The position numbers and the translations under genes are program-made. From the NCBI GenBank assembly GCA_031551355.1, contig JAVBNT010000004.1, positions 3,067 through 67,066 on the forward strand: a stretch of DNA of 64,000 bases, in the 5' to 3' direction. Shown piece after piece: positions 1-64,000 of the stretch. The notes below the pieces were generated by a model. It was not told where the DNA came from. It saw nothing but the letters and a program-made list of their open reading frames with translations, and did no database searches. Position 1 is the stretch's first letter, and every line of letters begins with the position of its first letter. This stretch comes from Candidatus Xenobia bacterium. Its GTDB lineage: Bacteria; Vulcanimicrobiota; CADAWZ01.

Positions 1-1
1 G

Positions 2-223
2 AACTGCAAACGAAGCAACCATAAAAAATTTGGAATCCTTTGCTTCAGGAACTTCCGCCTTCTCCTGCTGCTTCTCAGGCAAGTTCTTTTTCTCCGCGGA
101 AATGCTGCCGGTTGCGATCTTCATTGAAGAAAGCTCATTGTTTACCTTTACAGGGGAAGGCTTTTCCGAAACGCTCCGATCCCTGTGTATTTTTGTTTTA
201 TACCTGTGTTTTAAGTTCTTCAA
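2..223 (-). CDS. Partial ORF (N-terminus only, runs off window start); hypothetical membrane protein downstream of lpxB
   Basis: Minus-strand frame open from TTG at 223 to the edge: MKNLKHRYKTKIHRDRSVSEKP...KDSKFFMVASFAV, a charged region followed by the start of a hydrophobic helix. It begins 27 bp after the lpxB stop. Confidence 0.5.
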   Translation of the reverse strand, partial: MKNLKHRYKTKIHRDRSVSEKPSPVKVNNELSSMKIATGSISAEKKNLPEKQQEKAEVPEAKDSKFFMVASFAV

Positions 224-250
224 AATATCAACTCTTTTCTAAAATAAAAA

Positions 251-1393
251 TCAAATATTATTGTCCAGAATATCACAAATAAGTGAAGATACTGACTTTA
301 TAACCCCGCTTTCACCGAGAGAGCGCCTGACATCCTGCAAATCAGCAATCATTCTTGTCCTCTTATCAGTATCATCCGTAATCTCAAAAAGCTCTTTTGC
401 AAGCCTTTCGGGATTTACCTCTGTCTGAAGAAGTTCCGGGACTATTTTCTTTTGAACTACCAAATTAGGCAAGGCAAAAAACGGAACATTGATAAACATC
501 TTGCCGATAATCCAATCCGGCCAGGCAAGTTTATAAACAACCACCATAGGGACTCCCGCAATGGAAGCTTCCAGCGTAGCGCTTCCTGAAGCCATAACCG
601 CCGCCCTTGAATACTTAAGAACTTCATAAGCTCCGCCATCGACAAGAGAAAAAGATATTCCCGGATCGGATTTAAGATATTTGGAAATACGCTGCTTTAC
701 ATGCGGGAATGCCACCGGTATTAAAAAATGAAGGTTATTTCTCTGTGAAGCCATGAGCTTCATTGTTCCGACAAAAGCAGGCATAAGAGAGTCGATCTCC
801 TGCAGGCGGCTGCCGGGCAGGAATGCAATATTAATCTTGTCCGGCGGAAAACAGTCTTTCCGTGAACCGGAACATGCCAATTTCTCCGCAACAATATCAA
901 CCAGGGGGTGACCGAAGTAATAAAAAGGTAGACCGGCCTTAGTATAAGTTCTGGTATTATATTCAAACACCGGGACTATGTAATCGGCAACCTGAGAAAT
1001 TTTACAAACTCTCTCCGTGCATGCGTACCAGGCGGAAGGCGGAAAATAGTAAAGTGTCTTAAACCCGTTTTCTCTTGCAAAACGGCCCATGCGCATATTC
1101 GCCGCCGGAGAATCTATTAAAATGGTCAAGTCCGGCTTAAAACTAATTAATTCCCTCTTAACCTGATTAAACATTTTAATCATCAACGGCATCTTGGGAA
1201 TTGCATTCCAAGGGCCGATAACTCCTATGGAAGAAGTATCCTGAAAAATATTAACCCCTTCTTCACGCATCCGGCATCCGCCGACTCCTGAAAAAACAAC
1301 GTCAGTCTTATTTTTTTTTATCTCACGGACAAGAAAAGCACCCTGAAGATCGGCAGAAGCTTCCCCTGCCAAAATAAAAACTTTTTTAGGCAT
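251..1393 (-). CDS. lpxB: Lipid-A-disaccharide synthase
   Basis: ILAGEASAD N-terminus, YYFPPSAW, FGHPL, LPGSR..EI, ASGSATLE, LPNL..VPELLQ motifs; lpx cluster context. Confidence 0.96.
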   Translation of the reverse strand: MPKKVFILAGEASADLQGAFLVREIKKNKTDVVFSGVGGCRMREEGVNIFQDTSSIGVIGPWNAIPKMPLMIKMFNQVKRELISFKPDLTILIDSPAANMRMGRFARENGFKTLYYFPPSAWYACTERVCKISQVADYIVPVFEYNTRTYTKAGLPFYYFGHPLVDIVAEKLACSGSRKDCFPPDKINIAFLPGSRLQEIDSLMPAFVGTMKLMASQRNNLHFLIPVAFPHVKQRISKYLKSDPGISFSLVDGGAYEVLKYSRAAVMASGSATLEASIAGVPMVVVYKLAWPDWIIGKMFINVPFFALPNLVVQKKIVPELLQTEVNPERLAKELFEITDDTDKRTRMIADLQDVRRSLGESGVIKSVSSLICDILDNNI

Positions 1394-1443
1394 ATAAGCA
1401 ACCTTTTACAAAACCATAATAGGCCGACACAGCCGTAAGAAAC

Positions 1444-2250
1444 CTAGATAGAAACGCTGTCTTCCTTTTCGACCCTTCCCGTTCTAAAGGATATGCCTCT
1501 TGAAGAAGGTGCCTGAATAAATTCTATAAGGTGATTAAGTTCTTCACTGGGAGTGAGCGTCGATAAAATCTCTTCAATTGCCGCTGTCCGCGATTTCCTG
1601 CTTAAAATGTTATAAGCTCTTTTTAACATTATTCTGACTTCGGAATTAATCCCGTTACGCCTTAAGCCAATTACATTCAATCCGTAAAATCTTGCCGGAG
1701 AACTCGTAACCATACTGAACGGGGGAACATCCTTGACTATCCTCGCACATCCCCCGACCATCGCCAGACGGCCTATTCTTACAAATTGATGAACACCGGA
1801 CATACCGCCGACAACAGCCTTGTCTTCTATCTGAATATGCCCCGCAAATGAAGTTGCATTCGAAACCAGTATATTTGAACCGAGAAGACAATTATGTCCG
1901 ACATGCACGTAAGCCATAATAAAATTGTTGTCGCCCAGAATCGTTGCCTTACCCTCTCCTGTTGCTCTGTGCATCGTAACAAATTCACGTATTACATTGC
2001 CCTTGCCTATTTTAAGATAAGACTCTTCACCTTTAAACTTCAAATCCTGAGGCTCTTTCCCAAGAACGGCGCCATGGAATATTTTGCAGTCAGCTCCAAT
2101 CTCGGTAAAACCGTCAATACGAACATGGGCGTCTATAACCGTTCCGGGGCCAATTTTCACGTTAGGACCTATGATACTGTAAGGTCCGACACTGACATTT
2201 TCCGCTAAAAGCGCCCCTTTTTCAATGATCGCAGTCGGGTGAACAAACAT
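1444..2250 (-). CDS. lpxA: Acyl-ACP--UDP-N-acetylglucosamine O-acyltransferase
   Basis: VHPTAII start, hexapeptide repeats, PQDLKFKGE, IREFVTMHRAT, HVGHNC, VHQFVRIG, KDVPPF, GLNVIGLRR. Confidence 0.97.
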   Translation of the reverse strand: MFVHPTAIIEKGALLAENVSVGPYSIIGPNVKIGPGTVIDAHVRIDGFTEIGADCKIFHGAVLGKEPQDLKFKGEESYLKIGKGNVIREFVTMHRATGEGKATILGDNNFIMAYVHVGHNCLLGSNILVSNATSFAGHIQIEDKAVVGGMSGVHQFVRIGRLAMVGGCARIVKDVPPFSMVTSSPARFYGLNVIGLRRNGINSEVRIMLKRAYNILSRKSRTAAIEEILSTLTPSEELNHLIEFIQAPSSRGISFRTGRVEKEDSVSI

Positions 2251-2265
2251 CTAAAACCCCCTAAC

Positions 2266-3246
2266 TTAGCCCATATCGGCTATTTCCAAAAACTTCTTAG
2301 CAATGGCACTGTCTGCCATACTGACTATTTTCATATTATCAACGGCTCTTATCGCCAACTGAAGGGCATTTTTGCCGTCTTCGCCCGTAACCATAGGCGT
2401 CTTATGGGCTACAATACAATCCATAAAATGCTCCAGCTCTAGCAGCAAAGGCTCACTCCTCCTTATCGGAACAAACTCAGGAGGATTAGTATGCCCGGCC
2501 TGAGGGAGCTTTACTACAGACAAAGTCTGATTCATAAAATCAAGCTGACAGGTCTTATCAGCCTCTATAACCTTAAGCTGGCGCAGTCTTTCACCGCTGA
2601 TACGGCTGGCAAACAGGCTGGCAATGGCACCGTTTTGAAACAAAATCTGTACAAGAGCCATATCTTCCTGTGCGGAATACAGCGAAAGTCCGTAAGCACT
2701 CACCTCTTCAACAGGACTTTTTACCATGTTTAAAAGTATATCAAAATCATGAATCATTAAATCCCATATAACGCCGACATCTAAATTTCTTGAACTTGGA
2801 TAGCCGATACGGTGTGACTCCGTGTATATAGGATTGGATACTATCTTTTTCAGTTGGGCAACAGCAGGATTAAATCTCTCCAAGTGACCCACCTGAAGAA
2901 TCAGATCATTTGCCTTGGCAAGATCAACGATCTCTTTTGCCTCTTTCAGACTGTGTGTTATAGGCTTTTCAACCAAAACATGAATTCCGTTATTTAAAAA
3001 GTCCATAGCCATTCTGTGATGCAGGCTGGTAGGAACAGCTACATTTACAGCCTGAACCCTGTCAAACAGTTCCCTGTAATCCTTAAAATACTGGGTATTA
3101 AACTGCTTTGCATAATCCAGGCCTCGTTCCTCATCAAGATCGGAAATACCAACAAGCGTAACATTCGGCATTTCCGAATAAACACGTGCATGGTTTTTTC
3201 CCATACTCCCCACACCTATAACAGCTACAGGAACAGGCGCACTCAT
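2266..3246 (-). CDS. Gfo/Idh/MocA family oxidoreductase (GnnA-like UDP-GlcNAc 3-dehydrogenase candidate)
   Basis: GVGSMGKNHAR Rossmann motif, HVLVEKPI, QVGHLERFNP, DLMIHD; ends 15 bp before the lpxA start. Confidence 0.85.
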   Translation of the reverse strand: MSAPVPVAVIGVGSMGKNHARVYSEMPNVTLVGISDLDEERGLDYAKQFNTQYFKDYRELFDRVQAVNVAVPTSLHHRMAMDFLNNGIHVLVEKPITHSLKEAKEIVDLAKANDLILQVGHLERFNPAVAQLKKIVSNPIYTESHRIGYPSSRNLDVGVIWDLMIHDFDILLNMVKSPVEEVSAYGLSLYSAQEDMALVQILFQNGAIASLFASRISGERLRQLKVIEADKTCQLDFMNQTLSVVKLPQAGHTNPPEFVPIRRSEPLLLELEHFMDCIVAHKTPMVTGEDGKNALQLAIRAVDNMKIVSMADSAIAKKFLEIADMG

Positions 3247-3403
3247 TAACTTTTTTTCCTTTCAGGGTAATTCCAAACCAAAATTAATTAAAAATATCCG
3301 CTAAAAGAGCAGCCATCAAGCAAAAATCACAGGTCCCAAATTATAAAATAAAGCCCGATAAAATGACTGCTATTCAACATCGGCGGCAAAAAATCCTTCG
3401 AGT

Positions 3404-3838
3404 TTACTCTTCAGTCTGACGCTTGACCATAGCACACATCATTTCACCTTCAGCAGCTAAAACACCGTCTACAGTCGCCCTGGCAGACATTTTGCCGACA
3501 TTGCGTTTTACATTGGTAATCTCAACTTCAATACGCAACTGATCTCCCGGAACAACCGGTCGCTTAAACCTCAGTTTATCCAAAGCCGCAAGATAAGGAG
3601 TACAGTCTGAAAATTCTTCCTGGTTCATAATCAAAACCGCTCCCAACTGAGCCATCGCCTCAGTTATCAGAACCCCCGGCATAACCGGATGTCCGGGAAA
3701 ATGCCCCTGAAAAAAAGGCTCATTTACCGTAACGTTTTTCAATCCGACCGCTTTGAAGCCCTCCATCTCAACAACCCTGTCTATCAGTAAAAAAGGATAT
3801 CTGTGGGGAATAATAGACTGAATCTGACCTATATTCAT
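3404..3838 (-). CDS. fabZ: 3-hydroxyacyl-ACP dehydratase
   Basis: IPHRYPFLLIDRV, KNVTVNEPFFQGHFP, PGVLITEAMAQ, RFKRPVVPGD. Confidence 0.98.
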   Translation of the reverse strand: MNIGQIQSIIPHRYPFLLIDRVVEMEGFKAVGLKNVTVNEPFFQGHFPGHPVMPGVLITEAMAQLGAVLIMNQEEFSDCTPYLAALDKLRFKRPVVPGDQLRIEVEITNVKRNVGKMSARATVDGVLAAEGEMMCAMVKRQTEE

Positions 3839-4668
3839 TAGTTAAAACCTCCCATTTGTTCAAGCTTTAATGCAAAATCAACATTAAGAGCATGACCTGA
3901 TTTTATAGCTATAATATGTGCAAAAACAAGCAAACCCGAAAGAGAAATATCTCCAATAAGATCAAGACACTTATGATGAACCGGCTCATTCTCCAAACGC
4001 AGCGGAGTTGAAAATCCATCCGGCATTATCACAAGAGCGTTTGAAATATCCCCGCCTCTGGCAAGATTTCTGTCAAGAAGCGCCTGAACCTCATGCAAAA
4101 AACCAAACGTCCTTGCCGGCGCAATTTTTTCACAATAGGAATCTTTCAGCAAATCAAAATCACAAATCTGAGTACCAATCATCGGATGATCATAATCAAG
4201 CATAACAGTGAATCTTCTGTCCTGTGAAGGCAAAGCAATAATAATGCTGCCGTTTTTAACGGAAAAGCACGGCTGCTGCAAACTAAGCACTTTTCTGGGA
4301 GCCGCCTGAGTCTTTAAACCGCATGCGGTCAGGGCATTAAAATATTCAATTGAGCTTCCGTCCATCGCAGGAATCTCTTCGGCATCAACAGTGATCATCA
4401 GATTATCAATACCGATAGAATACAAAGAGGAAAGCAAATGTTCAACCGTAGATATCTTAAAAAAACCGTTGCCTAAAACAGTACATCTCTGAGTATTTAC
4501 AACATTTGAGGCCAACGCCTTCAGAGGCGGAGCATCCGGTAAATCCGCCCTCCTGAAAACAATACCGCTGTCCGGCGGCATAGGTTCAAGCTTAATACAC
4601 GATTCCTTGCCGGTATGAAGTCCTATACCGGTAAACTCCAATGCAGAAGATATCGTTTGCTGGTTCAA
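3838..4668 (-). CDS. lpxC: UDP-3-O-acyl-N-acetylglucosamine deacetylase
   Basis: QQTI..GIGLHTG, TVEHLLS, EIPAMDGS, IAPARTFGF, HKCLDLIGD, SGHALN. The likely start is TTG at 4668, after GAGG and the upstream stop. Confidence 0.96.
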   Translation of the reverse strand: MNQQTISSALEFTGIGLHTGKESCIKLEPMPPDSGIVFRRADLPDAPPLKALASNVVNTQRCTVLGNGFFKISTVEHLLSSLYSIGIDNLMITVDAEEIPAMDGSSIEYFNALTACGLKTQAAPRKVLSLQQPCFSVKNGSIIIALPSQDRRFTVMLDYDHPMIGTQICDFDLLKDSYCEKIAPARTFGFLHEVQALLDRNLARGGDISNALVIMPDGFSTPLRLENEPVHHKCLDLIGDISLSGLLVFAHIIAIKSGHALNVDFALKLEQMGGFN

Positions 4669-4669
4669 A

Positions 4670-6433
4670 TCAAAGACCTCTATCAAAAACAAATTTCACC
4701 GGGTAACAGGAAGAAGCTTCAGGAATCGTTATCATCTGCAGTTCCTTAGTCTCCCCCGGCTCAAGACTAATTCGCTTTAGCTCAAAAAACTCTTCTTTTC
4801 TTACAACAGGAGTCTCACAAAGTTCACCATTCATAAAAATAGTCCCCTGGGAAGTGCCGTTCAGCGGCACAAACGATATCTTGACCGAATCTCTGGAATT
4901 AGTATCGTTCTTTAATTTTACATTCAGTTTATAAATAACGCCATAGTTACCGGTATTAGGCTCCCCCGTCTCCGAGTCTATAACCCATGGCCATTTTCCG
5001 ACTTCTATCTCCTCTACTACTCCCGACGACAGTTTATAAGAACGATCGAACACGATCTCTGCCTGCGGGAAAACACCATGGGGATGAATCTTAAACGGAT
5101 CAAAAGGTTCATTTATATCAGGGAGTATTTCCACACGTCTCGGAAGAGTATGATTTTGAACTCTAACTTCCGCCTCTGTGCCCTCAAGCACCTGAAAGTC
5201 ACAAAATCCTGATAAAAGAAAATTCTTCGGTATATCGGTATTCTCAACCTCCGCCAATGCGCCCGGGGCTAAATCCAAAATAAATCCCGACTTGGATGAA
5301 TAAAGAGATATATATCTTACGGCAGCCTTATGTCCGGCATACATCTCAAATTTATCAGGTCCGGCCGACGCCTTGCGGAACAAAAGGCGCATATTCTGCC
5401 TTCCTTTGTTTTTGACGGTAATCATCAATTTACGTCTGTCCGGAGAACCGTTCTTATGAGAATACAGCATACGGGCCGATTCATCTTTGGCAATTACGTC
5501 CTTAAATAAAACCCCGTCATCCTTCACTGTCTCAGGCCGGTTGGAAACCCAAAGTTCCTTGGCTGGAATCCAGGGAACATTACTGTTGACAATAGTAACC
5601 CTGACAGTTCCTTCCGCACGGTAATAATTTTCACCGTCAATAACAACAGGAACTGAGACCGTCATTTTTTCACCGGGACGCAGATCTTTAGGGATAACCG
5701 GAGGCTCCTTTATATACAATTCGGCACCCTTATTAATCGTAACGGCATCCCAGACCCGCATCATCACAGCCGACTGTATTAATTCCTGAGCAGCCGGATT
5801 TCCGGTAACCGTTTGCTCGATGGAAGGAGAAATAACTCCGGCGCGCTCTTTGGCAAAAACCTTAACAATACACCTGGCAGTGCCTCTCTGGATTATTACT
5901 GAAAAATCTCCTGTAGACAGAGGTGAAAAAGAAATAGAATTGTCTTCTTCGGAAACCGAGACCCGCAATCTTGAAGAGTCATACTTTAGTTTAAGAGCTC
6001 CCGAAGAGCCAACAGAAATAGTTTCCTCTTCACCAACAGCAATATTAAGGAGACGCTTAGAAACCTTAAGTGTATCCTCACCCACCACAGCAAGAATATT
6101 TTTCAGCCATAAAGTAGCCAGTGCCTTTGATTCCGAATTTTGTTTTAAAGCCTGTTTTTTCGTAACAACAATAATAAGAGTATCCTTCCAGTATATAGCC
6201 GTCCCCTCAGGAACATCTTTAAGAGTCAGGTCTTTGCCGGACGCACCGCCGTCAATTTTAGCATTGATTTTATCCGAAGCGGCTTTTGCCGTAAGGTCTC
6301 CCGATTCGTCATCCGTATCATAAATCCGCATAACGACATTGCCGTCAATCAAAACCGAAGCCGGTTCCTGTGCATGAATCCCTACAGAAGAAAAAATCAA
6401 AACCCAAAAAAACAAAAAAAACTTTTTTAACAT
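4670..6433 (-). CDS. Secreted hypothetical protein with C-terminal DUF3370-like domain
   Basis: Signal peptide MLKKFFLFFWVLIFSSVGIHA; SNRPETV, RMLYSHKN and GNYGVIYKL motifs, which are shared with 46923..48230. Confidence 0.7.
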   Translation of the reverse strand: MLKKFFLFFWVLIFSSVGIHAQEPASVLIDGNVVMRIYDTDDESGDLTAKAASDKINAKIDGGASGKDLTLKDVPEGTAIYWKDTLIIVVTKKQALKQNSESKALATLWLKNILAVVGEDTLKVSKRLLNIAVGEEETISVGSSGALKLKYDSSRLRVSVSEEDNSISFSPLSTGDFSVIIQRGTARCIVKVFAKERAGVISPSIEQTVTGNPAAQELIQSAVMMRVWDAVTINKGAELYIKEPPVIPKDLRPGEKMTVSVPVVIDGENYYRAEGTVRVTIVNSNVPWIPAKELWVSNRPETVKDDGVLFKDVIAKDESARMLYSHKNGSPDRRKLMITVKNKGRQNMRLLFRKASAGPDKFEMYAGHKAAVRYISLYSSKSGFILDLAPGALAEVENTDIPKNFLLSGFCDFQVLEGTEAEVRVQNHTLPRRVEILPDINEPFDPFKIHPHGVFPQAEIVFDRSYKLSSGVVEEIEVGKWPWVIDSETGEPNTGNYGVIYKLNVKLKNDTNSRDSVKISFVPLNGTSQGTIFMNGELCETPVVRKEEFFELKRISLEPGETKELQMITIPEASSCYPVKFVFDRGL

Positions 6434-6474
6434 TTCCCAACATCCTAACAAAATATTTAAAACATCTATCAAAT

Positions 6475-6510
6475 ATTTAAACTATACGGACTTGTCCGTA
6501 TAGTTTAAAT
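6475..6510. repeat. Perfect 17-2-17 inverted repeat inside the OM/lpx operon
   Basis: ATTTAAACTATACGGAC-TT-GTCCGTATAGTTTAAAT. Confidence 0.85.
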
Positions 6511-6534
6511 GTAGTGAACAGAGAAAGATATTGA

Positions 6535-7554
6535 CTAGTATGCAGATTCCAAAATTGCTATCTTCTCAGACAGATTCTCTACACGCACTGCAAGTTCCGG
6601 AAGCCTCGCTATCGCAGCTTCTATCCGAAGTTCTTCACGGTGATCTCTTGCCGGATAACCGGAAACAATCGCTCCGCTTTTCACCGGTTTCGTAACACCG
6701 GCCCTTCCTCCTATAACACTGTCCGAACCTATTTCTGTATGATCCCTTATCCCGGCCTGAGCAGCAACCACAACCCTGTCACCGATTTTTGTACTGCCGG
6801 CAATGCCTGACTGTGATACGATAGTACAATCTCTGCCGACCGAAGTATTATGACCTATTTGCACCAGATTATCTATTTTTGTACCGCAGCCGATTACCGT
6901 TTTTCCTGTTGTGGCGCGATCTATTGTCGTATTAGCACCTATTTCCACATCGTCACCGATAAAAACAATCCCAACCTGGGGTATTTTTATCTGTCTGGCA
7001 CCGTCCCTGACAAAGCCGAACCCATCCGCACCGATGACTGCTCCCGGATGAATCAAAACCCTGTCACCGATAACACATTCGCGCATAATGGAAACTCTAT
7101 GGCGGAGAATCGAATCCGTTCCGATCCTGGCGCCGTCGCCGATAAAACAATGGGCCGAAATCTCACTGCCGCTGCCAATAACGGCATTATCCTCCAATAC
7201 CGCAAACGGACCGATGGTAACATTGTCACCAATAGATACGTTTGAACCGATGACTGCCGTCGGGTGTATTCCTGCCGGTTTAGACGGCCTTTTGTGGAAA
7301 ACAGCCAACAAAAGAGCAAACGCAAGCCGCGGATTTTTAACTCTGACAACCGGTTTCTGTTCAAAAGCTTTTGCCTGCGCAGGTATAATTACAGCGCAAG
7401 CCCTGGAAGACAGGACTGACTGCCTGTACTTATCACTCTCCATAAAAGTAAGGAAATCATCGGCGGCCTCATCGGCTCCGGAAATACCCGTCACATCAAT
7501 ATCGGAACCCTCAAGCGTTCCGCCAAGGAAATCTGCTATTTCACTTAACTTCAT
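6535..7554 (-). CDS. lpxD: UDP-3-O-(3-hydroxyacyl)glucosamine N-acyltransferase
   Basis: KNPRLAFA, GIHPTAVI, IGADGFGF, KIPQVG, EIGANTTIDRA, TKIDNLVQIGHN, SGYPA. Confidence 0.97.
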   Translation of the reverse strand: MKLSEIADFLGGTLEGSDIDVTGISGADEAADDFLTFMESDKYRQSVLSSRACAVIIPAQAKAFEQKPVVRVKNPRLAFALLLAVFHKRPSKPAGIHPTAVIGSNVSIGDNVTIGPFAVLEDNAVIGSGSEISAHCFIGDGARIGTDSILRHRVSIMRECVIGDRVLIHPGAVIGADGFGFVRDGARQIKIPQVGIVFIGDDVEIGANTTIDRATTGKTVIGCGTKIDNLVQIGHNTSVGRDCTIVSQSGIAGSTKIGDRVVVAAQAGIRDHTEIGSDSVIGGRAGVTKPVKSGAIVSGYPARDHREELRIEAAIARLPELAVRVENLSEKIAILESAY

Positions 7555-7601
7555 AAAATAATACCAGCTCCATATTTTTATACTTTAAATCAAAGATAAA
7601 T

Positions 7602-8054
7602 TTAAGATCCGGACTTCGTCTCTGAAGACCTTAGCCTGTTTAAAACGTCAACAGTAATGTCCCTGCCGCCATATTCTATTACCGGGGAGGATGAAGAGTT
7701 GTCGACTACTATTGTTATATGATTCTCTTTTGCAACATATGCCGATGCTTCTCTTATTTTGTCAACGATCACTTCCTTCTCCGCATTCCATTTTACATCG
7801 AATTCTCTTATACGGGCAGTGTCTTCCTGTGAAGGCTCTTTCTTATTTTTCATTGCAGCGGCAATTTCCTGACGCTCTTTGATGTATTTATTGCCAAAGT
7901 CTTTATATGTGTCCCATTTTACAAAAAGCTGATCAGTATCAATATAACCAACAGTCAACGTCTGCGGCGGTGCCGGCGGCGTCTTTTCCTGCTGACAACC
8001 GCTGCACACAAAAATAGTAAACGATGCAAATATTACTGCAAATATTTTTTTCAA
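7602..8054 (-). CDS. OmpH/Skp-like lipoprotein (short)
   Basis: Lipobox-like CSGC; VGYIDTDQL and YGGRDITVDVL OmpH termini. Confidence 0.8.
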   Translation of the reverse strand: MKKIFAVIFASFTIFVCSGCQQEKTPPAPPQTLTVGYIDTDQLFVKWDTYKDFGNKYIKERQEIAAAMKNKKEPSQEDTARIREFDVKWNAEKEVIVDKIREASAYVAKENHITIVVDNSSSSPVIEYGGRDITVDVLNRLRSSETKSGS

Positions 8055-8096
8055 AACAAACCTCCTTAAACAGGTCCTTAAATTCTCTTAAACATA

Positions 8097-9431
8097 TTAG
8101 TCGCGAACAGGTTCCGAAGCCGAACTATTAGCAGCCTTTACAGCTTTTATCGCCTGTTCCGTAAGATCTGTTGCTTTAACATTAGCAATATAACTCAGAA
8201 ATATTGCCGTATATCCATCGGTATCGGCCATTTTGGCAACCTCCGATTTCAGATCGTCGGCCATCGCATTGTATAGCTTTTCTCTCTGCTGAGCAACAGC
8301 ATCAAACTCAGTTTTCAGCTTGTTAAGTCTCTCCATATCAGAACGCGCAAGCTGCTCTCTTGATTGTTCCATCTCCTTCATCATCCCAGCCTGCAACTCT
8401 TTCAGGCGTTTCTGGAGCTCTGCCTGTTTATTCTCAAGCATCCTCTGTGAAGAAGCCGTAGCACCGCTTAACTGAGCTTCCAATGCTCTTTGCTTCTGAG
8501 CAAATTCACCAGCTATCTGACGGCTCTTTTTCTCCAGTTCCGATTGATTCGGAGCCGAAGCCTGGTTTGAACCGGACGGATTAAATCCTATCTGCCTTTT
8601 AATGTCTTTATCTATTTTATCCTTATAGGCCGCAACCTCTTTCTCAATATCGGCAAGTTCTTTTGCGCCCGTCTGCTCTATCTGATTGCCTATTTCCTGC
8701 TTCTTTCTGTCTTTCAATGCAGATTCTTCCTCCGTTATGGCGGAAAGCTCTTCAGTAAGAGCTTTCTTCTCTTCTTCCGGCGGATCCAACTGAAGCTTTA
8801 ACTGGATGTTCAGACGCTGTTGCTGATTTTCTTTTGATATCTGACGCTCATATGCGGCGAGCTCGTTCTCAAGCTTTGTCCGCATTACATCCATGCGCTC
8901 CTTGGCGGTCTTCTGAAGCTCAAGCCGTTTGGCCGTAACCTGCCGGTCACGCAAAACGATAAGATCATTCGTAAGCGATTTTGCTTTTTCCGGAGAAGAA
9001 GGCCTTGCAGCCGGCTCTCCCGACGCCGCCAGTTTTTTCATTTTCATACGGGCACTGCTGGCCTCTTTTTCCAACTGAGAGGCAATCTCTCTTTTATGTC
9101 TTTCCAGAGAAGCCTGCACTTCAAGCAACTGGGCTTTAAGCTCTTTTTCCGCCTGAGCCTGAGCCTGCTTCATTCTCTCTGCCTGCTTCATTCCCAACTC
9201 ATTCAGAGAAGGATTTGCCTGAGCCATTCTGGCCTGCAGATCGGCAAGTTTCTTATCTAAAACCTCAAGACGTTTCCAGTCACGGTGCTCCTTAAGAACT
9301 TTGGCCGGATCTATAACGCCTATTTTCATCGGCTTAGGCTCTGACTTAGGCTCTGACTTTGTGCAACCCGATAAATACAGGCATAAAAGCGAAGAAAAAA
9401 CGAAAAATATAACTTTGATTTTCAATTTCAT
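8097..9431 (-). CDS. OmpH/Skp-like lipoprotein with very long coiled-coil insert
   Basis: Lipobox LSGC; IGVIDPAKVL start and ATDLTEQAI end flanking a long E/K/Q/L/A-rich helical region. Confidence 0.7.
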   Translation of the reverse strand: MKLKIKVIFFVFSSLLCLYLSGCTKSEPKSEPKPMKIGVIDPAKVLKEHRDWKRLEVLDKKLADLQARMAQANPSLNELGMKQAERMKQAQAQAEKELKAQLLEVQASLERHKREIASQLEKEASSARMKMKKLAASGEPAARPSSPEKAKSLTNDLIVLRDRQVTAKRLELQKTAKERMDVMRTKLENELAAYERQISKENQQQRLNIQLKLQLDPPEEEKKALTEELSAITEEESALKDRKKQEIGNQIEQTGAKELADIEKEVAAYKDKIDKDIKRQIGFNPSGSNQASAPNQSELEKKSRQIAGEFAQKQRALEAQLSGATASSQRMLENKQAELQKRLKELQAGMMKEMEQSREQLARSDMERLNKLKTEFDAVAQQREKLYNAMADDLKSEVAKMADTDGYTAIFLSYIANVKATDLTEQAIKAVKAANSSASEPVRD

Positions 9432-9454
9432 AAAATAAATCTCTTATCCTCGGG

Positions 9455-10294
9455 TTATTTGGAAGAACCTGCAGAAGAGCCGTTAAGCGATTCGACAACT
9501 TTATCGGTAACATTCCTGCCGCCGTACATAACGTACTGCTTGTCAAGAATTAAAACCATATTTTCCTTTTCGGCAACGGATTTTACGGTAAAAGTAACTT
9601 TGTCGAAAAGAGGCGACATAATCGCAGCTCTTTTCGCCTCAAGCTGCCGGTCATAGGAAGCTATAAGTTCCTGCTGTTTTTCCTTGCTCAGGGAAGCCGA
9701 ACGTTTTGCCACATCCTTACGGGCATTTTCAAATTCAGCCTGCATTTTTTTCTCTCCGTCACGGAATATCTGTAAAGTCCTGACAACATCCTGATCAAAA
9801 TAACCTACAACACTTGAATCACCGATATTACCCTGAGCGGCAGGCAGATCTCCTTCTGCTCTGAATTTTTCCTTAACATCTTCAGTTATGTCTTCAGAAC
9901 CTGTAACGACAATACTTTTATCCAGAACCACCTTAAGATTTTTCTCTTTGGCAACAATCTCAATTGCCGACTGAACGCGTCCCATCAAAACATTCAGGTC
10001 TTTATTCCTTACCATTTCGGATTCCTGACGAAAGCGGGCGTAAAGCTCCTGCTGCTGCTCCTGGGAAGCCCCCTTCATCTGCTGCGAATAAGACTTTTCA
10101 AGCTCTTGTATCGCCACGGCTATTTTTTCATTGGCCTTCTTAAACGCCGCCATTTTCATTATTGCCGACTTATCAATGACCCCTATTTCGCTATTCTGTT
10201 TCTTCTCTTCCTGCGGTTTAGGCTGGCACGACGCACAAAATACGGCAAGTCCTAAAATAAAGCAAACAAAAATTTTATAAGTAACGTTTTTCAA
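9455..10294 (-). CDS. Tandem double-domain OmpH/Skp-like lipoprotein
   Basis: Lipobox-like CASC; two OmpH units (IGVIDK...EDITEDVK and VGYFDQ...YGGRNVTDKVV). Confidence 0.82.
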   Translation of the reverse strand: MKNVTYKIFVCFILGLAVFCASCQPKPQEEKKQNSEIGVIDKSAIMKMAAFKKANEKIAVAIQELEKSYSQQMKGASQEQQQELYARFRQESEMVRNKDLNVLMGRVQSAIEIVAKEKNLKVVLDKSIVVTGSEDITEDVKEKFRAEGDLPAAQGNIGDSSVVGYFDQDVVRTLQIFRDGEKKMQAEFENARKDVAKRSASLSKEKQQELIASYDRQLEAKRAAIMSPLFDKVTFTVKSVAEKENMVLILDKQYVMYGGRNVTDKVVESLNGSSAGSSK

Positions 10295-10332
10295 TTTAAC
10301 CCTCCTGAATTTAAGTAAACAATTTCCGGAAA

Positions 10333-12612
10333 TTAGAAACTCTGGCCGAAACCGATCGTGGTACGTGAACCATCCTGTCCGAATGCGTAATCAAATCTTA
10401 TCACACCAAGCCCCAGAGTCGGCAGTGTAAGCCTAAGTCCGATACCGGCATCGGTATAAAGCTTTGACGTGCCTATGCCGTCAAACCAGGCATTACCGGC
10501 ATCAACAAAAATGGCGCCGCTTAAAACCTTTAGCTTGGCAATCGGGAAACGCAGCTCGGCATTAAACAGAAGCATACGGTCTCCAAGGAATATATTATCG
10601 CGATAAGCCCTGAGCGTGTCAGCTCCTCCCATATAGAAGAACTCCGACGTATAAGCTCCCTGTCCGTTCAAAACTCCGCCCCATGCTCTAAGCGCAAGCG
10701 TCGTCGATTTGCCGAACGGGATATATTTGCGTATTTCCAATTGTGTTTTAGAGAAGTCGTCGGTTCCGCCGAGAAAACCTCCGGCGGCCTGGTATGATGC
10801 ATTCATGAATGTTCCCGACATCGGATTGAAGATATCATCGCGCGTATCATAAACAGCAGAAATAGTCGCGCTGTTTGCTTTTCCGGAGAACAGGCCAATC
10901 GGCTCATAATCGGAAATACTGCTTCTTGTCAGCGTCACATTTTCCGATTTCAGCGTCAGGAATGTTGTCAGATACTCACTCAAAGGATGACCGTAGCTGA
11001 TAGTAAAACCGGTTCTCTCATCATCATAGTATGCATATTGCAACGGATCCGAATAAGGTACTGCCTGAGCCAATTCTATATATTTCTGTGTATAAACAGA
11101 CGCCCCAATTGAGTCACGGCTCGAATTAATCGCCGGATTAAAAACCGACAGACTCATCGAATGTGTATTTACACCAATCTGCCCCTGAATGGCGGCTCCC
11201 CAGCCAGTTCCGCCGAGATTTCTTTCGGAAACGGAAGCAGATCCGGCAATACCGCTTTTAACAGCACTTGAACCGCCGCCAAGATAACCGAGACCTATTG
11301 TCGCTGTACCTGTTTTTTGCTCTTTTACTTTAAGCAGCAGGACGACCTTACCAACTTCCGAACCGGCCTCAGGCTCAATATTTACACTGGAAAAATAACC
11401 GATGTTGTTAAGACGTTCCAGATCTTTCTGAATCCTTTTCCTTTTGAGAACCTGCCCGACTCTGGTATTCATATTTCTCAAAATTACATAATCTTTGGTT
11501 CTTTTGTTGCCTTCAATTTTAATTTCCTCAACAACGGCTTCAATTATTCTTATCGAAACCAGTCCCTTTTCAGGTTCTACATTAGGTCTTATTGTATCAA
11601 GTATATAGTCATTTTTTTCGTAGAGCTTGGCAATTTTGTCAGTATCGGCCTTGGCAATTTTCTGATTAAAAAGCTCACCTTTGCGCAACGAAACAAACGA
11701 CATCAGCTTATCCGTAGGGAATACCGTGTTGCCGCTCATCTCAATATCTTTGATAACCATTCCTTCAATTATTGAGATATGCAGTACGCCGTCGTCGGTC
11801 CACTGCAAATCTTTAATGTGTGTAGGCCGGTAAACATAACCGAGTTCCTCATCATAATATTGATTGATCGTTCCCATATCACCGTACAAAGTCTTGGAGT
11901 TTAGAATAACGCCGACTTTTGTTTCCATAAGTCCGGTCAATTTATCGGTCGAGACGATGGAATTGCCTTCAAAAACAATATTTTTCACTGTCGGATTTTC
12001 CAGCACGGAAAAAACTACTTTGATGCCGCCGATAAAATACCGGGTATCAATCTTTACATCGGTAAAATAACCCATATCAAAAATAGACTGAATATCACGC
12101 TGTATCTTTGTTTCGACAACAGGATCGCCTATTTTTATGGAAAGCACCTTGATGATTTCATCTGTAGGAACGGAAACATTTCCCTCAATGACGATCGCCG
12201 TGATCTTTGAGGCCATTTCCTCATCCTGAGGCGAGGATGCTTTCGAATCTGGCGGCTGAGAGTCTGAAGGCACCACCGGAACATTATCATTCTGTGGGAC
12301 TGGAGCAGCAGCGGGTTCTTTTTGCACCGGTTCTGAAGGGTCCTGCGAATCATCATCATCTGTTTTCACAGGCTCGGAAGCCTTTTCTTTTTCCTGCACA
12401 GGAACAGTTGGTTCAGGTTCAGGAGACGGCTCAGCAATTGGCTTAACCTCCTGTCCGCCGGCTTCGTCAACAACACTTCCGGCAACAAAATTCTCTTCAA
12501 AATCTGTCTGAGCAGACGCACGCTCAAGCGCAAAAACCGATGGCGAAAGCATTGCAAACAAAAAAGAAAAAAGCTGAAGCCACGCAACCATACGAATCAT
12601 CTTGGCCTTCAT
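10333..12612 (-). CDS. bamA: Outer membrane protein assembly factor BamA/Omp85
   Basis: Signal peptide, three POTRA-like units (IEGN/FEGN/MSGN-type starts, GYF), barrel motifs GGADTLRAY, NAELRFPI, IRFDYA and terminal FGQSF. ATG at 12612 follows GGAGG. Confidence 0.92.
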   Translation of the reverse strand: MKAKMIRMVAWLQLFSFLFAMLSPSVFALERASAQTDFEENFVAGSVVDEAGGQEVKPIAEPSPEPEPTVPVQEKEKASEPVKTDDDDSQDPSEPVQKEPAAAPVPQNDNVPVVPSDSQPPDSKASSPQDEEMASKITAIVIEGNVSVPTDEIIKVLSIKIGDPVVETKIQRDIQSIFDMGYFTDVKIDTRYFIGGIKVVFSVLENPTVKNIVFEGNSIVSTDKLTGLMETKVGVILNSKTLYGDMGTINQYYDEELGYVYRPTHIKDLQWTDDGVLHISIIEGMVIKDIEMSGNTVFPTDKLMSFVSLRKGELFNQKIAKADTDKIAKLYEKNDYILDTIRPNVEPEKGLVSIRIIEAVVEEIKIEGNKRTKDYVILRNMNTRVGQVLKRKRIQKDLERLNNIGYFSSVNIEPEAGSEVGKVVLLLKVKEQKTGTATIGLGYLGGGSSAVKSGIAGSASVSERNLGGTGWGAAIQGQIGVNTHSMSLSVFNPAINSSRDSIGASVYTQKYIELAQAVPYSDPLQYAYYDDERTGFTISYGHPLSEYLTTFLTLKSENVTLTRSSISDYEPIGLFSGKANSATISAVYDTRDDIFNPMSGTFMNASYQAAGGFLGGTDDFSKTQLEIRKYIPFGKSTTLALRAWGGVLNGQGAYTSEFFYMGGADTLRAYRDNIFLGDRMLLFNAELRFPIAKLKVLSGAIFVDAGNAWFDGIGTSKLYTDAGIGLRLTLPTLGLGVIRFDYAFGQDGSRTTIGFGQSF

Positions 12613-12908
12613 AAACAAACCCTCCAAAACAAGTAGTATCTATATATAGAAGATTATCTTCCGTTACAGCAAAACATCCACCAAAAGGCATCCATGCGAA
12701 GAAAATTACGTCTAAATAACTTGTTTAAGATTCTACGGATGCATACATATTCCTTTAAGAAAAAACAATAACCGAAAATTAAATAGAATCACTGAGATTT
12801 ATCGGAAATAAAGGTTCTTCATCCGAACAGGGAGTATTTCTATTACAGATTTTTTTGCTTAGAAAAAAGCAAAAAACTATCACATAACAACAATTCAAGT
12901 GAGGGTTT

Positions 12909-14654
12909 ATGCCGGTTTATGCAATGGAAAAAGCGCTGAATTGCGCCAAAAACAAACTTATTTCCAGTATTGGGAAAGAAACCGATACCAACGGACTCCG
13001 CTATGCCCCGGAAGACATACCCGGAGACATAGCGTTTCCCTGTTTTCCGCTGGCAAAAGCACTAAAAAAGAATCCGGCGGCTATAAGCAGCGAAGCAGCC
13101 GCCAGGATTGCCTTTGACGATAATGAAATAATAAAAAAAGCAGAAGCAGCCGGCGGCTATATAAATTTCTATATTAACAGTGATGTTTTTTGCCGTGAAG
13201 TTATCAATGACTTTCTGCTAAACAGTAATAAATATGGGCGCAATAACATCGGCGCAGCAAAAAAAATAATTATTGATTATTCATCGCCCAACATCGCCAA
13301 ACCATTCTCAATAGGGCATCTGCGCTCTACAAATATCGGTGCCGCGCTCAAAAACATCCTGCTTTTCTCCGGATATGACGTCATCGGCGACAACCATCTG
13401 GGAGATTGGGGCACTCAGTTCGGCAAGCTTATATATGCCTACAAAAAATGGGGTTCCAGGGAAGAAATCGAGAAAGATCCGATCAAAGAGCTTCTTAAAC
13501 TGTATGTAAAATTTCATGATGAGGCCGGATTAAAAGGTGATGAGCAGCCGGAAAGCGATGAAGAAGTAAATCCGCTCGAAGAAGAAGCACGCAAATATTT
13601 TAAACAGCTTGAAGACGGGGAAGAAGAAATTGTGCAGCTCTGGAAATGGATAAAAGATATCAGCCTAAAGGATTTTCAGAGGGTTTATGACAAACTGCAG
13701 GTTTCTTTTGAAGAGTATCTCGGAGAAAGTTTTTACAATGACAAAATGGAGATTGTAAAAAAACTGGCGGCCGATAAAAATATTCTCAGCACCGATCCTT
13801 CGGGAACACAGCTCATACGCCTTGAAGATCACGGTATATCCACGCCTCTTCTGATACAAAAAAAAGACGGGGCCAGTCTTTATGCCACAAGGGATCTGGC
13901 GGGAATTATATACCGTAAAGACAGATGGGATCCGTCAATGATTCTGTATGTTGTAGGAGAAGAACAACAACTTTATTTCAAACAACTGTTCAAGGTAAAG
14001 GAAATGCTGGGTATAGAAACGCCATGCGAACATATTCAATTCGGCCTTATGGTTCTGCCGGAAGGCAAGGTCTCGACAAGAAAAGGCAACGTAATATTCC
14101 TTGAAGATGTGCTTGAAGAAGCACAAAAAAGAGTCTCGGAACTTATTGCCGACCGGGAGCTTAGCGAAAAAGCAAAAGAGGAAATATCCGCAGCCGTGGG
14201 CATTGGTGCTGTTAAATACCACGATCTTTCACAAAATCGTAAAAAAACGGTAACATTTGACTGGGAAAAAATGCTGGCACTTGACGGAAATTCAAGTCCT
14301 TACCTGCAGTACAGCTATTCAAGGGCAAAAAGCATTATCCGAAAATCCGGCATAGAAAACCAGCCGCAAAATAATAATGCCTATAAATACTGCAAGGATG
14401 AAATAAAACTGATAAAAAAACTGGCTTTATTCCCGGAAACGGTTGAATCTGCCGGAAAACAGTTTTATCCGCATATAATTTCGACATATCTTTTTGAACT
14501 GGCTCAGGAATTCAGTTCCTTTTATAATAATGTAAAAGTAATGAGTGAAGACAAAATCTCAATGGGACAGAGAATTTTGATCGTTGGCTTCTATGCTTCG
14601 GTGATGAAAACAGGGCTTTCACTGCTGGGCATAGGGGTGCTTGAGGAGATGTAA
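12909..14654 (+). CDS. argS: Arginine--tRNA ligase
   Basis: IDYSSPNIAKPFSIGHLRS (HIGH), NHLGDWGTQFG, KKDGASLYATRD, KVSTRKG, PYLQYSYSR, EEM C-terminus. Confidence 0.97.
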   Translation: MPVYAMEKALNCAKNKLISSIGKETDTNGLRYAPEDIPGDIAFPCFPLAKALKKNPAAISSEAAARIAFDDNEIIKKAEAAGGYINFYINSDVFCREVINDFLLNSNKYGRNNIGAAKKIIIDYSSPNIAKPFSIGHLRSTNIGAALKNILLFSGYDVIGDNHLGDWGTQFGKLIYAYKKWGSREEIEKDPIKELLKLYVKFHDEAGLKGDEQPESDEEVNPLEEEARKYFKQLEDGEEEIVQLWKWIKDISLKDFQRVYDKLQVSFEEYLGESFYNDKMEIVKKLAADKNILSTDPSGTQLIRLEDHGISTPLLIQKKDGASLYATRDLAGIIYRKDRWDPSMILYVVGEEQQLYFKQLFKVKEMLGIETPCEHIQFGLMVLPEGKVSTRKGNVIFLEDVLEEAQKRVSELIADRELSEKAKEEISAAVGIGAVKYHDLSQNRKKTVTFDWEKMLALDGNSSPYLQYSYSRAKSIIRKSGIENQPQNNNAYKYCKDEIKLIKKLALFPETVESAGKQFYPHIISTYLFELAQEFSSFYNNVKVMSEDKISMGQRILIVGFYASVMKTGLSLLGIGVLEEM

Positions 14655-14698
14655 AACTGTGGTTTCAAGGGTTATAGCGAACTCATCAGCACTTTTTT

Positions 14699-15179
14699 TG
14701 TCGTTGCGAGCCTGAAAGGCGTGGCAATCCAGAATTTTATTTTATGAGTTCCACCTGTAAACATTATAAATATCGTAAAGCGTTTATTTAACGGGAATTC
14801 CAAGGAGAGGTTATTAAGGGGGCTATAATTCCAGACTGTGTCAAAAGTCTGACTCAGCCTGTGAGACTTCAGACATCTACCACTCTTCCGGTGCGTTTTC
14901 CCTGGATTGTTCGCTTGCCCGTGGTGCCAAGACGTCTGAAGTTGGGTGTTAACTGTGAGGCACAAATAAGAAAAAATCAGCAGACTGGCGAAGATAAGGC
15001 TGGGTGATATGTGGTATTTTATTCTTCTTGAGACTGATAACTGGCAACGAATTCCTCTGTCATCCTCGCGAATGCGGGGATCCACTATTTTATTCTTCTC
15101 TGGACTAATAACTGATAACTAATTTTTCCCGTGGTGCCAAGAAGTCTAAAGTTTGATTTTACCGGGTTTTCGCAAATAA
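14699..15179. repeat. Intergenic mosaic of REP-like palindromes and a 52-bp imperfect direct repeat
   Basis: GTCGTTGCGAGCCTGAAAGGCGTGGCAATCCA (~14700) is the reverse complement of a motif inside the 40893 and 58340 MITEs. CCCGTGGTGCCAAGAmGTCTrAAGTT...CAAATAA occurs at 14918 and 15128. GTCATCCTCGCGAATGCGGGGATCCA lies at ~15059. Confidence 0.65.
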
Positions 15180-15283
15180 TTTGAGCCTATAAAAAAACTT
15201 TCTTTGTTAATTCAATCGATCACAGTCATTTATCTCCGTGGTCTCTGCACCCTCTCTGTGAGGGACTGTTTTGTCTCTTAATA

Positions 15284-15577
15284 TCACACTTTTCTCTTAT
15301 TAAACGCAGACGGCACAAACCGGTAAGCTTCTTTTTTATCCATTTTTGTAATGTATCTCGTCGCAATCTGTTTGCCGCAATTGGGACAAAATAAAGCTCC
15401 ATGGTAGAGTGAAAAATCAATCGTGCCTTTGATTATTCTATCATTATACATTTTTACAAAATTGCTCTCGCCCACCTTCTGGTAATTGGCAATGAAGAAT
15501 TTACAGTAAGCACAACTGACGGCCAAAATATGACTGCCTCTTATTTTTTTACAATTGGGATTTTTATAAATTTCCAT
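15284..15577 (-). CDS. Small Cys-rich (zinc-ribbon-like) hypothetical protein
   Basis: CAYC and CPNCG pairs in a basic ~97-aa ORF. Confidence 0.7.
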   Translation of the reverse strand: MEIYKNPNCKKIRGSHILAVSCAYCKFFIANYQKVGESNFVKMYNDRIIKGTIDFSLYHGALFCPNCGKQIATRYITKMDKKEAYRFVPSAFNKRKV

Positions 15578-15644
15578 ACGGACTTCTACTCTAAGCAAAA
15601 AAGCCGTTTTACCGGCTTTTTACTGATCAATTATTTATTTTATA

Positions 15645-16580
15645 TTATTCCCGCGCTCTTTCTGCCGTACGGGCCTGATAATCTTTATTGATCGATTTTT
15701 CCTGAATTTTACCGCCAATTATTGTTGTTGCCGCAGTTCCCGCGACAAAACCAAGCACAGCTCCGAGCGGACCAAAAAGAAGTCCGGCCCCCACAGCGAC
15801 GGCTGCACCTCCGGCAAACGCCGGGGTCATACGCAACTGACCTTTCCAGAAACTGGATTTGTCATCATAAACAACTTCGGCACCGTCAATTTTACCAAAG
15901 TCTTCAGGGACAATAAGCTCCTGACCAAAAACCCTGGCCACAGGTGTATAAACCTTATTAGGCATCGCCTTAAGAGATTTGGCAATAAGTTCAGAGCAGT
16001 AAAGCCTGTCATCCGTAGAATTATCAAGCATAAAATCATACGGTTTACCGATTTGATTCCTTGCATAATCAAGCGCCGCATTGACATCTTCCTGAGATTT
16101 ATACGGAGGCCTGATAATTTTTACGGACAGTCTTCCTTTTAACCGTTCAAAAAGCTCAAGTCTGTCAACTCCATAACCGCTGTTATGATCAATATTGGCT
16201 TCAATAAACTTACCGCCGCCCTCATAAAAGGAGGCATGGGTGTAGTCGCTGCCTACAGCCGCTTTTTCCAATAATTTTGCCGCCGGACGGTTATCGTTTG
16301 TTTCAAGAATGATATCTCCCGGCTTCAGAACATCCATAATCTGCTGGCGGCGTCCCTCAGACATTACCTTAGAAGCAACAAAAGCGGGAAAATCAAGCAG
16401 TCCCAATAATTTGTCGGCAAAATTCTTTTGGGACGGAACAGCGGAATCGGACGATGAAAAAACAAATTCATCCGACAAGCCTTCTGAAGGCATAGGCTTG
16501 TCGGATGAATTCACATCCGTTTTCAACGTATTTATATTTTTAGCATCACAAACATTATTGCCTAAACTATTTATGTGCAT
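15645..16580 (-). CDS. Permuted papain-like NlpC/P60 enzyme (YiiX/YebB-like), copy 1
   Basis: LKPGDIIL, YTHASFY (His), IEA, IRPP, QIGKPYD, LYCSELI (Cys); C-terminal Gly/Ala-rich hydrophobic hairpin. Confidence 0.88.
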   Translation of the reverse strand: MHINSLGNNVCDAKNINTLKTDVNSSDKPMPSEGLSDEFVFSSSDSAVPSQKNFADKLLGLLDFPAFVASKVMSEGRRQQIMDVLKPGDIILETNDNRPAAKLLEKAAVGSDYTHASFYEGGGKFIEANIDHNSGYGVDRLELFERLKGRLSVKIIRPPYKSQEDVNAALDYARNQIGKPYDFMLDNSTDDRLYCSELIAKSLKAMPNKVYTPVARVFGQELIVPEDFGKIDGAEVVYDDKSSFWKGQLRMTPAFAGGAAVAVGAGLLFGPLGAVLGFVAGTAATTIIGGKIQEKSINKDYQARTAERARE

Positions 16581-16597
16581 TTACAATCTCCGTAAAA

Positions 16598-17548
16598 CTA
16601 TGCCTGTTTCGTCTGCCAGGCCTGCTTATTACTTGCAATTAATTCATCAAGCTCTTTTTCCTGTAGTTTGCCGCCAACGACAGTCGTAGCAATCGTTCCG
16701 GCCACGAATCCGACGACAGCCCCTACCGGTCCAAGCAGCATTCCCCCGGCGGCTCCCAAAGCGACACCGCCGGCCAATGCAGGCGCCATCTGCAATTGGG
16801 TTTTCCAGATACTGGCACCGTCATCATAAATACTCTCAACACCCTTAATGCTCTTAAAATCATTAGGCAAAACGACTTCACGGCCTAAGAACTGAAACGT
16901 AGGCGTATCAATAGGATTCGGCATCGCCTTAAGGGCTTTGGCAACGTATTCCGCACAGTACTGCTTTTCATCTTCCGAGTAATCGAACGCACTGTCATAT
17001 GGTTTTCCTATTTGCGATCTTGCATAATCCAACGCCGCATCTATATCTTCCTTTGATTTGTAAGGCGGTCTGAGGATCTGTATGTCAAGTCTGCCCTGAA
17101 GATACTCTCTAAGGTCAGTCCTGCCAACGCCAAAACCGCTCTCATGCCCTGTCGTAGCTTCTAAAAACTTACCGTCACCCTCGTAAATAGCAGCATGAGT
17201 ATAATCACTGCCGCCGGCAATTTTTTCCATTATCTGCCATGTAGGATAATTGGCATTCGTTTCAAGAATAATGTCACCGGGCTGAACAAGTGAGAGAATC
17301 TTTTCTCTGCGTTCATCGGACACCATCGGAGCTACCGACAAAGCAGGGAAGTTTAAAGTACTGATAACGCCGCCCAGCACCTTCTTTTGTAATTTGCCCC
17401 AAAAAGAGGGATTCTCTTCTTCAGGAACGCTTTTTTCAAAATTGTCCGCCACATTAAAGCTTGTTTTCTCAACATCCGTCTTGGACAAGCCATTGGGCGT
17501 CGAAAGATTTAACACCTGATTGTTTGCGTTTAAATTATTTATTTGCAT
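16598..17548 (-). CDS. Permuted papain-like NlpC/P60 enzyme (YiiX/YebB-like), copy 2
   Basis: VQPGDIIL, YTHAAIY, LEA, QIGKPYD, QYCAEYV; C-terminal GGxxxG hairpin. Confidence 0.88.
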   Translation of the reverse strand: MQINNLNANNQVLNLSTPNGLSKTDVEKTSFNVADNFEKSVPEEENPSFWGKLQKKVLGGVISTLNFPALSVAPMVSDERREKILSLVQPGDIILETNANYPTWQIMEKIAGGSDYTHAAIYEGDGKFLEATTGHESGFGVGRTDLREYLQGRLDIQILRPPYKSKEDIDAALDYARSQIGKPYDSAFDYSEDEKQYCAEYVAKALKAMPNPIDTPTFQFLGREVVLPNDFKSIKGVESIYDDGASIWKTQLQMAPALAGGVALGAAGGMLLGPVGAVVGFVAGTIATTVVGGKLQEKELDELIASNKQAWQTKQA

Positions 17549-17599
17549 AACCAAACTCCTGAAAAAAGAATAAGATACTATCCGCTGAGTTTATATCCG

Positions 17600-18511
17600 T
17601 CAATGAGTCCTGGCAGATATTCTATCACTAATCTGAATAAAACCGCCCGTTACGGAAGTCAGTAATGTCCCGCCAAGGAAAGCGCCGATTACGCCTACCG
17701 GTCCAAGAGCCAAAGCTGCGGCTCCTGCAGCGACTGCTCCGCCAATAAACGCCGGAGAGTGCGAAAGCTGATTTTTCCAAAAATCCGAACCGTCATCATA
17801 CACAACCTCGGCCCCTTCTATTTTTTGGAAAGAATTAGGCAAAACGACTTTTCTTCCCAAAACTTCAAAAGAGGGGGTTTCTATTTTATTAGGCATCGCA
17901 TCAAGAGCCTTAGCAACCAGCTCCGCACAGTACTGCTCACTGCTGTCTTCATAGTTAAAGGCACCGTCATAAGGCTTGCCGATCTGCGAATTAGCGTAAT
18001 TAAGAGCTGCCTTTATATCTTCTTCACTCTTATACGGAGGTCTTACAATTTGAATGGCAACGCGTCCTTTAAGATATTCTGCCAGTTCGGTTTTTGCCAC
18101 TCCCATACCGCTCGGATGTCCTGTAGTAGCCTCTATAAACTTACCGTCACCCTCATAAATCGCAGCATGCGTAAAATCGCTGTTGCCGGCAATTTTTTCC
18201 ATAACCTGCCAACCGGGATAATTGTTGTCGGTTTCCAGAATAATGTCGCCCGGTTTTATAGAGTCCAATATCTTTTGCTTATTTTCTTTAGAAATCTCTG
18301 AGGTCGTACTCAGAGCCGGCAAATCCAGAAAACCGAGCAGAGCTTTAACCGCCAGTCCCTTAATTTTTCCGCCGAACGAACGCGTTTCTTCCGGATCTGC
18401 TTTAACAAACCTGTCACTTGGTTCAGCAACGGAGACATCTTCCTTTACCTTTAAGGGAGTCTTTAGGGCGGGAGCGGAAGCTGCAAAAGATCGAGAATTG
18501 GTTATTTCCAT
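17600..18511 (-). CDS. Permuted papain-like NlpC/P60 enzyme (YiiX/YebB-like), copy 3
   Basis: IKPGDIIL, FTHAAIY, IEA, QIGKPYD, QYCAELV; C-terminal hydrophobic hairpin. Confidence 0.88.
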   Translation of the reverse strand: MEITNSRSFAASAPALKTPLKVKEDVSVAEPSDRFVKADPEETRSFGGKIKGLAVKALLGFLDLPALSTTSEISKENKQKILDSIKPGDIILETDNNYPGWQVMEKIAGNSDFTHAAIYEGDGKFIEATTGHPSGMGVAKTELAEYLKGRVAIQIVRPPYKSEEDIKAALNYANSQIGKPYDGAFNYEDSSEQYCAELVAKALDAMPNKIETPSFEVLGRKVVLPNSFQKIEGAEVVYDDGSDFWKNQLSHSPAFIGGAVAAGAAALALGPVGVIGAFLGGTLLTSVTGGFIQISDRISARTH

Positions 18512-18663
18512 AATTTTGTACCCTCATTAAGAACTATAAAAAATACTGATAAAAATGATATACAGCCCTACATAATAAAGTATATCCTCATGACGGCCCG
18601 GTAACAATTAAAATTTTGTTAACATTACGATATAAACCGTTTAAATACAGCCGCAAATCCTGT

Positions 18664-19461
18664 TTAAATTGATTTCCGCCTGTATTTTTCGAAAGCATTC
18701 CATTGCAGGCGTCCGCCCGTAAAAGCAGTCACCAGCGTGCCGCAGAGAAAAGACAGCAACATCGCGGCAGGGCCGGATTTCACAAAAAGCAAAGAAACTG
18801 CCAGGCCGCCAAGCAAAGCCGGATAATGAGACAACTGATTTTTCCAGAAATTGGAGCCGTCATCATAAATTATCTGCAGATTTTCAATTGAAAGAAAATG
18901 ATCGGGAAGTAAAAATTTTCTGCCGAACAGTTCATGCATTTCAACTTTAACGGCGTTAGGCATGGAAGAAAGAGCTTTAGCGATCAGTTCGCTGCAATAG
19001 ACACAGGAATTATCATCAAAATCAAAGGCACCGTCGTAAGGTTTACCGATTTGCGACACGGCATATGAAAGCGCAGAAGCTATATCTTCTTCCGAAGCAT
19101 ACAGGGGACGTATAACTTTAATAGCAATCCGGCCCCGCAAATATTCGGCAAGCTCCGTTCTGGCGACACCCATACCACTGGGATGTCCGGTTACGGCCTC
19201 AATCAGCTTTCCGCCGCCTTCGTAAATCGACATATGTGTAAAGTCACTGTTGCCGGTAATTTTCTCAAGCAGTTGCCAGCCGGGGTAGCTGTTATGAGTT
19301 TCAAGGATAATGTCTCCCGGCTTTACCATTGCAAGAATTTCCTCCCTGCGCTTGCCGGTCATAAGCGGGTAATTGCTGACAACAGGCATCTCAAGCAGGG
19401 TAAGAAAACTTTTTATGAAACAGTCTGCAAGTCTTACTGAAAATGACAGTCTTTCCATCAT
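18664..19461 (-). CDS. Permuted papain-like NlpC/P60 enzyme (YiiX/YebB-like), copy 4, lacking the N-terminal extension
   Basis: VKPGDIIL, FTHMSIY, IEA, QIGKPYD, VYCSELI; the start abuts the HEAT gene stop. Confidence 0.88.
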   Translation of the reverse strand: MMERLSFSVRLADCFIKSFLTLLEMPVVSNYPLMTGKRREEILAMVKPGDIILETHNSYPGWQLLEKITGNSDFTHMSIYEGGGKLIEAVTGHPSGMGVARTELAEYLRGRIAIKVIRPLYASEEDIASALSYAVSQIGKPYDGAFDFDDNSCVYCSELIAKALSSMPNAVKVEMHELFGRKFLLPDHFLSIENLQIIYDDGSNFWKNQLSHYPALLGGLAVSLLFVKSGPAAMLLSFLCGTLVTAFTGGRLQWNAFEKYRRKSI

Positions 19462-21117
19462 CTATCTGCTCTGAAGAATATTTATGGTATTTTCAATCGT
19501 CCTTTGCAGATCCGGCTGATTCTTGCCGGCAGCTCTGGTTTTTTCCATAACAAGCATATCCACCAACGATGAATTTCCGATACGGCCCAAAGTCCAGGCG
19601 CATGCCCTCTTTACAGAAGGGTCCTGATCCTTCTGCATCAAATCAACAATAGAGTCAAGAGCCTGAACGGCATCCATCTGTCCAAGACCCATTGCCGCTC
19701 CGGCACGAACCTTGGAACTTCTATCCGCCAATGAATTCAGAAGTGTCTGGTATGACGATTTACCCATCAGTGAAAGAGCGTTTATCGCCCCTGCCCTTTG
19801 CATATCATCTTCGGAATTTAAGGCCTTCAAAAGCGCAGGCCGGGCTTTCTCACCAATTTTCCCAAGCGAAACCGAAGCAGTGATAACAACAGACTCCTCC
19901 ATATCCTTTAGCATTGAAACGAGTATGTCAATACTCTGCGGAGTTGCAAGCGCACCAAGGGCTTTGGCAGTGTTATCACGCACCTGTTTTTTCTGTGAGG
20001 ATGAAGCCGCCTTCAAACGCGGCAATGCTTTTATTCCCAGCTTGGACGCTGAAGTCACGGCACGCCTTTGAATATCTTCACTTTTATCATTAAAGGCATT
20101 CACCACAATGGGAACGGCTTCCTCGGAGGCTGTATCACCCAGGGAGGAAATAACATCGGGTCTTAACTCATCCTGCTTGGCAAGCAAAGCCAACTCGGAC
20201 ACAGCCGGAGTTCCTATAAGGGAAAGAGCCGTAACAATATTCTTTTTTACCTTCAGCTCCGCTGAGGGAAGTTCATTTTTCAAAGGTTCAAACGCCGGCA
20301 AGCCGAGCAGTCCCAAAGATCTGGCAGCGGCTAGCGAAACATCGGCAGAACCGTCATAAAGAGCGGAAATTAAATATTTTACGGCCTGGGGATTACCGGT
20401 TTTACCAAGAGACATGGCAGCATTTTTTCTGACTTCGCTGTTAGGATCTTTCAGGGCGTTTATAAGTGCCGGAGCATCAAAACGTGTCGCACTGCCGCCT
20501 ATTTCAGAGGCAGCGGCAGCTCTGACTCTGGAATCACTGTCCGTAAGGCTGGCACCCATTATTGAAGACGGCGGCGTAAAATCTATTTGCTTAAGAGCAA
20601 GAGCAGCGGCAGTCCTGATTTCAGCATTGGAGTCGGAAAGCAAGGAAGAAAAACGGGGGCCGGCGGACTTGTAGCGCAATAAGCCAAGAGAGTCTATCGC
20701 CGCTTTTTTAACGCCAGGGTCGGCATCATAAGTCAATCTAAGGAGGTTTTCCGCGACAGAAACATCTCCTATCGTTCCCAAAGCCGCAGCGGCACTGCGC
20801 CTGACCTCATTATCCCTGTCGGACAGCAAGGAAAGCACCATACGTGAAGCGCCCGGCGGTTTAAGCTGCGCCAAGGCCCAGCAAACGACGGTTCTCACTC
20901 CGGGGTCCTTATCATATACCAATGGTGCCAGATGGGAAGCCGCAGCCGTATTTTTAGAGCTGCCGATAACCATAACAGCATTTTGCCTAACGGAACCGCT
21001 CTGGCTTTTCAAGTCATTCACCGCCTGTGTAAGTCCGTCGGCACAAAAAGCCCGGAAGGTTAAAACAATCATCAAAAAAAACAGTGAGAACGCAAATCTA
21101 AATGACATTCGAAACAC
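19462..21117 (-). CDS. Secreted HEAT-repeat (PBS-lyase-like) protein
   Basis: Signal peptide followed by many L.D.D..VR..AA.ALG.IG repeats. Confidence 0.9.
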   Translation of the reverse strand: MFRMSFRFAFSLFFLMIVLTFRAFCADGLTQAVNDLKSQSGSVRQNAVMVIGSSKNTAAASHLAPLVYDKDPGVRTVVCWALAQLKPPGASRMVLSLLSDRDNEVRRSAAAALGTIGDVSVAENLLRLTYDADPGVKKAAIDSLGLLRYKSAGPRFSSLLSDSNAEIRTAAALALKQIDFTPPSSIMGASLTDSDSRVRAAAASEIGGSATRFDAPALINALKDPNSEVRKNAAMSLGKTGNPQAVKYLISALYDGSADVSLAAARSLGLLGLPAFEPLKNELPSAELKVKKNIVTALSLIGTPAVSELALLAKQDELRPDVISSLGDTASEEAVPIVVNAFNDKSEDIQRRAVTSASKLGIKALPRLKAASSSQKKQVRDNTAKALGALATPQSIDILVSMLKDMEESVVITASVSLGKIGEKARPALLKALNSEDDMQRAGAINALSLMGKSSYQTLLNSLADRSSKVRAGAAMGLGQMDAVQALDSIVDLMQKDQDPSVKRACAWTLGRIGNSSLVDMLVMEKTRAAGKNQPDLQRTIENTINILQSR

Positions 21118-21123
21118 CTCAAA

Positions 21124-22566
21124 TTATGTAATAAATATGGAGTCCTTACCTTGCTGTTTTGCTTTATCCAGCGCATCCTCCACTCTATGCAAAACAGCGC
21201 TGATGTCGACATCCTTTTGCGAGTCGCATCCGGTTACACCGACACTGACGCTGATATCAATATCCTTTGCTATTCCTGTAAATTTATGCTGCAAAATATT
21301 ATTCTTTATTCTTGAAACCACAACTGAAGAATCCTGGGGAAGCGTCTGTGGCAATATTATCAGATACTTGTCTTCGGCATAGCGTCCGACATCGTCGATC
21401 GTCCTCAAAGAAGCTCTGGCAATATCAGCTAAATCCCTCAGAACCACATCACCTGCCTGATAACCGTAAAAAGAATTTATTCTGCTGAAATCATCTATAT
21501 CAATCAGGCAAATCGTCAGACTGACGCCGTAACGCCTGGCACGCAAATACTCTTTTTTAAGAATTTCAATTATTTTCTTTCTGTTCTTGACTCCGGTGAT
21601 AGCGTCTATTGTATAAAGAATGTCGATATTTTTCCTCAAAAGTGAATGTTCAAGGGCCAGGAAAGAACCAACTAGAATACGTTTCAGAAAGTCCCCTCTC
21701 GTTTCAACAAAAGTGGAGAGTTCCTGTTCATTGGCAACAATAGCCACACAACCACGGAATCCTGAAGGAGACTCAATTTTTTCACAATGAAAAACAAGTG
21801 ATGAAGTATCGAAAGTCTTCACGTCTCCCGGAGGCATGAACACGCGTTCGGAACAGTCGTCATCAGGCGAAAAAGAACATTCTCTCGGGATAATATCCTC
21901 AAGTCTTCTTCTCAGCATGGCGATATGTTCCGGCAGGGCAGGCCTGGAAGTTTTTATAAAAGTCGTAATGCCCTGAGGCATTGAAAAGCAAAAAATCAGG
22001 GCATATATTTCAAACATGTTAGTGAGGTTTTTGTAACATAAATCAAGGCTTTCATCAAAGTTTTCGCAATTCAAATGCATATCCGAAAGGTTGCCCCATA
22101 CAGCATCCGCCTCAAAATGGCGTCCGGCAGCTTCCAGCGCTTTTGACATCACTCTGTCCTCCGGCTGGAGGCTGGGCTCGATCATAAGAGTTTGAAGAAC
22201 CGCAAAATCATCGTTATGCGTCAGTTCCTCCAGAGCACCCGCAACTCCCCTTCTGTCAACAATTTTGACATGAGGATCAAACCTTAGCTTCTTGGCCGTC
22301 GCTTTATCTTCCGGCGGAATAGTGACGATTATCGGGATAAGGCTTAATATCGGATCAGCCATTTTATATGCACAAATATCAAAAGCATTTATAAACGGAG
22401 GCGTATGACCGGTAAGTATGCAGTCAGGAAACCACTCGACAGCTTTAACAAGAAGATCCTGTGACGTAGGGACTTCTATCGCTTCCACATCGTGTGTCTT
22501 TACAAAATTTTCAATTTCCTTTTTAATAGAAGCTCTCGTTTCGGCATAAAGCAATTTTTTCAGCAT
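21124..22566 (-). CDS. Degenerate GGDEF-domain protein with N-terminal receiver-like domain
   Basis: DAITGVKNR, LIDIDDFSRINSFYGYQAGDVVL, VSVGV, ALDKAKQQGKD. The A-site reads RYAEDKY and the I-site RTID is intact. Start 22566 follows GAGG. Confidence 0.88.
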   Translation of the reverse strand: MLKKLLYAETRASIKKEIENFVKTHDVEAIEVPTSQDLLVKAVEWFPDCILTGHTPPFINAFDICAYKMADPILSLIPIIVTIPPEDKATAKKLRFDPHVKIVDRRGVAGALEELTHNDDFAVLQTLMIEPSLQPEDRVMSKALEAAGRHFEADAVWGNLSDMHLNCENFDESLDLCYKNLTNMFEIYALIFCFSMPQGITTFIKTSRPALPEHIAMLRRRLEDIIPRECSFSPDDDCSERVFMPPGDVKTFDTSSLVFHCEKIESPSGFRGCVAIVANEQELSTFVETRGDFLKRILVGSFLALEHSLLRKNIDILYTIDAITGVKNRKKIIEILKKEYLRARRYGVSLTICLIDIDDFSRINSFYGYQAGDVVLRDLADIARASLRTIDDVGRYAEDKYLIILPQTLPQDSSVVVSRIKNNILQHKFTGIAKDIDISVSVGVTGCDSQKDVDISAVLHRVEDALDKAKQQGKDSIFIT

Positions 22567-22818
22567 ACGATACAACCTCACTTTCCTGTCAAGCCGATTA
22601 AAAACCATAACCTATTGTCATTCTATATTTTACCAAAAATAACCTTGAAATGATATCCCCAAATAAACAAAAACTATGGAGGGAAAAAACTGCGGATGCG
22701 AAATAGCTATAAGCTAAAATTTAAAATTACCCCTAAAAAATGCACAGGCATTATCATTTGTATATAAAAACTACGGTTTTATTGCAGAAAAATTAAAATC
22801 AAACCCTAGGAGATATTT

Positions 22819-25146
22819 ATGTCAGACTCAGATAAAAAGTCCCGGAGAATAGATTATAAAAAAGAAGCTTCCTTCCAAGTTTCTGAAAGTTCCAAAATTG
22901 TTCTCGAAAAAAGATACCTCAAAAAAAATGAACAAGGCGCAAAAATAGAAGAAGCTGAGGATATGTTCTGGCGCGTCGCACAAAATATTGCCGAAATCGA
23001 GAAAAAATACGGAAAAACGGAAAAAGAAATTACCGAGACAGCCGTATCTTTTTATAAAATGATGTGCAACCTTGAATTTCTTCCCAACTCGCCGACATTA
23101 ATGAACGCCGGCAGGGAATTACAGCAGTTGGCTGCATGTTTCGTATTGCCGATAAAAGATTCCATGGATTCAATTTTTGAGGCCATAAAACAAACGGCGA
23201 TAATCCACAAAACAGGCGGCGGAACAGGATTTTCCTTCAGCAACCTTCGTCCTTCGAGAGACCCTGTGGCGACCACCGGCGGAGTGGCCAGCGGACCGCT
23301 TTCATTTATGAAGGTGTTTAACTCCGCAACAGATGTTGTAAAGCAAGGAGGAACGAGACGCGGAGCCAATATGGGTATCCTCAGGGTAGATCACCCGGAT
23401 ATACTGGAATTCATAACCGCAAAGGACGATAAGGGAGCTCTTACAAACTTCAATCTGTCGGTAGCGCTTACAGATGAGTTCATGAACGCTCTCGAAGAAA
23501 ACAGATCTTACTCATTATATAATCCGCGCAATAAAAAAGTCGTACGAAAAGAGAAAGCAAAAGAAATTTTCGATCTGATCGTCGAAATGGCCTGGCGCAG
23601 CGGTGAACCCGGTATAATATTTATAGACCGGATAAATGCCGGCAACCCGACTCCGCATCTGGGGCTTATTGAAAGCACTAACCCATGCGGTGAGCAGCCG
23701 CTTCTGCCCTATGAGTCATGCAATCTCGGCAGTATTAACCTTGCCAAGATGGTAAAAACGGAAAACCGGAAAAAAGTCATCGACTGGGAAAAACTGGAAA
23801 AAACGGTTCGTATGGGAATAAGATTCCTTGATGATGTGATCGACGCCAACAGATATCCAATCGAAGAAATAGAAAAAATGTCCCGGGGCAACAGAAAAAT
23901 CGGCCTTGGAGTGATGGGATTTGCAGACCTTCTTATACAATTGAAAATCCCGTATGACAGTCAGGAAGCGCTTGATAATGCGGAAAAAATTATGAAGTTC
24001 ATAAAGAACCAGGCGACTATCACTTCCGAAGAACTGGCCGTAGAAAGAGGCGAATTTCCCAATTTTGCCGGCAGCGTATATGATGTTCCCGGAGCAAAAA
24101 AATTAAGAAATGCGACTTTAACGACGATCGCTCCAACCGGAAGCATCAGCATAATAGCAGGCTGTTCCAGCGGTATAGAACCCTTGTTCGCGCTTTCATT
24201 CGTAAGGGAAATTCTCGACGGCGAAAAGCTTGTGGAAATTTATCCCGAACTTGAGGAAACGATCAGCGGACTGGGCCTCGACACCAAAGACATAATGGCC
24301 CAAATAGTCAAAAAAGGTTCACTCTCGTCAATAGAAAGCATACCGTCGGAAGTCAGGGATGTATTTGTAATCTCACACAGCATAAAACCAAAATGGCACG
24401 TGATGATGCAGGCGGCATTTCAAAAATACACAGACAATGCCGTTTCCAAAACCGTAAATTTCCCGATGGAAGCAAGCAGAGACGATATCAGAGAGGCCTT
24501 TATCGGCGCATATAAAGAAGGTTGTAAAGGAATTACCGTATACAGATACGGCAGCCGCGAAGCTCAGGTGCTGAACATTCAGAACGGCGATGAAAATGTC
24601 AAGCAAAAGATCTCGACAATGCTCTCGGAAGAGCGCAAAATAAAACCAAGGCCCAGGCCCTCGGTTACCGAAGGAACAACGGAAAAAGTAACCATCGGCT
24701 GCGGCAACCTGTATGTGACCGTCAATTCCGACGACATAAACATTTGCGAGGTGTTTACGCAAACCGGCAAAGGCGGAGGATGTCCGTCACAGTCCGAAGC
24801 GGTAGGACGTCTTGTATCGCTGGCGTTAAGAGCGGATATTGACCCGGCATCCATAATTCATCAGCTAAAAGGAATAAGGTGCGTATCCTGCACCAGAAGG
24901 CAAAATCTAAAAGTACTGTCATGCCCGGACGCAATATCAAGAGTGATGGAAAAATCGCTTAGCGGCAAAAAAAAGGCTGAAGTCACTGAGCCAGACAAGT
25001 GTTGTGAGCATGACTGCACTCCCCAAGGTAATGGCGAGAGCGACAGTACGCTAATGCCGTTCAGATGTCCCGAATGCGGCAACGCAATAGAGGTTGAGGG
25101 CAGATGTTACAGCTGCAGGACATGCGGATATTCCAAATGCGGCTAG
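22819..25146 (+). CDS. nrdJ: Class II (adenosylcobalamin-dependent) ribonucleotide reductase with fused TSCPD domain
   Basis: VLEKRYL, PNSPTLMNAG, ACFVL, QGGTRRGANM, TNPCGEQPL, CNLGS, TIAPTG, SKTVN, LSCPDAI, C-terminal CxxC..CRTCGYSKC. Confidence 0.95.
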   Translation: MSDSDKKSRRIDYKKEASFQVSESSKIVLEKRYLKKNEQGAKIEEAEDMFWRVAQNIAEIEKKYGKTEKEITETAVSFYKMMCNLEFLPNSPTLMNAGRELQQLAACFVLPIKDSMDSIFEAIKQTAIIHKTGGGTGFSFSNLRPSRDPVATTGGVASGPLSFMKVFNSATDVVKQGGTRRGANMGILRVDHPDILEFITAKDDKGALTNFNLSVALTDEFMNALEENRSYSLYNPRNKKVVRKEKAKEIFDLIVEMAWRSGEPGIIFIDRINAGNPTPHLGLIESTNPCGEQPLLPYESCNLGSINLAKMVKTENRKKVIDWEKLEKTVRMGIRFLDDVIDANRYPIEEIEKMSRGNRKIGLGVMGFADLLIQLKIPYDSQEALDNAEKIMKFIKNQATITSEELAVERGEFPNFAGSVYDVPGAKKLRNATLTTIAPTGSISIIAGCSSGIEPLFALSFVREILDGEKLVEIYPELEETISGLGLDTKDIMAQIVKKGSLSSIESIPSEVRDVFVISHSIKPKWHVMMQAAFQKYTDNAVSKTVNFPMEASRDDIREAFIGAYKEGCKGITVYRYGSREAQVLNIQNGDENVKQKISTMLSEERKIKPRPRPSVTEGTTEKVTIGCGNLYVTVNSDDINICEVFTQTGKGGGCPSQSEAVGRLVSLALRADIDPASIIHQLKGIRCVSCTRRQNLKVLSCPDAISRVMEKSLSGKKKAEVTEPDKCCEHDCTPQGNGESDSTLMPFRCPECGNAIEVEGRCYSCRTCGYSKCG

Positions 25147-25237
25147 AAAACAGCCTAAATATTGCCGTCAAGCGGCGGATATTTGCTTATGTTGTGCTTT
25201 AACAACATAAGCGGCACACCAACAGCATTAAAACGAC

Positions 25238-25281
25238 AAAAGGCCTGATTGCGGCTTCGGGGGGCCGCAATCAGGCCTTTT
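25238..25281. terminator. Strong hairpin downstream of nrdJ (intrinsic terminator candidate)
   Basis: AAAAGGCCTGATTGCGGC / GCCGCAATCAGGCCTTTT perfect 18-bp stem. Confidence 0.7.
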
Positions 25282-25475
25282 AGCCGTTTTGAGGACACTG
25301 TCCGCTCATGCCTGTAACACGTCCGCCCTTTTATGTTGAAGTTATAGCGTAAAATCTGTATAATTATAATGGAAGCGGAAAACATAGAAATAAAAACTTT
25401 ACATCATTTTCACACAAGCTCCGAAGGGCCAATTGTGTCAACAGAACCTAACGGAAAACGAAAGGATTTAATTGT

Positions 25476-26318
25476 ATGAAAAAAACGGCGTTTATTCTAT
25501 TGCTTTTTTTGACATTAACCGGTCTTGCTTTTTGTTCGCAGGGAAACAGAGAAAAAGCCGTCAAGCTAAAAGATCAGGGTAATGCGGCGATGGTTGCCGG
25601 AGACGATAAAAAAGCGCTCAAACTCTATATGGAATCAATAAAAACAGACCCAACGTATGCAAACCCTTATAATAACATCGGCATGCTTGTTGATAAAAAA
25701 GGCGACAAAGAAAAGGCACTGGCATATTATAAAAAGGCAATTTCTCTTGATCCGACGCTGTTTCATCCGGTTTTAAACACTGCCTTCATATACTTTGATC
25801 TTGAAAAATACAAAGATGCCGGAGAGTATTGCAGTAAGGCAATCAAACTCAACCCCAAAGATCCCGACGCCTACAATCTGCAGGGACAGCTCCTGGAAAA
25901 AGACGGCAGGCTGAAAAATGCCGAAGAATCCTACAACAAAGCAATCTCCCTCGATCCAAAAGCTTTTAAGGCGTATTTTCTGCTCGGCACGCTGTATTTC
26001 AACAACGAAAATAACACCCAGGCGATAAAATACCTGTCAAAAGCAGTTGAACTGTCTCCGGAAGACGCCGGCTCACTTTTTAACCTTGCCCAATCGGAAA
26101 AAAGATCAAACCTATTGCCGGCCGCCGAGAAACATTTCGGGGCCTTCCTAAAAAAAAGGCCTAACGACAAGGAAGGGCTTTTTAATATGGGTCAGGTCAA
26201 AATCAAAATGAATAAAAATAAGGAAGCTGCAACTTATCTAAAAAAATTCATAGATACAGATCCATCCGATAGAAGAGTTCCCGAGGTCAGAAAATTTGTC
26301 AATCAGTTTGGCGCCTAA
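25476..26318 (+). CDS. Exported tetratricopeptide-repeat protein
   Basis: Signal peptide; repeated AY.N.G......G....A...Y.KAI.LDP units. Confidence 0.9.
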   Translation: MKKTAFILLLFLTLTGLAFCSQGNREKAVKLKDQGNAAMVAGDDKKALKLYMESIKTDPTYANPYNNIGMLVDKKGDKEKALAYYKKAISLDPTLFHPVLNTAFIYFDLEKYKDAGEYCSKAIKLNPKDPDAYNLQGQLLEKDGRLKNAEESYNKAISLDPKAFKAYFLLGTLYFNNENNTQAIKYLSKAVELSPEDAGSLFNLAQSEKRSNLLPAAEKHFGAFLKKRPNDKEGLFNMGQVKIKMNKNKEAATYLKKFIDTDPSDRRVPEVRKFVNQFGA

Positions 26319-26612
26319 TGTAAATGATACAATCACAACGATTATGGGGCTGACTCGTGAGAAAAAACGAAAAGCCCCATTTTTATAACGCCGGAAAAGT
26401 GTTTCACAGAAAGAACAGAGAAAAAAATGTTGTGAACGAAAAAACAGGTGATTATCTCCGTGATCTCCGCTTCTCTGTAACACGCATACAGAATTTACCG
26501 CGAGCCAAGCCCCCCCCACCATTCTTACTCTGCACAATTTGTCAGACAAATAAAAAACGGGATACCTCCGCAAAGGATTGTGTCCCGTGAAAAGTCAAAA
26601 TCAATAAAAAAC

Positions 26613-28016
26613 TCAATCTTCTATTTTTATCTGATCATCGGACTGTATTTTCTGAAAACGCAGATCCCTTGAAAGACTCAAATTAAAGAACAGCCAGTTG
26701 TCGCTGTCTATCCGGCCGATTAAAGTTTTTTGCAGATGACTTACGCCAGGATAAATTTCTATCGAAGAAGGGCCTCCGGCCATATTATCGAGATTCATCC
26801 TCCATTTTCGCATCATATTTCGTATTCTCCAGGCTTCATAACCGTACATCATCGGTGAAACGAAATCAACTTTCCAATGGTACCAATCCTGAGCGGCAAC
26901 ATCATTTTTATTAATATAAAGCCTGTCCTCTATCATCGGAAACGCCGGCAATACTGCCGCAGAAACGGCCATCCTTTTGCCCGCCACATCGGCAACCGCA
27001 TTAACAATATCGGTTATCGTTGCGCGCCTTTTGGTCAATATTGACATATAAGCGGAATAATCTTTCATCATATCCGGGTTATCTGCGTTAAAGTAAATCG
27101 TGTCCCACTGGGGCTTTTGGAATTTTTCCGGGAATCCCTGATAATCGGTTGTATAACGTATATGATCAAGGTGTATTCCCGACAATCCGGGGTGAGTTTT
27201 TATCAGTGCCTGAACATACCCTACAATCCTTTTTTTAACTTCAGGGTGCTCGGGATTCAAATAAATAGAACACAACTGCTTTCCGAACGCAGGCGGAAAA
27301 GGCTCCCTGCCGCCGGCAACAAGAAGAAAATCAGGCAAACTGCCGCCACTGCCGCTGATAGAACTTACGAGTGCGCCCAAAGGCCTGTTTGTCCCTTTAA
27401 AACCGTAATTATCAAGAATTTTTTTCAATTTAAAATCATCATAGCTTTCTTTAAAAAGATCCCTGGCCTCAGAAATTGCCGACAAAACATTTTTATCGGC
27501 ACTATACTGCAGCCGGGAATACTCACGGTCCAGGTAAGCAACAAGCAAATCATTCCATGAAGTATTGCCGAAATGCCATGGAAGAACAATTTCCGTGTTG
27601 TCCATTTTCCAGTAGCAGACATGAACCCAGGCATGCACTTCTATATCATATTTATTGGCCTCTTCAATAAAAATATGCAGCGTATCGATACCGAAACGCC
27701 CGTCTTTGCGGAAGTTCCACTTTAGATGTCCATACATAGGGTAATCAACGTCCGCGCCGGAAACATCGGCAATCGAATACCCTCTTAGATAGGTCTCAAG
27801 AAAAAGCGTGTTAATTCCCTGCTCACTCAATATCTTCATATTGGTCTTAACTATTTTTCTGACCTGTTCTTCACTATATCTATGTCCGCCCGGAAGAATC
27901 CAGTCAGTAGAAAACCAGGCGCCGTAAACATTACGGCTGGGATCTACCAGTACAGCATTTGCACAAGACAGTGACATAAAGAAAAACAGTGACAAATAAA
28001 TAAATATTTTTTTCAT
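26613..28016 (-). CDS. Glycosyl hydrolase-like family 10 (DUF187) exported protein
   Basis: YGAWF, GINTLFLET..RG, IEVHAW, YLNPEHPEV, GIHLDHIRY, QDW..W, SPMMY; signal peptide. Confidence 0.8.
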   Translation of the reverse strand: MKKIFIYLSLFFFMSLSCANAVLVDPSRNVYGAWFSTDWILPGGHRYSEEQVRKIVKTNMKILSEQGINTLFLETYLRGYSIADVSGADVDYPMYGHLKWNFRKDGRFGIDTLHIFIEEANKYDIEVHAWVHVCYWKMDNTEIVLPWHFGNTSWNDLLVAYLDREYSRLQYSADKNVLSAISEARDLFKESYDDFKLKKILDNYGFKGTNRPLGALVSSISGSGGSLPDFLLVAGGREPFPPAFGKQLCSIYLNPEHPEVKKRIVGYVQALIKTHPGLSGIHLDHIRYTTDYQGFPEKFQKPQWDTIYFNADNPDMMKDYSAYMSILTKRRATITDIVNAVADVAGKRMAVSAAVLPAFPMIEDRLYINKNDVAAQDWYHWKVDFVSPMMYGYEAWRIRNMMRKWRMNLDNMAGGPSSIEIYPGVSHLQKTLIGRIDSDNWLFFNLSLSRDLRFQKIQSDDQIKIED

Positions 28017-28252
28017 ATTAATATATTCCTATATCCTTTAAAACATATTCTTGACAAAGATTACAATATTATAAGTTAACTGAAACAGGTTAAAATCCTT
28101 GTTTCATAGAATATTATTTATCATAATCAAACGGATACCACGCGTCTGCGAAACAACACAGGCAGCACACCGGGTAAAAACGACTCCATATTTAAAGGCC
28201 AAACGGTAAGGTCTCCGAGGAAAATCAATTCACAAAAGAAAGCATTTATTTT

Positions 28253-30043
28253 ATGGATAACGAAGAACAGATAAACGAAACACAACATCAGGCTCCGGAG
28301 CGCCCAAATGAGACCTTTTACCGCGACGAAGTAAAAAATAAATCAAAAATAAATATTCTGATTTATGCAGTGGCGTTCGTCACTGTTATGCTGGTTTTAT
28401 TTCTGGCGTTTACTTTAATGCATTCAAAGAAACAACGTTACCAGACGGTAGCTACGGTACAAACCATAATACTTCCATGGGATCCAATTGACTGGCATAC
28501 ACTCGTAAAAAATCCGCTGCTGTATAAATCAATGACCGACGACTTGCTGGAAGACGTGCCTTTCTATGAAGAATTTCTGAAAAAACCGGAATCAATTGAC
28601 GTCGCGATAGACCAGAAGTATTTTGACGATTCCCTTAAGCTGATAAAAAAACAATTTATAAGAAACGTCCCCGAGCCTGTTCTGATAGCAAGCATAAAAT
28701 CAGAACTTACAAGGATGTTCGGTGAAGCGGAGAAACTCCGAAGCGAAAATAACAGGAAAATAGACGCAAATAACAAGGAAACCGCAGAGGCGGAAGAAAG
28801 CCTGCAGCCGGAAAAGAATCCGCAGGCAGACAAAAATAAAAAGACAGCCGTAAATAATAAGGAAACCGCAGAGGCGGAAGAAAGTCTACAGCCGGAAAAG
28901 AATCCGCAGGCTGGCAAAAAATTCATACCGGATCTCAGCGGGTTGGATATAAACAAAAATTTTCTCAATGACTTAATTGCAAGATACGGACAACAAGTAG
29001 ATCAAAGAGTCTTGGCATATGCAACAATAATAGGCCTTTTCAGGGGCATAGACGATCCTTATTCATTTGTACTCGGTTCGAAAAGCCTTTCCGATATGAT
29101 GGAGCGCCTTCAGGATAAAACATTCGGCGGAATTGGCATCGTAATAGAAATGAACACGGAAAACGATAACATGCTGACTATTGTTGAACCGCTTGAAGGG
29201 ACGCCTGCATATAAAGCCGGCTTGCATCCGGGAGATGTGATCACAAAAATAGACGGAAAGCCGACAAGGAATGTCGACATATCGATATCCATGTCAAGAA
29301 TGCGCGGGAAAAAAGGCACACATGTAAAACTGGAAATCAAAAGAGGTAAGGAAGTATTAGAATTCAATATCGTAAGAGACGATATCAAAACAACCTCAAT
29401 ATCACATAAAATGCTGCCCAATCAAATAGGCTACATAAGAGTAAGACAATTCGCAACAAGTACGGTATCAGAGTTCGATGAAGCGTTAAGAAAATTGATG
29501 TATTCACTGCCCAAGTCAGGTGATAAGGAACCGGAACTCAACGGACTCATTGTCGACTTAAGAAATAACGGCGGCGGACTGCTTGACGCAGGAGTCAGCC
29601 TTTCCAGTGAATTTCTGCCTCCCAACAGTATCGTAATGAAAAAAATGGAACGGGGCAATTTCATAAGTAATTTTCTCGGCGGATCATCAAAAAAACTACC
29701 TGCGAAACAGATAGTCGTTTTAGTAAACCGTTTTTCTGCTTCCGCATCAGAAATCATGGCTGGAGCTTTAAAAGACAACCATGCAGCTATCCTGCTGGGC
29801 GAGAAAACATTCGGCAAAGGCTCAGTCCAGCAATTGTTCGAAAGAACCGACGGCTCGGCAATAAAAATGACAGTCGGCTACTTCATGTCGCCCAACGCAA
29901 CTCTGATTAACAAAAGAGGCATAGTGCCTGATTACCTGAAAAAAATGGAGCCCAGAAAAGTCGGAAAAGCAGATGATATACAATTAAAACAAGCCGAAAA
30001 ATTAATAATGGAGCTAAACCGTAAAAGTTTAAAGGAAACCTAA
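28253..30043 (+). CDS. S41 family carboxyl-terminal processing protease (PDZ + peptidase)
   Basis: DDPYS, FGGIGI, TPAYKAGL.PGD, IGYIRV, DLRNNGGG, SASASEI, GEKTFGKGSVQ, GIVPD; N-terminal TM helix. Confidence 0.93.
   Translation: MDNEEQINETQHQAPERPNETFYRDEVKNKSKINILIYAVAFVTVMLVLFLAFTLMHSKKQRYQTVATVQTIILPWDPIDWHTLVKNPLLYKSMTDDLLEDVPFYEEFLKKPESIDVAIDQKYFDDSLKLIKKQFIRNVPEPVLIASIKSELTRMFGEAEKLRSENNRKIDANNKETAEAEESLQPEKNPQADKNKKTAVNNKETAEAEESLQPEKNPQAGKKFIPDLSGLDINKNFLNDLIARYGQQVDQRVLAYATIIGLFRGIDDPYSFVLGSKSLSDMMERLQDKTFGGIGIVIEMNTENDNMLTIVEPLEGTPAYKAGLHPGDVITKIDGKPTRNVDISISMSRMRGKKGTHVKLEIKRGKEVLEFNIVRDDIKTTSISHKMLPNQIGYIRVRQFATSTVSEFDEALRKLMYSLPKSGDKEPELNGLIVDLRNNGGGLLDAGVSLSSEFLPPNSIVMKKMERGNFISNFLGGSSKKLPAKQIVVLVNRFSASASEIMAGALKDNHAAILLGEKTFGKGSVQQLFERTDGSAIKMTVGYFMSPNATLINKRGIVPDYLKKMEPRKVGKADDIQLKQAEKLIMELNRKSLKET
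28769..28911 (+). repeat. In-frame 59-bp direct repeat (period 84 bp) in the S41 protease gene
   Basis: NNKETAEAEESLQPEKNPQA is encoded twice (28769-28827 and 28853-28911) with only synonymous differences. Confidence 0.9.
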
Positions 30044-30138
30044 AAAACTGCACGAAAAATATATAACAATTGTATAAAAATAGAAAAAACGATAATCTCA
30101 CAACATCCTACCAATGTTTATCAGGAGGAATATAAATT

Positions 30139-30948
30139 ATGCATGATATTTGCCCAAGATGTAAATCAAATATGAAGACAGATTTAATAGAAGTAATGGG
30201 AATGCCCGTGAAAGGATGCAGTAAATGCGGCGGCTTCATTGCAGACTTCAGCGGTTCGGAACAGCTTCTGACAGAAGCTATCACCAAAAAAGAAGCAAAT
30301 AAGCTCGGTAAGGAAGAACTTTCCGACGACTCGCATAAAGAGCTTCTGGAATCCTGTCCCGTATGTGACGGAAAATTTGAATCGACTCCGCTCAATTTTG
30401 AATTGATCGGTGACACTGTACATTTGGATCAATGCTCCGGATGCGGCGGCATATGGTTCGACAAAGGCGAACTAAAGGAAATTTTTGATATGGCAATGAG
30501 AGAAGCCGTAGCCGTCGGCAGTTTTGGCGAAGATCTGGATCTTATGGAAGGATGCACTGATACAAAGTTTGACTGTCCCAGATGCAATTCAGAGCAGGAT
30601 GCGTCTGAAGGCGAAATACTTGATATGAATGTCACAAAGTGCAAAAAATGCCTTGGAGTCTGGGTCGCCGACGGACAACTCGACAATATGTTGGGAGACG
30701 TAAAATCATTCAAGGTCAGCGGCAAAGCAGATAAGGAAATTCACAGCTCCGACGAAGGTATAAAACCGGCGGAAGGCTATTGCCCAAAATGCCATGTTGC
30801 CCTGACAAAATGGGAAAACATGCCGGAATCTCTCAAAGATTTATATGTGGATTATTGTAATAAATGCAGCGGACTCTGGTTTGATGAAGGTGAATTCAGT
30901 TCGTTCTTCCGTATTTTCAGCGAATCACCGTTTCAAAAAGTAGAATAA
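30139..30948 (+). CDS. Protein with four zf-TFIIB-like zinc ribbons
   Basis: CPRC..CSKCGG, CPVC..CSGCGGIWFDKGEL, CPRC..CKKCLGVWVADGQL, CPKC..CNKCSGLWFDEGEF. Confidence 0.85.
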   Translation: MHDICPRCKSNMKTDLIEVMGMPVKGCSKCGGFIADFSGSEQLLTEAITKKEANKLGKEELSDDSHKELLESCPVCDGKFESTPLNFELIGDTVHLDQCSGCGGIWFDKGELKEIFDMAMREAVAVGSFGEDLDLMEGCTDTKFDCPRCNSEQDASEGEILDMNVTKCKKCLGVWVADGQLDNMLGDVKSFKVSGKADKEIHSSDEGIKPAEGYCPKCHVALTKWENMPESLKDLYVDYCNKCSGLWFDEGEFSSFFRIFSESPFQKVE

Positions 30949-31007
30949 CGCAAAATTAAGACTATACTTTTCAAAAAAAGTATGTTATAATCTACCCGCT
31001 TGATTTT

Positions 31008-31079
31008 GCCGGGGTAGCTCAGGGGTAGAGCAGCTCACTCGTAATGAGCAGGTCGTGGGTTCAATTCCCTTCCCCGGCT
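31008..31079 (+). tRNA. tRNA-Thr(CGT)
   Basis: Acceptor GCCGGGG/CCCCGGC, anticodon arm GCTCA-CTCGTAA-TGAGC, GGTTCAATTCC T-loop; CCA not encoded; TGTTATAAT upstream. Confidence 0.95.
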
Positions 31080-31087
31080 CTTGCATG

Positions 31088-31127
31088 AAAGCCTTTAGAC
31101 AAAGCGTCTAAGGGCTTTTTTTATTTT
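31088..31127 (+). terminator. Intrinsic terminator after tRNA-Thr
   Basis: AAAGCCTTTAGAC...GTCTAAGGGCTTT followed by a T-run. Confidence 0.75.
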
Positions 31128-31221
31128 GGCTTTCAGCCAACGGCCATAATGGAAACGCTGTTGCAAGCCATTTAGCAAATAGCAATGCGTGCTTTTGGGC
31201 TCGGCAAAAAACTTAAAGCAC

Positions 31222-31250
31222 TTGACATACCACTAATTAGTTGCTATTAT
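31222..31250 (+). promoter_or_regulatory. Sigma70-type promoter of the marR-pirin operon with embedded palindrome
   Basis: TTGACA-17bp-TATTAT; the spacer contains ACTAATTAGT, repeated as ATTACTAATTAGGAAT at 31396-31411. Confidence 0.65.
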
Positions 31251-31423
31251 AAATACTATATCAACAACTACTACAACACTATATTTCACAAACACTATAA
31301 TACCACATACAAAACCTAACTGAGTTGTTTTTAAGATATACCAATTTTAAGAGATGTTTCGCCCCGGCAAAAAATCTGTTTATTTTACACAATATATTAC
31401 TAATTAGGAATTAATGTGAAGAT

Positions 31424-31870
31424 ATGAAAAAACTTAAGCAAGAACTCTATGAAGCAGAGCACGTTCAGGATCTCAAGACAGTCATAGCATTGAGCAGGTC
31501 CATCAATCTCCATAACAGAGCGGCCCTGGAGGTTTTCCGAAAGTATGGACTTACCATAGCGCAGTTTGGCGTCCTGGAAGCCCTCTATCACAAGGGCCCG
31601 ATGAAAATTGGGGAAATCACCGAGAAAATTCTTTCAACCGCCGGCAATATGACGGTTGTTATCCAGAACCTGGAGCGGAACGGCCTGATCGACTGCCGCC
31701 AACATCCGATAGACCGCCGGGCGCGCCTTGTTTTCCTTACAGATCAAGGAGCTAATATCTTACAGGAGCTATTTCCTAGCTATCTGGAAGTAGTCAGGAA
31801 CGTTTTCTCTCCCCTGTCTGATGAGGAAAAACAAATTGTAACACGATTACTTAAGAAACTTATTAAATAA
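31424..31870 (+). CDS. MarR family transcriptional regulator
   Basis: GLTIAQFGVLEAL, GNMTVVIQNLERNGLI, DRRARLVFLT. Confidence 0.92.
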   Translation: MKKLKQELYEAEHVQDLKTVIALSRSINLHNRAALEVFRKYGLTIAQFGVLEALYHKGPMKIGEITEKILSTAGNMTVVIQNLERNGLIDCRQHPIDRRARLVFLTDQGANILQELFPSYLEVVRNVFSPLSDEEKQIVTRLLKKLIK

Positions 31871-31890
31871 GAATCTGCAGGAGGCACTTT

Positions 31891-32742
31891 ATGAACATGA
31901 GAGAAATCACACGGACGACCCAAGGCCGAAAGACAATGGACGGTGCCGGAGTCCACCTGATCCGGGTGCTGGGGCATGCCGACACTAGGGAGATCGACCC
32001 TTTCCTGATGCTGGATGCTTTTGATTCCGAGAATCCATCAGACTATATTGCGGGGTTTCCCATGCATCCGCATCGAGGCATTGAAACCATCACCTATTTA
32101 ATCGACGGTACTATCAAGCATAAGGACAGCCTTGGCAACGGCGGCGTCATTCATTCCGGAGAAGCGCAGTGGATGACGGCGGGGCGGGGCATTATGCACG
32201 AGGAAATGCCTCAGCCGTCACCTAAAATGTTCGGGCTGCAAATTTGGCTGAACCTTCCCGCCAGTGATAAAATGACCGCTCCCGTTTACTTTGACATTGG
32301 CAAAGACATGATTAAAGCGTCTATGATTCCTGAGGGTGAAGTCCGAGTGCTTTCAGGAGAATTCAACGGGGTGAAAGGAGTGGAACCGAGTAATATAAAG
32401 GCGACAATTCTGGATGTTTTACTGCGCCCTGATCAGAAACTGATCTTACCCTCCAACCCCGAGGAAAATATGTTCATTTACGTTATGAACGGCGAGGCCG
32501 TTTTCGGCTCGCGCTCTCCTAAAACGGTAGTCAAGCGAACCGCCGTGTTCTTCAGTGAAGGCGAAGCGCTGGCTGTACAGTCCGGCAATGCCGGGGTACG
32601 TTTCATGGTATTTTGCGCCCTCCCGCTCCGCGAGCCGATAGCCTGGATGGGACCGATAGTAATGAATACGCAAAAAGAACTGGATGAAGCTTTTGCGCAA
32701 TTACGCAGCGGAACGTTCATAACAGCGGAGAATGCCGGCTAA
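31891..32742 (+). CDS. Pirin family protein
   Basis: DPFLMLD, GFPMHPHRGIETITY, HKDSLGN, QWMTAGRGIMHEE, GPIVMN. Confidence 0.95.
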   Translation: MNMREITRTTQGRKTMDGAGVHLIRVLGHADTREIDPFLMLDAFDSENPSDYIAGFPMHPHRGIETITYLIDGTIKHKDSLGNGGVIHSGEAQWMTAGRGIMHEEMPQPSPKMFGLQIWLNLPASDKMTAPVYFDIGKDMIKASMIPEGEVRVLSGEFNGVKGVEPSNIKATILDVLLRPDQKLILPSNPEENMFIYVMNGEAVFGSRSPKTVVKRTAVFFSEGEALAVQSGNAGVRFMVFCALPLREPIAWMGPIVMNTQKELDEAFAQLRSGTFITAENAG

Positions 32743-32848
32743 CAACCATATCTTCTTATGCTGCGCCTACGCGTAATTCGCTTTTTAACTATGATGAGAG
32801 GAGTATAAAAATATTTGACACAAAAAGCTTACAAAAAAGAAAAGGAGT

Positions 32849-33547
32849 ATGAAAATGTTTGACAAAGAAAAAGTGGATAAGAACAAGTGGATGATCGATC
32901 CTGACGATGCCGTAATGCTGCTTATAGACCACCAAAGCGGTCTATTCCAACTCGTGCGCGACATGGAGCAATATGAGCTGCGGAATAACGCCGTTGCTTT
33001 GGCCAAAGTGTCGCATTTGGCCAAAATTCCCACCTTCACGACAGCGTCCGTTCCGGATGGTCCCAACGGGCCGCTGATTCCTGAAATTCATGAGGTCAAC
33101 CCGGACGCCGTATATATACCCCGCACAGGGCAGATCAACGCCTGGGATAACCCGGCATGGGTGGAGGCCATAGAGAAGACAAACCGTAAGACCCTTATTA
33201 TCGCCGGAACACTGACCAGTGTGTGCATGGCTTTCCCGGCCTTAAGTGCAGTTGAAGCCGGATACAGGGTTTTTTGCGCGGTGGACGCTTCCGGGAACTG
33301 GAGCAAAATGGCCACAGATTTGACAATCGCCCGCATTACACAGGCCGGCGCAATGCCGATAGACACCTTCGCTGTGGTGGGTGAAATTATGAGCACCTGG
33401 AACAGACCAGACGCCATGGACTTTGCCGGAATTATGGCTGAATACATTGTACCAAGAATACGCCCCCTCATGGAAAGCTATGAAAAAGCGCAAAAGGTGC
33501 AACGAGACGGCTATGAAACCAAGTTGGACAAAGCCGCCGTGAAGTAA
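32849..33547 (+). CDS. Isochorismatase/cysteine hydrolase family protein (YcaC-like)
   Basis: [38 protein letters not shown]. Confidence 0.9.
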
Positions 33548-33792
33548 AACCAACACTTTTCGCTTTCGGCGGGTACATAGCCGAAAGCTCTCGCGGTGAG
33601 AGCCGCAGGATGAACTCAACCGCAAACCCGGCCCGGTACCATTTGCTCAGTACCGGGCCGCCATTGTCCACAGACTGCATTGTCAAGGCCGCCACGTTCA
33701 ACTCGCGGAATTCATACAAAATTTAACATCAGGATGCCAATTATTTAGAAGGCATCTGACAACGGCCTTTTGCATCAGTCCGACAGAGCAGG

Positions 33793-34359
33793 CTAATATT
33801 GCATGTCAAATCCTTCTTTAAGCCTTATGCTGTAGATTTCACCTGCCTGTACCAATGCCGCAAGCATGTAATCCTTATTAAAGCGAACTACGGGGATTCG
33901 GTCATATGCCCTCATTCCCATATGTTTTAACGCTTCTTCCATTTTATGCAAACATTCAATCGCTCCCAGTCCCGTTCCCCCAGCGCAAGCAACCAGAAAA
34001 CAGCGTTTTCCCGCCAAATAACCATTATGAGTTGTTTCACATCTGCGGAGCCGATCAATAAACGCTTTCATACATTCTGTTATATCATGCCAATATACAG
34101 CGGAAACAAAAACTATGCCATCCGCTTTTACCAGCTTTTGATAAATCACTTCAAAATCATCTTTTATTACACAATGTCCCTGAGAGCGGCAAATTCCCCA
34201 GCCATCTCCACAGGCACGGCAATGCCCGAGGTTTTCTTTGTTCAGATGTATTTCCTCAACATTTCCATCTACTCTTTTAATTCCTGAAATAAAATTATCT
34301 TTCGCGGCGGCAGTCAATCCATCCATGTTTGGGCTAGACCAAACAAGCGCAATATTCAT
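33793..34359 (-). CDS. Flavodoxin family protein (NADPH-dependent FMN reductase / iron-sulfur flavoprotein-like)
   Basis: SSPN.DGLT, CRAC...C...C.IKDDF, ADGIVFVSAVYW, MKAFIDR; ATG at 34359 follows GGAGG. Confidence 0.87.
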   Translation of the reverse strand: MNIALVWSSPNMDGLTAAAKDNFISGIKRVDGNVEEIHLNKENLGHCRACGDGWGICRSQGHCVIKDDFEVIYQKLVKADGIVFVSAVYWHDITECMKAFIDRLRRCETTHNGYLAGKRCFLVACAGGTGLGAIECLHKMEEALKHMGMRAYDRIPVVRFNKDYMLAALVQAGEIYSIRLKEGFDMQY

Positions 34360-34702
34360 GAAGCAATCCTCCAAATCAATTCGTTCTATCCTGAAAATAA
34401 CTGGATAACAGTTTCTTTCCTGGTTTTGCCCGTACATCCTGCCAGGTACCAAACCCCGCGCGGCTAACAAAACAAAATGGTTGGACTCATACAAATAGTA
34501 TATCATTTTCTTTATTAAAGCTATGACTTCTTTATCAAAATCAACCATTTTAAGAATGGGACTGCAGCCAATGTCGGAAAAAGACTTGAAAAGCCGGTCA
34601 TTTCACAGTTGATGCAAAAAATACATCAGGACGGGTATAATTCTATCTCTAGGAAAACGGCGGATGGCCAACAGAGACAGCTCCAATCAGACAGACGAAA
34701 GA

Positions 34703-36661
34703 TTATTTTTTAGATTTAGAAATAAATTTGTCATCTTTAAATATTTCTTTTCCACTATTGCTCAGGCTGGAAACTCTACCGTGCAAGTTCTTTAAAGGCT
34801 CTTTATCAGCACTAATGGTATCTTTCAGAAAATATGGCAATGTTTGCTTTACAGGCGGCTGTCCAGACATAATTACCTGAGTTTTCGATGTAAAATCTTT
34901 TAAGACAGATGCAATAAATTCATCGGCAATGACAATAACTTTAGTATTAGGCTCTTTTCCTAATTTTTCTTTAGGTTTAGCAATATATACCTTAGAATTC
35001 CAGCTCTTCATCTGAGCGCGCATTGACTTATAATCTTTCTTATCAACCTCAATTGAAACTACTTTATGTTCAGAGGGAACAGATTGATAAACTTCTTTAA
35101 ATCTTGTTATCTGGGATTTTTGCCCTGTGGTATAAGCCTTTAGTCCATTTGTATCAAGGTTTTCACTATGCAAAAAGGCTACTGTAGGTTTATCCTGACT
35201 TACCATAGAAGTTCTCATTTTATCTACCAGCAAAGCTCCCACCTGATCTTTGGGTAATTCTTTGGCAAAGCCTGGTATTGCAGCATAAAACTCTTCAAAT
35301 TCATCCTTTTTATTTTGCAAAATAGGAGCCATGTTAGGATTGAATTTACCTTTCAATCGCTCATAAGGCATTTTACCTCCGGAACCAAGCCACTCCAAAG
35401 AGTCAGAAACTCCTGTAATGTGGCCATTTTCCACTGTCAAATTCAATTTATGGATCGTATCAGCATTAGCACCGGCATTGACAATATACGTATCCCCAAT
35501 CTTAACAGGAGTTTCAGGCTTGCTCGCACTTAAGGCACCTGAACTCCAATGATCATGCCCGCCGAAGATAACATCAATACCGAGATCCTGCTGTGCCAAT
35601 TGTTCATTGATGCTAAGCTTATCTTTTTCATTACTTTTTTTAAAATTCTCCCCGCCGTTATGAGACAGAACAAAAATAGAATCAATTAATCCGGCGGCTT
35701 TTAGCTTTTTATACTCAGCGGCCTGCTGTTTGACTTCCTCAATAAAGCTCTCCTCATTTTTAGGCCAAAAATCACTAACACATGGCAATCCGATAATAGC
35801 CACTCTGGTCTTTACAGGAGTATTATCTTTATTTAAAATGGGTTTTTCAATAATTACAGAATTAACGCCGTCCTTGCCAAGAACTTTCATCTTAGACAAG
35901 TTATTAAATTCACCCCTGACGGACTTATTCAAATTACGGTCATGGTTACCTATCACCGTTGCATCTACACCGAGAGCCTTTTCCATAAAACCTAACTGGT
36001 GTCCATAAAGCCCATACCCTTCAGGATAAGTTCCCTGAACACTATCGCCCACATCAAAAAAGAAATTAGCCTTATTAGGCCAAGGCTCAGAATTATTTAT
36101 CAAATTCACTGCTTTATAAAAGTCTGTTGGTTTTGTCGGCTTTTGAGAAGTATCAAAAAGATGTCCATGTATATCAGTTGTATACCTTACAAGCATTCCA
36201 ACCGGTCCGCCTACAAATGAGGAAGCTATGCTTAAACCGCATTTTACAGCTTGTTCCTGCAGTTGTTTCGGATTGGTTATTATACCCTTTTCTACAGATG
36301 CAACCGTCAAATTCCCCAATTTGCTTACCGAAGTCTGAAGTTCTTCAGTCGTGTATATCTTGCCAATTTCAATAGGAGTCTGTTGAGTTATTTGCGGAGT
36401 ATTAATCATTTGTGAGGATGAAAATATTGGCAAACAGGGTTGTTCGGATTTTGAAAACGTATCTACATTTTCATCTTTAGATAGAATATGACGGCGGCTT
36501 TCCAAAAGTTCCTGACGTTTTTCATTACGTAAATGCTGTAGCTCGGCCTCCCGCTTTTTATGGAGCTCATCCTGAGAAGGAAGAGATTTTACACTTTTTC
36601 TAAAAGGGAAAGAACTTCCAACACCACTTCCTATACCAGTGTTAAAAGGGTTGATATCCAT
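34703..36661 (-). CDS. Metallophosphoesterase / 5'-nucleotidase-like protein with long N-terminal extension
   Basis: TTDIHGH, DVGDSVQG, IGNHD, LSHNG, IFGGHDH; no Sec signal; visibly AT-rich coding sequence. Confidence 0.8.
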   Translation of the reverse strand: MDINPFNTGIGSGVGSSFPFRKSVKSLPSQDELHKKREAELQHLRNEKRQELLESRRHILSKDENVDTFSKSEQPCLPIFSSSQMINTPQITQQTPIEIGKIYTTEELQTSVSKLGNLTVASVEKGIITNPKQLQEQAVKCGLSIASSFVGGPVGMLVRYTTDIHGHLFDTSQKPTKPTDFYKAVNLINNSEPWPNKANFFFDVGDSVQGTYPEGYGLYGHQLGFMEKALGVDATVIGNHDRNLNKSVRGEFNNLSKMKVLGKDGVNSVIIEKPILNKDNTPVKTRVAIIGLPCVSDFWPKNEESFIEEVKQQAAEYKKLKAAGLIDSIFVLSHNGGENFKKSNEKDKLSINEQLAQQDLGIDVIFGGHDHWSSGALSASKPETPVKIGDTYIVNAGANADTIHKLNLTVENGHITGVSDSLEWLGSGGKMPYERLKGKFNPNMAPILQNKKDEFEEFYAAIPGFAKELPKDQVGALLVDKMRTSMVSQDKPTVAFLHSENLDTNGLKAYTTGQKSQITRFKEVYQSVPSEHKVVSIEVDKKDYKSMRAQMKSWNSKVYIAKPKEKLGKEPNTKVIVIADEFIASVLKDFTSKTQVIMSGQPPVKQTLPYFLKDTISADKEPLKNLHGRVSSLSNSGKEIFKDDKFISKSKK

Positions 36662-37626
36662 AAAGAACAACCTCCATCAAAAAATAAGTTTCCCCATTAA
36701 CAGTATACATCTTATTATTTACACATGGCAAGATATGCAAAGAAGAATATTTATATAAACTTGTTAAAAATATGTAACATATTAAAAAAACAGGTAAGCT
36801 CCATGCCTCCCTGTCCTGTTATCTCTTTGAGAACCAAATCTTTGATGGTTCCATTTTATTCGCTTCTTCCAAAATGCGATTGCTTTATTTAAAGAATAAA
36901 ACATCGCATCAATTATAGAAAAAGACAATATGAACGTCAGCAGAAACCCCGTATTCTTTAACAATCGTTAAGCAATATCTACGTATTATATTCATAATGT
37001 GCAACATCTTTCAAAAATAAAGAATTATAAACAAACGCCCTAATTATCATATAACGATATGATATTATGAAGTAATGTAAAGGGTTATAAAATTACAATA
37101 ACATGGAGACTCCTTATTGGGTGCTAAGTTAAAAATATCCCAGGAAAAATGTGAAGATACAGAATTTACGGTTAAACACTCAAAAAATAAATGTATTTTC
37201 ATTTCTTATTCTCAAGGCAATCATCAAAAAGACAAAATTTATAATCATAACTCTTTGGCCGTTATGCTGGGTTTCTCCACGCGCAGGCAGAGATCTGCGC
37301 CGACAGTTCTTTACTTTTACAGTAGTTGAGTCAATGCGGATTTTTTGATGTTACTATAGGAGACAGGAGAGACAGACCCGCAAAAAGAATTAGGTTATGG
37401 CTACTCTTATTTCAAAATCACACTTTTACGTATAATCTCAGATTATAAATCAGACATAGCAGATTATTTTGCCAAAGAAAAATATTCCAGGTCTACATCT
37501 TGAAAAGGAATAGAGTGGCCTCCCTGATAAAGATACCACTCTATATTGCTTCCTTGGATTGTAATTATTTTTTTATCGCAAAATAAAAAATTGAAAATAT
37601 TTATGCTGACAAAGCGAGAAAAATAT

Positions 37627-38583
37627 ATGCCAGATGCCTGCTTGCCACTACTGTCTATCGTTGTTCCCTGTTACAATGAAGAAGATGCAATACCTGTTTT
37701 TTTAGATAAAATAACGATTGTCTTATCCAATATGGAAAGCGTTGATTATGAGTTGTTATTTATTGATGACGGCTCCGGTGACGCAACACTGTCTGTTTTA
37801 CGAAAACTTGTTGAAAGCCATTCTAATATGCGCTATATTTCATTCTCCCGCAATTTCGGCAAAGAAGCTGCTATGCTGGCAGGTTTGGAAGCTGCGGCAG
37901 GAGACTTTGTCGCCGTGATGGATGTTGACTTGCAAGATCCGCCGGAATTATTGCCTAAAATGTACGAGGCCATTATAAAAGAAGGCTTTGACTGCATTGC
38001 AACACGCAGAGATACGCGTAAAGGCGAACCCCCGATTCGCTCTTTTTTTGCAAAAGTCTTTTATTACTTAATCAACAAAATATCAAAAACTAAAATCGTT
38101 GAGGGTGCCCGTGATTACAGGATGATGACCAGACAAGTAGTGGATGCTATTTTAAGCTTAAAGGAATATCATCGTTTTTCAAAAGGAATATTTGAATGGA
38201 TTGGATTTAAGACAAAATATATATCATATGAAAACTTTCCACGCGCCGCAGGAGCCACAAAATGGAATTTTTGGAAATTATTTTTGTATGCAATAGACGG
38301 CATTATCGGATTTTCAGATGCTCCTCTTGCAGTTGCGTCTGTAATGGGCATGCTGTTTTGTTTTCTCTCCTTTTTGTGGCTTATATTCATAATCGTTAGG
38401 TGGATGCTATTAGGCGATCATGTGGCCGGCTGGACTTCCACCATTTGCGTCATTGTCTTCTCAAGCGGGGTTCAGCTTGTTTGCACAGGGATAATGGGAC
38501 AATATTTAGCAAAAAACTATTTAGAATCCAAGCACCGTCCGATTTATATAATAAAAGAGAAGATTCATCGTAAACAGCAATAA
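37627..38583 (+). CDS. GT2 polyprenol-phosphate glycosyltransferase (GtrB/YkoT-like)
   Basis: SIVVPCYNEE, IDDGS.D, SFSRNFGKEAA, MDVDLQDPP, two C-terminal TM helices, E.K.RP.YII. Confidence 0.92.
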   Translation: MPDACLPLLSIVVPCYNEEDAIPVFLDKITIVLSNMESVDYELLFIDDGSGDATLSVLRKLVESHSNMRYISFSRNFGKEAAMLAGLEAAAGDFVAVMDVDLQDPPELLPKMYEAIIKEGFDCIATRRDTRKGEPPIRSFFAKVFYYLINKISKTKIVEGARDYRMMTRQVVDAILSLKEYHRFSKGIFEWIGFKTKYISYENFPRAAGATKWNFWKLFLYAIDGIIGFSDAPLAVASVMGMLFCFLSFLWLIFIIVRWMLLGDHVAGWTSTICVIVFSSGVQLVCTGIMGQYLAKNYLESKHRPIYIIKEKIHRKQQ

Positions 38584-38939
38584 GCAGGGATAACATTGGA
38601 TAAAATAAAATACAATCCCTCACTATTTATAAATATCATACATGACAGCCCGAACATAATTGTATAGCCGTGCAGATTCAATCTACCGCTACTTGTATTT
38701 TCACCTTACATTAAAAAATATTCCCCAAAACATTCAAAAAAACAAATCTGACAGCCACAATAAATGCGCAAAAATTAACATAAAGAAAAAAAATTGTTAA
38801 CATGGCGTCAGGGCATGAAACAGAGGATTTTTTACGTTACGTAATGAACATTAAAATGTAAAATAATAAAAAAGTAATACATGGGAAAAGGGAAAAGTAA
38901 CGGAAAATCATCTTAAAACCTGATTTTCCTTAAAGTTTA

Positions 38940-40064
38940 ATGATTAACATTGATTCGATAAGCAAAGAACCCACGCCCCCGAAATTTATCCCTAAAACCC
39001 AGCCCAAGCGCTTATTCTCAAAAGTAAACAAACTGGACCTGCTAATGTTTACGCGAGAGCTTAAAACCGTCTTGGAGTCCGGGCTTGATATAAATTCCGC
39101 ATTAATACTCATGTCTCAGCAGACGCAAAAAAAAGAGATGAATGGGATTATTACCAATATTGTTGTAAAAATAAACAAAGGTTCCAATCTTTCTCAGTCA
39201 ATGGCCGAATACCCCTGGCTTTTTGACCGTGTTTATCTGGGTAGTATAAGGGCCGGAGAGTATAACGGCGATATACCTAAATCTCTGGAAAATCTCGAGC
39301 ACCTTCTCGAAAAAGAAATAGATATGAGAAGGAAAGTAAGCATGGCACTTATTTATCCGTCTATTGCAATGACCGTCTGCCTGGCTTTTACATATATAAC
39401 CTTCAAGTACCTGCTGCCAAACCTGATAGAGTTTCTGACCTCAAACGGCGGCTCGTTGCCGCTGCCGACACAGATACTGATAGCGATAACCCAGATAGTT
39501 TCATATCCCTGGACGCTGCCGATTGTTCTCGTCCTCTGTTTCCTTGCCGTCACAATGTTTAAAAGCTACACAAATATGCCTTACGGGAGATACGCATTCC
39601 ACATGGCCCTGCTGAGAATCCCTGTTATCGGCGTCATACTAAAAAAAATAGCCTATACAAATATAACCAATAGTTTAACGACATTAATCAATAACGGCAT
39701 TTCTCTTACCAAAGCGGTCGAGCTTGCCGGAGAGGCAAGCGGAAACGCGGTTTTCGAAGCCAGTTGTAAAGAAGCCTCAAAGCTACTGAATGACGGGGTG
39801 CCGTTATCTGACTTTTTACTCAGAAATCAGGATCTTTACGGAAAAATATTTGCCAGTATGTTTGCAATCGGCGAAGAGTCAGGCTCGCTGCCTGATATGA
39901 CGGAAAAACTCAATAATCTTTATGAAGTCGACGTCGACAACGCTCTTGGAGCCATCGGCGTTATAATTGAGCCGGTGCTGATCGTAATAACAGGCATAAT
40001 CATCGGTTTTGTGATGCTCGGAGTATTCATGCCGCTCTATAACACCATCTCCAATATGAGATAA
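38940..40064 (+). CDS. Type II secretion system F / type IV pilus platform protein PilC family
   Basis: FTREL..VLESG, AGEY.G, ALIYP, LPLPTQIL, IGEESGSL, IEPVLI, VFMPLY. Confidence 0.92.
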   Translation: MINIDSISKEPTPPKFIPKTQPKRLFSKVNKLDLLMFTRELKTVLESGLDINSALILMSQQTQKKEMNGIITNIVVKINKGSNLSQSMAEYPWLFDRVYLGSIRAGEYNGDIPKSLENLEHLLEKEIDMRRKVSMALIYPSIAMTVCLAFTYITFKYLLPNLIEFLTSNGGSLPLPTQILIAITQIVSYPWTLPIVLVLCFLAVTMFKSYTNMPYGRYAFHMALLRIPVIGVILKKIAYTNITNSLTTLINNGISLTKAVELAGEASGNAVFEASCKEASKLLNDGVPLSDFLLRNQDLYGKIFASMFAIGEESGSLPDMTEKLNNLYEVDVDNALGAIGVIIEPVLIVITGIIIGFVMLGVFMPLYNTISNMR

Positions 40065-40074
40065 CCAAAATTCA

Positions 40075-40563
40075 TCAACTCTTCTCCTCAGAAAGCTGCC
40101 GGTATTTTTCAATAAGACTGTAAAACGGGTGAATAAACGGCATAATCTCAAAGAAGTTAGCCTCGTCATAAACGACTACATCATTCTTCAAAAGACAGAC
40201 ATCCGGTATCATATTCATCATTGAGCGACCGATAAAACATCCGAAAGTCCGGCAGGATAACGGGCGTATCGTATGTATGGCACAGCCGGCAATTTCCCGG
40301 TCGAAAAACGGGCATACCTGCTCCGTCCGCTCTCCCGCAAGACTGAGGATAAAATCTTTAAACCTCCTGAAGCGGGACAAATCGCCGCCGCTTTCAGTCA
40401 GCGCATGCTCAATATAATCAAATTCCAGTTCACTGACGCCAAGCGTATCGATACGCCCGCAGCACATATTACAGTCAACACACGGGTTGCCGTCATACTG
40501 CGGTAAAAAAGTATTGACATAGTTATAAAGCTCGGTGACGGCATGATAGTAATTTTCCTTCAC
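40075..40563 (-). CDS. YkgJ family cysteine cluster protein
   Basis: CVDCNMCC, CPFF, CAIHTIRPLSCRTF. Confidence 0.85.
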   Translation of the reverse strand: MKENYYHAVTELYNYVNTFLPQYDGNPCVDCNMCCGRIDTLGVSELEFDYIEHALTESGGDLSRFRRFKDFILSLAGERTEQVCPFFDREIAGCAIHTIRPLSCRTFGCFIGRSMMNMIPDVCLLKNDVVVYDEANFFEIMPFIHPFYSLIEKYRQLSEEKS

Positions 40564-40577
40564 AACAAAAAACCTCC

Positions 40578-40700
40578 AATCAACTGAAATGAACGGATCT
40601 TCGTCGTCAAAGCCGATATTCGCTCGCTCGACGTAGATCAGACTACGCCTCGCTCGTCGAAATCAACTTTGACTTAGCCCTCCATTCATTTGAGTTGATT
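40578..40700 (-). ncRNA. Structured intergenic repeat element, family A (Clostridiales-1-like long hairpin)
   Basis: Minus strand: outer stem AATCAACTcAAATGAA/TTCATTTcAGTTGATT, CTAAG, inner stem TCAAAGttGAT/ATCggCTTTGA, core CGACGAGCGAGGCGTAG..CTACG..GCGAGC, CGACG. Confidence 0.55.
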
Positions 40701-40759
40701 TATTATTTTATGATAAACGTAGACACGACTACGCTTCGCTTGTCGGCAATACGGTTTGC

Positions 40760-40857
40760 CTTCACATCTTCACCGGTTTGAATTGATTTGTATTTTTATA
40801 AATTCCCCTCCTCTGGGGGGGTGCTGCAAAGCGGCGGGGTGGTTTTCCGCCAGGTCA
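40760..40857. repeat. ~98-bp dispersed repeat; inverted copy at 56348..56445
   Basis: CACCGGTTTGAATTGATTT..AAATTCCCCTCCT..GGGGTG..CAAAGCGGCGGGGTGGTTTTCCGC matches the reverse complement at 56348-56445. Confidence 0.85.
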
Positions 40858-40892
40858 ACTTGAATATTCGCTCTCTCGGCGTAGCTCAGACT

Positions 40893-41088
40893 CAATGTCA
40901 TTAAGTTAAGGTTTTAAATCTCCGTTTTTGCCATTTTCGTCATTGCGGGGAGGCACCGACGAAGCAATCCAGAAAAACAAATGCCTGGATTGCCGCGCCT
41001 TACAGGCTCGCAATGACGCGTGGAGCGAATTAATTTCGTGATTTCTGTCACAAATCCAAGAATAGCTTCTCTTAACTTAATGACATTG
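40893..41088. mobile_element. MITE with 18-bp perfect TIRs and 10-bp target duplication (IS4-like ends)
   Basis: CAATGTCATTAAGTTAAG ... CTTAACTTAATGACATTG, flanked by AGCTCAGACT and AGTTCAGACT; second copy at 58340. Confidence 0.85.
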
Positions 41089-41298
41089 AGTTCAGACTGC
41101 GCTTCGCTTGTCGAAATCAGTATAGACTTGGGCATCTCCATTCAGCAGAAATTATACCATGAAGTTCTGTTGCTGTCATCGCAAAAATAGTCTTGCGTCT
41201 ACTACAAAACAAAATTTCGCCCGGAATAAATTCACCGTATTTCGTTTTTTGATATAATGCTGCGGGATGGTTTTATAGCAGTTTAATTACAAATTGCA

Positions 41299-42222
41299 CT
41301 AAAACTCAGTAATATTTATAAAAGGTGAAAAAGTATCCACATCATCGGGATTTACAAGACTGTAGACCGGCGCAAAGGCACAGGACAGGGAAAAGGCTAC
41401 GGCAGTTGTCAAAGAAGACTGCAAATCCCTGCCATTCAGACGCGACATTATATAACCGGCAAAAAGCGAATCCCCGCAACAAACGCAAAGTCCGGGAAAA
41501 ATCTTTGAACTGACAGCCTTGAACGTTTTTCCGGCAGTGAAAAGTTTTACTCCGCTCGCACCTGCGGAAACAAGAAGTTCCGCGCCTTCAGGAAGGGACA
41601 CATGCTCTTCAAGCTGCTCCAGTGAATTAATAGGCTCCGCAGAAATTCCGGAAAACTCTTTTAAATTAGCCTTAAGAAAAGAATAAGGCAGTTCGGAAAC
41701 GGTTTTCATATATTTTGCGGACACATCCAGCGCCAGTTTGACGCCTTTGGCAGCGGTTTTTCCGGCAATGTATGAATAAAATCCGCTATCAAGACCGGCA
41801 GGCAAAGAACCGCCGATATAAAGAAGATCGCCTTTATGGCAATGAAGCAGCACCCAATCGGCAAGCTCCCCAGAGGTTACATTTTCCGGCAACGGCGGTC
41901 CGGGATTGTTAATCTTGAAACGCCGCCCGCAGGAATCCTCGAGCAAATAATTGCGCCTCGTTTCTCCCGACATCCTGAAAGAACTGAAAGAAACGGCTTC
42001 CCCACGCAAGAGCTCATGAAGAAGTTTTCCCGAAAGGCCCGATTGGGTAAAAAGCGCCGTGGAAGGAAATTTAAAGCGGCGCAATATTCTGGCGATGTTA
42101 ATGCCCTTACCGCCTGAGGAAATAAAGTCCTCCGAAGACTCGGCAACGGTATTTTCCTTAAAACCGGGAACCTTCATATAACAGTCAATAGCCGGATTGG
42201 GGGTAAAGGCAACAACTCGCAT
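41299..42222 (-). CDS. PfkB family 1-phosphofructokinase-like sugar kinase
   Basis: TPNPAID, GGKGINIAR, GETRRN, NNPGP, GGSLPAG, LKANLKEF, SAGASG, CCGDSLFAG. Confidence 0.85.
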   Translation of the reverse strand: MRVVAFTPNPAIDCYMKVPGFKENTVAESSEDFISSGGKGINIARILRRFKFPSTALFTQSGLSGKLLHELLRGEAVSFSSFRMSGETRRNYLLEDSCGRRFKINNPGPPLPENVTSGELADWVLLHCHKGDLLYIGGSLPAGLDSGFYSYIAGKTAAKGVKLALDVSAKYMKTVSELPYSFLKANLKEFSGISAEPINSLEQLEEHVSLPEGAELLVSAGASGVKLFTAGKTFKAVSSKIFPGLCVCCGDSLFAGYIMSRLNGRDLQSSLTTAVAFSLSCAFAPVYSLVNPDDVDTFSPFINITEF

Positions 42223-42354
42223 ACAATAACCTCATAAACATAGATGACACAAATTTACCGAACACAAAACAAGTAAAATATTTTATTCCAGCTCAGAGGC
42301 AGAAAGCCTTTTAGGATTATATAGTAAACCACTCCAACATTCAGTTCAAATAAT

Positions 42355-42489
42355 TATAGTAACATCAAAAATAATGATCATTTCAGCTTTAATTATGGAT
42401 ACCCGCCGGAGTTTATCCTCGTGAAAACGGGGACCTGTATGACATCCTTATAGCAATTGAATCATTACGGATTTTTTGATGTTACTATA
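42355..42489. mobile_element. TA-ended MITE-like element with 17-bp TIRs
   Basis: TATAGTAACATCAAAAA ... TTTTTGATGTTACTATA; its terminal 22 bp recur identically at 37337-37358. Confidence 0.65.
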
Positions 42490-42599
42490 CCATTTTTGAT
42501 AATGAAAAAGAGCCATCTTATTTTTAATGAGGACGGCCCTTCAATTTTATCCGAGATGCAGTCAATTGTGTAAGCTTACTGATATATTACATTAAACAA

Positions 42600-42722
42600 A
42601 CGGCGTTCAAATTGATGGAGAACCTAAGACAAACATTATTGCGACGAGCAGAGCGTAGTCTTTCCTACGTGGCGCGAGCAAAATAATGTTTGGCAACGGT
42701 AATTCATCGATTTCAACGCCGT
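42600..42722 (+). ncRNA. Structured intergenic repeat element, family A
   Basis: Outer stem ACGGCGTTcAAATtGATG/CATCGATTTcAACGCCGT, CTAAG, inner stem CAAACATTATT/AATAATGTTTG, core CGACGAGCagaGCGTAG..CTACG..GCGAGC. Confidence 0.55.
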
Positions 42723-42731
42723 AACTGCAGC

Positions 42732-44810
42732 TTATTTTGCGGCTAGTTCTTTGGCTTTAAGTGCCTTCAGAACTTCTTCCTGCATTTCACCCGGAAGAGG
42801 TTCATACTGATGGAACTCCATGGAAAAATTAGCCCGGCCGCTGCTTAGGCTTCTTAAAGACGTTGCATAACCAAACATTTCCTTAAGAGGAACCGTTCCG
42901 TTTATCTTTTGCGAACCTTTTCTGAAGCGGCGCATGTTGCTGATTTTTCCGCGTCTTTTATTGACGTCGGCGATTACATCACCAAGATAATCGTCAGGCG
43001 AGTTTATTTCCAGTTTCATCACCGGTTCCAGAAGAATCGGAGCCGCGGATTTAAAAGCTTCCTTAAATGACATTGAGCCTGCAGTCCTGAAAGCCATTTC
43101 CGAGGAATCTACAGTATGTGCCGAACCGTCAAGCAATACGACCTTTACATCGACAACAGGATACTTGGCCAGCACACCCTTTTCCATCGCATCAACAACA
43201 CCTTTTTCAATTGCCGGTATATATTCCCTGGGAATAACACCGCCTTTAATCATTTCCACAAACTCAAAGCCCTTGCCGGGATTCGGTTCAATCCTGATTA
43301 CGCAATGGGCAAAGTGTCCCTTGCCTCCGGACTGTTTGACATATCTGGTATTAGCATTACCTTCGGTAGTAATTGTTTCCCTGTAGGCAATGGAAGGTTC
43401 GCCCGGCTGGACGGTGATACCGAAATCAGTTTTCAAACGGTCGATAATTATTTCCAGATGAAGCTCGCCCATTCCGGAAATAATCGCCTCTTCGGTCTCA
43501 TCGTCAAAATGGAATGTAAACGACGGATCCTCAAGCAGCAGCTTTTTAAGGGCAATAACAAGTTTATCCCTTTCCTGACGGCTGCCGACTGTGGCCTTGA
43601 TGCTTATTACCGACGGCGGAATCTGAATATTTTCCAAAATAACCGGATTGTCGGGATCACAGATAGTATCTCCGGTTGTCGTATACTTCATACCGATAAG
43701 TGCTACAATCTCTCCCGCAAAAGCTTCTTCGACTTCTTCCCTGTCCTTGGCAAAAATTCTTAAAATACGTCCTATACGTTCTTTTTTCTGTTTGCCGGGA
43801 TTCCAGACCATATCACCGGATTTAATCGAACCCGAATAAATACGCGTAAAGGTCTGCTGGCCTACATACGGATCATGAATGATTTTAAAAGCCAGAGCCG
43901 AAAACGGAGACGAAACCGAAGGCTGACGGGCCTGTGTTTTTTCACGGTCATCGGGATTAAAGCCGATTATTTCGCCTTTATCCTTCGGTGACGGAAGATA
44001 CGCAACCACGGCGTCAAGCAACGGTTGGATACCAATATTTCTATAAGCAGCCCCACAAAATACCGGCGTAATCAGCGAACGCAACACACAGTCACGCGTC
44101 ACACGGTGTATCAGTTCTTCGGAGATTTCTTTTTCCTCAAGAAAGAGAGTCAATAGCTCATCATCAAACTCGGCGATTTTTTCAATCAGCAAAGCCCTGT
44201 ATTTCCGAGCTTCGTCAAGTTTTTCCGACGGAATATCAGCAGTCGACGATACCCCTTTATCAAAAGTCAAAAGCTTCATGGATACAAGGTCAACAACACC
44301 TTTGAGCTCATCTTGGCCATACCAGGGAATCTGATAACGGATCGGATTTGCCTCCAGACGTTCATCCATCATTGAGATACAACGGTCAAAATCAGCACCC
44401 TCAAGATCCATTTTATTTATAAATGCTATGCGCGGAATACCGAACCTGTGCGCCTGATTCCAGACTGTTTCCGACTGCGGCTGAACACCGCCGACGGCAC
44501 AAAAGACGGAAACAACTCCGTCAAGAACCCTGAGCGATCTTTCGACTTCAAGCATAAAATCGACGTGACCGGGTGTATCAATAAGATTTAAGGTGTGATC
44601 GTTCCAGTGGCTGCAAACTGCTGCCGAGGCAATTGTAATTCCCCGCTCCTGTTCCTGTTTCATAAAGTCCATCGTCGCCTGTCCATTATGAACTTCACCG
44701 ACTTTCCTTAAAAAACCGGTATAAAAAAGTATACGCTCGGACACCGTTGTTTTGCCAGCATCAATATGAGCAATAATGCCGAAATTTCTGATTCTAATAA
44801 GATTTACCAT
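42732..44810 (-). CDS. fusA: Elongation factor G (stand-alone copy)
   Basis: IRNFGIIAHIDAGKTT, QEQERGITI, DTPGHVDF, NKMD, GMGELHLEI, YRETI, DSSEMAF, EMFGYAT.LRS; ATG at 44810 follows AGGAG. Confidence 0.93.
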   Translation of the reverse strand: MVNLIRIRNFGIIAHIDAGKTTVSERILFYTGFLRKVGEVHNGQATMDFMKQEQERGITIASAAVCSHWNDHTLNLIDTPGHVDFMLEVERSLRVLDGVVSVFCAVGGVQPQSETVWNQAHRFGIPRIAFINKMDLEGADFDRCISMMDERLEANPIRYQIPWYGQDELKGVVDLVSMKLLTFDKGVSSTADIPSEKLDEARKYRALLIEKIAEFDDELLTLFLEEKEISEELIHRVTRDCVLRSLITPVFCGAAYRNIGIQPLLDAVVAYLPSPKDKGEIIGFNPDDREKTQARQPSVSSPFSALAFKIIHDPYVGQQTFTRIYSGSIKSGDMVWNPGKQKKERIGRILRIFAKDREEVEEAFAGEIVALIGMKYTTTGDTICDPDNPVILENIQIPPSVISIKATVGSRQERDKLVIALKKLLLEDPSFTFHFDDETEEAIISGMGELHLEIIIDRLKTDFGITVQPGEPSIAYRETITTEGNANTRYVKQSGGKGHFAHCVIRIEPNPGKGFEFVEMIKGGVIPREYIPAIEKGVVDAMEKGVLAKYPVVDVKVVLLDGSAHTVDSSEMAFRTAGSMSFKEAFKSAAPILLEPVMKLEINSPDDYLGDVIADVNKRRGKISNMRRFRKGSQKINGTVPLKEMFGYATSLRSLSSGRANFSMEFHQYEPLPGEMQEEVLKALKAKELAAK

Positions 44811-45036
44811 AAAAAAACTCCTAAAAAAATAACCGTAAACAAAGCCGCAAAGGATTTGGTTACGCCCCCTTAATATAAAGTCAAGGCGGCAAGGGCCGCA
44901 CTGTAAAAACTTAAGAAAAGGGTAAAATACATTGCTGAAACACATCGTTTTAACAACAATGTATTAGTATTACATTTTAAAGTCGCCATGTCAAGAGATT
45001 AAAATAAAAAAATCCTCATTTTTTTAAAAATATATA

Positions 45037-45065
45037 TTGACAGTCATCTTAAGCTATGATAAAAT
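45037..45065 (+). promoter_or_regulatory. Sigma70 promoter of the tRNA-Ile/tRNA-Ala pair
   Basis: TTGACA-17bp-TAAAAT with extended -10 TG, 13 bp before tRNA-Ile. Confidence 0.75.
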
Positions 45066-45078
45066 ACCTGAAGTTGAC

Positions 45079-45152
<74 letters not shown>

Positions 45153-45186
45153 TCACTCCAGGACCAAAGGTCCTTTAATATAGATT

Positions 45187-45259
45187 GGGGCTGTAGCTCA
45201 GCTGGGAGAGCGCCTGCCTTGCACGTAGGAAGTCGTCGGTTCGAGCCCGTCCAGCTCCA
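45187..45259 (+). tRNA. tRNA-Ala(TGC)
   Basis: GGGGCTG/CAGCTCC acceptor with G3:U70, anticodon loop CTTGCAC, GGTTCGAGCCC. Confidence 0.96.
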
Positions 45260-45267
45260 CTTAATAG

Positions 45268-45320
45268 AATAAACCTGAACACATCACAGACACCGTGTTC
45301 AGGTTTATTCTATTTTATTT
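45268..45320 (+). terminator. Terminator after the tRNA pair
   Basis: AATAAACCTGAACAC ... GTGTTCAGGTTTATT followed by a T-rich tail. Confidence 0.7.
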
Positions 45321-45390
45321 AAAAGGAAAATACAAAAATGCGGAAAAATAGAGCAATATAACAATATTTAAAGTATAGCGAGGAAATTCC

Positions 45391-46293
45391 GTGATAGAAT
45401 CCGACAGGCTGCTCATCCTTTTAAATATCAAAAGCATCACCGAAAAATCCATACATACACTTGAAGGGATGCTTAACGGCATCAGCATCGACGATGAACT
45501 AAGTGAAACGGAGATTGAAAATATAAATGCCTGGCTCAATGAAAACAGAAAACTGTCCAACAGACACCCTTTCAACGAGCTGATTCCCAAACTGGAATCG
45601 TCAATATACGGCAAAAACTTAAGTGAAGAAGAAAAAGAAGACATTATCTGGGTCTGCAAAAATCTAACCGGAAAAAATAAATTCTATAATCTTGTTGTAT
45701 CAGACATTCAAAGGCTGCATGGGATACTGAGCGGCATTCTGCTTGACGACAAAATAACTCATCAGGAACTTGACGGACTGATTGAGTGGCTGGAGCAAAA
45801 TAAGCATCTGGCAAGCACATATCCATATGACGAAATTTATGCCATCGTTTCGGGTGTAATCAAAGACAGAAAAGTAACCAGACAGGAAGAAAATTTCCTG
45901 AAACTCTACTTTGCACAGTTCAGCGAAATTATTCCGACTGTAACTGCAGACCCCCAGGAACTGGATGAGTTAAAACAACAGATAAAAAAAGTCGGTATCT
46001 GTGCAATAGAGCCGCAAATAAAATTCCGCGGCAAGATGTTCTGCTTTACGGGAGAATCTATTATTGCCTACAGGGATGAAATGGAGCGGCAGGTAACAAG
46101 GCTCGGGGGTATATGCAAAAACTTCATCTCCAAAGAAATAGATTATCTCGTTGTCGGTAATGAAGGAAATCCCTGCTGGGCATTTTCATGTTACGGCAGA
46201 AAAATAGAAAAAGCAATGGAACTGCGGAAAAAAGGCACTAAAATCAGGATAATAAATGAAAATGATTTCTGGAAGGCAGCCCGATCTTTATGA
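45391..46293 (+). CDS. BRCT domain-containing protein with repeated N-terminal helical units
   Basis: C-terminal FCFTGES..R..ME..V..LGG, DYLVVG, YGRKIEKA; L.G.L.GI..DD....E...WL unit present twice. Confidence 0.8.
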   Translation: MIESDRLLILLNIKSITEKSIHTLEGMLNGISIDDELSETEIENINAWLNENRKLSNRHPFNELIPKLESSIYGKNLSEEEKEDIIWVCKNLTGKNKFYNLVVSDIQRLHGILSGILLDDKITHQELDGLIEWLEQNKHLASTYPYDEIYAIVSGVIKDRKVTRQEENFLKLYFAQFSEIIPTVTADPQELDELKQQIKKVGICAIEPQIKFRGKMFCFTGESIIAYRDEMERQVTRLGGICKNFISKEIDYLVVGNEGNPCWAFSCYGRKIEKAMELRKKGTKIRIINENDFWKAARSL

Positions 46294-46475
46294 GAATCAG
46301 AACACTCCGGCAAAAAATAATTTGTCAAGTCCCATAAATTCAGGGCATTTTTACCCGGTATTGAAGGTTTGAGATTGGTATAAAAAGAATTAATAAAAAT
46401 ATCATCTATTCATCGGAATTTTAGCCGACAAAATATACCTTCAATACAAACCGGGGGAAAAGAGGGCACATTTTT

Positions 46476-46919
46476 ATGAAAATGCCTGATATTATTGAAG
46501 AAACCATGTTTGCTACCTGTGGAATGAACTGTATTGCCTGCTATAAACACATCGCGGCAAGGAATTACGGTAAACCGTGCCGCGGATGCTTTGATGAACC
46601 ACAGGGAATAAGCTTCGATTCAGGGAAACTGACGGTATGTCACGAATGCGATATCAAAAATTGCGCAAAAGAAAAAAAACTTAAATATTGTTACGAATGC
46701 AAAGATTTTCCATGCAAAATACTGGCGCGCATGGAGAACAGCTATAACGAAAGATACGACGAAAGTATAATAGAAAACAGCATCACCGTTAAAGAGCATG
46801 GGATTGAAAAATTTATGGAGTCACAGCGTGAAAAATGGATATGCCCCAAATGCGGCGGCATAATATCAATTCATGACTTCTACTGCAGCGAATGCGGCAG
46901 CGGATTCGTAAAAGAATAA
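46476..46919 (+). CDS. DUF3795 family Cys-rich protein
   Basis: CGMNCIAC, CRGC, C.IKNCA, CYECKDFPC, CPKCGG..S.H..CSECG. Confidence 0.85.
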   Translation: MKMPDIIEETMFATCGMNCIACYKHIAARNYGKPCRGCFDEPQGISFDSGKLTVCHECDIKNCAKEKKLKYCYECKDFPCKILARMENSYNERYDESIIENSITVKEHGIEKFMESQREKWICPKCGGIISIHDFYCSECGSGFVKE

Positions 46920-46922
46920 AAA

Positions 46923-48230
46923 CTAATACATCAAAATATCATCAATTTTCGACAGCGGAACGGCATAGAACCTTATCGGCCCGTTACACCCGCAAGGCAG
47001 GCTGAATATATAAGATTTAAACAGAGAATGGTTCCTGGGGACACGTTCATTTTCGAAAATCCATGCACGGTGTGCTTCCTGTGAAGACAGCATAATCTCA
47101 TCAGGAAACATTATTTTTGCGAATAAACTATAAATAGCCGCGACATCACCGCTTACCGACAAATCTCTGGGAACCTCTTTTAAAACAGCCAGGGAACGGC
47201 CTCCTGCGGCCGATGCCATTAAAACAACCGATTCATCATGCCCTGTATCATTGATAATACATAGATCCAGAAAGTAAACAACGCCAAAATTGCCGACGGC
47301 TTTTTGTATGTAAAGACCGGGAGACGGCAAACTGTCATAATATTCACCTGGGTTACATGACGAATATATACCCTGAGTGGCACTGGCTATTTCAGCATAG
47401 GAAATCTCCGACAGCCGGTATGAAAACTCGCCCCTCAGCTCCGTATAGTCGAAATAGCCTCTGACTCTTTGAATCGTTTCCGACGATTCATGCAAAAGCG
47501 GATCTACGGCAAGCGGAACCGATAAAATATCATCACCGGCAACAAAACGCTCCTTTCCGGCTGAGACGGCCACGACCACAGTTACGTCAGCAGGCGTCCC
47601 ATCTTCGCAGGCAGACAGGAAATCGCTCATAAAACTTAATGTCTCACCGTTATTAAAAGGAAGCGGTAAAACAAATTTTTCACCCGGATCTATTTTAAAA
47701 GTTCCTTCACCGTAACTCTGCGGCAACAGCCATCTTATAAAAGCATTTCTCCCGGCCACAGCCGGATCGCTTGACATAGTCTCTAAAGATGGTACAATCC
47801 TGCCGTCCGGCCTGAATTCAAGCGTAGACGTTCTCAAACTGCTTATATATACGGGCCGGTTATTGTTATTTACAAAAATGATATTCATATCGGCATTTAT
47901 GCCAAGCATATTCTGATGGTGGAGCAAAATACGGAAATAACCGCCGGTATAAGCTCTGAAAACATAGCAAGGCAGCTTTTCTTCAGAGAAACTTTCAGGT
48001 GAATTACTGAATAAAAAAAAATTTTTCGAAGACAACTTCTCGAGTTTTTTGTCCGGCATTATCTGACGCCCGAATTTAGGTTTTATCCATACGGTTGTGC
48101 CATGAGGAATCCATTTATAAAAAGCCGGACTCTTGGATGAGTAATGGTAAATGCCCAAATTAAAAAAGATTGCCGTTAAGGCAAACATAAAAATATAAAA
48201 GAAAACAGTTCTGTAAAAATATTTAAACAT
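46923..48230 (-). CDS. Membrane-anchored hypothetical protein, DUF3370-like; paralogue of 4670..6433
   Basis: N-terminal TM; FSNSPES, RILLHHQN, GNFGVVYFLDL. Confidence 0.65.
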   Translation of the reverse strand: MFKYFYRTVFFYIFMFALTAIFFNLGIYHYSSKSPAFYKWIPHGTTVWIKPKFGRQIMPDKKLEKLSSKNFFLFSNSPESFSEEKLPCYVFRAYTGGYFRILLHHQNMLGINADMNIIFVNNNNRPVYISSLRTSTLEFRPDGRIVPSLETMSSDPAVAGRNAFIRWLLPQSYGEGTFKIDPGEKFVLPLPFNNGETLSFMSDFLSACEDGTPADVTVVVAVSAGKERFVAGDDILSVPLAVDPLLHESSETIQRVRGYFDYTELRGEFSYRLSEISYAEIASATQGIYSSCNPGEYYDSLPSPGLYIQKAVGNFGVVYFLDLCIINDTGHDESVVLMASAAGGRSLAVLKEVPRDLSVSGDVAAIYSLFAKIMFPDEIMLSSQEAHRAWIFENERVPRNHSLFKSYIFSLPCGCNGPIRFYAVPLSKIDDILMY

Positions 48231-48395
48231 ACACCCGGTATTATATTATTTAGACATCGTAACGTCAAAATAATAAATACGGCATGTGATAAAAATGACC
48301 TGCACAAAAGTATTCCCAACAAAGAATAAGCTGAGAACAGGGGAATAAATTCTCGCGAAGCAACATATCATCATACTTTATTCCGGTTGTCATCG

Positions 48396-48751
48396 AAAAA
48401 CAAGGTCAGGCAAGACGAGCGGAGCATAGTCTTCTCTCAATGCGGAGCGAGAACCGGAGAGCCAGATGACATATCACCGCAGTTTCCTTATAAAATTAAA
48501 TTTGTTCAAAACAAGGTCAGACGGCGGCGGACGATTGTGCCTTGAGCTAAGCGTAGAAATACTACGCGTGCGAAAGACATCAATCGATCCGACAGCGTAT
48601 CACCGCAGTTTTCCTTACAAAAAATTAAATTTGTTCAAAACAAGGTCAGACGATGGCAGACGATGGCGCATTGAGCTAAGCGTAGAAATACTACGCGTGC
48701 GAGATGTGACAATCGAGCCGACGGCGTATCACCGCAGTTTTCAACAAATTT
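48396..48751 (+). repeat. Tandem array of three structured hairpin units (period 129 bp for units 2-3)
   Basis: AAAACAAGGTCAG...TATCACCGCAGTTT three times; units 2 and 3 share GAGCTAAGCGTAGAAATACTACGCGTGCGA. Confidence 0.85.
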
Positions 48752-48763
48752 AAAAAATGACTA

Positions 48764-48792
48764 TTGCAGAGGAATTAGCTTTGTGCTATAAT
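48764..48792 (+). promoter_or_regulatory. rpmB promoter
   Basis: TTGCAG-17bp-TATAAT with TG extension. Confidence 0.6.
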
Positions 48793-48853
48793 GTTGGAGC
48801 TTTATATTAAGTTATCAAACTGCCCTGACAGGTGGAATTGAGGAGGAATAGAT

Positions 48854-49051
48854 ATGTCGGTTATATGTGAAAACTGCGGCAAAGGACCGTTAAGCGGAAA
48901 TAACGTAAGCCACTCAAACAGAAAAACAAGACGCAGATGGCTTCCAAATCTCCAGAAAGTTACTCTTCAGCTTAGCTCCGGAGTTACAAAAAGCGTAAAA
49001 ATTTGCACAAGATGCCTGAGAACATTCAACAAAAAAGGTATACTTGTATAA
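48854..49051 (+). CDS. rpmB: 50S ribosomal protein L28 (Zn-ribbon form)
   Basis: [35 protein letters not shown]; GAGGAGG RBS. Confidence 0.97.
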
Positions 49052-49071
49052 CAGTTAAAGCCCGGTAAAAT

Positions 49072-49113
49072 AAAAAACTGCCTTGACAAACTAAAGTTTT
49101 CAGGCAGTTTTTT
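49072..49113. terminator. Bidirectional terminator between rpmB and EamA
   Basis: AAAAAACTGCCT...AGGCAGTTTTTT. Confidence 0.7.
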
Positions 49114-49271
49114 ATTTTACCGGACAGGCAGCCAAATCTATGCGGTTCAGACGCAAAGGAAGTGGGATGTCTGCAAATATTGTGGAAAAACTAATGAACG
49201 ACCTGTTTGACCGGGTTAAAAAAAGCAAAATGCAGCCACTAATAAAAAGCCGCATACTCAAAGCAAATTGC

Positions 49272-50168
49272 CTAGGCCTTCCCCACCCTCTCAACCTTGG
49301 CATAATTAACCCCAACCATTACCATGACAATCCCTATAATTTGCAGTAAAGTCATCGGCTCATGCAATATAAGCGCCGCCGCCACCATCACCATTGGTCT
49401 TTGCAGCATATTAAAGATTGATACCCTGGTGGAACCGAGTATATGCAGCGCCGCCAAAAAAGCCACATTAGCCACCGCAGCGGCAAAACCTATCCATGCA
49501 CCGATCTTCCATGCTGCAGCCGGTATAGGCGGTGACCACGGAACAAAAAAAGCGGCAACCACAACCGCGTTGATCCAGAAAATATACAGCGAAACTATTA
49601 CCGGCGTGAATGTTTCCGTCACGCTTTCCATTCTGATCCTGTATACCACCGTACAGGCCATGCTGGCAAGAACGAACAAAATACCGGTGAGATCGGTGTC
49701 TTGAAACCCGAAACTACCGATATTTAAACTCAGCAGCACCCCGGCAAAACAAAGCACAAACCCCAGCCAAAATTTGAGTCCTATCTTTTCCCGGCCTCTG
49801 AACATATTTATAAGCGCTATTATCGAGGGCACTGTCGTTATGAGCGTTAGAAAAACAACTACAGATACACGTCCAAGAGCCAGCAGCGTGAAAAGGTTAT
49901 TGAGCAACAGAAGCACGCTGACGCCGGCAACACTTTTTATTCCGCTCCAGCCAACCCATTTGAATTTTCTGGTGATGGGCAAGATCAGGACAGCAGCCAC
50001 AAGTGTTTTCATAATTAAAAGCTGATACGGCGTTATCGAGACCTGATACCCTATTTTTACAATTATCGGCTCAATCGAAGCGGCAAGCAGTGCTAATATG
50101 GTCCAAAACGCGGCCATTCTATTCAGTGATTCCTTGTTTTTAACTGTCGCTACCGTCATATTTTCCAT
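49272..50168 (-). CDS. EamA/DMT family transporter
   Basis: About 10 hydrophobic segments in two EamA repeats (GREKIG, GSTRVSIF..LQRP, LHEPMT..QIIG); start could be 50174, 50168 or 50159. Confidence 0.9.
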   Translation of the reverse strand: MENMTVATVKNKESLNRMAAFWTILALLAASIEPIIVKIGYQVSITPYQLLIMKTLVAAVLILPITRKFKWVGWSGIKSVAGVSVLLLLNNLFTLLALGRVSVVVFLTLITTVPSIIALINMFRGREKIGLKFWLGFVLCFAGVLLSLNIGSFGFQDTDLTGILFVLASMACTVVYRIRMESVTETFTPVIVSLYIFWINAVVVAAFFVPWSPPIPAAAWKIGAWIGFAAAVANVAFLAALHILGSTRVSIFNMLQRPMVMVAAALILHEPMTLLQIIGIVMVMVGVNYAKVERVGKA

Positions 50169-50172
50169 TCCC

Positions 50173-50302
50173 ATTATTGACACTTAGTGTCAATAATAAA
50201 TTAAAGCCAGGCTTTTGTCAACATTATTTTTGCCTTTATGAAAGCTTATTGACATTTAAAATGAATTGAAATATAATTATCAAAATTGATAGCAAGTCTC
50301 AA
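50173..50302. promoter_or_regulatory. Divergent promoters with two Fur-type operators
   Basis: Plus strand TTGACA(50249)-17-TATAAT(50272), then TTGATAGCAAGTCTCAA (50286-50302). Minus strand TTGACA(50221)-17-TATTAT overlaps the perfect 12-1-12 palindrome ATTATTGACACT-T-AGTGTCAATAAT (50173-50197). Confidence 0.75.
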
Positions 50303-50370
50303 AATAATCCCGGAATGGTTGAATGTGTTAATATCATAAAAAAACAAGACAGGCCTTGTAATTCAATAAT

Positions 50371-50814
50371 GTGAAGATTGTGACTTTAAGAACAATGACC
50401 CCTATACAAAAATTTAATCAATACCTGCATTTAAAAAATCAGCGCTTGACTCCATCGCGCAATAAAATACTGAAAATGCTTTTCAAACGTCACGATCACA
50501 TTTCCCTTGAAGAGCTTCTTGACTGGTCCGCTCAGAATGACATTTCCAGAGCAACCCTATTCAGAACGCTTACCCTGTTGATCGACGCCGGAATGATTGC
50601 CCAAATATTTGACCAAAAGAAACGGGCCCACTACGAGCATATATACGAACACAAAAAACATCATCACCTGGTCTGCCTTAAATGCGACAAAATAATAGAA
50701 ATTGAAGATAATTTTTCAGAAAAAACAGCCGAAGAACTGTGCATAAAAAACAATTTTGAACATCAATACAATATTTTTAAAATTTACGGCATATGCGGCG
50801 ATTGCAAAGCATAG
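50371..50814 (+). CDS. Fur family transcriptional regulator
   Basis: RLTPSR, HISLEEL, ISRATLFRTL, HYE, HHHLVCLKC, YGICGDC; start GTG 50371 or ATG 50395. Confidence 0.93.
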   Translation: MKIVTLRTMTPIQKFNQYLHLKNQRLTPSRNKILKMLFKRHDHISLEELLDWSAQNDISRATLFRTLTLLIDAGMIAQIFDQKKRAHYEHIYEHKKHHHLVCLKCDKIIEIEDNFSEKTAEELCIKNNFEHQYNIFKIYGICGDCKA

Positions 50815-50831
50815 ATTTTTTTAATACAATA

Positions 50832-50848
50832 TTGATACCTGGTCTCAA
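50832..50848. promoter_or_regulatory. Third Fur-type operator, upstream of the opine dehydrogenase RBS
   Basis: TTGATACCTGGTCTCAA, the same TTGAnA-N5-TnTCAA pattern as 50177 and 50286. Confidence 0.65.
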
Positions 50849-50866
50849 AACATCAAGGAGAATAAA

Positions 50867-51937
50867 ATGACTGCAGAAAAAAATGTAGGGATTATTGGTT
50901 CAAGCAATTCGGCATGGGCTCTGTCATGCTATCTGACAGGCATGGGTCATAAAGTCGATATGCTCGTCAGAGGGGAGCAAAAAGCCGCGCAAATACCCAA
51001 AACCATCAATGCTGAAGATAAGATAGAAGGAGCCTTCACGCTCAATTCGGTTAAATACGACACAAAGGATTTTATGGAATCCGTATCAACAATATTTATT
51101 GCTACAGTAACGACGGCGTATCCCGACGTGATAAAAAGACTACTCCCATTTGTATCCGAAAGCCACAATATAATACTTTTCTCCAGCAAACTCGGCGGAG
51201 TCTGCGAAGTTTCGACACTAATAAAAAGAGCCGGCAAAAGGAATATTCCCGTCATAGAAACGGACGCAATCTTTGCCTGCAGAATAAAAAATGAAAATAC
51301 CATACATATAAAAGGATTTAAAAAGTGGAATCTTTATTCATGCGACTCATATACAAACACAATTAGGCATGGTCATATCATAAAGAAATTCTTCCCCTTT
51401 CTGCAGCCGGCAGACAACTTTCTGCAGCGCGGTCTCTCCGATTTTGGAGCAATGAGCCATCCGCTGATAATGATGATCAATATGAATACGGTCGACAGGG
51501 GAGACAAATTTCTATTCTATTATGAAGGCTTCACCCAAAAAACATTCTCCCTTCTTGAAGCGGTAGAAAAGGAACGCAATCTGATTGCCAAAGCATATGG
51601 AACAAGCCTGATAAGCTTAAGAGAGATGCTTGACAAGTATTATTGCTGTCTTAAAGAATCTCTTTACGATACGTTACTAAACGTACCCAACTATAAAAGC
51701 AGTATCTCTCCGGATACTCTCGAGAACAGGTATATCTTCGAAGACGTATCCAATACGCTGGTACCGGCGCATTATATGGCTGAGCTCGCAGGAATAAAGA
51801 TACCGGTTCTTGATTCGATAATCTCACTGTCATCAGTCGTGCTGAACAACGATTTTCTGACAAACGGCAGAACTCTTGAAAAGCTGGGGTTTAGGGGGAT
51901 GTCTAAGGAGCAGATAATTGACCGCATGGCAGGATAA
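50867..51937 (+). CDS. NAD/NADP octopine/nopaline (opine) dehydrogenase family protein
   Basis: N-terminal Rossmann-like VGIIGSSNSA, ETD.IFACR, GAMSHP..MMIN, FLFYYEG, E.VEKER..IA.A.G, RYIFEDV, GRTLEKLG. Confidence 0.87.
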   Translation: MTAEKNVGIIGSSNSAWALSCYLTGMGHKVDMLVRGEQKAAQIPKTINAEDKIEGAFTLNSVKYDTKDFMESVSTIFIATVTTAYPDVIKRLLPFVSESHNIILFSSKLGGVCEVSTLIKRAGKRNIPVIETDAIFACRIKNENTIHIKGFKKWNLYSCDSYTNTIRHGHIIKKFFPFLQPADNFLQRGLSDFGAMSHPLIMMINMNTVDRGDKFLFYYEGFTQKTFSLLEAVEKERNLIAKAYGTSLISLREMLDKYYCCLKESLYDTLLNVPNYKSSISPDTLENRYIFEDVSNTLVPAHYMAELAGIKIPVLDSIISLSSVVLNNDFLTNGRTLEKLGFRGMSKEQIIDRMAG

Positions 51938-51938
51938 T

Positions 51939-51978
51939 AAAAAATGCGGCGTCTCTGAAAACGAGGCGCCGCATTTTT
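51939..51978. terminator. Bidirectional terminator
   Basis: AAAAAATGCGGCGtCTC...GAGGCGCCGCATTTTTT between convergent genes. Confidence 0.8.
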
Positions 51979-52217
51979 TAACTGCTTAAGGCGAATTTGA
52001 CGCTCTCCCTGCCTTCACACTCAATAACGACAGGTATTTCCGACTGTTTGAAATACATATCAGGTTTTACACGCTGACCGTTTACCATCACAAAACCTCT
52101 GGAAATAAGCTGTCTGGCTTCTTTTACAGTCTCAGCAAAGGACGCGGCAATAATCAATTTAACGATCCACAGACCGTCTCCGGGAACTTCATCCCTGAAA
52201 ATAATTGTTTCCTTCAT
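51978..52217 (-). CDS. Stand-alone S4-like RNA-binding domain protein
   Basis: GLWIVKLI..A.FA.T..EARQLISRG.V.VNGQRV; begins 4 bp after the pdp stop. Confidence 0.7.
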   Translation of the reverse strand: MKETIIFRDEVPGDGLWIVKLIIAASFAETVKEARQLISRGFVMVNGQRVKPDMYFKQSEIPVVIECEGRESVKFALSS

Positions 52218-52221
52218 AAAA

Positions 52222-53529
52222 TCAGTTTACCACATCCAAAATCAGCGGCTGAATCCTGACTTCCGACTGTTTAATCTCAAAGCTTTTAAGCAAACGCACG
52301 GAAGCTTCTTCTGCGGAAGCTGCCGAAGAAGCATGAATATCGGCAACTTTCTCTCCCTTTTTGATACGGTCACCGACACGTTTGTACATCACAAGTCCGA
52401 CCGAATAATCAATATCGTCTTCCTTGCGGACTCTTCCTGCGCCAAGATCTCTTGCAATTATACCAAGTTCCAATACATCTATGGAATTAAGATATCCTTC
52501 ATCACCGCAGATGACTTCCTTCACTACTTTGGCCGGGGATAGCAAAGAAAGATCGTCAAGAGCCTTCGATGAAGAGGCCTGGGCTTCGAGAAGCTGCCTC
52601 ATTTTCTCAAGAGCCCTACCGCTCGTGATCATTTCCTCAGCCATCGCAATCGCTTTATCAAGATCTTTCTCCAGTCCCGACATTTGAATAAGGTGGCCGG
52701 ATAAAACAACAGATACTTCACGGAGCGCCGAATCTTTACGCTGCCCCTTAAGGATCTCAAAAACTTCACGCACCTCAAGGGCATTGCCGATATGCGAATT
52801 TAAAGGCTGTCCCATATCGGTGATAACAGCTCTTGTATCCTTACCGGCAAGTTTACCGATACCGACAAGGGCTTTGGCAAGCTCACGGGCTTCTTCAATA
52901 GTTTTCATGAATGCTCCGCCGCCCACCTTGACGTCAAGCAAAATAACGTCGGAACCGGCGGCCAGCTTTTTGGACATAACCGAACCGGCAATCAGCGGTA
53001 TACTGTCTACGGTAGCAGTAACATCCCTGAGGGCATACATTTTTTTATCGGCAGGAGCCAAATCGCCTGTAGGACTAATTACCGCAATACCGATATTTTT
53101 TACCTGCTGTATAAACTCTTCTTCCGAGAGATTAATACGGTAACCGGGAATGGCTTCAAGTTTATCAAGGGTTCCACCTGTATGTGCAAGTCCGCGCCCC
53201 GACATTTTTGCAAAAGGAATACCGGCAGCGGCAACAATAGGCCCAATTAAAAGCGTAGTCGTATCGCCTACTCCGCCGGTGCTGTGTTTGTCAACCTTGA
53301 CTCCTTTTATTGAGGATAGGTCTACCTTATGGCCGGAGTTGGTCATTGCCATCGTAATATCCTTTGTTTCCTCATCGTCCATACCCTTTATAAAAACAGC
53401 CATTAAAAATGCACTCATAAGATAGTCCGGAATATCACCTGAAGCATATCCCAAAACCATATATTCAATTTCCTTTTTACTAAGGCGCAAGCCGTCACGC
53501 TTTTTGATAATAACATCATAAGGCTTCAT
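52222..53529 (-). CDS. pdp: Pyrimidine-nucleoside (thymidine) phosphorylase
   Basis: IIKKRDG, VDKHSTGGVGD, KMSGRGLAHTGGTLDKLE, ADKKMYALRDVT, LDVKVG.GAFMK, LGAGR. Confidence 0.96.
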   Translation of the reverse strand: MKPYDVIIKKRDGLRLSKKEIEYMVLGYASGDIPDYLMSAFLMAVFIKGMDDEETKDITMAMTNSGHKVDLSSIKGVKVDKHSTGGVGDTTTLLIGPIVAAAGIPFAKMSGRGLAHTGGTLDKLEAIPGYRINLSEEEFIQQVKNIGIAVISPTGDLAPADKKMYALRDVTATVDSIPLIAGSVMSKKLAAGSDVILLDVKVGGGAFMKTIEEARELAKALVGIGKLAGKDTRAVITDMGQPLNSHIGNALEVREVFEILKGQRKDSALREVSVVLSGHLIQMSGLEKDLDKAIAMAEEMITSGRALEKMRQLLEAQASSSKALDDLSLLSPAKVVKEVICGDEGYLNSIDVLELGIIARDLGAGRVRKEDDIDYSVGLVMYKRVGDRIKKGEKVADIHASSAASAEEASVRLLKSFEIKQSEVRIQPLILDVVN

Positions 53530-53541
53530 AATAAGTGCCTC

Positions 53542-54372
53542 CTACATTTCCACAACAATATTTTTAACAAGTTTTTTAAAGAAAGGTTTTACTTTCTCCG
53601 CAGCCTCAAGAACTTCTTCATGGTCAGCGGCTTTTCCGGGAATAAAGATGTTTGTAATACACGAAATACCGAGAACCTTCATACCGGCATGCGAGGCAAC
53701 AATCACCTCGGGAACAGTCGACATACCAACGGCATCGCCGCCGAGTCTCTGAAACATACGCAGCTCGGCAGGAGTTTCATAGCTTGGTCCGGTCAGAGCA
53801 ATATAGACGCCTTCACGAAGCTGAATCCCTAATTTCGACGCACACTCTTTCGCCAGTTCTCTGTAGTCAAGCGGATAAGCCGCAGATAAATCAGGAAACC
53901 TCGTGCCGAAATATTCATCGTTTGGTCCGATCAGCGGGTTCGTGCCCATAAAATTTATATGGTCTGAAATAAGCATCAGTTCACCGGGGAAAAAGTAAGG
54001 ATTTATACCGCCGGCAGCATTCGTTACAATAAGGCTTTTAACACCCAGTTCACGCATCACACGCACACAAAATGTAACCTCTTCCATGGTGTAGCCTTCA
54101 TAAAAATGACTGCGGCCTTTCTGGACAATAACAGGTTTCGAACCAAGCATTCCGATCACAAGCGAGCCGGAATGTCCGACTACGGTTGAAAGCGGGAAAT
54201 GCGGGATATCCTTGTATTCCACAGTAACGCCAGACTCGATATCTTCGGCAATAACTCCCAGTCCGGAACCGAGAACAAGACCTATTTCCGGTTTAACAGA
54301 TATTTTTGATTTTATATAATCCGCACTCTCTTTTACTTTTTCTCTTAAACTCAACATAGTATTTAAGCGCAC
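53542..54372 (-). CDS. punA: Purine-nucleoside phosphorylase (trimeric type)
   Basis: LGSGLG, GR.HFYEG, TNAAGG, DHIN, GPSYETPAE, DAVGMSTVPEV, SCITN. Confidence 0.95.
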   Translation of the reverse strand: MRLNTMLSLREKVKESADYIKSKISVKPEIGLVLGSGLGVIAEDIESGVTVEYKDIPHFPLSTVVGHSGSLVIGMLGSKPVIVQKGRSHFYEGYTMEEVTFCVRVMRELGVKSLIVTNAAGGINPYFFPGELMLISDHINFMGTNPLIGPNDEYFGTRFPDLSAAYPLDYRELAKECASKLGIQLREGVYIALTGPSYETPAELRMFQRLGGDAVGMSTVPEVIVASHAGMKVLGISCITNIFIPGKAADHEEVLEAAEKVKPFFKKLVKNIVVEM

Positions 54373-54376
54373 CTCT

Positions 54377-55558
54377 CTATAGTGTTATCTTAATTTTTTC
54401 TGAAAAACTGTCCCCTGCGAGATTTGAAGGAATGGCAAACATATCTAAAATTGTGGCGGAAATATCGGCAAAAGAATTTCTTGTTCCCAGATGCCCGCCG
54501 GCAGTTCCTTTCATATACCACAGAAGCGGAACATGCTCCCTTGTATGATCGGAACCTTTAAAGGTGGGATCGCATCCATGATCAGCCGTTATAATCAGGG
54601 AGTCTCCCTGCTGCATTGCCGCCGTGATGCGGGGAAGAAATGCGTCAAAGGCTTCTATGGCATCGGCATAGCCTCTGGGATCCCGACGATGTCCGTAAAG
54701 CATATCAAAATCTACAAGGTTGGCAAATATGAGGCCTTTACGGGTATCCTCTTTAAGGACACGTTCAATACACTCCATGCCGTCGTGATTATTTGTCGTA
54801 TGATAGGAGTTTGTCAGACCCATATGGCAGAAAATATCTTCTATCTTCCCGATTCCGGTCGACTGCATGCCCGCTCTGCTTATAAGATCGAGCATTGTAT
54901 CACCCGGAGGCGAAAGTGCAAAATCCTTGCGGTGCTCAGTCCGGTAAAAATTGCCTGGAGTGCCCAAAAACGGCCTGGCGATAACACGGCTTACAGGATG
55001 CTCCCCTACAAGTATTTCTCTGGCAATTTCACAGTAGCGGTACAATTCATCAATCGGCACAACTTCTTCATGCGCCGCAATCTGGAATACGCTGTCCGCC
55101 GAAGTATAAACAATCAGTTTACCGGTTTTGACATGTTCCTCACCAAGATCATCAATAATCTTCGTTCCCGAAGCCGGATAATTGCCGATCGTCTGTTTTC
55201 CGGTCTGCTTCTCAAAAGGTTCCATTATTTCAGTTGGAAATCCGTTCGGGTACGTCGGGAAAGCCTTCTCCGTAATAATTCCGGCTATTTCCCAGTGTCC
55301 GGTTGTCGTATCCTTGCCGTTTGATTTTTCCCTTAGACGGGAATAAAAAGCCTTGGGATTTACGGCCGGCTCAACGCCTTTTATCTGATGAATGTTACCT
55401 AATCCCATGGACTGGAGATTAGGAACTTTCAGCCCGCCAACCTCCTGTGAAATATGGCCGATGGTATCGCATCCTGCGTCCCCGTAAAGATGGGCATCAT
55501 CCATTGCTCCGCAGCCCATACTATCCATAACTACTATAAGGGCCCTGTTTAGTTGCAT
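54377..55558 (-). CDS. deoB: Phosphopentomutase
   Basis: VMDSMG.G, GKDTTTGHWE, YTSADSVFQIAAHE, RVIARPF, NLVDFDMLYGHRRD, TADHGCDP, DHTREHVP; ATG at 55558 follows GGAGG. Confidence 0.97.
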   Translation of the reverse strand: MQLNRALIVVMDSMGCGAMDDAHLYGDAGCDTIGHISQEVGGLKVPNLQSMGLGNIHQIKGVEPAVNPKAFYSRLREKSNGKDTTTGHWEIAGIITEKAFPTYPNGFPTEIMEPFEKQTGKQTIGNYPASGTKIIDDLGEEHVKTGKLIVYTSADSVFQIAAHEEVVPIDELYRYCEIAREILVGEHPVSRVIARPFLGTPGNFYRTEHRKDFALSPPGDTMLDLISRAGMQSTGIGKIEDIFCHMGLTNSYHTTNNHDGMECIERVLKEDTRKGLIFANLVDFDMLYGHRRDPRGYADAIEAFDAFLPRITAAMQQGDSLIITADHGCDPTFKGSDHTREHVPLLWYMKGTAGGHLGTRNSFADISATILDMFAIPSNLAGDSFSEKIKITL

Positions 55559-55861
55559 TACGTCCTCCGTGGGTAAAGTTTCCAGGCACACACAACTACT
55601 CCGAATGTTCGGGCAGAACTGCCTGATAAAAATGAATTCCATTAAAATACATAGCGGATATCTTTGATTTTCCGTTTTTTTCAACAGGTATACATCCGCA
55701 AAAACGGAAAAAAACAAAAAATCTCCATAATTCAATTTTCCTTAAAAAAGTAATTTATCCTTTAAAAAATAAACAGCAAAAAATAAGGTAATTTATCCCT
55801 GATTTTAAAGAACGAGTGGTTTATCATGGTTTAAGAAATATAAAACAGCCCGGCGTCTTTT

Positions 55862-56284
55862 CTATAACAGCGCAAAATGGGCACTCTCGATAACGGATTT
55901 CATTTGACATAGGCAAAAAGGGTGTCCGGCGGGGTCAAACAAAACTTTCCAATCATCAGAAAATTGCTCATCCGCGATTGTTGCCCCACAATGAATTGCG
56001 TGTTGAACAGCTTTTTCCAGATCATTAACGGCAAAGTCCAAATGTGCCATTTGCTGTTGCATTTCATGGACATCCGGCCACACGGGCGGTTTATACTCAG
56101 GGTTTCGCTGAAATGTTATACCGGGATATGCTCCATGCTGCATTCCCGGAACACCTACACAGGCATATTCTTCATTAAAAAACACGACTTCCCATTTAAG
56201 CAGCGCCGCATAAAATTTCGCTAATTCATACGGGTCTTTACAATCCAGCGTGAATGAGTACAATTTAATTTTCAGTTCATCCAT
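55862..56284 (-). CDS. VOC/glyoxalase-like family protein
   Basis: LDCKDP..LAKFYAALL.W, ITFQ, QMAHLDFAV, DPAGHPFCL. Confidence 0.9.
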   Translation of the reverse strand: MDELKIKLYSFTLDCKDPYELAKFYAALLKWEVVFFNEEYACVGVPGMQHGAYPGITFQRNPEYKPPVWPDVHEMQQQMAHLDFAVNDLEKAVQHAIHCGATIADEQFSDDWKVLFDPAGHPFCLCQMKSVIESAHFALL

Positions 56285-56347
56285 AACACCAATACCTCTC
56301 TTTGTTATGTCTATATTTTATAGTCGTGACACTTTTATAAAGTCTGC

Positions 56348-56445
56348 TGACTTAGCGGAAAACCACCCCGCCGCTTTGAGGCACCCCTCCAAAGGAGGGG
56401 AATTTATTAAAATATAAATCAATTCAAACCGGTGGGGATGCGAAG
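56348..56445. repeat. ~98-bp dispersed repeat, inverted copy of 40760..40857
   Basis: GCGGAAAACCACCCCGCCGCTTTG..GCACCCC...GGAGGGGAATTT..AAATCAATTCAAACCGGTG. Confidence 0.85.
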
Positions 56446-56478
56446 ATAAATGAAATTTCTCTTCCTTCCTTTAAAAAA

Positions 56479-56600
56479 TAAATCAGGGAAATGGCGGTGG
56501 ATGCTAAGGCTAAAAAATGCGACAAGCGGAGCGTTATCAACTTTACGTGTAGCGAGCATTTTTTTTAGACGACGCAGATTGCCCATTTTCACCTGATTTA
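56479..56600 (+). ncRNA. Structured intergenic repeat element, family A
   Basis: Outer stem TAAATCAGG.AAATGG/CCATTT..CCTGATTTA, CTAAGG, inner stem CTAAAAAATGC/GCATTTTTTTTAG, core CGACAAGCGGAGCGT..TACGT..GCGAGC, CGACGCAG. Confidence 0.55.
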
Positions 56601-57815
56601 AAATTGGAAGAGCATTTGGCCTTTGTTTTTCTCAACCACTCTGCCATACTTACCGCCGCCTCCGCTAGCGAACGCAAGGCGGCCTTCTCTGGCCTTTATA
56701 ATATCGGCGGCAAGCGAAGGTTTTACAACACTGAGCAAATCTTCTTTAGAAGTATTATGGAGAACGGCCATTTCACTGCCGAAAACGTCAATAAGTCTGG
56801 AGATCATAGCTTTTGAAAGACCTTTTACAAATTCAAGCGGAATCTGGTAGTAATACGGCGGCCTTGTTTCCGGACTCACAGGTTCTGTTCTATCGGCGAT
56901 ACAGCAGACACGGTCAAAAACGCCGAGAGTAAAATCGCCGTCTTCGCGGCCGCATTTTTCACATGAAAGGACCGGCGGAGACTGCTCGGAAACAAGGTTG
57001 CATGATTTGCAGTAACTGCGATGATAACGCCCGAGATGCGGATCCATGCCAAAATTAGCACAAATGCGGCGGCCGTCACTCTGCCGCAGTGCCAGCATAA
57101 TTTCTTTGAAGCTCGGTCTCTCCAGCTCAAAAATAGTATACTCTCTGGCTATTTTAGGCAGCGAATGAGCGTCAGAAGACGAAAGGAATGAAAAGACAGC
57201 AAGCTCGGAAAGGCGATCGGCAATTGAAGTATCAGCCGAAAGTCCCAGTTCTATTGCCGGCATTGAATCAATCTGCCGGGGAGTAAAGATATTATAGACA
57301 CTGGACGTCACTCTGCCGTAAATGCTTTTATGCGGAGTAAATACATGGGCAGGGACATGAACTCCGCCGCAGGACGAAATCAGTGAGGAAAGCTCGCTGC
57401 ATGATAATCCTGAAGACTGTGATGACAGTTCAATATTTTTTATATGACGGCCTATAATACGGCTGAACTCCTTTATTTGCCTAAAAAAAGGGAAGTAAGC
57501 AAGATGGTGCGCTACACGTCCGCTTTTTTCAACAGTCTCAACTTCGCTCCCGAGAATGACAAGCAGTCTGTCTTTATGCAAAAAACCTCCGTCCGGAAGC
57601 TCATATAAAAATCCGCATGAGATCAGTTTTTCAATATCGGCAATAACGGATGGAGCCGCACAGTCAACGATTCCCGCAATATCAATACCTTTTCTTAAAA
57701 GACATTCTTCAATAACCGCATCAAACACAAGTTTGCGGGAGGCGGTTATTTTTACCGGACGGCCGGTGGACGAAGCTCCGAGATGAATATGTAAATCCGC
57801 ATAATAGTTATTCAT
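56598..57815 (-). CDS. Endonuclease Q family / TIGR00375 PHP-domain protein
   Basis: YYADLHIH, GSEVET, PAHVFTPHKS.YG, ELGLSAD, SDAHS..KIAREY, LGRYHRSYC..C, GV.DR, RPPY, GGGGKYG. Confidence 0.9.
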   Translation of the reverse strand: MNNYYADLHIHLGASSTGRPVKITASRKLVFDAVIEECLLRKGIDIAGIVDCAAPSVIADIEKLISCGFLYELPDGGFLHKDRLLVILGSEVETVEKSGRVAHHLAYFPFFRQIKEFSRIIGRHIKNIELSSQSSGLSCSELSSLISSCGGVHVPAHVFTPHKSIYGRVTSSVYNIFTPRQIDSMPAIELGLSADTSIADRLSELAVFSFLSSSDAHSLPKIAREYTIFELERPSFKEIMLALRQSDGRRICANFGMDPHLGRYHRSYCKSCNLVSEQSPPVLSCEKCGREDGDFTLGVFDRVCCIADRTEPVSPETRPPYYYQIPLEFVKGLSKAMISRLIDVFGSEMAVLHNTSKEDLLSVVKPSLAADIIKAREGRLAFASGGGGKYGRVVEKNKGQMLFQF

Positions 57816-58284
57816 TTAAAGATTCTTCCTTTACCGTCTCCGGCAGCGTTTCAATAATTTTTTTAAACCCGCTGACATCCTCAAACTCCATGTATACGGA
57901 GGCAAAGCGTATATACGCAACGGCATCCATTTCCCGCAGTGATTCCATAACCTTGGCACCGATATTACCGCTGAGAACTTCCCTGTCATTGGCGGCTCTG
58001 AGCTCACGCTCTATTTTCAAAAGTGCCGTCTCAATTGTTTCCATACTCACCGGACGCTTCTCACAGGCCTTCAAAAAACCGGACATCAGTTTATTGCGAT
58101 CAAAACGTTCTCTGGTTGAGTCCTTTTTGACGACAAACAGCGGACGCGGCTCTTCACGCTCCGAAGTCGTAAAGCGGCTTTTGCATTTCAGGCATTCCCT
58201 TCTACGCCTGACCGCCGAAAAATCCTCGGCCACACGGGAGTCGACAACCCTGCTTTCCTTGAAAAAACAAAAAGGACATTTCAT
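57808..58284 (-). CDS. nrdR: Transcriptional repressor NrdR
   Basis: MKCPFC..SRVVDSR, RRRRECLKC..RFTT.E, ATP-cone, VAYIRFASVY. Confidence 0.97.
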   Translation of the reverse strand: MKCPFCFFKESRVVDSRVAEDFSAVRRRRECLKCKSRFTTSEREEPRPLFVVKKDSTRERFDRNKLMSGFLKACEKRPVSMETIETALLKIERELRAANDREVLSGNIGAKVMESLREMDAVAYIRFASVYMEFEDVSGFKKIIETLPETVKEESLNE

Positions 58285-58339
58285 AAGACAGTCTCCGGCA
58301 AATTAAAATAAAATCCGGTAATACCCCCCGGAATGAACC

Positions 58340-58612
58340 CGATGTCATTAGGTTAAGGTTTTAAATCTCAGTTTTTGCCATTTTTGTCATTGCAAGGAAT
58401 TACCGACAAAGCAATCCCGAAAAACAAATGTCTGGATTGCCACGCCTTACAGGCTCGCAATCTTCCATGCGGCGTAGCCGCACAACTATAAATGAAAACA
58501 TCTGTCAGGATGCCTGTCATTGTTATGTTTTCATAACAATGACAGGCAGAGCAAATTAATCATGTGATTTTTATCACGTTCAAAAATAGTTTATACTAAC
58601 TTAATGACATTA
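58340..58612. mobile_element. Second, longer copy of the IS4-like MITE
   Basis: CGATGTCATTAGGTTAAGGTTTTAAATCTC ... CTAACTTAATGACATTA; body homologous to 40893-41088 plus an extra segment containing palindrome GCCTGTCATTGTTATG-TTTT-CATAACAATGACAGGC. Confidence 0.8.
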
Positions 58613-58698
58613 GAATTAACAAAGCATAAAAAGTAAATGAGGGGTGCCGCAACAGCTCCCCTCTAAAAAGACAAACAAAAATTAAATTTAAGCTGTTT

Positions 58699-59901
58699 TT
58701 ACTGCGTTCTGCGTCTCTGCAGCAGCTTCTCACGAAGTTTGAACGGAAGATCGTCCATTTCCTCTCCGGATGATTTCGAAAGGAAATCATTTTGTTCCGT
58801 ACCGGCAGAAGCAATTGAGGCAAACAGCTCATTGGCATTTTCATCCATCCTGGAGGCGGCAAAGCCTGTCGCCAGAACCGTAACCTTAACTTCATCCTGA
58901 TAAGAGTCGTTGATAACGGCTCCGAAAATGACTCTGGCATCCGGGTCAACAGCCTGAGCAATGATCGAAGCGGCTTCATTGACCTCAAGCAGTGAAAGAG
59001 AAGGTCCGCCGGTGATATTGAACAATACACCCTTAGCGCCGTCTATTGAAGAATCAAGCAGCAGGCTTCTTGTGGCATCCTCAGCAGCCATAGCGGCACG
59101 GCGGTCGCCTGATGCAAGTCCTATTCCCATCAATGCCGAACCGGAGTTGAGCATAATCGTCTGGATATCGGCAAAATCAACGTTTATAAGTCCGGGAATC
59201 GTAATAATATCGGAGATGCCCTGGACTCCGTGACGAAGAACATCATCCGCGACCCTGAATGAATCCATAAGCGACGTCTTCTTGTCAATTACCTTCAACA
59301 GATTATCATTAGGAATCGTAATCAGCGTATCAACCTTGTCGGTAAGCTCCTGGATGCCGCGCTCGGCAATCATCATCCTCATCCTGCCTTCAAAGGAAAA
59401 AGGTTTGGTAATTACCGCCACGGAAAGCGCCCCGGCTTCCTTCGCCAATTCGGCAACAACAGGCGCTGCTCCGGTTCCCGTTCCGCCGCCCATACCGGCC
59501 GTAATGAAAACCATATCGGCCCCGTCAATGGCGGCCAATATCTCACCGCGGCTTTCTTCAATCGCTTTTCGGCCGATTTCCGGGTTAGCTCCGGCGCCAA
59601 GCCCTCTGGTTACGTTGCCGCCGATATGTATGCGCTTAGCAGCTTCGTTGCAGAGAAAAAGTGCCTGAGCATCAGTATTAATATTTATAAAATCAACGCC
59701 GTTAAGTCCTACCTGTATCATACGGTTCACGGCATTACAGCCGGCACCGCCGACTCCAACAACCTTGATGCCGGCAAAACGCTCCAAAGAAGACCCTTTT
59801 TCCGATTGGCTTCTCGGTGCCGTCTGCACTCTGTTTATTGTCTGCGCCAATTTTTCCAAACCGACGGCAGGCTGTTTATTATCACTTTTAGATGAGTTCA
59901 A
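58699..59901 (-). CDS. ftsZ: Cell division protein FtsZ
   Basis: [49 protein letters not shown]. Confidence 0.98.
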
Positions 59902-59931
59902 GATTTCATCCTCCTAACATAAATAACGTCT

Positions 59932-61170
59932 CTAGAAAATCTCATGAAGCCACTGAATTACCTTGTTAAAAAAGTCACCCATCTTCGAAGATGACGGGGG
60001 CTTTTCAATACTTCTGCTGCGTTTTTTCGAACCATAAAGAATCAATCCCAATGCCATTGCATACGACTGATCGGCAAATTCGGACGGAAGCTCGGGAGGA
60101 TTTACCACGTTGCCTATTTTCACAGGATATTCAAACACATTCTCGGCAAGTTGGCCGATTCCGTCAATAGCCGAAGTACCTCCTGTAAGCAATATGGCTC
60201 CCAAAGCAATACCTCTTTTTGCCAGTTTATCTATTTCTACTTTAGATTTTTCAAATATGTCAACAAGCCGGCTTTCAATCACTTCTGCCAGAGACGCTCT
60301 TGAAACCGTTGCCTGGCTTACGGAGCTGATTGAATTGACACTGAGTTCTTCATCCTCGGTGATCAAATCAATCATTGCCGCACCCTTGGAATTTTTTATC
60401 CTTTCGGCCTCCATCGGAGGAATTCCAAAGCAAAGGGCAATATCGTACGTTATGTTATAACCGCCGGCACCGACAATAAAACTGGAAATAAGGCTGCCGT
60501 TTTTAAAAACGGCAATATTCGTCGTGTCAAAACCGATATCAATCACTACCGATCCGAGATCAATCATATCCTGAGTCAGAGAAGAAAGTCCGGTACAAAA
60601 ACTTCCGAGAACCAGCCCGTCCTCTTCTATTTCAAGGCCGGCCTCTTCAACCGCTCTGGTAACATTGGCAATTGAAGTTTTAAGGGCCGTAACGAGGTTG
60701 GCGTCAACTTCAAGACGCATTCCCGACATTCCGACGGGATTTTTCACACCCGGCATACCGTCGACAATGTAGTTTCTGGGAAGAACATGAACAATTTCAC
60801 GTTCAGTTGTCAGTCCCAGCAGCCTGGCGGCATCAATAACACGCCTGACATCATTCTCGGTAATTACTCTGTCGGGGCTGGCAATCGTAACCTCACCTCT
60901 TCTAAGCATAGAATGGAGGAAGTCTCCGCCAAGTCCAACATAAACGCTGCTAATCTCGAAACCGGCAGATTTTTCCGCCTCTGAAACGGCTGATTCTATC
61001 GCCATAGCAGCTTCCTGTATATTAACAATAAGTCCCTTTTTTATGCCTTTGGAAGGAGCGCTGCCAACACCAAGAATTTCAATGGAATAGTCATCGGCAA
61101 TTTCAGCAATGACGCATTGCATTGATTTCGATCCAAGATCAACTCCCGCTACAATCTCGTGTTTTGGCAT
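59932..61170 (-). CDS. ftsA: Cell division protein FtsA
   Basis: VDLGSK, GIKKGLIVNI, P.GMSG.RLE, IDIG..TT, GGYNIT.DI, LTGG. Confidence 0.96.
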   Translation of the reverse strand: MPKHEIVAGVDLGSKSMQCVIAEIADDYSIEILGVGSAPSKGIKKGLIVNIQEAAMAIESAVSEAEKSAGFEISSVYVGLGGDFLHSMLRRGEVTIASPDRVITENDVRRVIDAARLLGLTTEREIVHVLPRNYIVDGMPGVKNPVGMSGMRLEVDANLVTALKTSIANVTRAVEEAGLEIEEDGLVLGSFCTGLSSLTQDMIDLGSVVIDIGFDTTNIAVFKNGSLISSFIVGAGGYNITYDIALCFGIPPMEAERIKNSKGAAMIDLITEDEELSVNSISSVSQATVSRASLAEVIESRLVDIFEKSKVEIDKLAKRGIALGAILLTGGTSAIDGIGQLAENVFEYPVKIGNVVNPPELPSEFADQSYAMALGLILYGSKKRSRSIEKPPSSSKMGDFFNKVIQWLHEIF

Positions 61171-61202
61171 TAAAAAATACACCTCCGGAAAGGCTAAAAT
61201 TT

Positions 61203-61616
61203 CTATACGGCGGTCTCAATGTCCTTTTGAATTTCCTGCTCGGAATGCTTATTTTGCGAAGCGGAATTTTCATTTGTAGAAGTAAAAACAGAGACAATAT
61301 CGCGCCTGATAAATCCTAAATTATTGAAAAGACGGACACCAAATGTAATGATTGCCGCCATATAAAGGTCCACACCCAGCCTGTCGCCCATCCAGGTTAT
61401 AAAAGCAGCCATAAGCACATTGGTCAGAAAACCGGAAACAAAAAGCGACAAATCAAACTTACCTTCAATACCTCCTCTTATAGCCCCGACTACAGAGTCG
61501 AGTCCGGCCAGAAATGATATTGAAATATATGTCGAATATACCATCGGCGGCGCAAATTTCGCCGGCAGGATAAAACCGATTACGATACCTATGCACAGGC
61601 CCATTACAATCCACAT
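61203..61616 (-). CDS. sbp: Small basic protein family (Sbp/DUF1290)
   Basis: LAGLDSVVGAIRG, FVSGFLTN.L.A, GDRLGVDLY.A..FGVRLFNNL..IRR. Confidence 0.9.
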   Translation of the reverse strand: MWIVMGLCIGIVIGFILPAKFAPPMVYSTYISISFLAGLDSVVGAIRGGIEGKFDLSLFVSGFLTNVLMAAFITWMGDRLGVDLYMAAIITFGVRLFNNLGFIRRDIVSVFTSTNENSASQNKHSEQEIQKDIETAV

Positions 61617-61828
61617 AACAAAGATTCCGGAATAATACAGGCTTTAATAAAAGTCCAGAAAAATAGCTTTCATTACGGCCCCAGGCTTTCCGCATTTCCT
61701 TTCTTTAAAAAATTATTTTCCGCTTTTCCGCCAAATTTTATCAGCAAATACTCGAAGTCAGGTGAACCGGCAAGAGCAAAAACCGTCAGTTCAAACCTGT
61801 CTTTTATACTTTTATATAATAATAAATC

Positions 61829-62599
61829 TTAATTTTGCGGATTCTCCCGCGGTTTTGCATATCTCTGAATCATACTGCCCTTAAAGGAAGGGACTTCTAT
61901 AGAATCAAACCGGCTGATTTTCACCTTCACTCCCTGCTGTAAAGCCGGAGCCATATAGTCCATAAATCCTCCCGGCGTTCTCAGAGCTCCATCCATATCT
62001 TTGGCCGGACCAATCGCGTTAACTTTGTAAGGCGAAGCCATCCTGACCGAATTAATCAGCACAGTCGGCCCGACACACCTTATCGAGGTGGTTGTCACAA
62101 TTCTCTGATCATTTATGGAAATTGCTTCCGCTCCCGATGCCCACAGTTCATTAACAAGAGTCGAAAGATCAACATCATGCACTATAAAATAGAAAGGGTC
62201 ATCCTTAGGCGAAGGCCTTTTCGGAGAGTCCGCCATTTCAACCACTATTCCCGGGCCGGCAACCTCGGTATATCCTGCTTCAGTCCTCATTACCTCCAGT
62301 TGATTGCGCATAGCTTTAAGCACATCTTCACTGCTTCCGGCACTGCGCTCGAACTCCTCAAGGGATTTTTTCTTATCCGCCAGATCGCGCTCCATCTTGT
62401 CACGCTGCGCCTCAAGCTCATGAACCATCTTTATCATATCACTGCGCTGGCTGAACATAGGAAATCCGGCCTGCGCCTGGGTTCTAAACTGGAGCGTCAT
62501 TATAATTCCAAGAATCATGGAGGCCAGAGCAATATAAGTCTGCCAACTGTTCTTTGGTTTCTCTTTTTTTGACTGAGCCTGACGTTTCTGATTTTTCAT
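61829..62599 (-). CDS. DUF881 family protein
   Basis: TM plus coiled coil, AG.TEV.GPGIVV.M.D, VHDVDL..LVNELWASGAEAISINDQR, IRCVG, PY...AIG. Confidence 0.92.
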   Translation of the reverse strand: MKNQKRQAQSKKEKPKNSWQTYIALASMILGIIMTLQFRTQAQAGFPMFSQRSDMIKMVHELEAQRDKMERDLADKKKSLEEFERSAGSSEDVLKAMRNQLEVMRTEAGYTEVAGPGIVVEMADSPKRPSPKDDPFYFIVHDVDLSTLVNELWASGAEAISINDQRIVTTTSIRCVGPTVLINSVRMASPYKVNAIGPAKDMDGALRTPGGFMDYMAPALQQGVKVKISRFDSIEVPSFKGSMIQRYAKPRENPQN

Positions 62600-62694
62600 A
62601 AAAAACTAAAAACCTGCATATTTCAAACAAATTAAAATAACAAAAAACAACCGCTTTAGAAAAAGTAAAACAGATCTGTAACGGGTGTTTTCAT

Positions 62695-63546
62695 TTATAC
62701 GCCGTCCGGCACTGCCGCCTGAAGGTTTTCTTCAGTATCCTTATCTTTTTTAGGAGACGGAGGAACAATAAACTTAACAACCGGCTCGCTATAACGCAAG
62801 TCTATATATTCTACCAGCGAAAGTTTATCTTTCATTTGCTTCATCATTTCCGCAAGAATTGCCGTTTTATCATTTATTGAAGTATCTTGCGGATTTCTAA
62901 GCAGCTCTTCAATACTACCGAAACGAATCTCAAAGTCTTTCTTCCCGACATTATAACGAAATGAAAGATACCCCCCTATGTCAATGGCGTAGAACAATAC
63001 ATTCTTCCTTACATTCAAAGGAAGCAAATCCGAAAAAGACATTATCGAACGGATCTTCTCCTTATCAGTAAGCGAATCGACGACAATCTTATCGTCGACA
63101 ATAAGCTTAGGATAAGACTCAGCCTCTTTAGCCGTAAGAGGCAAAAGTACACGTCCGTCAATATCAACCCCGAACCATTGATGAAGTTTATCAGCTGCCG
63201 ATATTGCTACAACAGGGTTTCTTTCCGAGAGTTCTATTTTCAGCGTTCCGGGGAATTTTTTTTTAATTTTAAAACTTTTTATCCAGGAGATGGCCGCCAG
63301 ACGATCGTGCAGCGACTTTGAATCGATCTGCCACAGAAACTTTCCCCACGGTAAAGAACATGAGGCAACAACATCTTCCCCTTTCAGATGTTCCATCCCT
63401 GTTATTTCAACATTTTTCAAACGGAATGAATCCGAAGTAATAAAAACAAGCTGTGCAAGCAAAAAAAGCAGCAGCACAAAAACCTTTCTCGGGTTACCGC
63501 TTACAACAGGGAGCTTAAACTTAACAGTATCAGACTTTCTTTTCAT
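62695..63546 (-). CDS. ftsQ: Cell division protein FtsQ/DivIB
   Basis: Single TM, POTRA (F.LKNVEITG, WIK..I.KKFP.TL.I...ER.P), C-terminal YIDLRY. Confidence 0.85.
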   Translation of the reverse strand: MKRKSDTVKFKLPVVSGNPRKVFVLLLFLLAQLVFITSDSFRLKNVEITGMEHLKGEDVVASCSLPWGKFLWQIDSKSLHDRLAAISWIKSFKIKKKFPGTLKIELSERNPVVAISAADKLHQWFGVDIDGRVLLPLTAKEAESYPKLIVDDKIVVDSLTDKEKIRSIMSFSDLLPLNVRKNVLFYAIDIGGYLSFRYNVGKKDFEIRFGSIEELLRNPQDTSINDKTAILAEMMKQMKDKLSLVEYIDLRYSEPVVKFIVPPSPKKDKDTEENLQAAVPDGV

Positions 63547-63603
63547 AATAAAAGGCTAAACTCCCATTCAATACATATATCCAAAACCCAAAACCTTAAA
63601 AAC

Positions 63604-64000
63604 CTACTCAACAGGAGAAGCAAACAAGGATTCATTTATAGACAATAACGGGGAATATGAAGGCTGAGAAGATAATTTACTGTAAAACATTTCCGATACA
63701 TTGCAAATATCACCTGCTCCAAGAGTGATAACGACATCACCTTTTTCCGCATTTGCCAAAAGCCAGTGCAGTATATCCTTACGTTCGGGAATATAATGTA
63801 CATCAACATTAGGAGACTTTTTCTTTATAAGAGAAGCCAGATCAGAGCTGTTTATTTCAGGATCAACTTTTTCTCCGGCACTGTATATATCGGCAACAAC
63901 AAGAATATCAGCTTCATAAAACGCTTCCGACAGCTCGTTCATCAGGAATCTCGTTCGCGAATACCTGTGGGGCTGGAACACGGCAATAACACGTTTTGCA
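63604..64000 (-). CDS. murC: UDP-N-acetylmuramate--L-alanine ligase, C-terminal part (5' end outside window)
   Basis: VIAVFQPHRYSRT, DIYSAGE, GDVVITLGAGDI. Confidence 0.93.
   Translation of the reverse strand, partial: AKRVIAVFQPHRYSRTRFLMNELSEAFYEADILVVADIYSAGEKVDPEINSSDLASLIKKKSPNVDVHYIPERKDILHWLLANAEKGDVVITLGAGDICNVSEMFYSKLSSQPSYSPLLSINESLFASPVE

What the first reader, a model, noticed from the sequence alone, without database searches (positions are those of the whole stretch)
49272..51937. Fur-regulated opine dehydrogenase plus EamA exporter: candidate new minimal metallophore system
Seen: EamA is divergent from fur and an opine dehydrogenase, and the module is closed by terminators on both sides. 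Three 17-bp boxes TTGAnA-N5-TnTCAA (50177, 50286, 50832) lie one before each gene; two overlap or directly follow near-consensus sigma70 promoters. The enzyme keeps the HP and RY..ED catalytic motifs, but its Rossmann loop is atypical (GSSNSA). Established: staphylopine and pseudopaline pathways use Fur/Zur control and an opine dehydrogenase (CntM) with a nicotianamine synthase-like CntL, and Pseudomonas exports the product via the EamA protein CntI. Here the enzyme looks like the octopine/nopaline (CENDH-like) family, and no CntL or importer is adjacent. Inference: a one-enzyme N-carboxyalkyl-amino-acid chelator made and exported under a dedicated Fur paralogue.
Basis: partly seen in the sequence, partly recalled or inferred. 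Interest (0 to 1): 0.78.

Follow-up and report, generated by a model that had tools for sequence, protein, structure and literature searches.

The report
Iron-regulated opine enzyme and exporter
A metal-sensing repressor, probably iron-sensing, sits beside an opine-making enzyme and an exporter and appears to switch them off through three matching DNA sites, so this uncultured gut bacterium may release a small iron-binding compound made by one enzyme.

Summary
EamA (49272-50183, -), a Fur-family gene (50371-50814, +) and a CENDH-like opine dehydrogenase (ODH, 50867-51937, +) are real. The three 17-bp palindromes are 3 of only 10 matches in the 3.45-Mb genome. Each lies at or just after a -10 hexamer. 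The same box, once letter for letter, stands before the orthologous genes in relatives.

New here:
- The ODH-EamA pair is the conserved unit: EamA lies directly downstream in 62 of 75 loci with room, across several phyla.
- The genome has no CntL/NAS and only one other Fur-family gene, which is PerR-like.
- The effector is probably iron. Orthologous Fur genes lead fur-feoA-feoB operons next to DUF2023-ODH-EamA. DUF2023 is a strong iron-starvation marker in Bacteroidetes.
- Two invariant residues (K108, G194) sit where an Arg/Gly pair gives Asp/Glu specificity in characterised ODHs. The Rossmann fold looks NADPH-type.
- One RNA-library contig spans fur, box 3 and ODH.

Best reading (about 0.45): iron-repressed synthesis and export of an acidic opine that binds iron. 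Chemistry, export direction and chelation are inferred.

The parts
49272..50183 (-). EamA/DMT-family membrane transporter, 303 aa from the listed GTG. The true start is probably one of the ATGs at 50174, 50168 or 50159.
   Evidence: ORF. Pfam EamA 79.6 bits with two stretches. Orthologues at 1e-131 to 1e-79 lie beside ODH in relatives. An RNA-library contig covers 49526-49964.
49223..49259 (-). Weak hairpin followed by a U-run downstream of EamA; a possible weak terminator.
   Evidence: Fold: -14 kcal/mol for the 71-nt stretch, z -0.32, and 72 of 200 shuffles fold as well. Not significant.
50177..50193 (.). Box 1, TTGACACTTAGTGTCAA, an 8-1-8 perfect palindrome. Operator at the EamA promoter.
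   Evidence: Scores 21.3 with the matrix built from relatives only. An orthologous box lies before EamA in L011 at 1964.
50193..50221 (-). Sigma-70-type promoter of EamA: TTGACA-17-TATTAT.
   Evidence: 11 of 12 matches.
50249..50277 (+). Sigma-70-type promoter of fur: TTGACA-17-TATAAT.
   Evidence: 12 of 12 matches.
50286..50302 (.). Box 2, TTGATAGCAAGTCTCAA. Operator starting 9 nt after the -10 of the fur promoter.
50371..50814 (+). Fur-family metalloregulator, 147 aa from GTG; an ATG lies at 50395.
   Evidence: Pfam FUR 78.5 bits. All NCBIfam equivalogs fall below their cut-offs. Best solved relatives are C. jejuni Fur at 4e-15 and M. tuberculosis FurB at 1.9e-13. C102, C105, C142, C145, H97 and H99 are invariant in 9 aligned Fur-family proteins.
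50802..50830 (+). Weaker promoter-like site before ODH: TTGCAA-17-TACAAT.
   Evidence: 9 of 12 matches; a consensus match only.
50832..50848 (.). Box 3, TTGATACCTGGTCTCAA. Operator between fur and ODH.
   Evidence: The identical 17-mer stands before the ODH orthologue in L012 and L013 at 7120, where the proteins are 56% identical.
50855..50860 (+). AAGGAG ribosome-binding site, 6 nt before the ODH ATG.
   Evidence: Read from the sequence.
50867..51937 (+). CENDH-like opine dehydrogenase, 356 aa.
   Evidence: Pfam Octopine_DH 112 bits. 1bg6 matches at E 1.1e-34 over residues 4-347. Invariant residues. An RNA-library contig at 50338-51923 spans fur, box 3 and ODH.
51938..51980 (.). Strong two-way intrinsic terminator.
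   Evidence: -28.1 kcal/mol (z -8.1) on + and -24.5 kcal/mol (z -6.3) on -.

Best explanation
This is an iron-starvation module. When loaded with metal, most likely Fe2+, the Fur-family dimer binds three 17-bp palindromic operators (consensus TTGAyAC-N3-GTrTCAA). Each operator sits on or just after the -10 hexamer of a promoter for eamA, for fur itself or for the opine dehydrogenase. Binding there blocks transcription.

When iron falls, the three genes are derepressed. The ODH, a CENDH-like enzyme that is probably NADPH-dependent, joins an acidic L-amino acid of the Asp/Glu type to a small 2-keto acid. The product is an N-(1-carboxyalkyl) amino acid with three carboxylates. The EamA transporter exports it. 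Outside the cell it acts as a low-molecular-weight ligand that keeps iron soluble for uptake through general routes such as FeoB. No nicotianamine-synthase step and no dedicated importer is involved.

Shown: the gene families, the operators and their conservation, the ODH-EamA linkage, and the presence of fur-ODH in an RNA library.

Inferred, with my estimates: Fur acts through the boxes (about 0.85); iron is the effector (about 0.7); the substrate class; the direction of transport; and chelation (the whole chain about 0.45).
For: Operators.
- 3 of the 10 genome-wide matches lie within 672 bp.
- A matrix built only from 4 relatives' boxes ranks the window's three boxes first in the genome, at 21.8, 21.3 and 18.8; the next site scores 17.7.
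- Boxes occur before the orthologous genes in L011, L003, L012, L013 and L015. One is identical to box 3 although the proteins are 56% identical.
- Each box sits at a -10 hexamer.

Regulator.
- It belongs to the FUR family.
- It has the Cys4 structural site and H43, E89, H97, H99 and E110 in all 6 orthologues.
- The position of the Zur-type Cys (M. tuberculosis C76) is Ile91.

Iron.
- Of 150 other genomes of the phylum, only G003 and all 4 genomes of genus g18 have orthologues of this Fur (44-49% identity). All five also carry the ODH.
- In G021 and G033 the operon is fur, a 90-aa His/Cys protein, feoA, feoB, with the box at the fur start.
- In G033 feoB is followed by box, DUF2023, box, ODH, EamA.
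- DUF2023 is induced 160- to 600-fold by iron depletion, together with flavodoxin, in three Bacteroidetes (PMC10434189, passages read).

Module.
- EamA is next to ODH in 10 of 11 relatives' loci; the 11th contig ends at ODH.
- EamA lies directly downstream in 62 of 75 loci with at least 900 nt of room.

Chemistry.
- Catalytic H198, R288 and D293 are invariant.
- ArODH A111 and N198 align with K108 and G194, both invariant.
- Arg plus Gly at those positions gives Asp/Glu specificity, and swapping them reverses it (PMC10787698, section 28 read).
- ArODH D34 aligns with V34, followed by the conserved R35. By general knowledge of the Rossmann fold this indicates NADPH.
- A FolC-like ligase follows EamA in 10 of 80 loci. 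FolC-type enzymes extend N-substituted glutamates.

Expression. One contig of an RNA library covers 50338-51923 with no differences.
Against: - No enzyme assay, product or metal-binding datum exists. A secondary-amine tricarboxylate would be only a moderate chelator.
- No importer, receptor or reductase lies beside the pair in this genome. Across 80 loci no transporter recurs apart from EamA, except a fused ABC permease in one lineage.
- Most ODH-EamA loci carry no Fur gene. I did not search them for a Fur-type box: the one motif search there counted only perfect 6-mer inverted repeats and could not have found even the window's own boxes.
- In this genome feoB lies elsewhere, behind a DtxR-like gene, with no box. 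The iron link therefore rests on relatives.
- All NCBIfam Fur, Zur and PerR equivalogs score below their cut-offs, so the metal cannot be read from family membership.
- The specificity position carries Lys, not Arg; the analogy is untested.
- EamA-type carriers can also import. RNA-library contigs may contain DNA and cannot prove a single transcript.
Confidence: 0.45

Rival explanations
1. Iron-sparing redox valve. Under iron shortage the Fe-S-rich routes for disposing of reducing power, such as the [FeFe] hydrogenase and ferredoxin-dependent steps, fail. The ODH then re-oxidises NAD(P)H by making an opine, which EamA excretes as a fermentation end product. The product has no role in metal capture.
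For: The organism looks anaerobic: it has a HydABC-type [FeFe] hydrogenase with HydF, and rubrerythrin. The fourth-best box-like site in the genome, TTGAGACCAGGTATCAT at C13:5296, lies between hydF and the hydrogenase operon. Opine dehydrogenases serve as anaerobic NADH sinks in marine invertebrates (general knowledge; mentioned in PMC7438024). The absence of an importer would need no explanation.
Against: About one site of that score is expected by chance in this genome. The Rossmann fold has V34-R35 where NAD-dependent ArODH has D34, which points to NADPH and to biosynthesis (inference). The pair is also kept in record titles naming aerobes such as Cystobacter fuscus and many Obscuribacterales. 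Spending one amino acid for each pair of reducing equivalents and then exporting it is costly. The FolC-like ligase found in 10 of 80 loci suggests a built product, not a waste product.
Confidence: 0.15
2. Uptake and cleavage. EamA imports an exogenous opine or opine-type metallophore made by other gut microbes. The ODH oxidises it to release the amino acid, the keto acid and any bound metal.
For: ODHs are reversible, and ArODH was found as a catabolic enzyme (recalled; cited as ref. 56 in PMC7438024). Some DMT/EamA carriers are importers (recalled). No biosynthetic partner is present in the genome.
Against: The NADPH-type fold favours the reductive direction (inference). In characterised opine-metallophore clusters EamA is the efflux component (PMC7438024, passages). 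No binding protein or receptor is linked.
Confidence: 0.1
3. The architecture is the same, but the regulator senses another signal (Zn, Ni, Mn or Co) or peroxide, so the module is a zincophore- or nickelophore-like system as in Cnt.
For: Known opine metallophores are mainly Zur-controlled zincophores (PMC7438024). The second-best solved relative is M. tuberculosis FurB/Zur at 1.9e-13. In G026 the fur gene faces an ArsP_1 permease plus DUF1980 operon and small His/Cys proteins of unknown metal preference. The 6-5-6 shape of the box resembles the Nur box (recalled, not tested).
Against: feoA and feoB share the operon with the orthologous fur. DUF2023, which carries the box, is an iron-starvation marker. 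There is no Cys at the Zur-type ligand position, and Glu rather than Asp stands at the two acidic ligands. The genome's other Fur-family gene is the PerR-like one.
Confidence: 0.15
4. The ODH-EamA product has no metal role; it could be a signal, an osmolyte or a detoxification product. Fur control in this clade is a local regulatory accident.
For: Most of the 80 loci have no metal gene nearby. The most frequent upstream neighbours are PAS histidine kinases, in 7 of 59 scanned.
Against: Iron or metal links arose more than once: the box/Fur clade, a divergent Fur-family gene directly before ODH in L058, which sits elsewhere in the tree, and an FTR1 iron permease divergent from ODH in L063. In G033 the pair is embedded in a fur-feoAB cluster.
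Confidence: 0.15

Closest known systems
Cnt opine-metallophore systems: staphylopine, pseudopaline, yersinopine and bacillopaline (CntK/L/M plus an MFS or EamA exporter plus an ABC or TonB importer)
   Same: An opine dehydrogenase is linked to an EamA-type exporter under a Fur-family metalloregulator. The expected product class is an N-carboxyalkyl amino acid (PMC7438024, passages).
   Different: No NAS/CntL exists in the whole genome. The dehydrogenase is not of the CntM family: PF10100 scores 15.6 bits against a cut-off of 25, and NF033600 scores 19.1 against 675. No importer is linked. The effector is probably iron, not zinc. The phyla differ: that survey found CntM homologues in only four phyla, none of them those named in the record titles.
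Arthrobacter opine dehydrogenase (CENDH/ArODH, PDB 1bg6) and the hot-spring mODHs of Telek et al. 2024
   Same: It has the same fold and catalytic residues: full-length match at E 1.1e-34, with His202/Arg292 aligned to H198/R288. Like the mODHs it carries a basic residue plus Gly at ArODH positions 111 and 198, and it lacks the acidic residue at position 34.
   Different: The basic residue is Lys, not Arg. The loop reads GxGNSA, and GSSNSA in this protein. No activity has been measured. ArODH and the mODHs are treated as stand-alone biocatalysts; searches of PMC10787698 for 'genomic context' and 'phylum' found no occurrence. Its supplementary tables were not seen.
Classical Fur regulons with 7-1-7 Fur boxes controlling feoAB and siderophore genes
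   Same: It is an autoregulated Fur-family repressor. The palindromic operator overlaps the promoter. The outer bases TGAyA...TrTCA resemble the Fur 7-1-7 half-site TGATAAT (recalled consensus). feoAB belongs to the regulon in relatives.
   Different: The inner operator positions differ: AC-N3-GT replaces AAT-N-ATT. In this genome the regulon appears to be reduced to one locus of three sites. The regulated biosynthetic gene is an ODH, not an NRPS or NIS enzyme.
Other small aminopolycarboxylate metal ligands: EDDS of Amycolatopsis (Zur-controlled), rhizobactin and aspergillomarasmine (all recalled; no call)
   Same: The idea is the same: a small secreted amino-polycarboxylate made by very few enzymes and controlled by a Fur-family regulator.
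   Different: Those pathways use other enzyme families, as far as I recall. None has been compared here.

Membership tests
Fur family (PF01475) | Match to the family model above its cut-off | tested here: met
   78.5 bits against a cut-off of 23.1, covering residues 24-132.
Fur family (PF01475) | Structural Cys4 zinc site (two CxxC motifs) | tested here: met
   C102, C105, C142 and C145 are invariant in 9 aligned Fur-family proteins.
Fur sensu stricto (iron sensor) | His/Glu regulatory-site ligands, and equivalog-level similarity | tested here: inconclusive
   H43, E89, H97, H99 and E110 are kept in all 6 orthologues. The NCBIfam Fur equivalogs score 69.9 against 220 and 59 against 146, both below cut-off. 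Metal binding cannot be tested with these tools.
Zur | Cys ligand in the regulatory site (M. tuberculosis FurB C76 position), and an equivalog match | tested here: not met
   The aligned position is Ile91. NF008646 scores 47.5 bits against a cut-off of 167.
PerR | Equivalog match, Asp ligands, and linkage to peroxide-defence genes | tested here: not met
   NF052545 scores 53.5 against 180. Glu stands at both acidic positions. The other Fur-family gene of the genome is the one next to rubrerythrin.
Octopine_DH / CENDH-like opine dehydrogenases (PF02317) | C-terminal helical domain match and full-length similarity to a solved ODH | tested here: met
   112 bits against a cut-off of 30. 1bg6 matches at E 1.1e-34 over residues 4-347.
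Octopine_DH / CENDH-like opine dehydrogenases (PF02317) | Catalytic His and Asp, plus substrate Arg | tested here: met
   H198, R288, E292 and D293 are invariant in 26 homologues and align with ArODH His202 and Arg292.
Octopine_DH / CENDH-like opine dehydrogenases (PF02317) | GxGxxG/A dinucleotide loop | tested here: inconclusive
   The clade consensus GxGNSA fits GxGxxA. This protein has G-S-S-N-S-A, with the second Gly replaced by Ser; the same holds in 3 of 26 aligned sequences. Cofactor binding was not tested.
CntM / staphylopine dehydrogenase (PF10100, NF033600) | Match to the family model above its cut-off | tested here: not met
   15.6 bits against 25 and 19.1 bits against 675; only residues 46-131 match.
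Cnt-type opine metallophore gene cluster | NAS-like CntL next to the dehydrogenase | tested here: not met
   PF03059 has no match at E<=0.1 in the 99.89%-complete genome. None appeared among the neighbour families of 80 loci, but only the 25 commonest families per set were listed.
Cnt-type opine metallophore gene cluster | Dedicated importer (Opp- or FecCD-type ABC, or a TonB receptor) in the cluster | tested here: not met
   None lies between the flanking genes in the window. Only one lineage has a fused BPD_transp_1 permease after EamA.
Cnt-type opine metallophore gene cluster | EamA or MFS exporter in the cluster | tested here: met
   EamA is divergent here and lies directly downstream in 62 of 75 loci.
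EamA / DMT transporters (PF00892) | Two EamA repeats | tested here: met
   79.6 bits with 2 stretches. No solved relative is found by sequence.

The most novel reading that the evidence does not exclude
ODH plus EamA is a previously unrecognised two-gene pathway, spread across several phyla, for a secreted opine-type aminopolycarboxylate iron ligand made in one step from an acidic amino acid and a keto acid. It needs no nicotianamine-synthase step and no private importer. In Xenobia-like bacteria it belongs to a Fur regulon with a new operator, together with feoAB and DUF2023. Some lineages extend the product with a FolC-like ligase.
Probability: 0.4. Interest if true: 0.8.

Novelty: new variant of a known kind. 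Interest (0 to 1): 0.62.

Why it matters
If the reading is right, opine-type metal ligands are not confined to the CntL/CntM systems of four phyla. They would also exist as a much simpler one-enzyme-plus-exporter module in uncultured gut and environmental lineages whose record titles name Xenobia/Vulcanimicrobiota, Obscuribacterales/Melainabacteria and Myxococcota.

The finding gives three directly testable things:
- A defined operator and regulator pair for a phylum with no genetics.
- A candidate function for a large clade of unannotated 'octopine/nopaline dehydrogenase family' proteins.
- A specificity hypothesis (K108/G194) that a simple enzyme screen can check.

It also places DUF2023, one of the strongest iron-starvation markers in Bacteroidetes and of unknown function, in a second, unrelated iron regulon. 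Aminopolycarboxylate chelators made by one enzyme would also be of biocatalytic interest.

Tried and rejected
- The first scan of genome contigs, with the single ODH protein, confirmed no relative. The second scan, with alignment A1, gave 80 loci.
- Regulon beyond the locus. The best extra site in G000 (C13:5296, before the hydrogenase operon) has a score at which about one chance site is expected. It is kept only as a lead. Sites at C33:8749 and C49:180676/181450 were inspected; the C49 pair lies inside a 1368-aa ORF. Both were dropped.
- In genus g18, extra perfect boxes stand beside genes with no obvious metal role: L135 at 3982, and L136 at 5450 next to an MtnA-like gene named by eye. Their meaning is open. 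With one mismatch allowed, the pattern is no commoner than its reversed control in those genomes.
- A search for shared perfect 6-mer inverted repeats upstream of ODH in 78 loci found none beyond close kin. That search cannot see imperfect palindromes such as the window's own boxes.
- The neighbour census of 59 upstream and 61 downstream ORFs found no recurrent importer or biosynthetic gene except the FolC-like ligase. ORFs were picked greedily, which is unreliable in high-GC loci, and only the 25 commonest families per set were listed.
- DUF2023 and the FolC-like protein are not found in G000.
- No Rfam family matches 48000-52300.
- Parts of the stretch had no cover in RNA run X2, and run X3 had no cover at all.
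- Literature searches found no paper on an ODH-EamA module without CntL, or on ODHs in these phyla. Searches for DUF1980 and ArsP_1 gave nothing useful.
- I did not fold the proteins, did not compare EamA with CntI (no sequence in hand), and did not run complex prediction, the search of protein representatives or the protein-atlas search.
- The careful tree search did not finish. The quick tree is used, and the partial row L060 was left out.
- Supplementary tables of PMC10787698 (Tables S2-S7) were not seen and may bear on the residue comparison.

Full report
WHAT IS THERE

The window holds three genes. An EamA transporter gene lies at 49272-50183 on the - strand. Divergent from it, on the + strand, lie a Fur-family gene (50371-50814) and an Octopine_DH-family gene (50867-51937). 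The flanking genes look unrelated. Beyond EamA, read by eye, are a ribosomal protein L28-like ORF and a 128-nt tandem repeat. Beyond the strong terminator are a small S4-like ORF and nucleoside phosphorylase genes.

They are the only matches in the window; chance expects 0.20, and 1 of 100 shuffles reached 3. In the whole 3.45-Mb assembly (57 contigs, 99.89% complete by marker genes) the pattern occurs 10 times, 3 of them within these 672 bp.

Each box sits on or just after a -10 hexamer:
- a 12-of-12 promoter for fur;
- an 11-of-12 promoter for EamA;
- a 9-of-12 promoter-like site for ODH.

This is the usual position for a repressor that blocks RNA polymerase. The terminator after ODH is strong in both directions. 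The one after EamA is not better than shuffled sequence.

ARE THE BOXES REAL OPERATORS?

The best evidence comes from relatives. ODH orthologues with E below 1e-80 occur in 12 of 41 genomes searched, G000 included. In the same-family genome G003 the arrangement ODH-fur / EamA is the same, and TTGATATTTAGTATCAA stands before EamA. In genus g18 of another family, boxes stand before ODH and before a DUF2023 gene, and a one-mismatch copy lies at the fur start. The 17-mer before ODH is identical to window box 3, although the proteins are only 56% identical.

A weight matrix made only from four relatives' boxes ranks the window's three boxes first in the genome (21.8, 21.3, 18.8). The next site scores 17.7. 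I take the operators as real, with consensus TTGAyAC-N3-GTrTCAA. The outer bases recall the classical Fur 7-1-7 half-site (recalled consensus); the inner bases differ.

In this genome the regulon seems confined to this locus. The one further good site, between hydF and a HydABC-type [FeFe] hydrogenase operon, has a score at which about one chance site is expected.

WHICH METAL?

The genome has only two Fur-family genes. The other one directly precedes rubrerythrin and is therefore PerR-like. All NCBIfam equivalogs for Fur, Zur and PerR score below their cut-offs, so family membership does not settle the metal. Three lines point to iron.

1. Of 150 other genomes of the phylum, only G003 and all 4 genomes of g18 have orthologues of this Fur (44-49% identity). 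All five also have the ODH. In G021 and G033 the gene leads an operon of fur, a 90-aa His/Cys membrane protein, feoA and feoB, with the box at its start. In G033 feoB is followed by box, DUF2023, and the contig end. That end overlaps, within the DUF2023 reading frame, the contig that carries box, ODH and EamA. The two contigs therefore probably form one cluster (the join is my inference).

2. DUF2023, which has its own box in g18, is induced 160- to 600-fold by iron depletion together with flavodoxin in P. gingivalis, P. intermedia and B. thetaiotaomicron (PMC10434189, passages read).

3. The His/Glu ligands of the Fur regulatory site are kept in all six orthologues. The Zur-type Cys position is Ile91.

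Against this, in G000 itself feoB lies elsewhere, behind a DtxR-like gene named by eye, with no box. In G026 the fur gene faces an ArsP_1 permease plus DUF1980 operon of unknown metal preference. I put iron at about 0.7.

THE CONSERVED UNIT IS ODH PLUS EAMA

An alignment-based scan of one genome per species gave 173 confirmed relatives; the best 80 loci were kept. EamA lies directly downstream of ODH in 62 of the 75 loci that have at least 900 nt of room (64 of all 80). It is divergent in the window and in L024, and upstream in L051.

Record titles name Obscuribacterales/Melainabacteria, Vulcanimicrobiota/Xenobia/Eremiobacteraeota, Myxococcota and a few others. MAG labels are not reliable in detail.

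The only other recurrent neighbour is a protein of about 486 aa after EamA, found in 10 of 80 loci. It is weakly FolC/Mur-ligase-like: TIGR01499 at 1.2e-7, and a folylpolyglutamate synthase structure at 8.8e-4. It is absent from G000.

Fur adjacency is rare. It occurs in the box-bearing clade, which is one clade in a quick tree (SH-aLRT 99; careful search unfinished). It also occurs in L058, where a short and very divergent Fur-family ORF directly precedes ODH-EamA and sits elsewhere in the tree. One locus, L063, has an FTR1 iron permease divergent from ODH. Metal links therefore arose more than once, but most loci show none.

THE ENZYME

The ODH matches Arthrobacter CENDH/ArODH (1bg6) over its full length at E 1.1e-34. 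CntM-type enzymes match only marginally, below the family cut-offs. The catalytic residues H198, R288 and D293 are invariant in 26 homologues.

Two further invariant residues are informative. K108 and G194 align with ArODH A111 and N198. Telek et al. showed that Arg plus Gly at these two positions gives specificity for Asp/Glu-type amino acids, and that swapping both residues reverses the preference (PMC10787698, section 28 and passages read; supplements not seen). A Lys here suggests an acidic amino-acid substrate, but this is an analogy and not a test.

ArODH D34, the acidic residue typical of NAD-dependent Rossmann folds, aligns with V34, which is followed by the conserved R35. That argues for NADPH and for the synthetic direction. 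The odd GSSNSA loop is a variant of the clade's GxGNSA, shared by 3 of 26 sequences.

A FolC-like partner in some loci would fit an N-substituted glutamate as product (inference).

EXPRESSION

In a metatranscriptomic library of an invertebrate gut, one contig covers 50338-51923. It spans fur, box 3 and almost all of ODH, without a single difference. Another contig covers 49526-49964, inside EamA.

This library comes from the same study as the run that may be the source of this DNA. Contigs cannot prove a single transcript, and RNA libraries can carry DNA. The result is consistent with a fur-ODH co-transcript and with expression in the habitat, and shows no more than that.

READING AND RIVALS

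Best reading (0.45): iron-repressed synthesis and export of an acidic opine, a tricarboxylate, that serves as a small iron ligand and works with general uptake such as FeoB.

Rivals:
- An iron-sparing redox valve (0.15).
- Import and cleavage of foreign opines (0.10).
- The same design sensing another metal (0.15; this concerns the effector only and can be combined with any of the functional readings).
- A product with no metal role (0.15).

COMPARISON WITH WHAT IS KNOWN

The module works like the Cnt systems: ODH, an EamA exporter and a Fur-family switch. It fails their defining tests, because it has no NAS/CntL, no CntM-family enzyme and no importer. I therefore do not file it as a Cnt system.

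My literature searches found no description of an ODH-EamA module of this kind. The survey of opine zincophores found CntM homologues in only four phyla (PMC7438024, passages).

VERDICT

It is a new variant of a known kind, interest 0.62.

Noticed in passing
G000 contig C13:5296-5312 (L104:1797-1813): The fourth-best box-like site in the genome, TTGAGACCAGGTATCAT, lies 30 nt after hydF and about 185 nt before a HydABC-type [FeFe] hydrogenase operon. About one such site is expected by chance, so it is only a lead for a wider iron regulon.
   Followed up: partly
G000 contig C49 (L022:1495-2472): The genome's only other Fur-family gene (132 aa) is followed 18 nt later by a rubrerythrin-like gene. 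This is a PerR-like pair.
   Followed up: partly
L107:1223-1495 (-) and 2074-2358 (+); also in L012, L106, L109: Two small (90-95 aa) hydrophobic proteins flank the g18 fur gene. They carry a motif PLH.PFH.H...C.FC.WE, have no Pfam match, and may be a new family of small metal-binding membrane proteins. One of them heads an ArsP_1 permease plus DUF1980 operon.
   Followed up: partly
L058:1833-2219: A short, divergent Fur-family ORF directly precedes ODH-EamA in an unrelated lineage. A direct repeat ATTTGCA occurs twice, 11 nt apart, just upstream. Its TTGCA core recalls the Nur box (recalled, untested).
   Followed up: partly
window 48465-48742: A tandem repeat of about 128 nt (2 to 3 copies, 89% identity between the two long copies) lies between a 435-aa gene and an L28-like ORF. 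No Rfam match.
   Followed up: partly
G000 contig C12:11516-14186: feoB (669 aa) overlaps the end of a 223-aa ORF whose start looks like a DtxR-type repressor (named by eye). No Fur-type box lies upstream, so ferrous iron uptake in this genome seems to be under a different regulator.
   Followed up: partly
L019:5075-5978: In one relative (G017) the EamA gene next to ODH is split into two overlapping ORFs. This could be a frameshift, a sequencing error or decay.
   Followed up: no
L016-L019 (L093:8165-10141): In genus g8 a fused double BPD_transp_1 ABC permease of about 660 aa follows ODH-EamA. Its best NCBIfam likenesses are the ModB, PhnU and ThiP types, all below cut-off. No ATPase or binding protein is adjacent.
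   Followed up: partly
L063:995-3233: Genes that look by eye like cofD and cofE (F420 biosynthesis) lie beside the FTR1 permease - ODH - FolC-like locus of a Selenomonadaceae-labelled MAG.
   Followed up: no
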